Below, piece after piece: positions 1-41,767 of a stretch of 41,767 nt of DNA (positions are counted from its first letter, which is position 1; each line of letters begins with the position of its first letter). A program made the position numbers and the translations under genes. A model generated the notes under the pieces. It had not been told where the DNA came from and did not search any database. It was given only the letters and a program-made list of their open reading frames with translations. Source of the stretch: a virus (Duplodnaviria; Caudoviricetes); the IMG/VR virus record IMGVR_UViG_3300032303_000221, positions 1-41,767 of that record. One strand, given 5' to 3'.

Positions 1-201
1 ATCTCCAAGGTCGAAAAGGAAAGTGCGCTCGCCCGCGCTGCCATGACGCTTGACCGTGAACGCTCGATGGCGGCTATCGAGAAAAGCCGCATGGACATGG
101 TGGCCGATGCCGCTGCTGCCCGTGCCTCCATCCGATTTGATACTGCGCAGATGATCGCGGCGCTCGACAAGCGCATTACCCTCCTTGAAAAGGGCCGGTA
201 A
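1..201 (+). CDS. partial hypothetical protein (3' end), helical
   Basis: Frame 1 is open from base 1 (ISKVEKESALARAAMTLDRERS...RITLLEKGR) to TAA at 199-201, directly abutting the next ATG at 202; not in the ORF track. Confidence 0.7.
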   Translation: MSKVEKESALARAAMTLDRERSMAAIEKSRMDMVADAAAARASIRFDTAQMIAALDKRITLLEKGR

Positions 202-666
202 ATGGATCCGATCACACTTCTAGCAGCAGCAAAGGTCTCCTTTGAGGCCCTAAAGTCCGGCATTGCCGTCGGCAAAGAACTTCAGGGCATGGCAAAGGAC
301 CTTGGTTCTTTGTTTGACAGCATTGCTGCGATCACTCGTGTCGCGGCGGATCCAAAAGGGAGCCTGACTTCCGGTAAGTCCGCCCAACAAGTTGCAATGG
401 AGGCCTATGCCGCAAAGGCCGAAGCCGATGCAATGATGGAGGAGTTAAAGAACCATTTCATTGGAGAGTTTGGAATTGCTGCTTGGGATCAGGTTCTGTC
501 ACACACTACACAGATAAAAAAGGATATGAAGGCTGCAGCTCTCGAAGCTCAAAAAGAGCAGGATGAGTTGATGCACAACATCGCGGTCTGGGGATCTTCT
601 ATCCTAACGGCCATTCTAATCATCTCCATCATCGTCCTTTTCCTTATAGGGGTCGTTCGTCACTAG
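202..666 (+). CDS. hypothetical membrane-anchored protein next to lysis genes
   Basis: 154 aa, helical, with a C-terminal hydrophobic segment (IAVWGSSILTAILIISIIVLFLIGVV). Confidence 0.7.
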   Translation: MDPITLLAAAKVSFEALKSGIAVGKELQGMAKDLGSLFDSIAAITRVAADPKGSLTSGKSAQQVAMEAYAAKAEADAMMEELKNHFIGEFGIAAWDQVLSHTTQIKKDMKAAALEAQKEQDELMHNIAVWGSSILTAILIISIIVLFLIGVVRH

Positions 667-675
667 GAGCTACAT

Positions 676-1197
676 GTGGATCTTATCGCTAAGTTTGGAC
701 CCTTGCTGGGTCAGGTAGCCCCCTCTATCGCCACCGCCCTTGGTGGTCCGCTTGCCGGTGTCGCCGTCAGGACCCTATCGAACGCCTTGTTTGGGCACGA
801 AGACGCTTCTGAGCAACAAGTTTCTGAAGCCCTATCGAACGCCTCGCCCGAACAGCTTGCCGCCATCAAAAAGATTGACGCCGACTTCAAGGTGCAGATG
901 AAGTCTCTGGACATTGATCTTGAGCGCATCGCTGCTGGGGATCGTGATAGCGCCCGGCAGATGCAGCAAAACACCAAGGACTCGACGCCGAAAATTCTGG
1001 CCTACTTCATCACGTTCGGGTTCTTTGGGGCGCTGATTTACATCTTGGTGTTCGGGATACCGAAAAGCGGAACCGAGGTTATTTTGATGATGCTGGGGTC
1101 TCTTAGCACCTCATGGACCGGCGTTGTCCAGTTCTACTACGGCTCCAGCGCCGGTTCCAAAGCTAAGACAGATGCCCTTACCGCAAAGGATAAGTGA
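676..1197 (+). CDS. putative holin (3TM/GTA-holin-like)
   Basis: GTG start after GGAG; LGGPLAG N-terminus, DRDSARQMQ, two C-terminal TM segments ending FYYGSS; immediately upstream of the endolysin. Confidence 0.65.
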   Translation: MDLIAKFGPLLGQVAPSIATALGGPLAGVAVRTLSNALFGHEDASEQQVSEALSNASPEQLAAIKKIDADFKVQMKSLDIDLERIAAGDRDSARQMQQNTKDSTPKILAYFITFGFFGALIYILVFGIPKSGTEVILMMLGSLSTSWTGVVQFYYGSSAGSKAKTDALTAKDK

Positions 1198-1198
1198 C

Positions 1199-1708
1199 AT
1201 GAAAGAGAACTGGGATGAAAGCTTTAAGATGGTACTAGTCCACGAAGGTGGTTTTGTGAACCACCCAAAAGATCCGGGCGGTATGACCAACTTGGGCGTT
1301 ACCAAGGCAGCTTGGGAAGGATATGTCGGAAAGTCCGTGGACGAGGCGTTCATGCGCTCCCTGACACCTGAAGTGGTCAAGCCCTTCTACAAGACGATGT
1401 ACTGGGACAAGATCAAAGGGGATCAGCTTCCGGCTGGTGTGGACTACGCCGCATACGACTTGGCGGTAAACTCCGGTGTTGGTAGGGCTGCAAAGTTTTT
1501 GCAGGAGATTGCTGGCGTTACGGTGGACGGGGTTCTTGGTCCGAAGTCTATGGCAGCAATCAGAGAGTGCGACCCGGAACAGACTGCGGGAGCTATCTGC
1601 GACATGCGTCTTGATTTCCTCAAGCGCCTTCCAACTTTCGAAACCTTTGGCAAAGGCTGGACTATTCGCGTCAATGACGTGAAGGCTAAGGCGACGGAGA
1701 TGTCGTGA
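1199..1708 (+). CDS. endolysin, glycoside hydrolase family 108 with C-terminal peptidoglycan-binding region
   Basis: HEGGFVNHPKDPGGMTNLGVT motif, D-x-AVNSG, DGVLGPKS and FGKGW; true start probably ATG 1199, just after the holin stop. Confidence 0.9.
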   Translation: MKENWDESFKMVLVHEGGFVNHPKDPGGMTNLGVTKAAWEGYVGKSVDEAFMRSLTPEVVKPFYKTMYWDKIKGDQLPAGVDYAAYDLAVNSGVGRAAKFLQEIAGVTVDGVLGPKSMAAIRECDPEQTAGAICDMRLDFLKRLPTFETFGKGWTIRVNDVKAKATEMS

Positions 1709-1872
1709 TGGCAAAGAAACCGATTTGGGACAAGTCTCGCCCTGCAAAGCTTGGCGCTCCAAAGAAGCTGTCATCCAAGCAGAAGACGTCTGCAAAGGCA
1801 GCGGCGAAGAAAGCCGGTCGTCCATATCCAAATCTTGTGGACAACATGATGGCGGCGAAGAGGGGGAGGTGA
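1708..1872 (+). CDS. small basic phage protein (54 aa)
   Basis: Translated by hand: MAKKPIWDKSRPAKLGAPKKLSSKQKTSAKAAAKKAGRPYPNLVDNMMAAKRGR; TGATG overlaps at both ends; not in the ORF track. Confidence 0.8.
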   Translation: MAKKPIWDKSRPAKLGAPKKLSSKQKTSAKAAAKKAGRPYPNLVDNMMAAKRGR

Positions 1873-2126
1873 TGGCAAAGTCCCCAGCATGGCAGCGGAA
1901 GGAAGGGAAGTCCGCCAAAGGTGGGCTTAATGCCAAGGGTCGAGCTTCCTACAACAAGGCAAACCCCGGAAAACCGGGGTTGAAGGCCCCGCAGCCTGAG
2001 GGTGGTCCCCGCAAAGCAAGCTTCTGTGCCCGCATGACCGGCATGAAGAAGAAGTTGACTAGCGCAAAGACCGCCAACGATCCAAATTCCCGCATTAACA
2101 AATCCCTCAGAGCGTGGAAATGTTGA
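1872..2126 (+). CDS. small basic phage protein (DUF6321-like)
   Basis: MAKSPAWQRKEGK...GGLNAKGRAS...RKASFCARM...SLRAWKC; GGAGG RBS and TGATG coupling support the 1872 start. Confidence 0.8.
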   Translation: MAKSPAWQRKEGKSAKGGLNAKGRASYNKANPGKPGLKAPQPEGGPRKASFCARMTGMKKKLTSAKTANDPNSRINKSLRAWKC

Positions 2127-2155
2127 TGTGCTGACAGAAAATCAAGGAAACCAGA

Positions 2156-2353
2156 ATGACAGATGTTTACATTGCTGACAGATTGATTAAAGTAATTCGC
2201 GAGCGGCAGCAAACTGTCACGGAAGCGATCACAGAAGGTTCGGTTCCAGACTACGCCGCTTTCCGACACCTTCGGGGGAAACTCGAAGTGTGGAAGGAGA
2301 TTGAAGATGAACTTCGCCTTCTGCTTAAAAAACGGGACCAATATGACGAGTAG
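2156..2353 (+). CDS. hypothetical phage protein upstream of the co-chaperonin
   Basis: 65 aa, AAGGA RBS, overlaps the start of the next gene. Confidence 0.75.
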   Translation: MTDVYIADRLIKVIRERQQTVTEAITEGSVPDYAAFRHLRGKLEVWKEIEDELRLLLKKRDQYDE

Positions 2354-2828
2354 TCTGATCCTTCCAAGCTACCTTCAAGCCAAGCTTGAAAATGAAAATG
2401 TTTCACGTGAAACATCTGAGCCGGGGGCACTAGAAGTGGCCTTCGTTCCAGAAGCCGAAAGGGTCTTTGACCCAACCAAACTCCCAGATACAGCCCTTGC
2501 CCGTCTTCCCCAACCTACAGGCTGGCGACTTCTTGTGCTTCCTTATCGTGGAAATGCCAAGTCAAAGGGTGGCATTCTATACGCAGATCAAACTGTTGAG
2601 CAGAATAGCCTAGTTACGGTTGTCGCCTATGTGCTGGCTATCGGTCCCGACGCCTATTGCGATAAAGCCAAGTTCCCGAATGGAGCGTGGTGCAAGAAGG
2701 GTGACTGGGTAATCATCGGTCGCTACGCTGGGGCGCGTTTCAAGATTGAGGGTGGGGAAGTCCGCATCATCAACGATGACGAGATCATCGCAACAATCGC
2801 TGATCCCTCAGACGTTTCCAACGTCTAG
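2343..2828 (+). CDS. groES: phage GroES-like co-chaperonin with N-terminal extension
   Basis: LPQPTGWRLLV...KSKGGI...VLAIGPDAY...KKGDWVIIGRYAG...RIINDDEIIA matches the Cpn10 pattern; located in the head module. Confidence 0.88.
   Translation: MTSSLILPSYLQAKLENENVSRETSEPGALEVAFVPEAERVFDPTKLPDTALARLPQPTGWRLLVLPYRGNAKSKGGILYADQTVEQNSLVTVVAYVLAIGPDAYCDKAKFPNGAWCKKGDWVIIGRYAGARFKIEGGEVRIINDDEIIATIADPSDVSNV
2398..2415. promoter_or_regulatory. parS: parS-type centromere site (ParB-binding palindrome)
   Basis: ATGTTTCACGTGAAACAT is a perfect 18-bp palindrome; 2399-2414 is identical to the bacterial chromosomal parS consensus TGTTTCACGTGAAACA. Confidence 0.8.
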
Positions 2829-2850
2829 CAGCGCAGCAATGGAGATTGCT

Positions 2851-3720
2851 ATGTCAGATGTAAGTGATGTGGATGACGACGGTTCTGTCGAGGTCACAAT
2901 CGAGGAGATTGGATCCCCTGAGGCCAAGTCGGTAGAGAAGGTTGAAGTTCAAAGCGATCAAGAACTTCAGGATCATTCCGAGTCTGTCAGGAAGCGAATT
3001 GACAAGCTCACCTATCGCCTGAGGGAGGCCGAGCGCCGAGAACAAGCAGCTTTGGAGTTTGCCAAGGGTCTGAAAGGGCAGTTGCAAAACTATCAGGAGC
3101 GGACAAGCGTTCTTGACCGGACATTGGTCAACGAGTTTGACCACCGGCTGAAGACCCAAGACAAGATGATCCGCGAGGAGCTTCGACGGGCTATTGACGA
3201 GGGGAATGTCGAAGCGCAGATCACTGCACAGACAGCCCTTGCAAATTTAGCTGTGGAAAACGATAAGCTCCGCCAGTCAAAACTTCGCAGGGAACACGAG
3301 GATCGACAACGGGCGGCAGTCCAAGCTGAACCGCCGCAGCGCGTTGAGCAGCAAGCCCCGCGCCCGGATCCAAAGGCTCAATCTTGGGCAGAACGGAACG
3401 AGTGGTTTGGCAACGACAAGGCCATGACGGCTACGGCGTATGCAATTCACGCTGATCTTGTTGAGGTTGAGGGCTTTGATCCCACTTCTGATGACTACTA
3501 TCAGGAGCTTGATAGCCGTATCCGCAATGAGTTTCCCCATAAGTTCAAAGCCTCTCAGGGGAATACCCGCCCACAGGCTGCCGTGGCCTCCGCCCGGACG
3601 ACCGTGAAATCTAGCAACAACAAGATGAAACTGTCTGAAAGCCAGATCAGGGTTGCCAAGTCGCTAGGAGTTAGTTTAGAAGAGTATGCTAGACATGCTC
3701 GGATACAGCAGCAGGGTTAG
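2851..3720 (+). CDS. capsid scaffolding protein (putative)
   Basis: Acidic N-terminus, long coiled coil (SVRKRIDKLT), PDPKAQSWAERNEWFG, C-terminal LSESQIRVAKSLGVSLEEYARH; upstream of the capsid genes; GGAG RBS before ATG 2851. Confidence 0.75.
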   Translation: MSDVSDVDDDGSVEVTIEEIGSPEAKSVEKVEVQSDQELQDHSESVRKRIDKLTYRLREAERREQAALEFAKGLKGQLQNYQERTSVLDRTLVNEFDHRLKTQDKMIREELRRAIDEGNVEAQITAQTALANLAVENDKLRQSKLRREHEDRQRAAVQAEPPQRVEQQAPRPDPKAQSWAERNEWFGNDKAMTATAYAIHADLVEVEGFDPTSDDYYQELDSRIRNEFPHKFKASQGNTRPQAAVASARTTVKSSNNKMKLSESQIRVAKSLGVSLEEYARHARIQQQG

Positions 3721-3724
3721 TCAT

Positions 3725-4186
3725 ATGACTATTGACCGTAAGCCAAGATCAGAGACTGTCCGTGACAAGGAGTCACGCCCACTTGTGTGGAAACCACCGT
3801 CCACCTTGGACGCACCCCCGGCCCCCGAGGGTTATACGCACCGCTGGATCCGTATGGAAGCCAACGGCCATGACGACCGGAAGAACATTTCCGCACGTAC
3901 ACGCGAGGGCTTTGAGCTTGTTCGCGCCGAGGAATACCCTGATTGGGATCTCCCCACCATCAACGACGGCAAACATGCTGGCGTTATCGCAGTTGGCGGA
4001 TTGGTCCTAGCCCGTATTCCAAATGAACTCGTTCGCCAGAGAACTGAATACTTCCGGAAGCAGACGCAACAGCAGCTTCAGGCGGTGGACAATGATCTTA
4101 TGCGTGAGCAACACCCTTCAATGCCCATGATCCGTCCTGAGAGACAATCACGGGTAACTTTCGGTGGAAATCGTTCCTCCGAATAA
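3725..4186 (+). CDS. conserved head-module protein
   Basis: WKPPSTLDAPPAPEGYTHRWIR...REGFELVR...GGLVLARIP; between scaffold and capsid genes. Confidence 0.75.
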   Translation: MTIDRKPRSETVRDKESRPLVWKPPSTLDAPPAPEGYTHRWIRMEANGHDDRKNISARTREGFELVRAEEYPDWDLPTINDGKHAGVIAVGGLVLARIPNELVRQRTEYFRKQTQQQLQAVDNDLMREQHPSMPMIRPERQSRVTFGGNRSSE

Positions 4187-4203
4187 TCACAAGGATCTGA
4201 GCA

Positions 4204-4821
4204 ATGGCAAATATCAATGCCTCGTTCGGGCTTCGCCCGTATCGTATGCTTGGAAGCGGTGCGAATACCAACGGTGACGTTGTGTATTCCATCCAGACTG
4301 CGGCAACTGCTGGTTCGTCCAACGTGATCTATCAGGGCTCCCCTGTTATCCCGTTGTCTAACGGCATGATTGATATCGTCGGCGCTGCTGCCGGTGGTAC
4401 TGTCCCGCTTCTGGGTTCGTTTCTGGGTTGCAACTATATCGACCTGACGGGTAAGCCCAAGTGGTCTCCCTTCTGGCCCGGCACTTCTGCGGTGTATGCC
4501 AATTCTATCGCTACGGCGACTATTTCGGCGCACCCCGATCAGACGTTCCTGATTAACTGCGATGCGGCTGCTGCGGACACTCTTGTTCACAACAACGCGA
4601 ACTTTGCCACCGCCACCAGCGGTAGCAGCACCACGGGCTTGTCTTCGGGCAAGCTTGCCGTCTCGACGGCTGCAACGACTAACACGCTTAACCTTCGCAT
4701 TCTTGGCTTTGAGGACACTCCCGCCAATAGCGATGCTTCGGTTGCTGGTCGTTTGGCTATCGTCCTCCTCAACAACCACTTCTACCGTTACAATGCTAAC
4801 GGTACTGGTGCGGGCGTCTAA
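4204..4821 (+). CDS. capsid decoration / minor capsid protein (putative)
   Basis: MANINASFGLRP start, Ala/Thr/Gly-rich and beta-rich, directly upstream of the major capsid gene. Confidence 0.65.
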   Translation: MANINASFGLRPYRMLGSGANTNGDVVYSIQTAATAGSSNVIYQGSPVIPLSNGMIDIVGAAAGGTVPLLGSFLGCNYIDLTGKPKWSPFWPGTSAVYANSIATATISAHPDQTFLINCDAAAADTLVHNNANFATATSGSSTTGLSSGKLAVSTAATTNTLNLRILGFEDTPANSDASVAGRLAIVLLNNHFYRYNANGTGAGV

Positions 4822-4835
4822 AGGGAGTTTGAACA

Positions 4836-5744
4836 ATGGCAATCACTCGTTCACAACTCCTCAAGGAACTGGAGCCGGGTCTTAACGCCCTCTTCGGTAT
4901 GGAGTACGACCGCTACGACAACGAACACGCTGAAATCTTCGATACGGAGACTTCGGATCGTGCGTTTGAAGAAGAGGTTATGCTGTCTGGCTTCGGTCAG
5001 GCCCCTGTAAAGGGTGAAGGCGCGGCCATCGTGTACGACACGGCTGGTGAGGCTTTCACGGCTCGCTATACCCATAATACCATCGCGCTGGCTTTTGCGA
5101 TTACTGAGGAAGCCGTGGAGGATAACCTCTATGACAAACTCAGTGCCCGCTACACCCGTGCGCTGGCTCGCTCGATGTCCAACACCAAGCAAGTGACTGC
5201 GGCTGGTACGTTGAACAACGCTTTCTCGTCCAGCTACACGGGCGGCGACGGTGTTTCGCTCATCAACAGCGCGCATCCCACCACGGGTGGCGGAAACTGG
5301 TCGAACACTCTGGCGACTGCGGCGGATCTGAACGAGACTTCTCTCGAACAGGCTCTGATCGACATCGCCGGTTTCATCGACGAGCGTGGTCTGAAGATTG
5401 CTCTGCGTGGCATGAAGCTCATTATCCCCCCGAGCCTCCAGTTCACTGCCGAGCGTATCCTGAAGTCCGAGCAGCGCGTTTCGACGAGCGACAACGACAT
5501 TAACGCTTTGAAGTCTGGTGGCTACATGCCTCAGGGCTTCACCGTTAATCACTTCCTGACCGATACGGATGCTTGGTTCATCAAGACCGATGCTCCGAAC
5601 GGCATGAAGCACTTCGTTCGTTCGCCCATCAAAACGGCGATGGAAGGCGACTTTGAAACGGGCAACGTCCGTTACAAGGCCCGCGAGCGTTACAGCTTCG
5701 GGTGGTCGGATCCCCGTTCGATGTATGGTTCTCCCGGCGCTTAA
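4836..5744 (+). CDS. major capsid protein (Mu gpT-like, HK97 fold)
   Basis: MAITRSQLLKELEPGLNALFG...SDRAFEEEVMLSGFG...ITEEAVEDNLY...YKARERYSFGWSDPR; strong GGGAG RBS; followed by a terminator. Confidence 0.9.
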   Translation: MAITRSQLLKELEPGLNALFGMEYDRYDNEHAEIFDTETSDRAFEEEVMLSGFGQAPVKGEGAAIVYDTAGEAFTARYTHNTIALAFAITEEAVEDNLYDKLSARYTRALARSMSNTKQVTAAGTLNNAFSSSYTGGDGVSLINSAHPTTGGGNWSNTLATAADLNETSLEQALIDIAGFIDERGLKIALRGMKLIIPPSLQFTAERILKSEQRVSTSDNDINALKSGGYMPQGFTVNHFLTDTDAWFIKTDAPNGMKHFVRSPIKTAMEGDFETGNVRYKARERYSFGWSDPRSMYGSPGA

Positions 5745-5769
5745 TTGCCTCTGGGATACCCCGAGACAG

Positions 5770-5799
5770 AAGGGGCCGGTATTGTACCGGCCCCTTTTT
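5770..5799 (+). terminator. Rho-independent terminator after the major capsid gene
   Basis: AAGGGGCCGGTA-TTG-TACCGGCCCCTT stem-loop running into a T tract. Confidence 0.85.
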
Positions 5800-5816
5800 C
5801 ATGTATAGTCAATATG

Positions 5817-5860
5817 TCCCTGACTGCCCCTTGGCAGACACCCCGCGACAGGAGATCGAC
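5817..5860 (+). ncRNA. candidate structured cis-element downstream of the gpT-like capsid gene (possibly Mu-gpT-DE-like)
   Basis: Inner hairpin CTGCC-CCTT-GGCAG (5824-5837) enclosed by CCTG (5819-5822) / CAGG (5849-5852), which overlaps the AGGAG RBS; identity with a known motif is not verified. Confidence 0.35.
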
Positions 5861-6334
5861 ATGGGTACTTCAACATTTTCCGGTCCTATCAAGGCCGGTC
5901 CAATCAAGTTCACGACTGGCACGACGCTTGGACAGGATGTTGCCAACACTGGCAACGTCGTCCTCATGCAGTCGGAAGCTGTCACGCAGGCTGGTCCCGG
6001 TGCGGATGGCGTCTACACGACAAACATCGTCCTCCCTGCGGGCAGCACGATCACCGACATCAAGCTCTATGTGGGAGTTGTCTGGAGCGGCGTTGCTTCC
6101 ACCCTTGGCATCGGAACCTCTGCTTCCGCTACGGCCCTGACGGCTGCTTCTGCGGTTGCTGGTGGAACCCTTGGCATTATCACGGCCACGGCTGGGGCTG
6201 ACGCGACCCGCGTTGGTACTTGGTACAACGTCGGCACCACGGACATCCGCATCAAGCTGACCTCGACCAACACCGGCACCGGCACCGGCTGGCTGGTTGT
6301 CAGCTACGTTCAGCCCGGCAACATCAACCCCTGA
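5861..6334 (+). CDS. virion structural protein (capsid-associated, putative)
   Basis: MGTSTFSGPIKAG start after AGGAG; Thr/Gly-rich, beta-sandwich-like. Confidence 0.75.
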   Translation: MGTSTFSGPIKAGPIKFTTGTTLGQDVANTGNVVLMQSEAVTQAGPGADGVYTTNIVLPAGSTITDIKLYVGVVWSGVASTLGIGTSASATALTAASAVAGGTLGIITATAGADATRVGTWYNVGTTDIRIKLTSTNTGTGTGWLVVSYVQPGNINP

Positions 6335-6346
6335 TAGGAGGCTCTG

Positions 6347-6745
6347 ATGGCTGATACAGTTGCCACACAGACCCTCTTTCAGGGGGATAAGGTCCTTGTA
6401 ATGAAGTTCACCAATGCCTCTGATGGCACGGGTGAGTCCGCTGTGACCAAGGTGGATGTTTCTACCTTGGCTTCATATCAGGGAAAACCATGTGTTGCCG
6501 TTCAGATCGACAGGATCTATGGCCTAACGCATGGCATGGAGGTTCGCCTGTTGTGGGGAGCTTCAACAAACGTCACCATTCTGACGTTCCCGCAGAATGC
6601 CGCTCAGACCATGAACTTCGATGATTTTGGTGGTTTGGACAACAATGCTGGCACGGGCAAGACGGGAAACATCTTGTTCACCACGCTCGATGCTTCTGCC
6701 GGGGATGCTTATACAATCATCCTTGTAATGCGAAAGCTCTATTAA
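6347..6745 (+). CDS. conserved virion protein
   Basis: GGAGG RBS; MADTVATQT...KFTNASDGTGESAV...DFGGL...TGNILFTT. Confidence 0.78.
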   Translation: MADTVATQTLFQGDKVLVMKFTNASDGTGESAVTKVDVSTLASYQGKPCVAVQIDRIYGLTHGMEVRLLWGASTNVTILTFPQNAAQTMNFDDFGGLDNNAGTGKTGNILFTTLDASAGDAYTIILVMRKLY

Positions 6746-6756
6746 GGAGAACTGTC

Positions 6757-7176
6757 ATGGCTATGACTCGCGGTGGAATTGGGCGTGAAGTTGCCGGTGC
6801 CCGCATGAAGAAGCGGGCTATGGGCGCTTCTATGCAGGGCAGGCGAATGGCCCCCGACATTATGACTGATATGCCTATGAAGGCTGCGGCTCCTGCAATG
6901 CCAATGGCTGCTGCGCCGATGGCTGCTGCGCCGATGGCTGCTGCGCCAACGGCAGCAATGAGAAAAGGCGGTAAGGTCGATTTCTCAAAGGTTGTTAGGA
7001 ATAAGAAGACTGGCGAACTTTCTGAGAAGCCCGGCATGAAGGGTGGCGGAATTGCCCAGAAGGGCAACAAGGATCCCTCCAAGACTCCTTCGTTCAAAAA
7101 GGGTGGCTCTGCCCCTAAGAAGGGTGGTCTCGCCATCATGATTGTGATGGGTAAAGGCAAGGGAAAGAAGAAATGA
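6757..7176 (+). CDS. small Lys/Gly/Met-rich basic protein with KGG repeats
   Basis: AAGGAG RBS; repeats MRKGGKV, MKGGGIA, FKKGGSA, KKGGLA. Confidence 0.75.
   Translation: MAMTRGGIGREVAGARMKKRAMGASMQGRRMAPDIMTDMPMKAAAPAMPMAAAPMAAAPMAAAPTAAMRKGGKVDFSKVVRNKKTGELSEKPGMKGGGIAQKGNKDPSKTPSFKKGGSAPKKGGLAIMIVMGKGKGKKK
6901..6960 (+). repeat. 15-bp coding tandem repeat (PMAAA) x about 4
   Basis: ccaatggctgctgcg ccgatggctgctgcg ccgatggctgctgcg ccaacggcagcaatg. Confidence 0.85.
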
Positions 7177-7334
7177 AAAAGCCCACCAAGGCTCAATCCA
7201 AGGTCAAGAAGGTGATGCACGAGTTTAAGACTGGTGCGTTGCATACAGGATCCAAGAAGGGTCCAGTGGTCAAGAACCGCAAGCAGGCTATCGCCATCGC
7301 CTTGTCCGAGGCGGGAAAATCTAAGAAGGGGTAA
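7173..7334 (+). CDS. small basic protein (DUF6496-like, 53 aa)
   Basis: Translated by hand: MKKPTKAQSKVKKVMHEFKTGALHTGSKKGPVVKNRKQAIAIALSEAGKSKKG; ATGA overlap with the previous gene; not in the ORF track. Confidence 0.82.
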   Translation: MKKPTKAQSKVKKVMHEFKTGALHTGSKKGPVVKNRKQAIAIALSEAGKSKKG

Positions 7335-7338
7335 GATC

Positions 7339-7680
7339 ATGGACAATGATAAAGACAAAATCATCACGGTTTCCCCCGGAAAACAATATGTTCGTGGGGA
7401 TACGAGGGCCGAAAAGATGGCTACCGCCCGTGAGGCAACTTTTTCTGCGGGGAAAAAAAGGGATGAAGCACTAGACAAGATGCTGCGCGAAGATCATTCG
7501 CCCACAACAAAAGCAGAATATGAGGAAGCATATAAAAAATCAGATATGCTAGGTGATGCTTATGGGGAAGAGGTTAATAAGAGATACAAGAAGGGCGGCA
7601 TGGTAGCCAAAAAGGGCGGCGGATCCGTCCGGGGTGCGGGACTAGCCCAGCGCGGCCAAGGCAAGATGAGGATGTTCTAA
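7339..7680 (+). CDS. small protein with basic C-terminal KGG motifs
   Basis: Start ATG 7339 just after the previous stop; ends RYKKGGMVAKKGGGSVRGAGLAQRGQGKMRMF. Confidence 0.7.
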   Translation: MDNDKDKIITVSPGKQYVRGDTRAEKMATAREATFSAGKKRDEALDKMLREDHSPTTKAEYEEAYKKSDMLGDAYGEEVNKRYKKGGMVAKKGGGSVRGAGLAQRGQGKMRMF

Positions 7681-7681
7681 C

Positions 7682-7987
7682 ATGGTTAGTAAATCACCTA
7701 CAGGACTTATGAACATCGGCATGTGGGAAGGGTCCAAGGAGGACGTTTCTCAGGACAAGAAGCTTGCCAAAAAGCGTGGCATGACCATGAAGGAATGGGA
7801 AGCTTCTACCGACGATACCAAGCACGACACCCAGAAGTCCATGAAGGGTCTCCGTGGCGGCGGCATGGCTACCCGTGGTATGGGTGTTGCGCTTGCCGAG
7901 GGCGGCATGGCCTGCAAGGCTGGCGGCGGTATGGTGACGGCCAAGGGTCAGGGTATGGCTCGTAGTAAGTCTACCTCGGTGTGCTAA
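7682..7987 (+). CDS. small basic Gly-rich protein
   Basis: EGSKEDVSQDKKLAKKRGMT...LRGGGMATRGMG...AEGGMACKAGGGMV; packed between its neighbours. Confidence 0.72.
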   Translation: MVSKSPTGLMNIGMWEGSKEDVSQDKKLAKKRGMTMKEWEASTDDTKHDTQKSMKGLRGGGMATRGMGVALAEGGMACKAGGGMVTAKGQGMARSKSTSVC

Positions 7988-7988
7988 T

Positions 7989-8675
7989 ATGGCCCTTTCG
8001 GGAACAAAGACGTTTGAACTCGATGTAGCTGAGTACATCGAGGAAGCTTATGAGCGGTGTGGTCTGGAGATCCGTACAGGATATGACCAGCGCACTGCTC
8101 GCAGAAGCTTGAACCTTTTGCTTGCCGAGTGGGCTAACCGTGGCCTCAACCAATGGACCATTGAGCGTGTGACGATCCCGGTGGATCAGACCAGCGCCAG
8201 CTATAATCTCCCCGCATCTGTCATCGACTTCCTGACTGTTGTCGTTCAGATGCCCAACAACGGTAGCAGCATCGCCAACATTGATCTGACAGTTGATCGG
8301 ATCAGCCGCGACTACTACCTGAATATCCCGAACAAAACCACGACAGGCCGTCCTGTCCAGTACACGATCAACCGTATGATTACGCCGGTCCTGTACCTCT
8401 GGCCTACCCCGGACCAAGAGTATGACCTGATCGTTGACAGATTGGTCCGCATGGACGATGCCTCGGCGGGTGTAAATACCGTTCAGGTTCCCTTCCGATT
8501 CTACCCGTGTCTTGCTGCGGGGTTGGCCTACTACATCGCAATGAAGAAGGCTCCTGACAGGATCCAGCTTCTCAAGGCGGCGTATGAGGAGGAGTTTGAT
8601 AGGGCCATGAGCGAGGACCGTGATAGGGCATCCCTCACGCTTACCCCGGTGAGGGACTGGTATAGGGTGGTTTAG
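7989..8675 (+). CDS. head-tail connector/adaptor protein (putative)
   Basis: IEEAYERCG...ARRSLNLLLAEWANRGLN...YLNIPNK...GRP...PFRFYPCLAAGLAYY; position after the capsid module. Confidence 0.65.
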   Translation: MALSGTKTFELDVAEYIEEAYERCGLEIRTGYDQRTARRSLNLLLAEWANRGLNQWTIERVTIPVDQTSASYNLPASVIDFLTVVVQMPNNGSSIANIDLTVDRISRDYYLNIPNKTTTGRPVQYTINRMITPVLYLWPTPDQEYDLIVDRLVRMDDASAGVNTVQVPFRFYPCLAAGLAYYIAMKKAPDRIQLLKAAYEEEFDRAMSEDRDRASLTLTPVRDWYRVV

Positions 8676-8676
8676 C

Positions 8677-8982
8677 ATGGCTAAATACACCCAAGGCTCA
8701 GTTGCGATTGCTCTATGCGATAGGTGCGGGTTTCAGTACCCGTTCCGCAGCCTGCGCAAGCAATGGAATGGCTACAAGAACTGCATCCATTGCTGGGAAA
8801 TGAAACATCCTCAGTTGGACCCCATCTATCCCCCGACTGAACCGCAGGCTATCTTTGAGCCGCGCCCATCTCGGGTTGAGCCTATGGATGTTCCTGTCGG
8901 TCAGGAGATTTTCCCCTTCATCCAGAACACCAGCCTCCAAGGTGTTATGATGGTCGGCGTCATTACTGTGAGGATCACCTGA
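8677..8982 (+). CDS. conserved phage protein with two CxxC pairs
   Basis: CDRCGFQY...CIHCWEMKHPQ...PRP. Confidence 0.75.
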   Translation: MAKYTQGSVAIALCDRCGFQYPFRSLRKQWNGYKNCIHCWEMKHPQLDPIYPPTEPQAIFEPRPSRVEPMDVPVGQEIFPFIQNTSLQGVMMVGVITVRIT

Positions 8983-9617
8983 TGGGATGGACCTACGCTA
9001 CCCTTGTCCAAGCTGTGAAGGACTTCACGGAGTACACTGAGACCAGCTTTGTGGATAACATCGACACGTTCATCCAGAACTGTGAAGAACGAATCCTGTA
9101 CTCCGTCGATTTAGCTGTCTATCGCAAGAACGATACGGGAACAACGACGGCTGGAAACCCTTACATGGCTGTTCCCAGTGACTTCCGCGCTCCTCTTGGC
9201 ATGAGTGTTTTCGTCAGTGGGGTGAGAAGTTTCTTGCTTAATAAGGATGTCGAGTATCTTCAGGAGTATAATCCAACGGGCGCTCAGGGCACTCCAAAGT
9301 ATTATGCTCTGTTCGACGTTGACAACTTTCTTCTGTCGCCGACTCCAAACGCTGCACTGACAGTTGAACTTCACTACTGGTATAGCCCAGAGTCGATTGT
9401 CACGGCGGGAACGACATGGATCGGGACGAATGCCGAGCAGGCACTTCTTTACGGGACGCTGTTCGAGGCGTACACCTACATGAAGGGCGAACCGGAGATC
9501 CTGAACCTCTATAACCAGAGGTTTGCGGAGGCTCTGACCCGCCTGAAGAACTACGGCGAAGGTAGGGAAGATACCGACGCTTATCGTGATGGTCTCATTA
9601 GAATAAAGGCTACCTAA
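8982..9617 (+). CDS. tail adaptor / tubular protein A-like (putative)
   Basis: TYATLVQAVKDFTE...FIQNCEERI...GTPKYYA...SPTP...LLYGTLFEAYTYMKG; TGATG coupling. Confidence 0.6.
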   Translation: MGWTYATLVQAVKDFTEYTETSFVDNIDTFIQNCEERILYSVDLAVYRKNDTGTTTAGNPYMAVPSDFRAPLGMSVFVSGVRSFLLNKDVEYLQEYNPTGAQGTPKYYALFDVDNFLLSPTPNAALTVELHYWYSPESIVTAGTTWIGTNAEQALLYGTLFEAYTYMKGEPEILNLYNQRFAEALTRLKNYGEGREDTDAYRDGLIRIKAT

Positions 9618-9907
9618 TGTACGTAGAAGCTGCACAGGCACAAGTTTTCAAAGTCGATGTCGAGACCTCGGACAATGGCGGTCATCCCCCAGAGTTTTGG
9701 GCGAAGAGGGCGGCTGACAGAATTGTTCAGGTTGCGGAGAATGCTCATCCGGCAATCCGTGAACAGGCGCTGGCCTACAAGGCCGCAATCGAAGTTGTAG
9801 TGCTTGAACACATAAATCGTGCTATAAAGTGCGACAGATCGACGGTCAGTTATCTGGTGTCAGAGGCTGGTCATCCTCAACTGGCTGAACATCTTAGGAG
9901 GCTGTAA
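9617..9907 (+). CDS. conserved hypothetical phage protein
   Basis: TSDNGGHPPEFWA...HPAIREQA; TAATG coupling on both sides. Confidence 0.72.
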   Translation: MYVEAAQAQVFKVDVETSDNGGHPPEFWAKRAADRIVQVAENAHPAIREQALAYKAAIEVVVLEHINRAIKCDRSTVSYLVSEAGHPQLAEHLRRL

Positions 9908-10365
9908 TGGCTTTTACCGGAAACTTCATGTGTACGTCGTTCAAGCTTCAGCTTCTGACGGCGACCCATGCTTTCACAACGACCCAGATCCGCGCAGCTA
10001 CCACGGCGGATACGTTCAAGATTGCGTTGTACACATCCTCGGCTACGCTTGATGCGTCTACGACGGTCTACTCCACGACCAACGAAATCACCAATACGTC
10101 TGGGTCTGCATACACGGCTGGTGGCAATACCTTGACGAGCGCCACTACCACTTCGAGTGGGACGACGGCCTACGTAGATTTTGCGGACTCCTCATGGTCT
10201 ACGGCATCCTTCACTGCTCGTGGCGCGTTGATCTACAACTCCACACAGAGCAACAAGTCCGTCGTGGTTCTGGACTTTGGTTCGGACAAGACCGCCTCGG
10301 CGGGCACGTTCACCATTGTCTTCCCGACCAACGACGCCAGCAACGCAATCATCCGGATTGCGTAA
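9907..10365 (+). CDS. conserved virion/tail protein
   Basis: MCTSFK...FKIALYTSSATL...YTAGG...FTARGALIYNS...VLDFGSDKT...AIIRIA. Confidence 0.75.
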   Translation: MAFTGNFMCTSFKLQLLTATHAFTTTQIRAATTADTFKIALYTSSATLDASTTVYSTTNEITNTSGSAYTAGGNTLTSATTTSSGTTAYVDFADSSWSTASFTARGALIYNSTQSNKSVVVLDFGSDKTASAGTFTIVFPTNDASNAIIRIA

Positions 10366-10393
10366 TCGCTGTTCTGGATGATCGAGGATTGAC

Positions 10394-11881
10394 ATGGCCT
10401 TCGTTACAGCGGATCGCGTTCTTGACACGTCCACGTCCACTGGAACGGGGGCTATGACCGTTTCTGGAACGGCCCCCACAGGATATCGCACGTTCTCTGC
10501 TGTGATGAGTGTTGCTGACACCTGTTACTACACTATCCAACATGCGACCTTGAACGAATGGGAGAACGGGACAGGGACCTATTCTTCCTCCAATACGCTT
10601 ACGCGAACTACTGTCATATCATCTTCCAACTCAAACTCTGCCGTCACCTTTTCGGCGGGTAGCAAGAACGTCTCAATCACTCTACTTGCCTCTAAGTCAG
10701 GACAGGTTGATCCGTCTGGGGCCAGCGTCAATGCGGGCGGCGGGGTTCTTGCATGGCAGTCTGTGCAGGCTGGAAACTTCACGGCTGTTGCTGGCCGTGC
10801 CTATCCCGTCAATACCACATCTGGTGCGATTACTGTCACGCTTCCTGCAAGCCCCACTGCGGGGCAGATTGTTCAGATCACTGACTACGCGGGGACATTT
10901 GGAACGAATGCCTGCACTGTTTCTCCTAATGGCAATAAAATAAATGGCGCTTCTAGCAACTTCTTTTTGGCTACGGCCCGCGAGGGTGTGTCGTTGGTAT
11001 ATATCGACTCCACGCAAGGTTGGCTGATCTACTCCGGCATCAGTGCGACAAATCCCCAAACCTACAGTGCATCATATCTTGTGATCGCGGGCGGTGGCGG
11101 TGGTGGATATAACACGGGCGGCGGTGGTGGTGCTGGCGGGCTTTTAAGTGGCACAACAACATTTACTAGCGGCGTCACATATACGGCTACCGTTGGTGGC
11201 GCGGGCGCGGGATCATCAACAGCAAATATCCCCGGCTCAAGCGGCACAGATTCTAGTTTGAGCGGTACTGGCCTCACAACAGTTACTGCAACGGGCGGCG
11301 GCGGTGGGCAGTCGTTTGTGGCCTCGGGAACAGTGAACGGTATTGCAGGTGGCTCTGGGGGTGGGGGTGGTGCCCACGCCCTTTCAGGGGCAGCCTCAAG
11401 CGGTGGTTCGGGAACAAGTGGACAGGGGTTTGCTGGTGGTGCGGGCGGCGTAAACCCGGCCTACGGCGCTGGCGGCGGTGGCGGTTCTAGCGCAATCGGT
11501 GTGACCGGCACAAGCGCTGCTGCGGGTGCGGGTGGCGCGGGGACATCATCGTCTATTACTGGTTCTGCTGTCACATATGCAGGCGGTGGCGGCGGCGGCT
11601 CCGCATCCGGAACAGCGGGTGCGGGCGGTACAGGCGGTGGTGGTAGGGGTGCTGTTGCAACGACGGCGGGAACGGCTGCATCGGTTGCAAATTCGGGAAG
11701 CGGCGGCGGCGGCGGGGGCAATTCCACAGCCATCAACGGTTATGCTGGCGCTGATGGAACCGTCATTTTGTCTGTGCCAACCTTTTATTATACTGCCATC
11801 ACAACGGGTTCGCCCACTGTCACTACAAGCGGTAGCAACACCATCATCAAGTTCACCGTAAGCGGGACATATGTAGCATGA
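10394..11881 (+). CDS. glycine-rich tail fibre/spike protein
   Basis: N-terminal ADRVLDTSTSTGTG anchor, middle FTAVAGRAYPVNTTSGAITVTLPASP module, C-terminal Gly-rich domain (YLVIAGGGGGG...). Confidence 0.8.
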   Translation: MAFVTADRVLDTSTSTGTGAMTVSGTAPTGYRTFSAVMSVADTCYYTIQHATLNEWENGTGTYSSSNTLTRTTVISSSNSNSAVTFSAGSKNVSITLLASKSGQVDPSGASVNAGGGVLAWQSVQAGNFTAVAGRAYPVNTTSGAITVTLPASPTAGQIVQITDYAGTFGTNACTVSPNGNKINGASSNFFLATAREGVSLVYIDSTQGWLIYSGISATNPQTYSASYLVIAGGGGGGYNTGGGGGAGGLLSGTTTFTSGVTYTATVGGAGAGSSTANIPGSSGTDSSLSGTGLTTVTATGGGGGQSFVASGTVNGIAGGSGGGGGAHALSGAASSGGSGTSGQGFAGGAGGVNPAYGAGGGGGSSAIGVTGTSAAAGAGGAGTSSSITGSAVTYAGGGGGGSASGTAGAGGTGGGGRGAVATTAGTAASVANSGSGGGGGGNSTAINGYAGADGTVILSVPTFYYTAITTGSPTVTTSGSNTIIKFTVSGTYVA

Positions 11882-12180
11882 GCCACTTTGCAAAGGTTTT
11901 GGACGGCAAGGTTCTCAAGATCATTGCCGCAGAGGCAGATTTCTTTGACACGTTCATTGATTCGTCGCCGGGTGAGTGGATACAGACTGATTACAATACC
12001 CGTGGGAATGTCCACTACGGGCTGAATGGTGAGCCCGATGGTGGCGCTCCAATGCGCGGCAACTATGCCGGAATAGGTTATGTTTACGACGTTGCAAATG
12101 ATGTGTTCCATGCTCCGCAGCCGGGGCCGGGGTGGGTATTGAATGAGACTACATGGTTGTGGGAAGCACCTATTGAATGA
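11878..12180 (+). CDS. fibre-associated small protein
   Basis: MSHFAKV...WIQTDYN...RGNYAGIGYVYD...W-LNETTWLWEAP; ATGA overlap with the Gly-rich fibre gene. Confidence 0.75.
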   Translation: MSHFAKVLDGKVLKIIAAEADFFDTFIDSSPGEWIQTDYNTRGNVHYGLNGEPDGGAPMRGNYAGIGYVYDVANDVFHAPQPGPGWVLNETTWLWEAPIE

Positions 12181-12196
12181 GGGTGGCTATTAAACT

Positions 12197-13243
12197 ATGG
12201 CAACGGCATACGGAATCGGCTCAGGCCCTGTAGGTGACGGCCCCGTAGGCGGGCCGGTGCCGGATGCTGCCTCCGATGTGTCCGTATCCGTAACCGGGGT
12301 ATCCTCCACCGGCTCAGTTGGCACGGCTGATGCTGGAGCTATCACAAGCATTGAAGTTTTTTTTGAGGGTTGGGGGCGAGCGCCCGGCTGGGACCAAGGT
12401 CCTTTCGGCACGGGGACCGTGGATATCGGTCTGGCAACGGGTGCCGTTGGTACAGCAACGATTACGGCAGATGCCAACGTAGACACGACCGGGTCTTCCG
12501 CCACAGGTGCTGTCGGCGACTCCACCATCACGGCAGATGCCAATATCAGTTTGACTGGGGTATCAGCAACCAGCGCAGTCGGAACTGCAACCGTCACGGC
12601 GGATGCTAACGTAGATACAACCGGATCCTCTGCCACGGGTGCGGTTGGAACAGTCACTCTCGTATACGACGCCAACGTCAGCCCGACGGGTGTATCTGCC
12701 ACGGGTGCGGTTGGAACAGTCACTCTTGTATACGACGCCAACGTCAGCCCCACAGGCCTGTCTGCCACGGGTTCTGTTGGGACCGCGACGGTCACGGCAG
12801 ATGCCAACGTCAGCCCCACAGGCCTGTCTGCCACGGGTTCTGTCGGGACTGCGACGGTCACGGCAGATGCCAATGTAGACCTCACGGGCTCTTCCGCCAC
12901 CGGCAACGTAGGGACTGCAACTGTTGCGGCAGATGCCAATGTAGACCTCACGGGCGTATTCGCCACAAGTTCTGTTGGAAGTGTTGCGGTCGCGTTCCCC
13001 ATTGATGTTTTCCCTACGGGTGTCTACGGCACGGGGTATGCGGGATCCGTTACGGTAACGCTAGACATAAACGTCTTTCTTGCAGGGATCAGTGCGACAG
13101 GGTATGTTGGGCCAGTTCTGGTTTGGGGCCAGATTGTTCCCAACCAAGATCCGAATTGGACTCAGGTATCCCCTGCTCAGACGCCCGCTTGGTCGCCAAT
13201 ATCTCCATCCCAAGATCCCGGATGGACCCCGATAGCCGCTTAG
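12197..13243 (+). CDS. repetitive virion fibre/shaft protein
   Basis: About 9 repeats of a 22-aa unit (SATGAVGTVT...DANV-x-x-TG); Trp/Pro-rich C-terminus. Confidence 0.75.
   Translation: MATAYGIGSGPVGDGPVGGPVPDAASDVSVSVTGVSSTGSVGTADAGAITSIEVFFEGWGRAPGWDQGPFGTGTVDIGLATGAVGTATITADANVDTTGSSATGAVGDSTITADANISLTGVSATSAVGTATVTADANVDTTGSSATGAVGTVTLVYDANVSPTGVSATGAVGTVTLVYDANVSPTGLSATGSVGTATVTADANVSPTGLSATGSVGTATVTADANVDLTGSSATGNVGTATVAADANVDLTGVFATSSVGSVAVAFPIDVFPTGVYGTGYAGSVTVTLDINVFLAGISATGYVGPVLVWGQIVPNQDPNWTQVSPAQTPAWSPISPSQDPGWTPIAA
12431..12990 (+). repeat. 66-bp coding tandem repeat array
   Basis: tctgccacggg recurs at 12629, 12695, 12761 and 12827 (period 66); flanking units are more degenerate, so the edges are approximate. 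Confidence 0.85.
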
Positions 13244-13250
13244 GAGATAC

Positions 13251-14786
13251 ATGATGGCTAGTACCTATTCGACAAACCTTGGTCTCGAACTCATTGCTAC
13301 GGGTGAGCAGTCCGGTACATGGGGTGCAACGACCAACACCAACTTTGGTACGCTAACGGAGCAGGCTATCGTTGGGTATGGTACTCAAATTGTTACAGAT
13401 AGTGGAACAGCAACCGTACTCACCATCTCCAACGGAGCGTCATCCACGGGCCGAAACTATGTGATCGCTCTGACAGGCACGCTCACAGCGGACAGGACCG
13501 TCACTGTCCCTGCTGTCAACAAGCCCTACGTGTTCTTCAACAATACTGTAGGTGGTTTCTCCGTCACCGTGAAGGTCTCCGGCCAGACGGGCGTGACCAT
13601 TGCCAACGGCAAGAAGGCCATCGTCTACACCAATAGCACAGATGTCATCGAGGTTGCCAACGCTCCTGTCACGGAAGCTGGTACACAAACCCTGACGAAC
13701 AAGACGCTGACGACCCCTGTGATTAATGGTTTTAGTGGAAGCACTGCTGCCATCACCATTGGTACATCCCAGTTTGTTAAGGATACTAGCGGGAACGTGG
13801 GGATTGGGACGGCTTCGCCAGCAGAAGCTTTCAATGTCAAGCGCGGTGCGGGTGTATCTGCTTATGCTGAGTTTGCCGGGAATAATAATACGTTGGGGAC
13901 TACAAGCGTTTTGTATGGTCAAGATAGTGGGAGCAACGGGTACTTCTACAACCGGGCTAATGCGCCAATTATTTTTGGCACCAACAGCACTGAACGTATG
14001 CGTATCAATGCCACCGGCAACGTCGGCATTGGGACGACTTCGCCAGCGTATCCTTTAGATGTCAATGGCCTGATAGGTTCTAAAGGCGGCGCACTTGCTA
14101 CTCGCAGTAGTGCGGCTAGTAGCGGCTTTGTTTACAATAACTTTTATGATGCAGCGGGTAATGCTGCAATTTTGTGTGGCGCTTATAGCGATACGGCAAA
14201 CGCATATAGAAACGCCTATCACATATTTGGGTCTGTCGGCGGCGCGACAGAATACATGCGCATCGACACCAGCGGTAATTTGCTGGTGGGGACGAATAGT
14301 TCAGATGCTAGATTAAACGTACTGGCAAGTGACTCATTGTCATCCAATTATGCAATTCTTGCAAGAAATTCTTCAAGCACCACTTTATTTTATGTAAGAA
14401 ATGACGGTTATCTTACGACTGGAACCGCATCTTTTTCTCCCTACAATTACACAACTGGAAACGCCGCAAACGTATTTATAGATACCAACGGAGGACTTGT
14501 CCGATCAACATCTTCATTGCGGTACAAAAATAGCATTCAAGATGCTACATATGGCCTTGATGATGTGCTAAAACTTCGCGCTGTAACCTACAAAAATAAC
14601 AACGATGGAGACCATGTATTTGGTGGTTTCATCGCTGAAGAAGTAGATTCAGCGGGATTGAAAGAGTTTGTTTCATACGACAAAGAAGGCCGACCGGATG
14701 CACTTCATTATGCAAACATGGCGGCTTTGATGGCAAGGGCCATCCAAGAACTCGCGGCCAAGGTAGCCGCACTAGAGGGGAAGTAA
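13251..14786 (+). CDS. tail fibre with C-terminal peptidase S74-like intramolecular chaperone
   Basis: MASTYSTNLGLEL...GTWG anchor, TQTLTNKTL, GNVGIGT repeats, C-terminal SSLRYKNSI...GFIAEEV...AIQEL coiled coil. Confidence 0.85.
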   Translation: MMASTYSTNLGLELIATGEQSGTWGATTNTNFGTLTEQAIVGYGTQIVTDSGTATVLTISNGASSTGRNYVIALTGTLTADRTVTVPAVNKPYVFFNNTVGGFSVTVKVSGQTGVTIANGKKAIVYTNSTDVIEVANAPVTEAGTQTLTNKTLTTPVINGFSGSTAAITIGTSQFVKDTSGNVGIGTASPAEAFNVKRGAGVSAYAEFAGNNNTLGTTSVLYGQDSGSNGYFYNRANAPIIFGTNSTERMRINATGNVGIGTTSPAYPLDVNGLIGSKGGALATRSSAASSGFVYNNFYDAAGNAAILCGAYSDTANAYRNAYHIFGSVGGATEYMRIDTSGNLLVGTNSSDARLNVLASDSLSSNYAILARNSSSTTLFYVRNDGYLTTGTASFSPYNYTTGNAANVFIDTNGGLVRSTSSLRYKNSIQDATYGLDDVLKLRAVTYKNNNDGDHVFGGFIAEEVDSAGLKEFVSYDKEGRPDALHYANMAALMARAIQELAAKVAALEGK

Positions 14787-14787
14787 A

Positions 14788-14934
14788 ATGAAGCTCGAAC
14801 TGACCATCGACGAAATCAACGTCATCATGCAGGCGCTAGGCAATGCCCCCTACGTTCAGGTGGCGGCGCTCGTCCAGAAGATTCGTGAACAGGTCCAGCC
14901 GCAAGTAGCGGCCCCGCAGGAGAACGCACAATGA
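14788..14934 (+). CDS. small fibre-associated protein (48 aa)
   Basis: Translated by hand: MKLELTIDEINVIMQALGNAPYVQVAALVQKIREQVQPQVAAPQENAQ; ATGA overlap with the next gene; not in the ORF track. Confidence 0.78.
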   Translation: MKLELTIDEINVIMQALGNAPYVQVAALVQKIREQVQPQVAAPQENAQ

Positions 14935-15260
14935 GCATCACCAACACATGGGTCATCGAACAGATGACTTGCTATCCCACCTACGAGAGCCAGACGGATG
15001 TGGTGTTCAGTGTCGCTTGGCGTGTCAATGCCACTGACGGCACCTTCTACGCCACCGCCTATGGCACTCAGGGCGTCACCTACGTCGCTGGGTCTGCCTA
15101 CACCCCCTACGCTGACCTCACGCAGGCTCAGGTCATTGGTTGGGTGCAGACGGCTATGGGGCCTGAACAGGTCGCCAACATTGAGGCGAATGTCGCCACA
15201 CAGATTGATAACCTCATCAATCCCCCGGCTGTAAATCCTCCGCTGCCTTGGAAATCGTGA
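14931..15260 (+). CDS. fibre-associated/assembly protein
   Basis: AGGAG RBS; TWVIEQM...DVVFSVAWR...PYADLTQAQVIGWV...LPW. Confidence 0.75.
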   Translation: MSITNTWVIEQMTCYPTYESQTDVVFSVAWRVNATDGTFYATAYGTQGVTYVAGSAYTPYADLTQAQVIGWVQTAMGPEQVANIEANVATQIDNLINPPAVNPPLPWKS

Positions 15261-15288
15261 GTTTGATAAAATCCTCAGGGGAATAGTC

Positions 15289-15462
15289 ATGGATGATACT
15301 AAGGTCGTGGTTGATGGTGCGATTGCTACGGGGGCCATAACGCTTCCGTGGTGGGCGATCCATTTGAACGAGTGGGCCAGCCTTGTCATCACGCTCTGCG
15401 GTCTTGTTTTGGTTGTCTTTCGCATAGCACTTGCGTACCGTGAATGGAAGAACAAGGGCTAA
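15289..15462 (+). CDS. small membrane protein (holin-like, 57 aa)
   Basis: Translated by hand: MDDTKVVVDGAIATGAITLPWWAIHLNEWASLVITLCGLVLVVFRIALAYREWKNKG; GGGGA RBS; not in the ORF track. Confidence 0.65.
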   Translation: MDDTKVVVDGAIATGAITLPWWAIHLNEWASLVITLCGLVLVVFRIALAYREWKNKG

Positions 15463-15466
15463 TGCT

Positions 15467-17317
15467 ATGGCGCTCCAAAAGCTTCAATTCCGGCCCGGTG
15501 TCATTCGCGATGTAACGGGCTATACAAATGAAGGCGGCTGGCGTGACAGCAACCTAATCCGTTTTCGTTTGGGTTTTCCACAGTCCATTGGCGGCTGGAC
15601 GAAGTATGCTCCACACAACCCATTCCTAGGTACGTGTCGGTCCCTATTGAACTGGGTTACTCTCGATAGTTCAAATCTCCTTGGCATGGGAACAAACCTA
15701 AAGTTCTACATTGAGGAGGGCGGGGTAAACTTCGACATCACCCCTATTCGGGATACTGTCACCCTCAATAATCCATTCACGGCTACGTCTGGTTTATCTG
15801 TCATAGCCGTTAGCGATGTTGCACATGGATGCGTTAACGGGGATTTTGTTACGTTTAGCGGAGCGGTATCTCTTGGTGGGAACGTAACCGCAGCGGTCCT
15901 CAATAAGGAGTACCAGATCACCTTTGTTAGCGTAGACGCTTACACGATCACCGTTGCCGTCACCGCTTCTGGTTCTGACACAGGACATGGTGGCTCTTCG
16001 GTATCTGCGGCCTACCAGATTAATACTGGTCTTGATACGCAAATTGGCGGCACTGGTTGGGGCGCAGGGACGTGGGGCCGTGGAACGTGGGGTAGTGCCA
16101 CTACGGCTGTCGTCGGAAATACCCTTCGTCTATGGGCGCAAGATAACTATGGTGAGGATCTTGTTTTCAATGTTCGCGATGGGGGGATCTACTATTGGGA
16201 TGCAAACTTTGGCAATACGGGTAGGGCCGTTGCTCTGGACTCCCTAACCACGGATACTCAAACCCCTGACGTGGCTACTCAAGTGATGGTCTCAGACCGT
16301 GACCGACACGTAATCGCGCTTGGTGCTAACTATGGGAATGGGGCTCCCCAAGATCCATTAATCATTAGGTTTTCTTCGCAAGAGGATCCGTTTACTTGGA
16401 CACCGGATCCAACCAATACGGCTGGTGATCTTCGTCTTGGTTCAGGATCGCGTATTATACGCGGCGTTGAGACGAAGCGAGAAATCGTCGTATTTACCGA
16501 CGTGGCAGCTTACTCGCTTCAATTTGTCGGTCCTCCCTACACGTTTGGTATTACGCAGATCGCTGCGGGTATAAACATCAACGGCTTCAACAGTTTTGCG
16601 ACTGTCGATGATACTGTTTACTGGATGGGGACTAGCTCCTTTTACGTATATGCGGGTCAGACGGCACCGCTCGTATGTCCCATTCAGGATTACATTTTCG
16701 ACAATTACAACAGTGCGCAGTCAGATAAGGTCTGCACGGGCGTCGTTGCGGAGTACAGCGAGATCACTTGGTTCTATCCGTCCGCTGACTCGGAAGAGAA
16801 TAACCTGTACGTGACATACAACTATGCTGATAGGGTGTGGACGCACGGATCAATGCCCCGTACCGCATGGATTGACTCCGGTATTCGCCTCTATCCAACA
16901 TCCGCCTCGGTAGACAACTACCTGTACTATCAGGAGTTTGGGACGGATGATGGAAGCACTGAGCCTCCATCTCCGCTTAATGCGTATGTTGAGAGTGCGC
17001 CAATCGACATTGGTGATGGAGACAAGTTCTCATTCGTTAGACGTTTAATCCCCGACCTCTCATTCTTTAATGCTACGAACAGTCCAACTGCTGACTTCAT
17101 CCTGAAGACGCAGAACTACCCCGGCTCAAACTATCAAAGCGGGTCTGACTCTGCGGTTGTTAGGACTTCGAAGGTCCCAGTGGATCAGTACACCCAAGTC
17201 TGCGACATCCGTCTCAGGGGTCGATCTGTCATTCTGCGGGTGGAGAGCAATAAAGTTGGAACCCGTTGGAGTCTTGGATCGCCTCGTATTGAAACGCAAG
17301 TCGATGGTAAACGCTGA
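15467..17317 (+). CDS. tail stabilisation / tail tubular protein B-like (nozzle)
   Basis: About 616 aa, beta-rich; MALQKLQFRPG start, IRFSSQEDP...AGDLRL, C-terminal RLRGR...DGKR; immediately precedes the ejection proteins. Confidence 0.7.
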   Translation: MALQKLQFRPGVIRDVTGYTNEGGWRDSNLIRFRLGFPQSIGGWTKYAPHNPFLGTCRSLLNWVTLDSSNLLGMGTNLKFYIEEGGVNFDITPIRDTVTLNNPFTATSGLSVIAVSDVAHGCVNGDFVTFSGAVSLGGNVTAAVLNKEYQITFVSVDAYTITVAVTASGSDTGHGGSSVSAAYQINTGLDTQIGGTGWGAGTWGRGTWGSATTAVVGNTLRLWAQDNYGEDLVFNVRDGGIYYWDANFGNTGRAVALDSLTTDTQTPDVATQVMVSDRDRHVIALGANYGNGAPQDPLIIRFSSQEDPFTWTPDPTNTAGDLRLGSGSRIIRGVETKREIVVFTDVAAYSLQFVGPPYTFGITQIAAGININGFNSFATVDDTVYWMGTSSFYVYAGQTAPLVCPIQDYIFDNYNSAQSDKVCTGVVAEYSEITWFYPSADSEENNLYVTYNYADRVWTHGSMPRTAWIDSGIRLYPTSASVDNYLYYQEFGTDDGSTEPPSPLNAYVESAPIDIGDGDKFSFVRRLIPDLSFFNATNSPTADFILKTQNYPGSNYQSGSDSAVVRTSKVPVDQYTQVCDIRLRGRSVILRVESNKVGTRWSLGSPRIETQVDGKR

Positions 17318-17610
17318 TGGATGTCAGGCTTGTCTTCCCGAGGTTTTCATCACCTCCCTCAGACTATGACAGGAAGTATTTTGCTGATCTTGTCCGGTCA
17401 TTGGACAACCTTGTCACGGTTGTTCAAACACCGGGCGAAGGTCGGCAGACCACGATTGTCCTGACGAACTTGGCGAACAACGACTATAATCTTGAGCCGG
17501 GCACGATCTTTGAGGTTGGTGGGGCGCTTAGGGTTTCTGTCATCTATAGCCCCTATCCAAAAGGCATATCTTCCTCGGCTTCGGTTGGGTCTGTCACAGT
17601 CACAACATGA
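17317..17610 (+). CDS. conserved hypothetical virion protein
   Basis: TGATG coupling; 97 aa. Confidence 0.7.
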   Translation: MDVRLVFPRFSSPPSDYDRKYFADLVRSLDNLVTVVQTPGEGRQTTIVLTNLANNDYNLEPGTIFEVGGALRVSVIYSPYPKGISSSASVGSVTVTT

Positions 17611-17611
17611 C

Positions 17612-17640
17612 TTGTTTTTCTGGGCCTAACAGGGTACTTT
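17612..17640 (+). promoter_or_regulatory. candidate sigma70 promoter for the ejection-protein genes
   Basis: TTGTTT-N17-TACTTT in an 89-bp intergenic gap. Confidence 0.35.
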
Positions 17641-17699
17641 TAGGAGCCAGTAACAGGCTCTGGCCCTGCTTAGAACCCTTTCGATCATAGGAACTAACT

Positions 17700-19295
17700 A
17701 TGCAGGGCACTGATCTCCTTCGCGATCCCGGTATCCAAAAGGCTCTCAGCCGTTCCAAGTTCACGGAACGGGATGTGCCTGAACTCAGCACGGCTATCGG
17801 TGACGCTTACTCTGGTCTGACGCCAGAGCAAAAGCAGGCTCTTCAGGGGCTCTCCAACGAACTCGATACCTTCCCTGTTCCAAAGCTCATGGCCTTTGGG
17901 TCTCTTCTGGAATATCTGAAGAAGAACAAGGATCGGTACAAAGCTGTCGTCCAGAAGCTCTACGCCTCCAAGCTTATCAATGAGGGTGATCTTCCTGCCG
18001 AATACGATGATCGCCTGTTCGCAATCATCGAGGGCATGGTCCATCAGGCCATGATGAAAAAGCCGGAGGGCGGTGGGCCGAATATGCCTGCTCCTATGCC
18101 CCCGGCACCCGGCTACAAGAAGGGTGGGATTGTCAGCCTACATGAGGCGGCACAGCGTCTGAAGGATGCAGGCCGTAACGATGATACGATGCTGGCTCAT
18201 ATCACGCCCGAAGAGGCTCTACTCTTGAAGAGCCGGGGCGGTGAGGGCAGCATCAACCCTGCAACGGGTCTTCCGGAATATGGGTTCTTCTCGTCCATCG
18301 GAAGCTTCTTCAAGTCGGCTGCGCCTATCGTTCTTCCTGTTCTCGGCGGTCTCGTAGGCGGTCCTCTCGGGGCTGCGGCAGGCGCGGGCGTGGGTTCTCT
18401 TGTTAGCGGGGCCTCGCCCGCCAATGCAGTCAAGAGCGCGCTCTTTGCGGGCGCTGTTGGTTTTGCAGCGTCTGGCGTCAGTAGCGTGATGCAGGGCGGG
18501 ACATTTATGGGCGGCGTTCAGAACGCGCTTCCCGAGTCCCTTGGTGGTGGGACAAATACCGTTGGTGGGGGCGGAGCGCAGAAGGGCTTTCTTGAGTCCA
18601 TGATGGGTGGTCCAAGTACCCCGGTTACGCCAGAGGGGGTAATCCCAAATGCTACGGGGGCGGGATCTCCAAGCATCCAAGGTGATCTGAACCGACCCGG
18701 TACTCTTTATGAGCCGCCCTCTGCCGACGCTTTTCAAAAAAGTGTTTCGAGTGGGTTTACGGGCGATACATTGAAAGCACCTACCGCTGCTCCGACATCC
18801 ACAGGTGGCGCTCTTAGCGGTCTTGGCGGCTTAGTAGATAAGGCTGGAAATTGGATCAAGGCAAATCCCCTGACTTCAGTTGGTATCGCTGGCGTCGGTG
18901 GAGCCCTGCTTGCAAGTTCGATGGCGAACAAGTCCACTACCCCCGGCGCTCTTCCCCCCCGTCAGACTGGAAACGATATTCTTGCGGCTAACCCAAGCCG
19001 CTACGCCTTCAATATCAGCAACTTCACTCCTACGCAGCGGGCTCCTACATCACCTGTTGTTCCGTACCAGCCGGGTGGATTGGGTGCCATTCGAATGGCA
19101 ACTGGTGGTGTAGCCAAGCAGGGTGGAAAGATTGATGGACCCGGCACGGGAACTAGCGACTCGATCCCTGCGCGTCTCAGTGATGGTGAGTTTGTCATGA
19201 CAGCAAAAGCTGTCAGAGGTGCTGGTGGCGGTGACAGAATGAAGGGCGCTCGTAAAATGTACGAGATCATGCACAGATACGAGCGGATGGCTTAA
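17700..19295 (+). CDS. internal virion / ejection protein
   Basis: LAHITPEEALLLKSRGGEGSINPATGLPEY, Gly/Ala hydrophobic segments, C-terminal IDGPGTGTSDSIPARLSDGEFV. Confidence 0.7.
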   Translation: MQGTDLLRDPGIQKALSRSKFTERDVPELSTAIGDAYSGLTPEQKQALQGLSNELDTFPVPKLMAFGSLLEYLKKNKDRYKAVVQKLYASKLINEGDLPAEYDDRLFAIIEGMVHQAMMKKPEGGGPNMPAPMPPAPGYKKGGIVSLHEAAQRLKDAGRNDDTMLAHITPEEALLLKSRGGEGSINPATGLPEYGFFSSIGSFFKSAAPIVLPVLGGLVGGPLGAAAGAGVGSLVSGASPANAVKSALFAGAVGFAASGVSSVMQGGTFMGGVQNALPESLGGGTNTVGGGGAQKGFLESMMGGPSTPVTPEGVIPNATGAGSPSIQGDLNRPGTLYEPPSADAFQKSVSSGFTGDTLKAPTAAPTSTGGALSGLGGLVDKAGNWIKANPLTSVGIAGVGGALLASSMANKSTTPGALPPRQTGNDILAANPSRYAFNISNFTPTQRAPTSPVVPYQPGGLGAIRMATGGVAKQGGKIDGPGTGTSDSIPARLSDGEFVMTAKAVRGAGGGDRMKGARKMYEIMHRYERMA

Positions 19296-19297
19296 TC

Positions 19298-20371
19298 ATG
19301 GCTGACGTAACCACAACAGAACAAATTGTCCGCGAAGCCCCAGATATTGAAGCCTATAAGCTTGGGCTTTTGGATCTGGCAAAAAAGCGTGCTGAGATGC
19401 CCGTAACTATTCCAGATATGACCGTTGCGGGTCAGACGCCGGAACAGATCAAAGCTACCCAGCTTGCCGGTCAGGGGATTGGGTCATACCAGCCTTTCCT
19501 AAACACGGCTTCGTCACTTTACGGGCAGGCGGGTCAGGGTTATGGGGCTGTACCGTCATATGGTGCGGCAGGAATTGAAGCTGTCAGAACTGGTGGCAAT
19601 GCTGCTGTTGATCTGGCGTTGCAGGGCGCGCAGGCTTACAACCCGAACTCTGCCCAGAACTTTATGAACCCCTACCAACAGGCGGTCACGGATCAGGCCA
19701 CGAAGGAGATGCAGCGTCAGGCTGCAATCCAACAGGCACAGAACCAAGCGCAGGGTGTGAAGGCTGGTGCTTTTGGTGGAAGCCGTCAGGGTGTCCAAAC
19801 CTCGGAGCTTGCCCGCAATCTGGCGGATATTCAGAGCAAGCGGATCTTTGAGGACTACTCCACGAACTACAGTCAGGCCCAGACGGCGGCGATGAATGCC
19901 TTCCAGAACCAGCAGTCTCGTCTTCAGCAGGCAGGGAACACGGCCCTTGGTGCGGGGACCGCGCTTGGTCAGGCTAATATCTCTGGTGGGCAGTTGCAAC
20001 AGGGGGCGGCTGCGGGTCTTGCGGGTCTTGGAACATCGACCGCGAACCTTGGACAGTTGACCTCGGGCCTTGGTCAAGGGGATGCTTCGTTCCTGTACAA
20101 CATGGGGACGCAAAACCAAACCTTCCAACAGAAGACGCAGGATGCTACGAGGGCTAACGAGCTTCAACAGGCATACGAGCCGTTCCAGCGTATCTCGTTC
20201 CTCAGTGACATTTACAAGGGTGCGCCGTCTTCGCAACAGACGATTAGCCAAGCCACTTCTCCGTCTCCATCCATCCTTTCTCAGGCTGGTGGTCTGGGCA
20301 TTGCGGGTCTGGCGGCGTATAACTTGTTCGGTGGTAAGTCGGGTGCTGCATCTGCGGTTGGTGGGGGTTAA
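19298..20371 (+). CDS. internal virion / DNA transfer protein
   Basis: Gln/Ala/Gly-rich, FMNPYQQAV, AGAFGGSRQGV, hydrophobic C-terminal GLGIAGLAAY. Confidence 0.7.
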   Translation: MADVTTTEQIVREAPDIEAYKLGLLDLAKKRAEMPVTIPDMTVAGQTPEQIKATQLAGQGIGSYQPFLNTASSLYGQAGQGYGAVPSYGAAGIEAVRTGGNAAVDLALQGAQAYNPNSAQNFMNPYQQAVTDQATKEMQRQAAIQQAQNQAQGVKAGAFGGSRQGVQTSELARNLADIQSKRIFEDYSTNYSQAQTAAMNAFQNQQSRLQQAGNTALGAGTALGQANISGGQLQQGAAAGLAGLGTSTANLGQLTSGLGQGDASFLYNMGTQNQTFQQKTQDATRANELQQAYEPFQRISFLSDIYKGAPSSQQTISQATSPSPSILSQAGGLGIAGLAAYNLFGGKSGAASAVGGG

Positions 20372-20374
20372 ACG

Positions 20375-21871
20375 ATGAACGATCCTGTCCTTGACCGTGC
20401 GATGTTCCGCAACCAAGCCCCCGTATCGTCCTACGGGACGGGGATAACGTCCAACGTGGCGTCTCCCGACGAGGCCGCTCGCGCCTTGCAGATGGCGTTC
20501 CAGCCGACCGGCTATGCTGGTGGTGGACAGGTTATCAATGGGGTGAAGCACTTCCAACAGGGTGGCGAGAACGTATCTGGCGGTCGTAGCTTCCTTGGTG
20601 GGATGTTCCGTCTCCCCGATCCAGATACGGTTTTGACGCCAAGCCGATACAAACCTGTTATGCAGGCAATGGAAGAACGTGCGCAAGCAAGAGCAGCGGA
20701 TGCTGCCGCTGCGGCTTATGACCAAGATATACGAGACCAGAATGTCCATGACCAAGGTCCCGAGGAGGTTCCGAAGAGCCAGTTTGGGCGCGCAGTTGCA
20801 GCCGCAAAAGTTACCCCGGAAGAACGCGCCGCTCAAAATCTTGCGGTGGTGAGTGTTGGTCAGAGGTTGCGTGGTATTGGTGGTCCAGATGAGACTAAGT
20901 ATCCCGGTGGGGCACTTGATCCATTTCGCGATCTGACAGATGAACAGATAGCAGAGAGAGCCGCTACCCGCGCTCAAACCCGTAAGGAAATAGCCGATGC
21001 TGCGATAGCAAGATCCAATGCTGGCATCCCCTCTATTCCAACCGGAGAGCCTATCAAATTGGATGCTCCTGACTATGCGCGTCCGGGGTATGATCCGACA
21101 AGTAAGGCGGCTGTAGACAAGTATCTCAGTAAAGGTATTCCTTCGGTTGCTCCTCCCGCAGCCAAGCCAGTTGTTACTGAGGCCGCAGCGGCTGCTGCCC
21201 CAACTGTTCCTCCCCCTGCTGACAAGGCGGGTGCGGGTGCAGGCGCAAAAAATCCCGACGAAGAAAGCGGCCTCGGCAAGCGCCTGTCACTGCGCATTGA
21301 CGAGTTGAAGCAGGAGCGTGAGGCTAACAAAGCACAGCGCCGTGAAAACCAGCTTCTTGCGTTGATGCAAGCTGGCTTCCAAGCGGCTGCGGGCAAAAGC
21401 TCCAGCGCCCTTACAAACATCGCTAGTGGTGGTTCTGCCGGTATTGCAACTCTTGCGGATCTTGAGAAGACCCGTCGTGCCGAGGATACGGCCCTTCGTG
21501 GCGAAGCTCTCCAGCTTGAGCTTGCGAAGGAAAAGATGATTGAGTCCGGTGCGGAACGTAGGTCTCAACGTGAGATGCTGACCTCTCAAAGGCAGCAGTC
21601 GCTTCTTCAGAACGTGACCGTTAACGCCCGTCAGGAAATCTCCGGAATCAACAGCACTATCGCCAACGAAGAGGCCAAACTTTTGAACCCAGCAGTAACT
21701 GAGGATCAAAAAGCCCCAATCAAGGCTGAAATAGCTAGGCTCAAAAATCAGCGAGACGTTGCCGCCCAGCAGCTATATGATGTGTATGCGCAGATGGGCT
21801 TGAAGCGGCCAATGACACCGGAACAGCAACAGCCTGCTGCCGGATTTAGCTACATAGGCCCGAAGAAATAA
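20375..21871 (+). CDS. internal virion / ejection protein
   Basis: VLDRAMFR N-terminus, YAGGG and FQQGG motifs, coiled coil with ALMQAGF. Confidence 0.65.
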   Translation: MNDPVLDRAMFRNQAPVSSYGTGITSNVASPDEAARALQMAFQPTGYAGGGQVINGVKHFQQGGENVSGGRSFLGGMFRLPDPDTVLTPSRYKPVMQAMEERAQARAADAAAAAYDQDIRDQNVHDQGPEEVPKSQFGRAVAAAKVTPEERAAQNLAVVSVGQRLRGIGGPDETKYPGGALDPFRDLTDEQIAERAATRAQTRKEIADAAIARSNAGIPSIPTGEPIKLDAPDYARPGYDPTSKAAVDKYLSKGIPSVAPPAAKPVVTEAAAAAAPTVPPPADKAGAGAGAKNPDEESGLGKRLSLRIDELKQEREANKAQRRENQLLALMQAGFQAAAGKSSSALTNIASGGSAGIATLADLEKTRRAEDTALRGEALQLELAKEKMIESGAERRSQREMLTSQRQQSLLQNVTVNARQEISGINSTIANEEAKLLNPAVTEDQKAPIKAEIARLKNQRDVAAQQLYDVYAQMGLKRPMTPEQQQPAAGFSYIGPKK

Positions 21872-21887
21872 CTCTGGGATGTAAAAC

Positions 21888-24800
21888 ATGGCGATTCACG
21901 AAGTCCAAGCGCCTGATGGCGCAATCTTGCAGATTGAGGCTCCCGAGAACGCCACCCCAGAACAGATCGTCGCTTATGCGAAGAACTATGCCTACCCGAA
22001 ATATCTTGAGGACAAGAACAAGCCTGAGGAGAAGCAGTCGTCCCTCCGTCAGGTAGCCGACGTTCCTCTTCAAGTTGGTAAGGGCGTAGTCTCTGGTGTC
22101 CGCATGATTGCGGATGCTTTTGGTGCAGGAAGCAACACCTCCAATACAATCAAGGGTGCCGAGGATTATCTCGGCAGTCTTCTGTCAGCTAAGTCGCAGA
22201 AGAACGCACAAGAAATTTCCCGCATCATGAATGATGCGAAGGATAAGGGTGTATGGGATCAGGTTGTGGCTGCGGCCAAAGCGATCAGCACAGCCCCGGT
22301 TGATCTTGTTGCAAATGCTCTTGGAACCTCTGCCCCTGCTTTCCTTGCGGGTATTGCTGCTGGTCCAGAGATTGCCGCCACAGGAGCTGCGCTTGGTATC
22401 GGCGCACTCATGGGTGCTGGATCCATCAAGGGATCCATCTACGAAGAGGTAAAGCAGGAACTGACAGGAAAACTCCCTGCCGAGGAAGTCGAGAAGCGCG
22501 CTCAACTTGCCCAGCAGTATAACGGTCAGAACCTCGACCAGATCCTCATGGGCGCTGGTTTCGGAACCCTTGATGCTATCACTGGTGCGAACCGTATCAT
22601 TTCCAACGCCGCAAGACGAGCCGCTGGTAAAACCGCAATTATGGGAGGGGAAAAGGAAGTCGGGAAAGGCGTCCTAAAGCGCACAGCCTTGGGCGCTGCG
22701 GAAGAGGCTCCGCTTGAGGCGCTTCAGGGTGGACAAGAACAACTTGCCCAGAACATTGCCATTCAGCGGGAAGGCATCGACCGCCCGACGTGGCAGGGCG
22801 TTGCAGGACAGGCGGCGCTTGAAGGTGGCGCTGGCGCTCTTGCGGGTGGCGTAACAGGCGGCGTTCTTGGCAAACGCCCCGAACCCATTATCCCGCCAAC
22901 CAGCACATCCACTGCACCGCCTCCCCCAAATGCCGCCGCCGGAGCGGTTGTTCCTCCCGCGCTGCCCCCGGTCCCCGGACTTCCGTCCACTGGTGGGCCT
23001 CTGGCGACTCCGGGGTCCGTGGCCCAGACGTTAGCCCAACAGCAGCCGCCAGAGATCCAACAGTTAATTCAAGCACTCCAAACGCAACAGAAGCTTGCCA
23101 CACAGACAGGAAATACAGGATCGGCCCCACAGCCGGGTCCGACGCAACTTTTCGTTCCTCCTCCGGTGGATCTATTTGCTCCATCCGCAACACCTCTTGG
23201 AATTGCGCCTGCTCCAACGCAAGCGGCCCCGGCAATCGCCCCTATCACATCGGCCAAACTTCCTCCCGCCCTGTCAAACTCCACGCCGTTCTTTGGAACA
23301 AATGGTGGAAACGTCGCCCTTACCTTTGAGAACGATATCGACAGAGCCCTCTATATCGTAAGGGATCAAAAGAAGAAGTCGAAGGCTCACGATAAGTACA
23401 TCGAATGGCTTATGGGTCAGGGCTTCACTGCTGCTGGTATCAAGAAGGAAGCGGCCAAGGTAAAGAGCGGCATCAAGAGCCTTCTGAACATGGCCCCCGG
23501 TGTGGACTATTACCATGTCCCCCCGATCTTCACGCCTTCGGCTCCGAAAGCAGCGCCTATCGCCCAGACCCAGCAACAGCCGCCCGAGATCCAACAGTTA
23601 ATTCAAGCACTTCAAGCGCAACAGCAGCCTCCTGTTGGGCAGGCTCCGGTTGGGCAGCCTCCTATTGTCGAACCTCCGACCACGGCCCTTGGACAGACGG
23701 CAGCTCCTGTTGTTGAGCCGCCCGTGGACCTTGGACCAGAGCCCGTCTTTGCTCCTCCGATGTTGGTGAAGCCTCCCGTTCCTGTTACACCGACCCCGCC
23801 AGAGCATTTAACAAAGACTGTCAACACAAGCGTCAAGTCTGTCCGTAAGCTTCAGACTGAGCCGATGCTTGTGGAACTTTCTGACGTTATCTCCTCGGAG
23901 GTTCCCGGCTACCAGAAAGAACTTCAACCTCGCGACCGCAGTAAGCTTGAGTCTGAAAATCAAATCAACGGCATCGTCGCCGAGTTTGATCCCAGCCGTC
24001 TTATGTTCGACCCGAGTGCTGATCGTGGCGCTCCCATCGTCAACGAGAACGGTCACGTTGAGAGCGGCAACGGTCGTATCATGGCGCTCCGCAAAATATA
24101 CGAGAGCCGTCCAGAACTTGTGATCGACTACAAGAACGAACTTATGTCGAACGGATTTGACATTGAGGGCATGAAGAACCCGGTTCTTGTGCAGCGTCGG
24201 GTGACGCCCCTGACGCCGAGGCAGATCGTTGATTTTGTGGAGACGCAGAACAAGCCCGGCGTTCTTGAGCCGGGTCCGACCGAGATAGCAAAGAGAGACG
24301 CCCTCCGGATAAACGCTTCGATGCTCAACAAGATCCCTGAAAACGGGGATTGGACAAATCCAAACTTTATTCGGGAGTTCATGAAAAATGTCTCCGACAA
24401 CGAAATGGGAGGCTTGTCTGAGAACGGGAAGATAACGGAGAAGGGCTATAAGAGGATTCGAAATGCAATCTTCTATCTTGCATACGGGGATGCGCAGTCT
24501 CTTGCACGTATCTCCGTAACACCAGAAGACAATGTGAAGTCGATCTCCACGGCGCTCATCAAGAACGCCGCGAACTTTGCAAAGATCAGAGCCTCTATCA
24601 ACGAGGGTAGAACGGATCCGGGTTTCTCGTCCGAACCTCTGATTGATGCGGTTAACCGCATATCGGATATGCGTGACAGAAAATTTGGGTTTGAGGATTA
24701 CATCAAGCAACAGGATGTCTTCAATCCAATCTCGCCTATGACAGAAAAGTTTATGCGTCTGTTCTACAGCGACAAGACTCGTTCCATCGGAGACAAGTCC

Positions 24801-27800
24801 CGTGCGCTTGGTCTTGAGCGCATATCACAGGGGCTTAACTACTACTCGACGGAGGCATTGAAGATTTCCCCCGAGCCTGCGCTTGGGTTTGGTCTCCCTC
24901 CCGTCACTCCGATGGATCTCATAACGGCTGCAACCAAGATAGCGCACCGGACAGTTCAGCCTTCTGAAACGCAGACCACGGAGCCCGTGGTCGAGACGCT
25001 TCCTCTTGTGACCGAGAACATCCAACCACCGACCGTGGAAACCGCACCTCCGCTTGCGGCAATAACTGTCACCGAGAAGAAGCGTGTCAATCTTGGACCT
25101 ATGGACGGGACGGTGACTCGGGTCACGTTCTCCGATGGAACAGTGACTGATATACAGCGGATTAATTCTGCGGGCACGATGGGCCTACCGGGGTGGCACG
25201 ACACATCCAAGAGCGTTACGCAGTTCTCTTATCTTGGAGACACTGAGGCGCAAGCTATCCAACAACTTCTTCAGCGCCGCAATGCTGAGAAGTTTGCTCC
25301 GATGACCACAACACCTTTGGATAATGCTGTTCTCGATAGCGTGAAAAAAACTACGCATTTGAACGTCAACGATGCGACACGCGCTTACTTAGATGAGAAA
25401 CTTCCGGGGGTCTTGGATGTTCTCAAAGAAGCACAATACCGTCTGTACCCCGGCACGACTATGGAAATAATAGGGATCCAGAATAGGACTATGGGTGCCT
25501 ATGGTAGGGCCGCTACAACACCTAACAATGTCAAAATACAGTTTTCTGTCGAAGACCTGATGAAGGATTACGGGGGAAAGAACTATCCACAGAAACTGAT
25601 GCACACGCTTCTTCACGAGTTTTCGCATCCGATACAGAAATTCTTGATCCACACATCCTCCGTGGAGACTCAAGTCGAGATCGCAAAACAGTTTCAGAAA
25701 GACCGTAGCAGCACTGCTGCCCAGCGCGCCTTTCTGTACAAATATCTGGTCGAAAGCCAGAACCCCAGCATCGACATGAGTTCGTTGAAGTCGAAGCTCC
25801 TGGAAGCATTTGACCTAACAGAACAGCAGTATCAAAAAATCCTCAATACCACGAAAGACATTGGGGAGAAGAACGACCTGTACCGCTTCGGGCTAAACAG
25901 GAAGTACCTTCGCAGCTTTGAAGAGTGGGTTGCAGAGAGGGGGGCCAAGTGGCTCTCGAAGGAACTTGAGGGGCGTATCCCCCAAACGGTTTTTGAGAAA
26001 TTCGAGAAGGCTGTTCTGGACAAGCTTCGTGATGCTTACGAAGTTGTTGCTAAGATCATGGGTATTCGTACAGACAACGGGGCCTTTGAGAAGCTTCTGT
26101 CAGACGTATGGGGGGTTAGGACAACAACCCGTTACCGTGAGACAGGGAAAGTGGACTTCAAAACGAATAAGTCGATTACGTCTTTTCCAGATCTTCCGTC
26201 CGATCAGAATTTTGCATATGAAGCCGCTGTAAATGGAAACCCGGACCCTATCAATAACCTCCCCGGTGGACCGACTGCGAAACTAAACTCCGAGCGGTGG
26301 TCCAAGGTCGTCAGTGCGACCCGCGAGTTCTTTGATCCGTGGTTCACGGTAGACAAGTTCCCGATCTTGTCAGAGTTCAGAAACCTTCTGTTCGGCAAGA
26401 TTGGCATGGCTACGCAAAGGGCGAAGGATCTTTCCAGCACCATCTCCAAGGGAACCCAAGAGGTCCAGACGCAGACCTATACCTATCTCACCACCCGCAA
26501 CGCAGACCCTTCGTTAATTACCGACGAGAAGGTTCGCGCCGCTGCGGAGGAAGTGAAGAAGGAGATCAACCGTACTGCGCTTGAGTTGGTGCAGAAGGGG
26601 TATATCTCCGAGGATAGCCTCGCCAAATACTACGACCAGTATCTCCCTCGTATGTACCTCTACTACGAAATGACAGGTCGTGGGATCAAGACGAGCAACA
26701 TGGGCGTGAGCCCACGCGAGTACCTTGATCTCCGAAAGGAGCTTCCCGAAGAAGCCCGTCAAATTCTGGGCGAGATCAAGAACCCCGCCTTCCTTTCGTA
26801 CATCGCTCTGTCTCGTCCCCAAGCGGACTTGGCAAAGATGGACTACTTCAACAACATCGTTCGTCAGACCGATGTGCGTTGGATTGCGCCCAACAGTCTT
26901 GTGGATTTCGAGGGTCACAAGGTAACGCCATATTGGCTGGCTAACGAAGCCAAGGTTATGCGTAAGCTTGGGGACCTGACAGAACAGACAGACCCTGCTG
27001 GTTCGCAGGCGATGTTTGCTCGTGCAACCAATCTTCAGTTAGCGGCAGATCAAGTTCTTGGAACCCTCTCGGATCAGATACCCGACGGCTACAAGCGTAT
27101 GCCTGACAGCGCGAGTTACGGCGCTCTGCGCGGAGCCATCGTCCAGAAAGGCATCTACGACGACATCATTGGGACCTTCGTTGCAATCCCGATTAGCGAG
27201 AAGCCCTTTATGCAGTCGCTGCTTGGCGACGAGCGAAGCAGCCTCGTAAAGGCAAACCAAATCTGGAAGATGATGAAGGTCACGCTCAACGTGCCTTCGC
27301 AGATCCGCAACATGGTGTCGAACGCCATCGCATTGAACGTCTTCGGCGGCGTTCCGTTCTATCGGATTGCGCCGCTCTTGCTTCGTGCTTCCAAGGAAGT
27401 GTCGGAGAACGGAAAATACTGGCAGGAGGCGCAGAAGTACGGCATCACTGGCGGAACCATGTCGTCTGCTGAACTGATCCAGATGCGGGCGACCCTCGAA
27501 CAGTACCTCCGTAAGGGCGGCGGCAAGGATATGATGGGAGCCTTTGCCGCCGTCCGTATCGCTGCGGGCAATGCTGTTGGCGCGGCTTCTGACATCTACC
27601 AGAAGACAGAAGTTCTATTCAAGATGGTGCAGTTTCTTCATGAGCGTGACAAGCCGGGCGTGACAGCTTCTCAGGCTGTCGATGCAGCCAATGAGGCGCT
27701 GTTTGATTACACGAAGGTTAATCCAAACATCCGCTTCCTGCGTAACTCCCCCATCGGTCTTCCCTTCGTTACCTATTACTACAAGGTGCTGCCGAAGCTG

Positions 27801-28640
27801 GTGGAGACGGCCTACAAGCATCCGTTGCGGTTCGCCCCGTATGTGGCATTGGCGGCTTCAATCCCGTATCTCACGATGGCCGCACTCGATATCGACTCGG
27901 ATGACTACGAGGCTCTTCGTAAGAGCCTACCCGAGTACATCCGCAACAAAGGCTCCCTCTTCATCCTCCCATGGAAGGATGAAAAGGGCCGTTGGGAATA
28001 CATGGATGTTTCATCCTTCTTCCCGTGGGCAGCGTTCACCGATCCGATCATACAGGCAACCCTACGGCAGGACCCCAAGGGGGCGGCATCGGAAGCCATT
28101 AAGCTTATCACGCCTTCAGGCCCCATCGTTACGACACTTGCCGCCATCACAACTGGCAAGGATCCGTTCACCGACAAGGACATCATCGACCCTCGGCAGA
28201 CCCCCGAGAACAAGGCTCTGGCGCTCATGTCCTACGTCTGGAGCCAGACGCTGCCCTCGATGCTGGCGATTGATCTGGTCAATCCGCAGAACGCCTCTGG
28301 TGCAATCCCCCGTCTTTACAACGACGTCTTCGGGGACGGGACCGGGCTCGACAAGCGCGGCCAACCCAAGCCGGAGTTTCTGGCAGACGCTGCACGTTTG
28401 TTCGGTGCGAACATCAGCCCGCTAGAACCTGTCACCCAGCGCGCCCTGAACATCAACCACATGCTCGCCCAAGTACACGCCTCCGAAAGCCTGCGGGCAC
28501 AGGTTGCCAAGGACCAGAGCCTGACGCCAAATAGACGGATGCAGGAGATCAACTCGCTCAACGAAAAGATCCGAGACGACTACAAGAAGCTACAGGAGTA
28601 CGCGCAGGAGACTGCCCGCGCCACCAGCCTCAAGAAATAG
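21888..28640 (+). CDS. giant polyvalent ejection protein (DdrB/ParB-like domain, zincin metallopeptidase, C-terminal LPD-like region)
   Basis: 2250 aa; QPRDRS...GAPIV...VESGNGR ParB-like motif (about 23870-24900); HEFSH at 25614-25628 with downstream EEWVAE; last gene of the virion operon. Confidence 0.78.
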   Translation: MAIHEVQAPDGAILQIEAPENATPEQIVAYAKNYAYPKYLEDKNKPEEKQSSLRQVADVPLQVGKGVVSGVRMIADAFGAGSNTSNTIKGAEDYLGSLLSAKSQKNAQEISRIMNDAKDKGVWDQVVAAAKAISTAPVDLVANALGTSAPAFLAGIAAGPEIAATGAALGIGALMGAGSIKGSIYEEVKQELTGKLPAEEVEKRAQLAQQYNGQNLDQILMGAGFGTLDAITGANRIISNAARRAAGKTAIMGGEKEVGKGVLKRTALGAAEEAPLEALQGGQEQLAQNIAIQREGIDRPTWQGVAGQAALEGGAGALAGGVTGGVLGKRPEPIIPPTSTSTAPPPPNAAAGAVVPPALPPVPGLPSTGGPLATPGSVAQTLAQQQPPEIQQLIQALQTQQKLATQTGNTGSAPQPGPTQLFVPPPVDLFAPSATPLGIAPAPTQAAPAIAPITSAKLPPALSNSTPFFGTNGGNVALTFENDIDRALYIVRDQKKKSKAHDKYIEWLMGQGFTAAGIKKEAAKVKSGIKSLLNMAPGVDYYHVPPIFTPSAPKAAPIAQTQQQPPEIQQLIQALQAQQQPPVGQAPVGQPPIVEPPTTALGQTAAPVVEPPVDLGPEPVFAPPMLVKPPVPVTPTPPEHLTKTVNTSVKSVRKLQTEPMLVELSDVISSEVPGYQKELQPRDRSKLESENQINGIVAEFDPSRLMFDPSADRGAPIVNENGHVESGNGRIMALRKIYESRPELVIDYKNELMSNGFDIEGMKNPVLVQRRVTPLTPRQIVDFVETQNKPGVLEPGPTEIAKRDALRINASMLNKIPENGDWTNPNFIREFMKNVSDNEMGGLSENGKITEKGYKRIRNAIFYLAYGDAQSLARISVTPEDNVKSISTALIKNAANFAKIRASINEGRTDPGFSSEPLIDAVNRISDMRDRKFGFEDYIKQQDVFNPISPMTEKFMRLFYSDKTRSIGDKSRALGLERISQGLNYYSTEALKISPEPALGFGLPPVTPMDLITAATKIAHRTVQPSETQTTEPVVETLPLVTENIQPPTVETAPPLAAITVTEKKRVNLGPMDGTVTRVTFSDGTVTDIQRINSAGTMGLPGWHDTSKSVTQFSYLGDTEAQAIQQLLQRRNAEKFAPMTTTPLDNAVLDSVKKTTHLNVNDATRAYLDEKLPGVLDVLKEAQYRLYPGTTMEIIGIQNRTMGAYGRAATTPNNVKIQFSVEDLMKDYGGKNYPQKLMHTLLHEFSHPIQKFLIHTSSVETQVEIAKQFQKDRSSTAAQRAFLYKYLVESQNPSIDMSSLKSKLLEAFDLTEQQYQKILNTTKDIGEKNDLYRFGLNRKYLRSFEEWVAERGAKWLSKELEGRIPQTVFEKFEKAVLDKLRDAYEVVAKIMGIRTDNGAFEKLLSDVWGVRTTTRYRETGKVDFKTNKSITSFPDLPSDQNFAYEAAVNGNPDPINNLPGGPTAKLNSERWSKVVSATREFFDPWFTVDKFPILSEFRNLLFGKIGMATQRAKDLSSTISKGTQEVQTQTYTYLTTRNADPSLITDEKVRAAAEEVKKEINRTALELVQKGYISEDSLAKYYDQYLPRMYLYYEMTGRGIKTSNMGVSPREYLDLRKELPEEARQILGEIKNPAFLSYIALSRPQADLAKMDYFNNIVRQTDVRWIAPNSLVDFEGHKVTPYWLANEAKVMRKLGDLTEQTDPAGSQAMFARATNLQLAADQVLGTLSDQIPDGYKRMPDSASYGALRGAIVQKGIYDDIIGTFVAIPISEKPFMQSLLGDERSSLVKANQIWKMMKVTLNVPSQIRNMVSNAIALNVFGGVPFYRIAPLLLRASKEVSENGKYWQEAQKYGITGGTMSSAELIQMRATLEQYLRKGGGKDMMGAFAAVRIAAGNAVGAASDIYQKTEVLFKMVQFLHERDKPGVTASQAVDAANEALFDYTKVNPNIRFLRNSPIGLPFVTYYYKVLPKLVETAYKHPLRFAPYVALAASIPYLTMAALDIDSDDYEALRKSLPEYIRNKGSLFILPWKDEKGRWEYMDVSSFFPWAAFTDPIIQATLRQDPKGAASEAIKLITPSGPIVTTLAAITTGKDPFTDKDIIDPRQTPENKALALMSYVWSQTLPSMLAIDLVNPQNASGAIPRLYNDVFGDGTGLDKRGQPKPEFLADAARLFGANISPLEPVTQRALNINHMLAQVHASESLRAQVAKDQSLTPNRRMQEINSLNEKIRDDYKKLQEYAQETARATSLKK
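23037..23624 (+). repeat. 54-bp direct repeat pair inside the polyvalent gene
   Basis: Copies at 23037-23090 and 23571-23624; identical 26-nt core gagatccaacagttaattcaagcact at 23052 and 23586. Confidence 0.85.
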
Positions 28641-28641
28641 C

Positions 28642-30093
28642 TCAGATCAGCCACTCCTTGTAGCCCTCCGACAAGACCTCGCTTGCGATGTTGATCTTGT
28701 TCCGGAGGGCTTTGAGGATCTTCTCCTCGACCGTGCCTTCCGTTACCAGATCAATGTAGGTCACGTTGTTCTTCTGTCCGATCCGGTGGGCACGGTCCTC
28801 GGACTGAATGCGAACCTCCAGATCAAAGCTGTTCGTGTAGTACACGACCGTCGAGGCCTCCGTCAGCGTTAGCCCATACCCGCCGGTGCGGGACTGACCC
28901 ACAAAGAACCGTAATGGCGATTTTGGTTCCTGAAAATCTGTCACGATACGCTGGCGTTCCTCGGCGTCGGTCTCCCCCGCATAGATCGCCACGGACCCCG
29001 GACCATACTCCTTTGCCAGTGCGGCGGCGATGTTGTGCAGATCCTGCACAAAAACCGCCCAAATGATTACCTTTCCGGAAGTCTCCTCAATGAGCGCCAT
29101 CAACTCATCGAGCTTGTTTGTGGGGAACTTCTCCACCGAACCATCGTCCGTCTTCACAAACCCCGAGCATATCTGTTGCAGGCGCAGGATCTGCGTCAGC
29201 ACATTCTGCGCTGTCACCATCTCCCCCTTTTCCAAGAAGGTCACGGCATTGTCCTTCATCTGCTTGTAGGCCCGTGCCTGCCACTCGTTCATCTCGACCG
29301 ACCGCTTTACGTAGACCTTCTCCGGCAGGTCGAGGCAGTCCTTCTTGAGGATGCGATACGAGAAGCCGTCAAGCTTGCTCGATAACTCATCTAGGTTCTG
29401 GTAGCCGACGACTTGATTGAAGCTATGCGACCCAAGGTTGCGCCTAACGATCTTTGCGTAGCGATTCTGGAACGAAAAGAACGACCGATGGCCGAGGTGC
29501 CAAGGCCCCAAGAAGGTACACTGGCTGTAGAGATCCATCGGAGACTGCGTAATAGGCGATCCTGTCATGATGCGGCGAAATGCCGCATGACTGCCAACCT
29601 TCATGATGTTCTTGGTGCGCTTGGCCTTGATGTTCTTGATCGTCGTGCTTTCGTCCACGGCCACCATGCACTTGCAGGACTTCACAAACTTCAGGGCGTA
29701 CTCGGTCCCCTTGTCCGTGGACAGAGCTTCGATGTTCATCACCACAATGCGCAGACGCTCGCTGGGTTTAAGGGCCTCGTCCAACGGACCACGGGCCTTC
29801 TTTGTTATCGACGGGGACCATCCAACAATATCTGTGGTCTCTAAGATAACGTCAGGCATGTGCTTCGTAATCTCAAGCCGCTCCCAGTTTTTGTAGACAC
29901 CCTTGGGTGCGATGATGAGCGCCCCATTCAGTTGCTTCTTGGCGTACAGAAAGCCTATGGTGTCGATCAGGATCTTCGATTTGCCCGTTCCCATTTCGCA
30001 GAACAAGGCATAGTCGATCTTGTTCAAAGACTTTTTCAGGGCTTCCATCTGATGCTCAAAGGGCTTGAGCTTGAATGCGTAATTCTCTGACAT
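28642..30093 (-). CDS. SNF2-family (SF2) helicase/ATPase
   Basis: EMGTGKS, VDES, TGSP, QICSG, GGYGLTL, QSEDRAHRIGQ; start probably MSENYAFK at 30093. Confidence 0.92.
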   Translation of the reverse strand: MSENYAFKLKPFEHQMEALKKSLNKIDYALFCEMGTGKSKILIDTIGFLYAKKQLNGALIIAPKGVYKNWERLEITKHMPDVILETTDIVGWSPSITKKARGPLDEALKPSERLRIVVMNIEALSTDKGTEYALKFVKSCKCMVAVDESTTIKNIKAKRTKNIMKVGSHAAFRRIMTGSPITQSPMDLYSQCTFLGPWHLGHRSFFSFQNRYAKIVRRNLGSHSFNQVVGYQNLDELSSKLDGFSYRILKKDCLDLPEKVYVKRSVEMNEWQARAYKQMKDNAVTFLEKGEMVTAQNVLTQILRLQQICSGFVKTDDGSVEKFPTNKLDELMALIEETSGKVIIWAVFVQDLHNIAAALAKEYGPGSVAIYAGETDAEERQRIVTDFQEPKSPLRFFVGQSRTGGYGLTLTEASTVVYYTNSFDLEVRIQSEDRAHRIGQKNNVTYIDLVTEGTVEEKILKALRNKINIASEVLSEGYKEWLI

Positions 30094-30150
30094 CGAACTG
30101 TTCTCCGTTCCAATCCGTATTAACATAATCTTTATTTTATATCAACACGG

Positions 30151-30179
30151 TTGACATGGACGCCCCAACGCCATAGGTT
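30151..30179 (+). promoter_or_regulatory. sigma70-type promoter of the replication operon
   Basis: TTGACA-N17-TAGGTT in the divergent intergenic region, upstream of GGGAG RBS and ATG 30205. Confidence 0.6.
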
Positions 30180-30204
30180 CTGACCTGTAACGGGAGAACT
30201 CCGA

Positions 30205-30519
30205 ATGACAGTGTACGTGACTCAAGAACTAAAAGGTCGCGATTTGTCTGGAGCCCTATCCTTCGGAGAACTGGAGGTGTTGGTTCGAGCAAACGTGGCG
30301 GTAACAGATGATGGTATGAACGAAATCATCACGGATATGTATGACAGCCTTGACGACTTTCACCCAAAGAAGGACTTTCTTCTGTTGTCGGGGGATCCCG
30401 TAATCATTGGGATTGCCTTCATGGCTCTTGCATATATCTGGGATGAGGGCGGAACCTTCAAAGTCCTGCGGTGGGACAGGATTGAAGAGCGTTATATTCC
30501 CATCACTATTGGCGGCTGA
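30205..30519 (+). CDS. hypothetical protein, first gene of the replication operon
   Basis: GGGAG RBS; VYVTQE...DFLLLSGDP...LRWDR. Confidence 0.75.
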   Translation: MTVYVTQELKGRDLSGALSFGELEVLVRANVAVTDDGMNEIITDMYDSLDDFHPKKDFLLLSGDPVIIGIAFMALAYIWDEGGTFKVLRWDRIEERYIPITIGG

Positions 30520-30532
30520 GAAAGGAAACAGC

Positions 30533-31084
30533 ATGGCATACAACTTTGAAGACGTTGCGATGGGCCTACAGGAGGTAGATGAGAAGGGTCTGTCTCGGGT
30601 ATCCTCGCTTGTGAAACAGCAGATCGCTTTAGAAAGCCGGGTCGAGGATTTGGAAGCCGAACTCAAGGCGACCAAGGCTCAGTTGACTAGCATCTCCGAC
30701 GACCTCCTGCCTGCGGCGTTGTCCGAGCATGGCTTGAAGACGTTGAAGATGGCCGACGGCAGTGAGGTTTCTGTCACCAAGAACTACGGCGCGTCCATCC
30801 CCAAGGACAAGACTGCCGAGGCGTTCGAGTGGTTGCAGAAGAACGACTTTGCTGACATCATCAAAAACCAAATCAGTGCGTCGTTCGGTCGCAATGAGTC
30901 GAACCGTGCGAACGATCTATTTCAGCGGTTGGAGAATGAGGGCTATACGCCCGCACAAAAGCAATGGGTAGAGCCAATGACGCTCAAGGCTTTTGTAAAA
31001 GAACAGGTTGAGTCTGGAAGAGCAATTCCATCTGACCTGTTTGGTATCTTCATTGGCGAGAAAGCAAAGATCCGGAGAAAGTAA
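30533..31084 (+). CDS. conserved phage replication-module protein
   Basis: AAAGGA RBS; coiled coil then AFEWLQKNDFADIIKN...VEPMTLKAFVKEQ; directly upstream of the SSB-like gene. Confidence 0.75.
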   Translation: MAYNFEDVAMGLQEVDEKGLSRVSSLVKQQIALESRVEDLEAELKATKAQLTSISDDLLPAALSEHGLKTLKMADGSEVSVTKNYGASIPKDKTAEAFEWLQKNDFADIIKNQISASFGRNESNRANDLFQRLENEGYTPAQKQWVEPMTLKAFVKEQVESGRAIPSDLFGIFIGEKAKIRRK

Positions 31085-31897
31085 ATGGCAAACGCAGTTG
31101 CAAAGAAAGACGCGGCGACTTCAGTGGTAGCCTTTGAGGGCTTCGAACAGTACGCTAACGCGGGCATGGAGGATGTGCGCACGGAGGACCTTTCGGTTCC
31201 TTTCCTGCGCATCCTTGCGCAGCTCTCCCCTCAGGTGAATAAGAGGGACGGGGCGTATGTGGAGGGTGCCGAAGCAGGCATGATCTACAACACGGTATCG
31301 AACGAAGTTTATGGTGGGGAGGATGGTATCGAAGTTATCCCCTGCTACTACAGCCGTCGCTATGTTGAGTGGAAGCCTCGTGAGAAGGGCGGGGGGTATG
31401 TAAATAGCTACGATGCCGATGACCCAATCGTCAAAAAGGCTTATCGGGATGATCGTGGAAACGACGTTCTTCCCAACGGGAACCTCCTGACGAATACGGC
31501 GCAGTTCTTCGTGTTGCTCCTGCATCCGGAGAATGGTCCGCAGCGGTGCTTGGTTACAATGTCAAGCACCCAGCTTAAGAAGGCCCGTAACTGGCTGACA
31601 CAGATGCAGTCGCTACAGGCGAAGGGTAAAAACGGGATGTATACGCTTCCCATGATGTCTCAGAAGTATGCACTTGGTACTTCTGAACAGCGTAACGACA
31701 AAGGTTCGTGGTTCGGATGGGATGTATGGCGTGTCGGACCTCTGAATATGGATGTCGAGAGTCACTTGTTTGAGATGGCGCTTGCCTTCGCCAAGTCTGT
31801 CAAGGCGGGCGAGGTAAAGGTCAAGGAAGAAATGGGAGCCGAAGAGTCGAGTCGCGGTTCCAGTCGAGAAGCAGTTGATGACTCTGTTCCTTTTTGA
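31085..31897 (+). CDS. ssDNA-binding / annealing protein (putative)
   Basis: DLSVPFLRILAQLSPQV, YVEW, MSSTQLKKARNW, NDKGSWFGW; acidic SSB-like tail DDSVPF. Confidence 0.6.
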   Translation: MANAVAKKDAATSVVAFEGFEQYANAGMEDVRTEDLSVPFLRILAQLSPQVNKRDGAYVEGAEAGMIYNTVSNEVYGGEDGIEVIPCYYSRRYVEWKPREKGGGYVNSYDADDPIVKKAYRDDRGNDVLPNGNLLTNTAQFFVLLLHPENGPQRCLVTMSSTQLKKARNWLTQMQSLQAKGKNGMYTLPMMSQKYALGTSEQRNDKGSWFGWDVWRVGPLNMDVESHLFEMALAFAKSVKAGEVKVKEEMGAEESSRGSSREAVDDSVPF

Positions 31898-31919
31898 ACG
31901 AGGTCGGTAGTCATTCAAC

Positions 31920-31958
31920 GGGGGACGTACTGTGGTCGAGACAGTACGTCCCTTTTCT
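31920..31958 (+). terminator. Rho-independent terminator after the SSB-like gene
   Basis: GGGACGTACTGT-GGTCGAG-ACAGTACGTCCC 12-bp stem followed by TTTTCT. Confidence 0.8.
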
Positions 31959-31976
31959 CTCGATGGAGCCTTAGAA

Positions 31977-33503
31977 ATGGACCTCGCACAACGGTTCTTC
32001 GACCTATTTAGGGGAAACGATAGAGCCCACGGAACATTCAACGTACAGAATGATCGAGAAAGAGACGGCAAAAAGCAGGGCGTTGCTCGTGTTCTCAAGG
32101 AGGTTACGACCGTAGAGCATTGGTCAAACCATATCTCCGGAACGCAGGGCCTTGGCATCATCCCCATCAAGGACAATAACTCCTGTCATTGGGGCGCTAT
32201 CGACATCGACGTGTACAACCTTGACCACAAGGTCTTAAACTCCAAGATGCAGAAGCTTGTAGTTCCCGGCGTTATCTGTCGGAGCAAATCCGGTGGCGCA
32301 CATATGTTTTTCTTCTTTCAGGAGGAAGTTGCGGCCTCGGTCCTTCAACCGAAGTTGAAAGATATCGCATCGCTCTTGGGCTATGCGGGGTCGGAGATAT
32401 TTCCAAAGCAGACAGAAATCCTTGTCGAGCGCGGAGATACAGGTAACTTCTTGAACATGCCGTACTTCATGGGAGAGGACACGACACGCTATGGGTTCAA
32501 CAGGGAGGGGATATCACTCGGCCTTTCGGAGTTTCTGGAGTATGCCGAGGCTTCGAAACTTGGGGTCGATTTCTTTCTCGATATCAAAACGGATCTGGTC
32601 AAGGATGACAGTATCCTCCCAAATGGACCGCCCTGCCTCCAGCACCTCTGCGAAGAAGGTTTCGCGGAAGGCGGTCGCAACAATGCGCTCTTCAATCTGG
32701 GGGTCTATGCGCGCCTGTCAGACAAGAAAGGCTGGGAGTCCGCCGTCCAAAACTTCAACACCAAGTACATGACACCACCGCTCCCGGCCAACGAGGTGGC
32801 GGGGATCATCAAGCAGCTTCAAAAGAAAGACTACTTCTACAAGTGCGACGACCAACCCATCGCCAGTTTTTGCAACAAGAACCTCTGCATGACCCGCAAG
32901 TTTGGTGTCGGTCCCGGTCAACTCAACAACGAACTGTCAAGCCTGACAAAGATCAACGGCGATCCACCGATATGGTTGCTCAACGTAGACGGTAGCAGAG
33001 TAGAACTAAGCACCGAGGCACTTGTTTCCCAAGCGATCTTCCAGCGTGAGTGCGTGGCACAGGTCAACAAATACCCCGTCGGAATGAACGCAAAATCGTG
33101 GCAGGCAAGAATGCAAGTCCTGTTGAACAATCTCACCATTATCGAAGTTCCCCCAGACGCTACCTTAAAGGGCGCGTTCGAGGATCTTCTGGCATCCTTC
33201 TGCTGCGACCGCGCAAAGGGTGTCGAGCGTGAAGACATCCTGCAAGGTATTGCTGTTTGGACAGATGGAAAGGTGTTCTTTCAGATCAAGGATATTATGA
33301 AGCACCTACAAGTGAACAACTTCCTGAACTACTCATCGAATAGGGTTTCGTTACGGGTGAAGGAGTTGGGTGCGGAGAAGATGTTTTGGCGAGTGAAAGG
33401 TAAAGGCGTCCACGTTTGGGGCTTCCCAGAAGCATTCTTTGGTGAGTCAGCTTCTGTCACCCTTGACCTTCCTGCCCTCAACTCCAGAGAGAACATCATA
33501 TGA
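31977..33503 (+). CDS. primase (AEP-like) with PriCT-type domain
   Basis: WGAIDID, RSKSGGAH, GNFLNMPY, GPPCL, GGRNNALFNLG, Cys cluster (YKC...FC...LC); GGAG RBS before ATG 31977. Confidence 0.75.
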   Translation: MDLAQRFFDLFRGNDRAHGTFNVQNDRERDGKKQGVARVLKEVTTVEHWSNHISGTQGLGIIPIKDNNSCHWGAIDIDVYNLDHKVLNSKMQKLVVPGVICRSKSGGAHMFFFFQEEVAASVLQPKLKDIASLLGYAGSEIFPKQTEILVERGDTGNFLNMPYFMGEDTTRYGFNREGISLGLSEFLEYAEASKLGVDFFLDIKTDLVKDDSILPNGPPCLQHLCEEGFAEGGRNNALFNLGVYARLSDKKGWESAVQNFNTKYMTPPLPANEVAGIIKQLQKKDYFYKCDDQPIASFCNKNLCMTRKFGVGPGQLNNELSSLTKINGDPPIWLLNVDGSRVELSTEALVSQAIFQRECVAQVNKYPVGMNAKSWQARMQVLLNNLTIIEVPPDATLKGAFEDLLASFCCDRAKGVEREDILQGIAVWTDGKVFFQIKDIMKHLQVNNFLNYSSNRVSLRVKELGAEKMFWRVKGKGVHVWGFPEAFFGESASVTLDLPALNSRENII

Positions 33504-35017
33504 ACATCATCCTTGGCCCACCGGGGACAGGGAAGACAACCCGTCTCCTCACGCTCGTTGAGGAGTATATGGAAGCCGGTGTACCTCCTGACCGGATCGG
33601 CTACTTTTCCTTCACTCGTCGCGCTGCGCACGAGGCGATAACCCGTGCCGCCGCCCGCTTTAAGATGACAGCGAAGGACTTTCCATACTTCCGGACGTTG
33701 CACAGCCTTGCTTACCACCAGCTTGGTATTGGCAAGAGCAGCATCATGACGACCAAACATTACAAAGAGGCTGCTGACTGGCTAAAGATTGGTGGGTTCC
33801 CAGAGGCAATGGTTCTTCCGGAGGGTCCGTTCGTGGACTTTGGGTTTGGGGATCGGTTCTTGGAGATCATCAACATTGCCCGTATCTGTCAGGTTCCACT
33901 TCGCGATGTCTACAATGGATCCTCCGTCCCGTTGCGGACGGATTGGAGCCGTGTCGATTACGTGAACCGGGGGTTGGAAGCCTACAAGAAGGACAACGCG
34001 ATCTACGACTACACCGACATGCTGGAGCTTTTCCTCCAACGAGAAGTCGCTCCGAAGCTGGATGTCGTTCTGATTGACGAGGTTCAAGACCTGTCACCGC
34101 TCCAGTGGAAGATGGTGCAGGCCATCATTGGAAAGTCCAAGATCATCTACATCGCAGGCGACGACGACCAAGCGATCTACCGTTGGGCTGGGGCTGACGT
34201 AGACTACTTTGTGAGGCTGGAGGGAGATGTCGAGGTCCTTGGTCAGAGCTACAGGATCCCCTCAAGCCACCACGACATCAGCCAGAAGGTCATAGGACGG
34301 ATCTACAACCGTCGCCAGAAGCTGTTCAAGCCTCGTGAGGAGGCCGGTGACGTTCAGTGGTACAGGCATAGCGAGGAGGTTGATGTTGCCAAAGGGACAT
34401 GGCTCTTGCTGTCGAGGACAAAGAAGGGCGCGAACCAGATCGAGCAGGAAGTTCGACAACGAGGGTTTCTTTATACATACGCCTCAAGCACCAGTATCGA
34501 GGTCGAGATCGTGGACGCCGTGCGGAGTTGGACGGACCTTCGCTACGGCGAGCGACTGCGGGCGTCTGAGATCAGGCGGGTTTACAAGTACATGACCTTG
34601 AATGAGGAGGTCGAATACGGACACAAAACCCTGCCGGGGGTCGATGATGCGACGTTCTTGGGAATTGATGAACTGCTCACGGACCACGGCCTTTTGCATA
34701 CCAGACCTTGGGAAGAGAGCATGGGTCGCATTCCTGACAGGGATCGTCGCTACCTTCAGATATGTATGCGGAATAATGAAAGCTTCACGGACAAACCCCG
34801 CATAATTATTTCCACCATCCACGGTGCGAAGGGTGCAGAGGCTGACAACGTGATGCTTCTGACAGATAGTGTGAGGCGCAATAACAGTCTATGGAAGCGC
34901 AATGCGTATGACGAAGACGACGAGGCCCGTGTCTTCTACGTCGGTCTAACTCGGGCAAAGAAAAGCCTCCATCTCATTCATCCTATGGTGTCCAAAGGCT
35001 ATGACATTCCTCACTGA
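33500..35017 (+). CDS. UvrD/Rep-like SF1 helicase
   Basis: GPPGTGKT, FRTLHS, IDEVQD, GDDDQAIYRWAGAD, QSYR, STIHGAKGAEADNV, FYVGLTRAK. Confidence 0.92.
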   Translation: MNIILGPPGTGKTTRLLTLVEEYMEAGVPPDRIGYFSFTRRAAHEAITRAAARFKMTAKDFPYFRTLHSLAYHQLGIGKSSIMTTKHYKEAADWLKIGGFPEAMVLPEGPFVDFGFGDRFLEIINIARICQVPLRDVYNGSSVPLRTDWSRVDYVNRGLEAYKKDNAIYDYTDMLELFLQREVAPKLDVVLIDEVQDLSPLQWKMVQAIIGKSKIIYIAGDDDQAIYRWAGADVDYFVRLEGDVEVLGQSYRIPSSHHDISQKVIGRIYNRRQKLFKPREEAGDVQWYRHSEEVDVAKGTWLLLSRTKKGANQIEQEVRQRGFLYTYASSTSIEVEIVDAVRSWTDLRYGERLRASEIRRVYKYMTLNEEVEYGHKTLPGVDDATFLGIDELLTDHGLLHTRPWEESMGRIPDRDRRYLQICMRNNESFTDKPRIIISTIHGAKGAEADNVMLLTDSVRRNNSLWKRNAYDEDDEARVFYVGLTRAKKSLHLIHPMVSKGYDIPH

Positions 35018-35225
35018 TAAGGAACTACTGTTTGCCTTTTGCGGGTGTGACCTTGAAAGGTTCACGCTCACCCGAGGCGCGTTGAAACAAAAATGGCCGA
35101 TCTGCGGCTGCAACAAAGCTATGAGGATCAAGAATGTCCCAACTTCCGCTTTTTCAAGTCCACTCCGAGTGGGTGATGCCGGACGGATTCCCAAACCTGT
35201 CGGGGGCTCGGGAGATAGCGATTGA
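35001..35225 (+). CDS. possible small Cys-containing protein
   Basis: Fills the gap between helicase and polymerase; FCGC and ICGC motifs, but overlaps polA by 92 nt. Confidence 0.35.
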   Translation: MTFLTDKELLFAFCGCDLERFTLTRGALKQKWPICGCNKAMRIKNVPTSAFSSPLRVGDAGRIPKPVGGSGDSD

Positions 35226-37017
35226 CCTTGAGACCTACGATCCGAAGCTGAAAGAACTTGGCAGCGGATGGCCTACAAAGAATGGGTACATCATAGGTAT
35301 CGCCATAGCCGTCGAGAACGGTGCATGGTACTTCCCCATTCGCCACCAGAACGGCGGCAACATGGATCCAGAAGTTGTCATGCGCTGGATGCGTAGGCTT
35401 TGTTCGGATCCTGACAGGGACTACATCTTCCACAACGCCCACTACGATGTGGGCTGGTTGCGTTCTGAAGGCGTCGAGGTAAAAGGTCGCATCGTTGATA
35501 CGATGATTGCCGCCCCACTCATTGATGAGAACCGCTTTAGCTACGCCCTCAACAACCTTGGCCGAGATTATCTGTCAGACAAAAAGGATGAACGTCTGCT
35601 TCGTGAAGCCGCGAATGAGTGGGGCGTGGACGCCAAGGCTGAGATGTATAAGCTGCCCCCGCAGTATGTCGGACCCTACGCCGAACAGGATGCTGCTCTA
35701 ACGCTTCGCCTCTGGCACCACTTCGAGGGCCTGATGGTCAAGGAGGAGGTGACGAACATCTTTAACCTTGAACTGCGAGTTGTTCGAGCAACCATCGACA
35801 TGCGCTCGCGTGGCGTACGGGTTGATTTGGAAGGCGCAGACCGGATCCGGAAGGATTTGGAAGAGAAGGAGAAGGATCTTCTCAGCAAGATCAAAATGAA
35901 GTACGGCCTTGATGTGGACATCTGGGCCGCTGCCAGCGTTGCGAAGGTCTTTGACGCCGCCGGGCTACCCTACCCAAAGACAGAAGCCACAGGCGCTCCC
36001 AGCTTTACCAAGGAGTTCCTGAACACCGGGACGCACTACCTCCCTCGCGCCATCGTCCAAGCCCGTGAGTTCAACAAGGCCCGCACGACCTTCGTTGAGA
36101 CGATCATGAAGCACCAGCACAAGGGCCGGATCCATGCCGACATCCACCAGCTTCGCAGCGATGACGGCGGGACCATCACAGGACGCTTTAGCTATTCGAA
36201 CCCGAACCTTCAACAGCTTCCTGCCCGTAACGAAGTGATCGGGCCGATGATCCGAAGCCTGTTCCTGCCGGAGGAAGGCGACAAGTGGGGGAGCTTCGAC
36301 TATTCATCCCAAGAACCACGGATCGTGGTCCACTACGCTTCGCTCTTGGAGTTCAGAGGGGCGTCCGAGTTCGTGGAGAAGTACCGCGAGGACAAATACT
36401 CCGACTTCCACCAGATCGCCGCCGATATCGTGGGCGTCCCGCGTAAGCAAGCAAAGACCATCAACCTCGGTCTGTTCTACGGGATGGGCGTCACCAAACT
36501 GGCGGCGCAGCTTGGCCTTGAGCTGTCAGATGCCAAGGATCTGTTTGCCAAGTACCATGCAGAAGTGCCCTTCGTGAAGGAGATGAGCGAGTTTGCATCT
36601 AACCGCGCAGGAAAGAAGGGATCCATCCGTACCCTCCTCGGGCGCAAGTGCCGCTACGAGAAGTGGGAGCCAGCCCTCTTTGGTGTTCACAAAGCCCTAT
36701 CCCACAAGGAAGCCTTCGAAACCTACGGCAACGGCATCCGCCGCGCCTTCACCTACAAAGCCCTGAACGCCCTGATCCAAGGATCTGCCGCAGACCAAAC
36801 CAAGATGGCGATGGTGATGCTTGCGGAGGAAGGTTTACTCCCCCTCGTTCAAATCCACGACGAACTGGCGATGACAGTTCCAGATGAAGCCACCGCCCGT
36901 AAGATCCAAGAAATCATGGAGACATGCGTCACCCTACAAGTGCCATCCGTAGTCGATGCGGAGATCGGCCCCTCATGGGGAGAGGCGACCAAAAGCATTG
37001 CGGAGGCATGGAAATGA
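35134..37017 (+). CDS. polA: DNA polymerase family A (3'-5' exonuclease plus polymerase, no 5'-3' exonuclease)
   Basis: Exo motifs DLET, FHNAHYD, YAEQD; TITGRFS...PNLQQLP; motif A DYSSQEPR; motif B RKQAKTINLGLFYGMG; motif C QIHDEL. Confidence 0.95.
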   Translation: MSQLPLFQVHSEWVMPDGFPNLSGAREIAIDLETYDPKLKELGSGWPTKNGYIIGIAIAVENGAWYFPIRHQNGGNMDPEVVMRWMRRLCSDPDRDYIFHNAHYDVGWLRSEGVEVKGRIVDTMIAAPLIDENRFSYALNNLGRDYLSDKKDERLLREAANEWGVDAKAEMYKLPPQYVGPYAEQDAALTLRLWHHFEGLMVKEEVTNIFNLELRVVRATIDMRSRGVRVDLEGADRIRKDLEEKEKDLLSKIKMKYGLDVDIWAAASVAKVFDAAGLPYPKTEATGAPSFTKEFLNTGTHYLPRAIVQAREFNKARTTFVETIMKHQHKGRIHADIHQLRSDDGGTITGRFSYSNPNLQQLPARNEVIGPMIRSLFLPEEGDKWGSFDYSSQEPRIVVHYASLLEFRGASEFVEKYREDKYSDFHQIAADIVGVPRKQAKTINLGLFYGMGVTKLAAQLGLELSDAKDLFAKYHAEVPFVKEMSEFASNRAGKKGSIRTLLGRKCRYEKWEPALFGVHKALSHKEAFETYGNGIRRAFTYKALNALIQGSAADQTKMAMVMLAEEGLLPLVQIHDELAMTVPDEATARKIQEIMETCVTLQVPSVVDAEIGPSWGEATKSIAEAWK

Positions 37018-37023
37018 CAGAAT

Positions 37024-37052
37024 TTGTCAACGTAGGGTTTATGTGATATAAA
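37024..37052 (+). promoter_or_regulatory. sigma70-type promoter with extended -10, probably leaderless
   Basis: TTGTCA (37024)-N17-TATAAA (37047) preceded by TGn; ATG 37059 lies 7 nt after the -10 and has no SD. Confidence 0.55.
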
Positions 37053-37058
37053 GACCGC

Positions 37059-37430
37059 ATGTCCTTACTGATCGAAACACGGCGGGAACTTGAGAAAGTC
37101 CGCCACGAACTTGATGAACTGACCGCGAAACGGGATAGCGAAGCTGTTCCGTTCGCCATGCTGTTCCTCATACCTCGGCAGTTGGCGCACATTCTCTGCG
37201 CGGCCCACAGCAATCCTGTCGTCAGTCGTGATGAGATCATGGCGATCATCGCCCACACTGGACGCACGGGCTGGGGGCAGTCGATCAAGGTCGTTGATGT
37301 AGCGGTGTGGCGGCTTAACAAACGGCTGGAGGCCCACGGCCTACGGATCAAGAACCTTCGGGGGGTTGGGTTTTACCTGACAGATGAGGACAAGAGGACC
37401 ATCACAGCCCTCTTGTCCAGTAAGCTCTAG
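37059..37430 (+). CDS. OmpR/PhoB/CtrA-type winged-helix DNA-binding protein without receiver domain
   Basis: VSRDEIM...IKVVDVAVWRLNKRL...IKNLRGVGFYL matches the Trans_reg_C pattern; N-terminal coiled coil. Confidence 0.78.
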   Translation: MSLLIETRRELEKVRHELDELTAKRDSEAVPFAMLFLIPRQLAHILCAAHSNPVVSRDEIMAIIAHTGRTGWGQSIKVVDVAVWRLNKRLEAHGLRIKNLRGVGFYLTDEDKRTITALLSSKL

Positions 37431-37780
37431 GCAAACATGCGCTGAACGTCTGACATGCTCAGGAACGTGATGTTCCCCTCAAGCTTGCAGCCCTCGGGGA
37501 AGTCCGTCTCATCCCCCTCGTTGTCCACCCGTCCAAACACAAGGCCGCGCCCCGCCAGCGGGCTAGGGAACCCATCCCCGATGAAGAAGTGGGTCGGGTT
37601 GTACAGGCCTTCGTCGTCCACGTAGATGTCAACGTCGTGGCCGTCGATGGTGGCATAAGCCACATCGAAAGCCTCACAGTTCAAGTGGGTGTAGATTTCA
37701 CGGAAATCGCCGTGATACTCCACCGGGGTGAAGGTGCGGGTTACGGGGTCGATCAACATTGCCTTGGTGATTTTGCTCAT
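37427..37780 (-). CDS. DUF3846-like phage protein
   Basis: AMLIDP...IYVDDEGL...LAGRGLVFG..DNEG; AGAAAGGA RBS before ATG 37780. Confidence 0.7.
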   Translation of the reverse strand: MSKITKAMLIDPVTRTFTPVEYHGDFREIYTHLNCEAFDVAYATIDGHDVDIYVDDEGLYNPTHFFIGDGFPSPLAGRGLVFGRVDNEGDETDFPEGCKLEGNITFLSMSDVQRMFA

Positions 37781-37814
37781 CGCTGGATCCTTTCTACGTA
37801 TCGGCGATAAAGAC

Positions 37815-37843
37815 ACTGTGGCATAGCTAGAAACCAAAGTCAA
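37815..37843 (-). promoter_or_regulatory. candidate sigma70 promoter
   Basis: On the - strand: TTGACT-N17-CACAGT with TGn upstream of the -10. Confidence 0.4.
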
Positions 37844-37844
37844 G

Positions 37845-38087
37845 CTACCTATTCACTTTATTTAGGGCTTCGTTTGCGATCCAGCCGCAGGCTTCTTCCT
37901 CGGCTGGATCAAGGTTGCGGATCTTGTAGAGGGCTTCCACAAGGATTTCAAATTGGTGGTCGGCCTCATCAAACTTGAGCATCCAACCACGGCCCTCTTC
38001 CTTCTCAGCTTCGACCTGAAGCTTCAGATCCTCTATCAAATCTGTCAGGAGTTTCAGGTGCGCGTCTATGGGGTGGGGGAGTGTCAT
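37845..38087 (-). CDS. hypothetical protein
   Basis: 80 aa; ATGA overlap with the upstream gene. Confidence 0.65.
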   Translation of the reverse strand: MTLPHPIDAHLKLLTDLIEDLKLQVEAEKEEGRGWMLKFDEADHQFEILVEALYKIRNLDPAEEEACGWIANEALNKVNR

Positions 38088-38449
38088 TTCAAGCCCTCAT
38101 CACAGTACCAGTCGTTATCACTAGCAACGAGCCAAGGGAGAGCGTAGGGGGAAGCTACAAAAGTCTGTCCGTTGTTGTCCTGTTTCCAAGCAATGATGAT
38201 TTCACCTGTATAACTATCTTTAGATGGGATCAAACTTATAAAGGGACCTCCACCCTTCCTAATGTCTCCCTCCCAACCAAGATGTTCACGAGCTATTCGC
38301 TGCGCCATAAGGAGCATGGGGAAGTAATCCCATCTTGCAATTTTACCGGATGACCAAGCCTCCCCCTCGGACCATGAAACAATGTCCTCGGGCTTGTGCC
38401 AACCAATCCAAAAGTCGATGGGCGTGACGAGAGCATAAACGTATATCAT
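38084..38449 (-). CDS. hypothetical protein
   Basis: PIDFWIGW...LGWEGDIR...WKQDNNGQTFVASPYALPW; coupled start and stop. Confidence 0.7.
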   Translation of the reverse strand: MIYVYALVTPIDFWIGWHKPEDIVSWSEGEAWSSGKIARWDYFPMLLMAQRIAREHLGWEGDIRKGGGPFISLIPSKDSYTGEIIIAWKQDNNGQTFVASPYALPWLVASDNDWYCDEGLK

Positions 38450-38862
38450 TACCTTCTATCCTTCTTGCAGTAGGGTTTCTGGGTCAGGGTGTTTCTAATG
38501 TTTGAGGGTTCAAACTCCCGATACCGGCCCCCCGAATATCGAGCGCAGTCCAAGGCGTACCCATCACGGACCATGAGCATCGCGATGTCTTGCCCCTTGT
38601 CGTTGTGACAGACCGCAATCTGTCGGTTGTAGGATGTCTCCCCTGTCAAGTGACACTTCACATAGGAAGTGTTCTTGAGGATGGCGATCATGCCGTCCTT
38701 GGCCCTCGGACCATTTGTCTCGGACAGCTCCTCCGCATCAAGTCCGTAGATTCGAAGGGCGGTTCCATTCATCTTAATGGTATCCCCATCAACAGCCATA
38801 GGGAAACCAAGCAGAGATGCACAAAGGCCAAGCGCAGCAGCACTGAAAACATCGCAGCTCAT
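38449..38862 (-). CDS. thermonuclease (SNase-like) family protein
   Basis: VDGDTI, LRIYGLDAEEL, YNRQIAVC, DIAMLMVRDGYA, YSGGRY. Confidence 0.85.
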   Translation of the reverse strand: MSCDVFSAAALGLCASLLGFPMAVDGDTIKMNGTALRIYGLDAEELSETNGPRAKDGMIAILKNTSYVKCHLTGETSYNRQIAVCHNDKGQDIAMLMVRDGYALDCARYSGGRYREFEPSNIRNTLTQKPYCKKDRR

Positions 38863-39314
38863 TTCTTGGCCCTCGGCCTACGGACAGGCTTCTCAACAAC
38901 AGGAACCGGCTTTGGTTTATTCTTTGACCCAAGCTTGCGGCCACGCTTTACCGGGGCAGGCGGATGGCACATGATCTCAAGTTTGTGCCTTGCGTAGTCC
39001 TCGATGGACATTCCAAGTTTCTTCGCAACAGCCACCTCGTTTGCTGTCAGGTGAAGCAAACCCCCTTTCAACCGACGCTCCAGATACTCAATCCGCATCC
39101 GCAAATCCACGAGATCCTTAAATTTATCGTTAAAAAACATCGCGTTCTTGTCGATGCCGTCGCTGATAATGTTCATTCTTTCGCGGGCTGAATGCTCAAT
39201 CCTAGCAAGTTCCTCAAAGGTCTTGTTACGGGTGGCTGTAAACCGAACATCAAGTTCATGTACCGCTGGATCAGCGAACAAACCACGGATTGTCTCTTTC
39301 AATTTCTCGAACAT
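38859..39314 (-). CDS. coiled-coil protein with scaffold-like motif and AT-hook-like basic tail
   Basis: AAGGAG RBS before ATG 39314; LTANEVAVAKKLGMSIEDYARH; KRGRKLGSKNKPKP. Confidence 0.72.
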   Translation of the reverse strand: MFEKLKETIRGLFADPAVHELDVRFTATRNKTFEELARIEHSARERMNIISDGIDKNAMFFNDKFKDLVDLRMRIEYLERRLKGGLLHLTANEVAVAKKLGMSIEDYARHKLEIMCHPPAPVKRGRKLGSKNKPKPVPVVEKPVRRPRAKK

Positions 39315-39325
39315 GTTCTTTCTCC

Positions 39326-39535
39326 TTAGACCCACATACGGGTTCGGCTGACGAGGGTTTCGTCCTTGTAGATATGCAACTCAGCGTTCGCCTGCTCCGC
39401 AGGAATAATCCTATGTCGCGGAACAAGGTAAACCTGACCCAACGGAAGGGTCACAAGCCGTGAGTCAATCGCTTGGTTGACAGGTTTGTGGCGAATCCTA
39501 TCCTTCTTATCTCGTGGGTGTATCACTCTCACCAT
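39326..39535 (-). CDS. hypothetical protein
   Basis: 69 aa, AAGGAG upstream, fills the gap in a co-directional cluster. Confidence 0.55.
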   Translation of the reverse strand: MVRVIHPRDKKDRIRHKPVNQAIDSRLVTLPLGQVYLVPRHRIIPAEQANAELHIYKDETLVSRTRMWV

Positions 39536-39911
39536 CTTCTTTCTCCTTCGCCATTTCTCGGCAGAGAACAGGAAACATACCCTTCGTGGATGCTCGGTTG
39601 TCGTTCAACGTCCCCAACAATTCGCCGTCGAGAAGTATTGCGCAACAGGCCATCACATGACCAAGGTGGTGAACCCCGCTTTCTGGATCCATCGTCTCAC
39701 CATCGTACCAAGAAATCAAGTGCCTCATCGCTGCATCATAATAAATAGATGCACTTATATAATTCTCACGCCAGTTCATCAGACCATACTTGTCCCGACC
39801 ATTCATCATGGCCTTTGACAAATGGAGCAACGAGATAGGTGGAACACAAGCCATCGACGGCTTACGCATACCAAGCACAGACTTCGGATTATTGTCCGGT
39901 GGGGTTTCCAT
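39507..39911 (-). CDS. dATP/dGTP diphosphohydrolase N-terminal domain protein (DUF5664-like)
   Basis: NPK...KP...VPP...GRDKYGLMNWRE...YYDAAMRHL..WYDGE..DPESGVHHLGHVMACCAILLD...DNR. Confidence 0.85.
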   Translation of the reverse strand: METPPDNNPKSVLGMRKPSMACVPPISLLHLSKAMMNGRDKYGLMNWRENYISASIYYDAAMRHLISWYDGETMDPESGVHHLGHVMACCAILLDGELLGTLNDNRASTKGMFPVLCREMAKEKEDGESDTPTR

Positions 39912-40104
39912 CCTCAGGCCCTTTTGGTTTGCGATAAAACATAACGGCCCGATGCTCTTTGCAATAGTTGTGCTTCGGGTGATCTAACGGACTCGCGCAA
40001 TACAAACGAAAGCCGCTTTTCGAACGCATATCCAAAGGGTAGTGACACTCCAAAAACCCAATATTCATAAGGGTTTTTGATCCCTCTGGTCTGTCTTTAA
40101 GCAT
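39889..40104 (-). CDS. GcrA-like C-terminal domain protein
   Basis: KTLMNI...ECHYPLD...YCASP...NYCKEHRAVMF resembles the GcrA C-terminus (C-x-W-P...FCG...PYC-x-x-H); start at 40104 overlaps the end of the upstream gene. Confidence 0.6.
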   Translation of the reverse strand: MLKDRPEGSKTLMNIGFLECHYPLDMRSKSGFRLYCASPLDHPKHNYCKEHRAVMFYRKPKGPEDGNPTGQ

Positions 40105-40459
40105 GTCCAACACTCGCATCGTCAGGCGAGGCGAGATCAAGTTTAGTTGCATACCAACCATGTTCTATCGCCTTCATCACTATAGTTTTGTCTAAGTTCA
40201 GAAGGTGACAGGTTGTGCAGAGCTGTTCAATCAAACAACATACCGTCATCTGCGCAACTAAACTGCGGACCTTTGTATCTTTGCCCCACTCCCACGGAAC
40301 ATCGCCCTCAAGCGCACCAACTATCTCAACGAGCGTCGATCTCATGACGCCTGACAAAATGGTGTGGACCCACCCGCCATCCGGAATGTTGTCTGGTTTG
40401 TCTTGGATAAAACTTATGTCCATACGGACCTCGGCCACGGGGATCTTGTCGTTAGTCAT
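40097..40459 (-). CDS. hypothetical protein
   Basis: 120 aa, AAGGA RBS, co-directional cluster. Confidence 0.65.
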   Translation of the reverse strand: MTNDKIPVAEVRMDISFIQDKPDNIPDGGWVHTILSGVMRSTLVEIVGALEGDVPWEWGKDTKVRSLVAQMTVCCLIEQLCTTCHLLNLDKTIVMKAIEHGWYATKLDLASPDDASVGHA

Positions 40460-40580
40460 AGAAGTTGTCCTTTATCATTTCAATTACGAGAAGAGAGAAG
40501 AACAAAACCATGAAAGCGCAAAACGCTAGTGACACCGCAGTGGCACAAAAAAGCATGAGCGTTATCAGCGTGTCATTCAT
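40452..40580 (-). CDS. small membrane peptide (42 aa)
   Basis: Translated by hand: MNDTLITLMLFCATAVSLAFCAFMVLFFSLLVIEMIKDNFYD; ATGA overlap upstream; not in the ORF track. Confidence 0.6.
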   Translation of the reverse strand: MNDTLITLMLFCATAVSLAFCAFMVLFFSLLVIEMIKDNFYD

Positions 40581-40978
40581 TTTTTTATTCCTTTCATTAG
40601 TTCCATCAGTTTCTTTTTGTTGTCGTCGTCTATGGCGTAGCCAACACCTCGCACCACGTTGATTGTGATGCCGTGCGGCCTCAGTTTGTTACGCATCTTC
40701 CACACTGCCACCTTGGTTCTCAAAGTTTGGTGCATTTCCCCGCCGTAACGATCATACTTCCCATGCTCCTCGGTGATATTGTCGAGATAAGCAAAGGTGG
40801 CGACATCGCGTTTGCATATTCCTGTCAAAAGTCCTGCTTGTTGTTTTGACAGAAACTTTAAGAATCCAATATCAATTTGCGCCAGTTCCTCACGAAGTTG
40901 GCGGATTTCCTCCTTCAGTCTTTCAATCTCAGCGTTCTGATCGCTGAGAAGTTTTTGGACGCGGGAGGCTTCACTCAT
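40577..40978 (-). CDS. second OmpR/CtrA-type winged-helix protein without receiver domain
   Basis: Coiled coil (EIERLKEEIRQLREELA) then TKVAVWKMRNKLRPHGITINVVRGVGYAI; paralogous to 37059-37430. Confidence 0.75.
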   Translation of the reverse strand: MSEASRVQKLLSDQNAEIERLKEEIRQLREELAQIDIGFLKFLSKQQAGLLTGICKRDVATFAYLDNITEEHGKYDRYGGEMHQTLRTKVAVWKMRNKLRPHGITINVVRGVGYAIDDDNKKKLMELMKGIKK

Positions 40979-41282
40979 CTTTCTCCCCCAGTGCTTTCTG
41001 AACAAAAAGTTTTACTTCGCGGGTTATTTTAATATCAACGCATCCTTTGTAGTGTTCAAATCCAAATTCCACTATCTTGGGAACGCTCCGCAGCGCCGCC
41101 TCCAGCTCCTCAATCCGGTTGGCGGCAGTCTCAAGCCTGCTGCACAAGTCCCACACATGACGGTGCTTCTTGTCTTGCCACTGATAGGCAAGCGTGAACA
41201 TGTCGTGCGATGTTGGCGCTGCAAGGCTTTGGCGGTAGGCTTCCGCGTCCGTGCGCAGCCGCTTCACAAGATCATCGCTCAT
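40971..41282 (-). CDS. hypothetical phage accessory protein
   Basis: MSDDLVKRLR...AANRIEELEAAL; ATGA overlap. Confidence 0.7.
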   Translation of the reverse strand: MSDDLVKRLRTDAEAYRQSLAAPTSHDMFTLAYQWQDKKHRHVWDLCSRLETAANRIEELEAALRSVPKIVEFGFEHYKGCVDIKITREVKLFVQKALGEKDE

Positions 41283-41611
41283 AGCCCCTCTCCCTCTTCA
41301 AAATCCAGATCGACTTTGATGCAGGCGATGCGGCCAGCGGGAACATAATATGATTCCTCGGTGGCGCATACAGTGCCGCCATTCCACACATGCAACCACA
41401 CCGTCCGCTTGTGGCGGGGGCGGACTTCGATGAGGTCCAGAAGTGTGTCCCGCCAATGCGATCCGCATGATTCCCAATCACAAGAGGTCCAGCAACCGCT
41501 ATAGGTATGCTTGAAGGCACCATGAACACGTTTGAGTTCATTCCCCTCCGTCGCATAGATGCGGACTTCGCGGCCATCGCGGGTGCGGTACTTTTTGTTG
41601 ATGTCGATCAT
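41279..41611 (-). CDS. hypothetical phage accessory protein
   Basis: MIDINKKYRTRDGREVRIYATEG...DLIEV...RIACIKV; start 41611 overlaps the upstream stop (ATGA). Confidence 0.72.
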   Translation of the reverse strand: MIDINKKYRTRDGREVRIYATEGNELKRVHGAFKHTYSGCWTSCDWESCGSHWRDTLLDLIEVRPRHKRTVWLHVWNGGTVCATEESYYVPAGRIACIKVDLDFEEGEGL

Positions 41612-41766
41612 TCTGGCACCTCTAACTTTGCGGCCTGCATCATGCTGGCGATCTGCCATGCTAGGTAGCCCTCAAGCCTGAAATATATGCGCTTCCCGTC
41701 TTCGTCCGTCAGATTGCGAGCGGCCATCATGAGCCATTCGGCCAGTTCCTCCACGGACTTCGGCTC
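41608..41766 (-). CDS. partial hypothetical protein (3' end)
   Basis: Open from the window edge: EPKSVEELAEWLMMAARNLTDEDGKRIYFRLEGYLAWQIASMMQAAKLEVPE-stop. Confidence 0.6.
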   Translation of the reverse strand, partial: EPKSVEELAEWLMMAARNLTDEDGKRIYFRLEGYLAWQIASMMQAAKLEVPE

Positions 41767-41767
41767 A

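What the first reader, a model, noticed from the sequence alone, without database searches (positions are those of the whole stretch)
2398..2415. Perfect bacterial parS centromere hidden inside the phage groES-like gene
Seen: ATGTTTCACGTGAAACAT is a perfect palindrome whose central 16 bp equal the canonical chromosomal parS consensus. It reads NVSRET in the N-terminal extension outside the Cpn10 core, where coding constraint should be low. It contains the only CACGTG I found scanning by eye. An exact 16-mer match by chance in 42 kb is of order 1e-5 under uniform composition. Known: parS loads host ParB, which recruits ParA and SMC. No parA or canonical parB is in the window. Inference: the phage borrows host ParABS/SMC to position or segregate its genome, or titrates ParB to stall host division.
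Basis: partly seen in the sequence, partly recalled or inferred. Interest (0 to 1): 0.87.

Follow-up and report, generated by a model that had tools for sequence, protein, structure and literature searches.

The report
Wandering host centromere in aquatic phages
A phage related to the HTVC023P-type pelagiphages carries one perfect copy of the bacterial chromosome's centromere sequence (parS) inside its co-chaperonin gene; relatives carry the same sequence in about a dozen unrelated places and those tested encode no partition proteins, so the host's ParB likely loads onto the phage DNA, as described for Bacillus phage phi29.

Summary
Confirmed. 2398-2415 is a perfect 18-bp palindrome, and its 16-bp core equals the chromosomal parS consensus (chance about 1e-5). 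It lies in the variable N-terminal linker of a GroES-like gene of an HTVC023P-type phage. The window's clade keeps it (6 of 7 distinct sequences exact, one central variant). Only 4 of 120 GroES homologues have VSRET, so the protein does not need it. Across 131 dereplicated family loci the parS core ranks first of all 16,384 palindromic 14-mers (21 loci, 12 non-homologous contexts). No ParA, ParB or integrase was found in 5 records, 3 of them complete. Pelagibacter-family genomes have ParB and the identical site, read as NVSRET in rsmG. About 5,700 IMG/VR stretches hold the 16-mer, against 39 for a control. Limits: most near-complete relatives lack it (3 of 9 carry it), the host is unknown, binding is untested, and HTVC027P's copy may ride on a protein motif. 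Best reading: host ParB likely loads here, most likely to position or carry phage DNA. Precedent: phi29. This scan has already noted the idea on other DNA (57 earlier findings).

The parts
2399..2414 (.). Chromosomal-type parS 16-mer (core of the 18-bp perfect palindrome 2398-2415)
   Evidence: identical to the Hyphomonas neptunium parS and fits the B. subtilis, Burkholderia chrI and Caulobacter consensus in Table 1 of PMC7022226
2343..2828 (+). GroES/Cpn10-like gene (161 aa); parS occupies codons 19-24 in the variable N-terminal linker
2851..5744 (+). Context: head module downstream of groES (three conserved ORFs of unknown function, then the major capsid gene 4836-5744), same order as in HTVC023P
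23847..24200 (+). Context, probably not part of the system: ddrB-like ParB-superfamily domain (residues 654-771) in the 2250-aa protein 21888-28640
   Evidence: PF18763, E 1e-27; found only in the window and G003 among the fetched family DNA

Best explanation
The palindrome is a host-type parS that this phage lineage keeps at the DNA level, and the host's own ParB likely loads on it so that phage DNA would be handled by the host's ParA/SMC machinery and be positioned or carried through division like a plasmid. Shown: the site, its identity with chromosomal parS, its family-wide enrichment and changing position, and no phage ParA, ParB or integrase in the records tested. Inferred (about 0.8): selection acts on host ParB binding. 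Inferred (about 0.6 of that): the benefit is tethering or inheritance of the injected genome while a slow-growing host delays the lytic cycle, a non-sporulating analogue of phi29 spore entrapment. The linker of the GroES-like protein is simply a place where VSRET costs little; Pelagibacter-family hosts hide their own parS the same way in rsmG.
For: Exact 16-mer in about 5,700 IMG/VR stretches (estimate from 2 of 64 parts) against 39 for a same-composition control palindrome; the variant TGTTCCACGTGGAACA in about 2,600. In 131 dereplicated family loci, 21 have the 14-bp core within 1 mismatch and 7 exactly; 402 permuted controls give mean 0.17, max 6; rank 1 of 16,384 palindromes. These hits fall into 12 non-homologous contexts, against at most 5 for any non-parS palindrome among the 92 tested. 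9 of 15 single mismatches are the T/C change written into the Caulobacter consensus and 4 more are at the centre. Whole records: 19 of 34 and 6 of 26 match, reversed-pattern control 0 in both. VSRET in 4 of 120 homologues, all at least 83% identical. No ParB_N, AAA_31 or integrase in 5 of 5 records. Pelagibacter-family genomes: ParB in 38 of 40, core within 1 mismatch in 56 of 60, exact in 39 (unpublished G097 left out); in L480 it sits in gidB/rsmG just before parA. Papers, passages only: phi29 has five parS and uses Spo0J (PMC2731898); chromosomal par operons with a single parS stabilise plasmids (PMC7022226).
Against: Patchy: only 3 of 9 IMG/VR relatives at least 90% complete and 2 of 11 GenBank relatives carry it. 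G004 (98% complete, capsid 88% identical) has none within 3 mismatches of the 16-mer. Synonymous conservation inside the window clade is weak evidence: 39 of 75 four-fold and 22 of 51 two-fold sites vary elsewhere, giving a nominal p of about 0.03 by my hand calculation, and nearby codons are also invariant. Some family hits may ride on protein motifs: portal EFHVEL and the HTVC027P FHVKH motif, whose His codon is CAC in 12 and CAT in 13 of 25 sequences. The host is unknown. No binding, localisation or carrier state has been observed; HTVC023P-type phages are described as lytic (bioRxiv 2019.12.14.876532, passages).
Confidence: 0.5

Rival explanations
1. Same ParB loading, but the benefit is sabotage: after replication, many phage copies with one parS each outnumber the host's one to three sites, draw ParB/ParA off the origin and stall segregation and division, keeping resources in the infected cell.
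For: Pelagibacter-family genomes mostly have a single match. Plasmid-borne strong parS cut Caulobacter viability about 1000-fold (PMC5815017, passage). No integrase, lytic family.
Against: A decoy would be expected to multiply; nearly all family records have one copy, two in G014 and G053. Not tested.
Confidence: 0.22
2. ParB spreading from the site tunes or delays late-gene transcription, or coats phage DNA against nucleases.
For: Most sites lie between just upstream of the terminase gene and the capsid stop, though the loci were fetched around groES and capsid. ParB at a single parS alters comCDE expression in S. pneumoniae (PMC7022226, passage).
Against: No fixed position relative to a promoter: the nearest promoter-like site is about 200 bp upstream and at chance level; 12 different contexts.
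Confidence: 0.12
3. The palindrome serves something else: an mRNA hairpin, or an operator for a phage-encoded protein, for example the ddrB-like ParB-fold domain.
For: It folds as a 7-bp hairpin in the predicted mRNA structure. The window encodes a ParB-superfamily domain.
Against: Folding z is only -1.5. A hairpin would not need this exact sequence in 12 contexts. The ddrB-like domain was not found in the fetched DNA of G032, G035 or G037, which carry the site, and Pfam shows no HTH in that protein.
Confidence: 0.08
4. Neutral: a chance product of protein sequence, or a captured scrap of host rsmG, with no function.
For: Most near-complete relatives lack it. The host site reads the same NVSRET. 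Some family hits overlap conserved protein motifs.
Against: Chance about 1e-5. The sister GroES group of equal length has an unrelated linker. By eye, the flanks do not resemble rsmG beyond two bases. Family- and collection-wide enrichment.
Confidence: 0.08

Closest known systems
parS sites of virulent Bacillus phages phi29 and Nf, used with host Spo0J (PMC2731898, passages; Meijer et al. 2005 seen only as cited there and in PMC9437464)
   Same: Host-type parS on a lytic phage genome, read by the host's ParB.
   Different: phi29 has five sites and the described outcome is entrapment in the spore. Here there is one site, inside a coding sequence, in a family whose closest cultured members infect non-sporulating Proteobacteria. 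Its position changes between lineages. Binding is untested.
Chromosomal ParABS of Alphaproteobacteria, including Pelagibacter-family parS inside gidB/rsmG (PMC7022226 Table 1)
   Same: Identical 16-mer; in L478 and L480 it is read in the same frame as NVSRET.
   Different: No parA/parB and no origin beside it; it is on a phage.
Phage-plasmid partition systems such as P1 ParABS (P1 mentioned in PMC12704722, passage; details recalled)
   Same: A centromere on phage DNA.
   Different: Those encode their own ParA/ParB and, from recall, use their own site sequence. None was found here.
HTVC023P-type pelagiphages (bioRxiv 2019.12.14.876532 and PMC9599517, passages)
   Same: Capsid 74.6% identical to HTVC023P; same groES-to-capsid gene order; GroES is a core gene of the group.
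   Different: 54% G+C, with relatives in lake runs. Neither paper's main text contains the word parS; supplements were not seen.

Membership tests
Chromosomal-type parS | 16-bp palindrome matching TGTTNCACGTGAAACA | tested here: met
Chromosomal-type parS | Bound by ParB, with loading and spreading | not testable with these tools
   needs EMSA/SPR or ChIP
Chromosomal-type parS | Near oriC and parAB of the same replicon | tested here: not met
   phage record; no ParB_N or AAA_31 in 5 of 5 records
phi29-like host-parS piracy | Host-type parS on a phage with no partition genes and no integrase | tested here: met
   the window is 71% complete, three relatives with the site are 100% complete
phi29-like host-parS piracy | Host has ParB and the same parS | tested here: inconclusive
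   true for the Pelagibacter family, host of the closest cultured relatives; this phage's own host is unknown (one search gave only scattered MAG bins)
phi29-like host-parS piracy | Several sites and spore entrapment in a sporulating host | tested here: not met
   one site; the ten closest records name no spore-forming host; only a distant one (35% capsid identity) is a Bacillus phage
Phage-plasmid ParABS (P1/N15 type) | Own parA and parB genes | tested here: not met
HTVC023P-type phages | Close capsid, PolA, helicases, GroES and shared gene order | tested here: met
   terminase and portal seen in close relative G003; no phylogeny was built

The most novel reading that the evidence does not exclude
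Lytic phages of non-sporulating bacteria, including one of the most abundant aquatic families, repeatedly evolve a single host centromere wherever their sequence tolerates it and ride or jam the host's ParABS-SMC machinery. That would be a gene-free route to a carrier state or to division arrest, present in thousands of viral contigs.
Probability: 0.55. Interest if true: 0.75.

Novelty: new variant of a known kind. Interest (0 to 1): 0.5.

Why it matters
If true, a 16-bp cis element that gene-based annotation cannot see lets lytic phages use or block host chromosome segregation outside the sporulation setting of phi29. It would offer a concrete, testable mechanism for pseudolysogeny or division arrest in slow-growing aquatic bacteria, and a possible host-prediction signal. 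This site is one instance of a pattern the scan has met many times. What it adds is a family-level test showing turnover among about 12 positions, and a warning that some copies may be protein-driven.

Tried and rejected
Host assignment: the capsid scan of genome contigs gave 46 loci in MAG/SAG bins of many phyla, read as binning of free phage contigs and not used. GANTC is depleted (O/E 0.54), but so is CCNGG (0.49), so this is no reliable sign of a CcrM host; no CtrA-type TTAA-N7-TTAA site was found (both motifs recalled). HTVC027P as clean support: rejected as ambiguous. Its site lies in an unannotated 123-aa ORF on a conserved FHxxHP motif; of 68 relatives aligned there (71 fetched) 10 have the exact core and 21 are within 1 mismatch, the His codon is split 12:13, though the Val codon is GTG in 19 of 25. 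Portal EFHVEL (2 of 58 aligned) and the single hits L395 and L307 may be chance. Dropping these four and the three query-clade representatives leaves 14 of the 21 loci, still above the best non-parS palindrome (10). Read-laying listed no difference in 2398-2415, but 107 rows were hidden, so it is not used. The BLAST look at GenBank phages had E-values of 0.9 or more and is not used. The promoter/terminator scan, RNA folding and repeat search showed nothing special at the site. No second half-site cluster was found. Literature searches for a survey of phage parS returned only the phi29 work; SAR11 ParB returned nothing relevant. The library lacks most subscription papers, and no supplements were read. 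No tree was built, so gains versus moves were not counted.

Full report
Observation. Window 2398-2415 is a perfect 18-bp palindrome, the longest in the window, and holds its only CACGTG. Its core, 2399-2414, is the only match to the parS 16-mer within three mismatches. Markov models of the window expect 1.3e-5 to 3.5e-6 exact copies. The genome lacks 28 of the 64 six-base palindromes altogether, which makes the site stand out more. The 16-mer equals the Hyphomonas parS and fits the Bacillus, Burkholderia and Caulobacter consensus (PMC7022226, Table 1 passage). It is read as NVSRET at codons 19-24 of ORF 2343-2828, well before the Cpn10 domain at residues 57-152.

The phage. The window is the whole record G000, about 71% complete. 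It has PolA, primase, helicases, a GH108 lysin, capsid and tail genes. Its capsid is 74.6% identical to Pelagibacter phage HTVC023P; other relatives infect Roseobacter, Gammaproteobacteria, Alcaligenes and Caulobacter or come from cyanobacterial cultures (22 records). The groES-to-capsid order matches HTVC023P. The group is described as lytic, with GroES as a core gene (passages of bioRxiv 2019.12.14.876532 and PMC9599517; neither main text has the word parS). No ParB_N, AAA_31 or integrase match was found in the window, in its closest long relative G003, or in three complete relatives that carry the site (0 of 5 each). Relatives at about 85-88% identity occur in lake and freshwater runs. The host is unknown.

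Is it the protein or the DNA? Of 120 listed homologues only 4 contain VSRET, all at least 83% identical; the next group (70-74%, same length) has an unrelated linker. Among 7 distinct coding sequences of the window's clade (88-93% protein identity to the window), 6 keep the exact 16-mer. L002 changes the preceding residue from N to T but keeps the first T of the site, and L004 has a central change giving VSHET. Synonymous sites vary at 39 of 75 four-fold and 22 of 51 two-fold positions elsewhere and at none inside the site. My hand estimate is p about 0.03, which is weak because neighbouring codons are also invariant.

Family-level test. 239 loci fetched with GroES or capsid were reduced to 131 representatives. 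21 hold the 14-bp core within one mismatch and 7 hold it exactly. 402 permuted palindromes give mean 0.17 and max 6. The core ranks first among all 16,384 palindromic 14-mers, and a parS variant ties for second. The 22 hits form 12 groups with unrelated flanks, against at most 5 for any non-parS palindrome among the 92 with four or more loci. They lie in the groES linker, just after the capsid stop, in small ORFs before groES, in large ORFs after the terminase, upstream of the terminase and in the portal. Thirteen of 15 single mismatches fall in two classes: 9 at the T/C position of the Caulobacter consensus and 4 at the centre. Removing three query-clade representatives and four hits that may be protein-driven leaves 14 loci. 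Whole-record scans gave 19 of 34 (the contigs over 10 kb among the 80 loci) and 6 of 26 (45 asked, 19 not held), with the reversed control at 0. Nearly all positives have one copy.

Results against. Only 3 of 9 records at least 90% complete carry the site. Of 11 GenBank relatives tested (11 of the 22), only HTVC027P (exact core) and an Alcaligenes phage (two-mismatch palindromic variant) do. G004, with 88% capsid identity and 98% complete, has none. The HTVC027P copy overlaps a conserved FHxxHP protein motif and its codons are only partly constrained, so it is ambiguous. The trait is optional and lineage-specific.

Wider context. The exact 16-mer is estimated in about 5,700 IMG/VR stretches and a second parS variant in about 2,600, against 39 for one same-composition control. 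These count stretches, not species, may include host DNA flanking proviruses, and rest on a single control. In the family of a Pelagibacter genome, ParB was found in 38 of 40 and the core in 56 of 60 within one mismatch (39 exact; the reversed control matched in 16 of 60). These counts leave out unpublished G097, on which no claim rests. In L480 the site sits in gidB/rsmG, read as NVSRET, directly before parA. So hosts of this family's cultured members have the matching ParB system and hide parS in a gene in the same frame.

Mechanism. Shown: the site, its enrichment, its changing position, and the lack of phage partition genes in the records tested. Inferred: host ParB loads on it (about 0.8). 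From established knowledge (recalled), loaded ParB engages ParA and SMC; chromosomal par operons with a single parS stabilise plasmids. I rank positioning or inheritance of phage DNA first (0.5), because one copy per genome fits a handle better than a decoy. Titration comes second (0.22): extra parS on a plasmid cut Caulobacter viability about 1000-fold (PMC5815017, passage). Transcriptional or protective effects (0.12), another binder or a hairpin (0.08) and neutrality (0.08) follow.

Comparison and novelty. It most likely works like the parS sites of phi29, which has five and uses host Spo0J for spore entrapment (PMC2731898 and PMC9437464, passages). It is not a member in the strict sense: one site, no known sporulating host, binding untested. 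Seven searches found no report of host-type parS in phages of non-sporulating bacteria; the library lacks most subscription journals and no supplements were read. This scan holds 57 earlier findings with the same words on other genomes (unchecked notes) and none for this sequence or this family name. Verdict: a real feature, a new variant of a known kind, interest 0.5.

Noticed in passing
window 23847-24200 (ORF 21888-28640): ddrB-like ParB-superfamily domain with an ESGNGR motif inside a 2250-aa probable virion protein; among the fetched family DNA found only here and in G003 (53%).
   Followed up: partly
whole window: Strong avoidance of 6-bp palindromes (28 of 64 absent) while GGATCC (29) and AAGCTT (28) are common; GANTC and CCNGG at about half of expectation.
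   Followed up: partly
L427:3217-3588 (HTVC027P 16216-16587): Unannotated 123-aa ORF with 71 relatives in IMG/VR; codons near its 3' end (about 98-105) are almost invariant at DNA level, suggesting an overlapping cis element or repeat between the terminase genes.
   Followed up: partly
L277:10914, L276:7120, L052:13554, L376:9436: The parS just after the capsid stop shows paired changes of its outer bases (C..G versus G..C) between lineages.
   Followed up: no
L428:2935 (Alcaligenes phage vB_Af_QDWS535, 47935): Carries the palindromic variant TGTTCCACGTGGAACA about 1.9 kb before a terminase-annotated gene; whether it matches the host's parS was not checked.
   Followed up: no
window 12434-12997: Eight or more 66-nt (22-aa) tandem repeats in ORF 12197-13243, which has no Pfam or PHROG match.
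   Followed up: no
window 39510-39911 (-): dATP/dGTP diphosphohydrolase N-terminal domain protein (PF18909), a family I recall from base-modifying phages.
   Followed up: no
window 19085-19100 and 24646-24661: Two other perfect 16-bp palindromes, unrelated to parS.
   Followed up: no

Follow-up and report, generated by a model that had tools for sequence, protein, structure and literature searches.

A piece resembling a Mu-type scaffold tail is inserted in an accessory protein of an HTVC023P-type phage

RESULTS

Layout of the accessory gene and its locus

The stretch of DNA that was analyzed as a whole (the window, 41,767 nt) comes from an uncultured HTVC023P-type phage. Its accessory gene, located at 38859 to 39314 on the minus strand within a series of small minus-strand genes, encodes a protein of 151 amino acids (P0001) that belongs to a family termed here family I. 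A Shine-Dalgarno-like AAGGAG (39322 to 39327, minus strand) is found 7 nt upstream of the ATG, and the stop codon overlaps the start of the next gene. The gene is placed among the replication-side accessory genes, on the strand opposite to the head genes and about 33 kb away from them, whereas a scaffold gene would be expected close to the capsid gene, within the head operon. This neighborhood is common to the window and 10 of 10 family I loci among the matches listed. A scan for promoters and terminators gave chance-level results, and the sequencing runs listed as carrying the sequence include no RNA data set.

Two similar proteins encoded in the same part of the window, at 37059 to 37430 (plus strand) and 40577 to 40975 (minus strand), combine a coiled coil with an OmpR-like winged helix (PF00486, below the cut-off), and a weak GcrA-like match lies at 39889 to 40161. 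In locus L032, the DNA polymerase frame (2798 to 5545, minus strand) comprises 916 amino acids versus about 630 in the window and in locus L001, which suggests an intein or another insertion; about 0.9 kb of extra DNA adjoins this frame.

The accessory protein consists of three parts. Residues 1 to 82 (39069 to 39314, minus strand), which are common to P0001 and its orthologue P0044, contain an amphipathic helix followed by predicted long helices. Residues 88 to 118 (38961 to 39053, minus strand) form a 31-residue insert with a helix-loop-helix resembling a scaffold tail (core, 39050 to 38985; here called the motif), and residues 121 to 151 (38862 to 38954, minus strand) form a basic, proline-rich tail that is predicted to be disordered and has 13 Lys or Arg residues and one Glu. 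The first-pass annotation had placed a coiled coil ahead of the motif; long helices are indeed predicted there and are likely a coiled coil, but the model is of low confidence (mean pLDDT of 59), and its best-predicted part is the motif itself, with helices at residues 91 to 100 and 104 to 116 and a pLDDT of about 75. An ESM Atlas search returned no usable match for P0001 or for P0150, a member of a second family described below. Matches to NCBIfam AcrID1 (E value of 0.019) and Pfam RNase III (E value of 0.11) were dismissed, being below the cut-offs of those models.

The tail holds KRGRKLGSKNKPKP at 38948 to 38907, a stretch likened earlier to AT-hooks. It is basic as described, and the tail string of the P0001 family fits the consensus of the plant AHL type I AT-hook, an RGR core followed by GSKNKPKP (excerpt of PMC7896510). 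However, RGRP is present in just 12 of 41 family I members (RGRK in 24; P0001 itself has RGRK), the Pfam AT-hook models do not match P0001, and the tail string recurs in many unrelated proteins. The tail is AT-hook-like, then, and not a proven AT-hook; because of its charge and its motif, it likely binds DNA.

A likely scaffold precedes the capsid gene

The ORF at 2851 to 3720 (plus strand, 289 amino acids) matches phrog_28737 over its length (E value of 4e-70) and is a homologue of gp37 of HTVC023P. Homologues occur in 14 of 50,697 GenBank phage records, HTVC023P-type phages foremost, and the gene order in those phages is GroES, the homologue, two small genes, and capsid. In the predicted model (mean pLDDT of 77), an acidic disordered start is followed by long helices, a small helical domain, a disordered linker, and a terminal helix-loop-helix (3631 to 3696, plus strand); this terminal part corresponds to the accessory motif and is the end that is conserved across the family. 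It also resembles the tail of the protein annotated in GenBank as Mu scaffolding protein Z (hhalign E value of 5e-5, weak alone), the similarity being confined to the tail. The presumed binding partner is the major capsid protein (4836 to 5744, plus strand), which matches PF25209 and PF10124 above their cut-offs as well as phrog_371, and which passes the cut-off of the Mu gpT-like Pfam model. Fold searches with the model of the ORF returned only uncharacterized phage proteins from BFVD at E values up to 0.001 and nothing from the PDB at that level.

Because of its position before the capsid gene, its scaffold-like predicted fold, and its Mu gpZ-like tail, the ORF is likely a scaffold, as had been assumed at the outset. 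The members of phrog_28737 in GenBank are annotated as hypothetical, or as "kinesin-like" in two records, and the description of the HTVC023P group, in the excerpt available, does not call the gp37 homologue a scaffold (bioRxiv 10.1101/2019.12.14.876532). A by-product of the analysis is thus a likely function for this unnamed family (HTVC023P gp37) as the head scaffold of HTVC023P-type phages. The cultured members of this type are without the accessory gene.

The structural module also holds small Lys-rich ORFs (1705 to 2126, 6757 to 7334, and 7682 to 7987), whose products are candidate internal proteins that would condense DNA. L184, a 54-kb contig binned into a Paceibacterota MAG but probably belonging to a phage, holds a related head module with GroES, scaffold, and capsid genes.

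The motif is homologous to Mu-type scaffold tails

Residues 89 to 110 of P0001 (39050 to 38985) align to residues 261 to 282 of the likely scaffold (3631 to 3696) without gaps and with 12 of 22 positions identical, just as first reported, and BLASTP gives the pair an E value of 2e-6. The BLOSUM score of this match is 70; the runner-up among the 786 ORFs of the window scores 26, and the maximum in a control in which all 786 were shuffled (200 rounds) was 40. PHROG 28737 matches both proteins, P0001 only at profile positions 311 to 334 of 341, and it is matched by nine of nine accessory motif copies. Eight of the nine also match phrog_328, the family of Mu scaffolding protein Z and the C terminus of Mu-like protease I (PF10123; GenBank AF083977), at positions 312 to 335 of 339 (best E value of 0.027). 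The Mu gpZ tail itself aligns to the accessory copies with an hhalign E value of 3.6e-4 and 9 of 24 residues identical. Each of these matches to the Mu-type tail is weak on its own. A helix-loop-helix is predicted in both the P0001 motif and the scaffold tail, with pLDDT values of about 75 and 85, respectively.

The first-pass annotation had drawn on P22-like phages. Since hhalign found no tail match to residues 271 to 300 of P22 gp8, and the 17 PDB matches to the motif at E values up to 10 include no P22 chain, P22 serves as an analogy only, and the homology is to the Mu-type scaffold tail. When the PDB was searched by sequence with the motif, the capsid alignment, and Mu gpZ, no structure of a capsid or scaffold was retrieved. 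The predicted complex of capsid protein (A3) and motif (A5), from a run without folded controls, scored 0.19 and 0.07 and carries no weight either way. In P0001, the motif is internal, with 41 residues following residue 110 (39 to 45 residues C-terminal to the motif family-wide), whereas scaffold tails are terminal. As a whole protein, the accessory protein is not a scaffold.

The core of the motif, a helix-Gly-x-Ser-x-Glu-Glu linker, is present in designed repeat proteins too. A generic DNA-binding helix-turn-helix with a minor-groove arm, scaffold-like by convergence, would be in keeping with the weak HTH_3 matches of 3 of 20 scaffold tails, the SoxR match of one family II carrier (see below), and the adjoining basic hook. 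We nevertheless regard this as highly improbable: no HTH family matches P0001 at E values up to 1, the motif has two helices only and misses the three-helix core, and its second helix starts with acidic residues. In addition, proteins matching through the motif only are scaffolds in 21 of 21 viral loci, as are 31 of 31 listed short proteins with the motif (best 120 of 2,399 protein matches). The refuting outcome named at the outset, a generic helix-turn-helix fragment in many unrelated proteins, was not seen among the matches listed.

Family I carries the motif as a conserved insert

The 68 candidates yielded 40 family I clusters, each of them with the motif, and one further cluster brings the total to 41. 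Searched against 1.84 billion representatives, the accessory protein had 12 matches, namely two family members, one truncated N-terminal piece, seven proteins with the basic repeat only, one unrelated repeat protein, and P0044. The last aligns to P0001 over the N-terminal helices and the tail, minus exactly residues 88 to 118 (hhalign probability of 99), and the motif is missing in 14 of 14 members of the orthologous P0044 cluster. On this alignment, the motif is a clean 31-residue insert bounded by a motif-less orthologue. A single gain after the split from P0044 would be the simplest reading, with loss in P0044 as the alternative; no DNA context of the motif-less P0044 was found, and its synteny is suggested only by a similar upstream in-frame extension. 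Such genes are also shuffled: P0042 (105 amino acids) joins the N terminus of a motif-less coiled-coil family (without the motif in 48 of 48 listed members) to the motif and tail, the junction being a shared 8-residue stretch.

With a dN/dS of 0.17 at a dS of 0.77 (9 distinct genes of 11), the motif is under purifying selection; the constraint is not stronger there than elsewhere in the protein, as the other segments in the P0001 family have values of 0.12 to 0.28. Five columns are invariant in 20 scaffold tails (L89, A97, E105, Y107, and A108), and in 40 family I members four of them are kept in 40/40 and A97 in 38/40. Sixteen of the 24 minor variants in the family I motif are seen in scaffolds as well, while column conservation in the two groups is weakly correlated (rho of 0.37, P of 0.09). 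At the surface, K98, E105, and K111 do not vary among the 40 members.

The motif is an optional cassette in an unrelated early-gene family

Another early-gene family (family II), unrelated to family I, came to light through its basic tail, so the pairing of motif and basic tail is partly an ascertainment effect. Its gene has a fixed place among the recombination and replication genes of related phages of ~65 kb, and apart from the motif, the basic tail is all that it shares with family I. Among 22 distinct proteins, 9 have the motif, which occupies at least two positions and comes in about three flavors of sequence; it stands before the tail, after the tail, or beside a degenerate tail, and usually beside an RGRPxGSKNK tail. 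The end of phrog_28737 is the first or second PHROG match for three of four carriers tested; the diverged copy in P0150 gave no phrog_28737 match. P0150, with the cassette, and L116, without it, are 89% identical. A tree of the shared part implies five gains or losses, at least two of them forced by strong branches, with otherwise weak support, and no bootstrap tree permits a single gain or loss. The invariant Tyr is lost in five copies. The L119 record holds both a motif copy and a scaffold, and the flavor of the copy differs from that of its own scaffold tail; in two near-complete records with motif-less family II members, the scaffold is the sole motif holder.

In the family II gene of L146 (3010 to 3135), a short imperfect direct repeat lies on either side of the cassette and may offer a route for its loss or gain. 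The carrier at 2983 to 3354 of L179 has a degenerate basic hook, and the SoxR model matches it over motif and coil (E value of 8e-5).

Scans of species genomes confirmed 0 of 192 candidates as accessory carriers, and a further scan yielded one scaffold. DNA patterns for motif plus tail gave no match, then one and one, both known carriers; the recall of these patterns is incomplete because L001, which fits, was missed, and as the protein motif matches were listed to the best 120 of 2,399, further carriers may exist. No other virion piece was found in the family I segments or family II inserts (8,466 ORFs searched). Taken together, the motif is a real inserted, optional, and recurrent cassette that is both conserved and mobile.

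These data bear on a rival explanation, in which recombination in a mosaic region captured a stable hairpin that was then kept as a folded spacer or oligomerization aid, without capsid contact. Genes shuffle here, as at the P0042 junction; selection on the motif equals that on its flanks; the motif is dispensable in 14 of 14 P0044-cluster and 13 of 22 family II proteins; and the short direct repeats around the L146 cassette would ease loss. On the other hand, the same piece recurs, at different places in the protein, in two families that are unrelated, no other virion piece turned up among the 8,466 ORFs, and three surface residues (K98, E105, and K111) are kept in 40/40 members. We consider such a purely structural role possible but doubtful.

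The copy is old and closer to the scaffold tails of other clades

Only 7 of 22 third codon positions are identical between the accessory motif and the phage's own scaffold, so the copy is old, and a recent duplication from that scaffold was ruled out. Of 27 distinct accessory variants, not one has its nearest match among the scaffold tails of the phage's own clade, a result inflated by unequal clade sampling (47 distinct tails compared, 2 of the own clade). The first half of the motif is nearest to type A scaffold tails, and 22 of 27 variants have a second half that is nearest to the distant type B tails; the mean identity of the variants to the own tail is 11.1/22, in the lower part of a range of 8.8 to 14.1. 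The description of the motif as a copy of the scaffold therefore needs amending: it is homologous, old, and conserved, but because it is closer to the tails of other clades, it is not supported as a copy of the scaffold of this phage.

This pattern would suit a role in interference, in which a multivalent copy made early would, in the manner of CpmB of SaPI1, occupy the sites where scaffold binds the coat protein of related phages in the same cell, so that their heads assemble faultily or more slowly. The early location, the likeness to the scaffolds of other clades, the invariant K111 (present in type A2 and B scaffolds, Ala in that of the phage itself), and the unlike flavor of the L119 copy all fit. 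Self-poisoning would be a risk, however, because the phage's own scaffold shares all of the invariant residues; the copy in L123 is closest to the type C tails of its own phage group, and the apparent closeness to others carries the sampling inflation noted above. Interference is accordingly judged unlikely.

DISCUSSION

Our leading reading, held tentatively, is that the motif serves as a docking tag for the capsid and brings a DNA-binding protein into heads. In this view, an early-region protein that is likely oligomeric and likely binds DNA would have gained a 31-residue piece homologous to Mu-type scaffold tails. By docking inside the assembling capsid at the site where scaffold binds, the piece would let the protein enter procapsids with the scaffold and ride into the head, where the basic tail would keep it on the DNA. 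Several steps are implied. By analogy to P22 and 80alpha, the scaffold tail would be the coat-binding element: in P22, a C-terminal helix-turn-helix anchors scaffold to coat (excerpt of PMC9965877), and cargo fused to truncated scaffold loads into capsids (excerpt of PMC9962691), while in 80alpha and SaPI1 both tails bind the same site and are swappable (excerpt of PMC5644958). We infer that the accessory copy retains coat-binding activity because it keeps the scaffold-invariant residues. The modeled helices of P0001 may oligomerize and provide avidity, and the protein would still have to be present at head assembly. Of the four functions put forward in the first-pass annotation, none is singled out by the analysis.

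Several observations speak against this docking role. Its timing is awkward, as the gene is one of the replication-side accessory genes, on the opposite strand and far from the head genes; the motif is internal, and its variants are not closest to the scaffold tails of the phage's own clade. Furthermore, its constraint only equals that of the rest, the Tyr is lost in five family II copies, the linker is found in designed repeat proteins, and the SoxR model matches one carrier. A wider form of the docking reading, which we hold with somewhat less confidence, is that in HTVC023P-type and related phages the scaffold tail acts as a mobile address label for the capsid. Unrelated early DNA-binding proteins would repeatedly gain and drop it, thereby reaching the inside of heads, either those of their own phage, in which they would be packaged along with the DNA, or those of related phages in a co-infection, which they would jam.

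The early position, optional presence, and family-consensus-like sequence would also suit a decoy that soaks up a host defense sensor, protease, or chaperone recognizing scaffold tails before the real scaffold appears, and capsid proteins and prohead proteases are known triggers of defense (excerpt of PMC12409349). Yet no scaffold-sensing system was found in the literature covered, the motif-less relatives have no capsid piece in the same slot, and the basic tail would be left unexplained; a decoy thus seems rather improbable.

Under the docking reading, the accessory protein would work like CpmB or an engineered scaffold fusion. CpmB of SaPI1 is the closest known case, a small non-scaffold protein that carries the scaffold's C-terminal motif behind a dimerization region and binds the same coat site (excerpt of PMC5644958). 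The accessory protein is not a CpmB, however. CpmB is satellite encoded, ends in the motif, and changes capsid size (same excerpt), whereas the accessory gene sits in a phage with its own capsid and scaffold genes, and its motif is internal, optional, derived from another scaffold family, and followed by a basic tail; its counterpart of the dimerization region is suggested by low-confidence helices alone. In P22 gp8, the terminal helix-loop-helix likewise docks on the coat, and a fused tail suffices for cargo loading (excerpts of PMC9965877 and PMC9962691), but there is no detectable sequence homology to the motif, and the cargo fusions are engineered, not natural. Mu scaffolding protein Z has the same tail motif as the accessory copy; there it is terminal and lies in the head operon, on a protein whose start is inside the protease gene, and the likeness to the accessory protein is weak and confined to the tail. 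The direct source family of the motif is phrog_28737 (HTVC023P gp37), with which the accessory protein shares the last ~25 residues only, the rest being unrelated.

Consistent with the earlier statement that this architecture is undescribed, the literature covered (mainly the main texts of open-access papers) contained no account of an early phage protein with an inserted scaffold tail. New here are the clean insert, the purifying selection on it, its distance from the phage's own scaffold, and its presence as an optional cassette in a second family. Should the tag prove inert, it would be a clear example of gene-fragment shuffling, of little further interest. Matched gene pairs with and without this natural tag of 25 to 30 residues exist (P0001 versus P0044, P0150 versus L116) and make its function directly testable. 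The HTVC023P-type group is among the most abundant aquatic phages and has cultured members (excerpt of bioRxiv 10.1101/2019.12.14.876532), and the finding touches two open questions, namely, how heads of the HK97 type take up nonstructural proteins and how a lytic phage fights its relatives in a co-infection.
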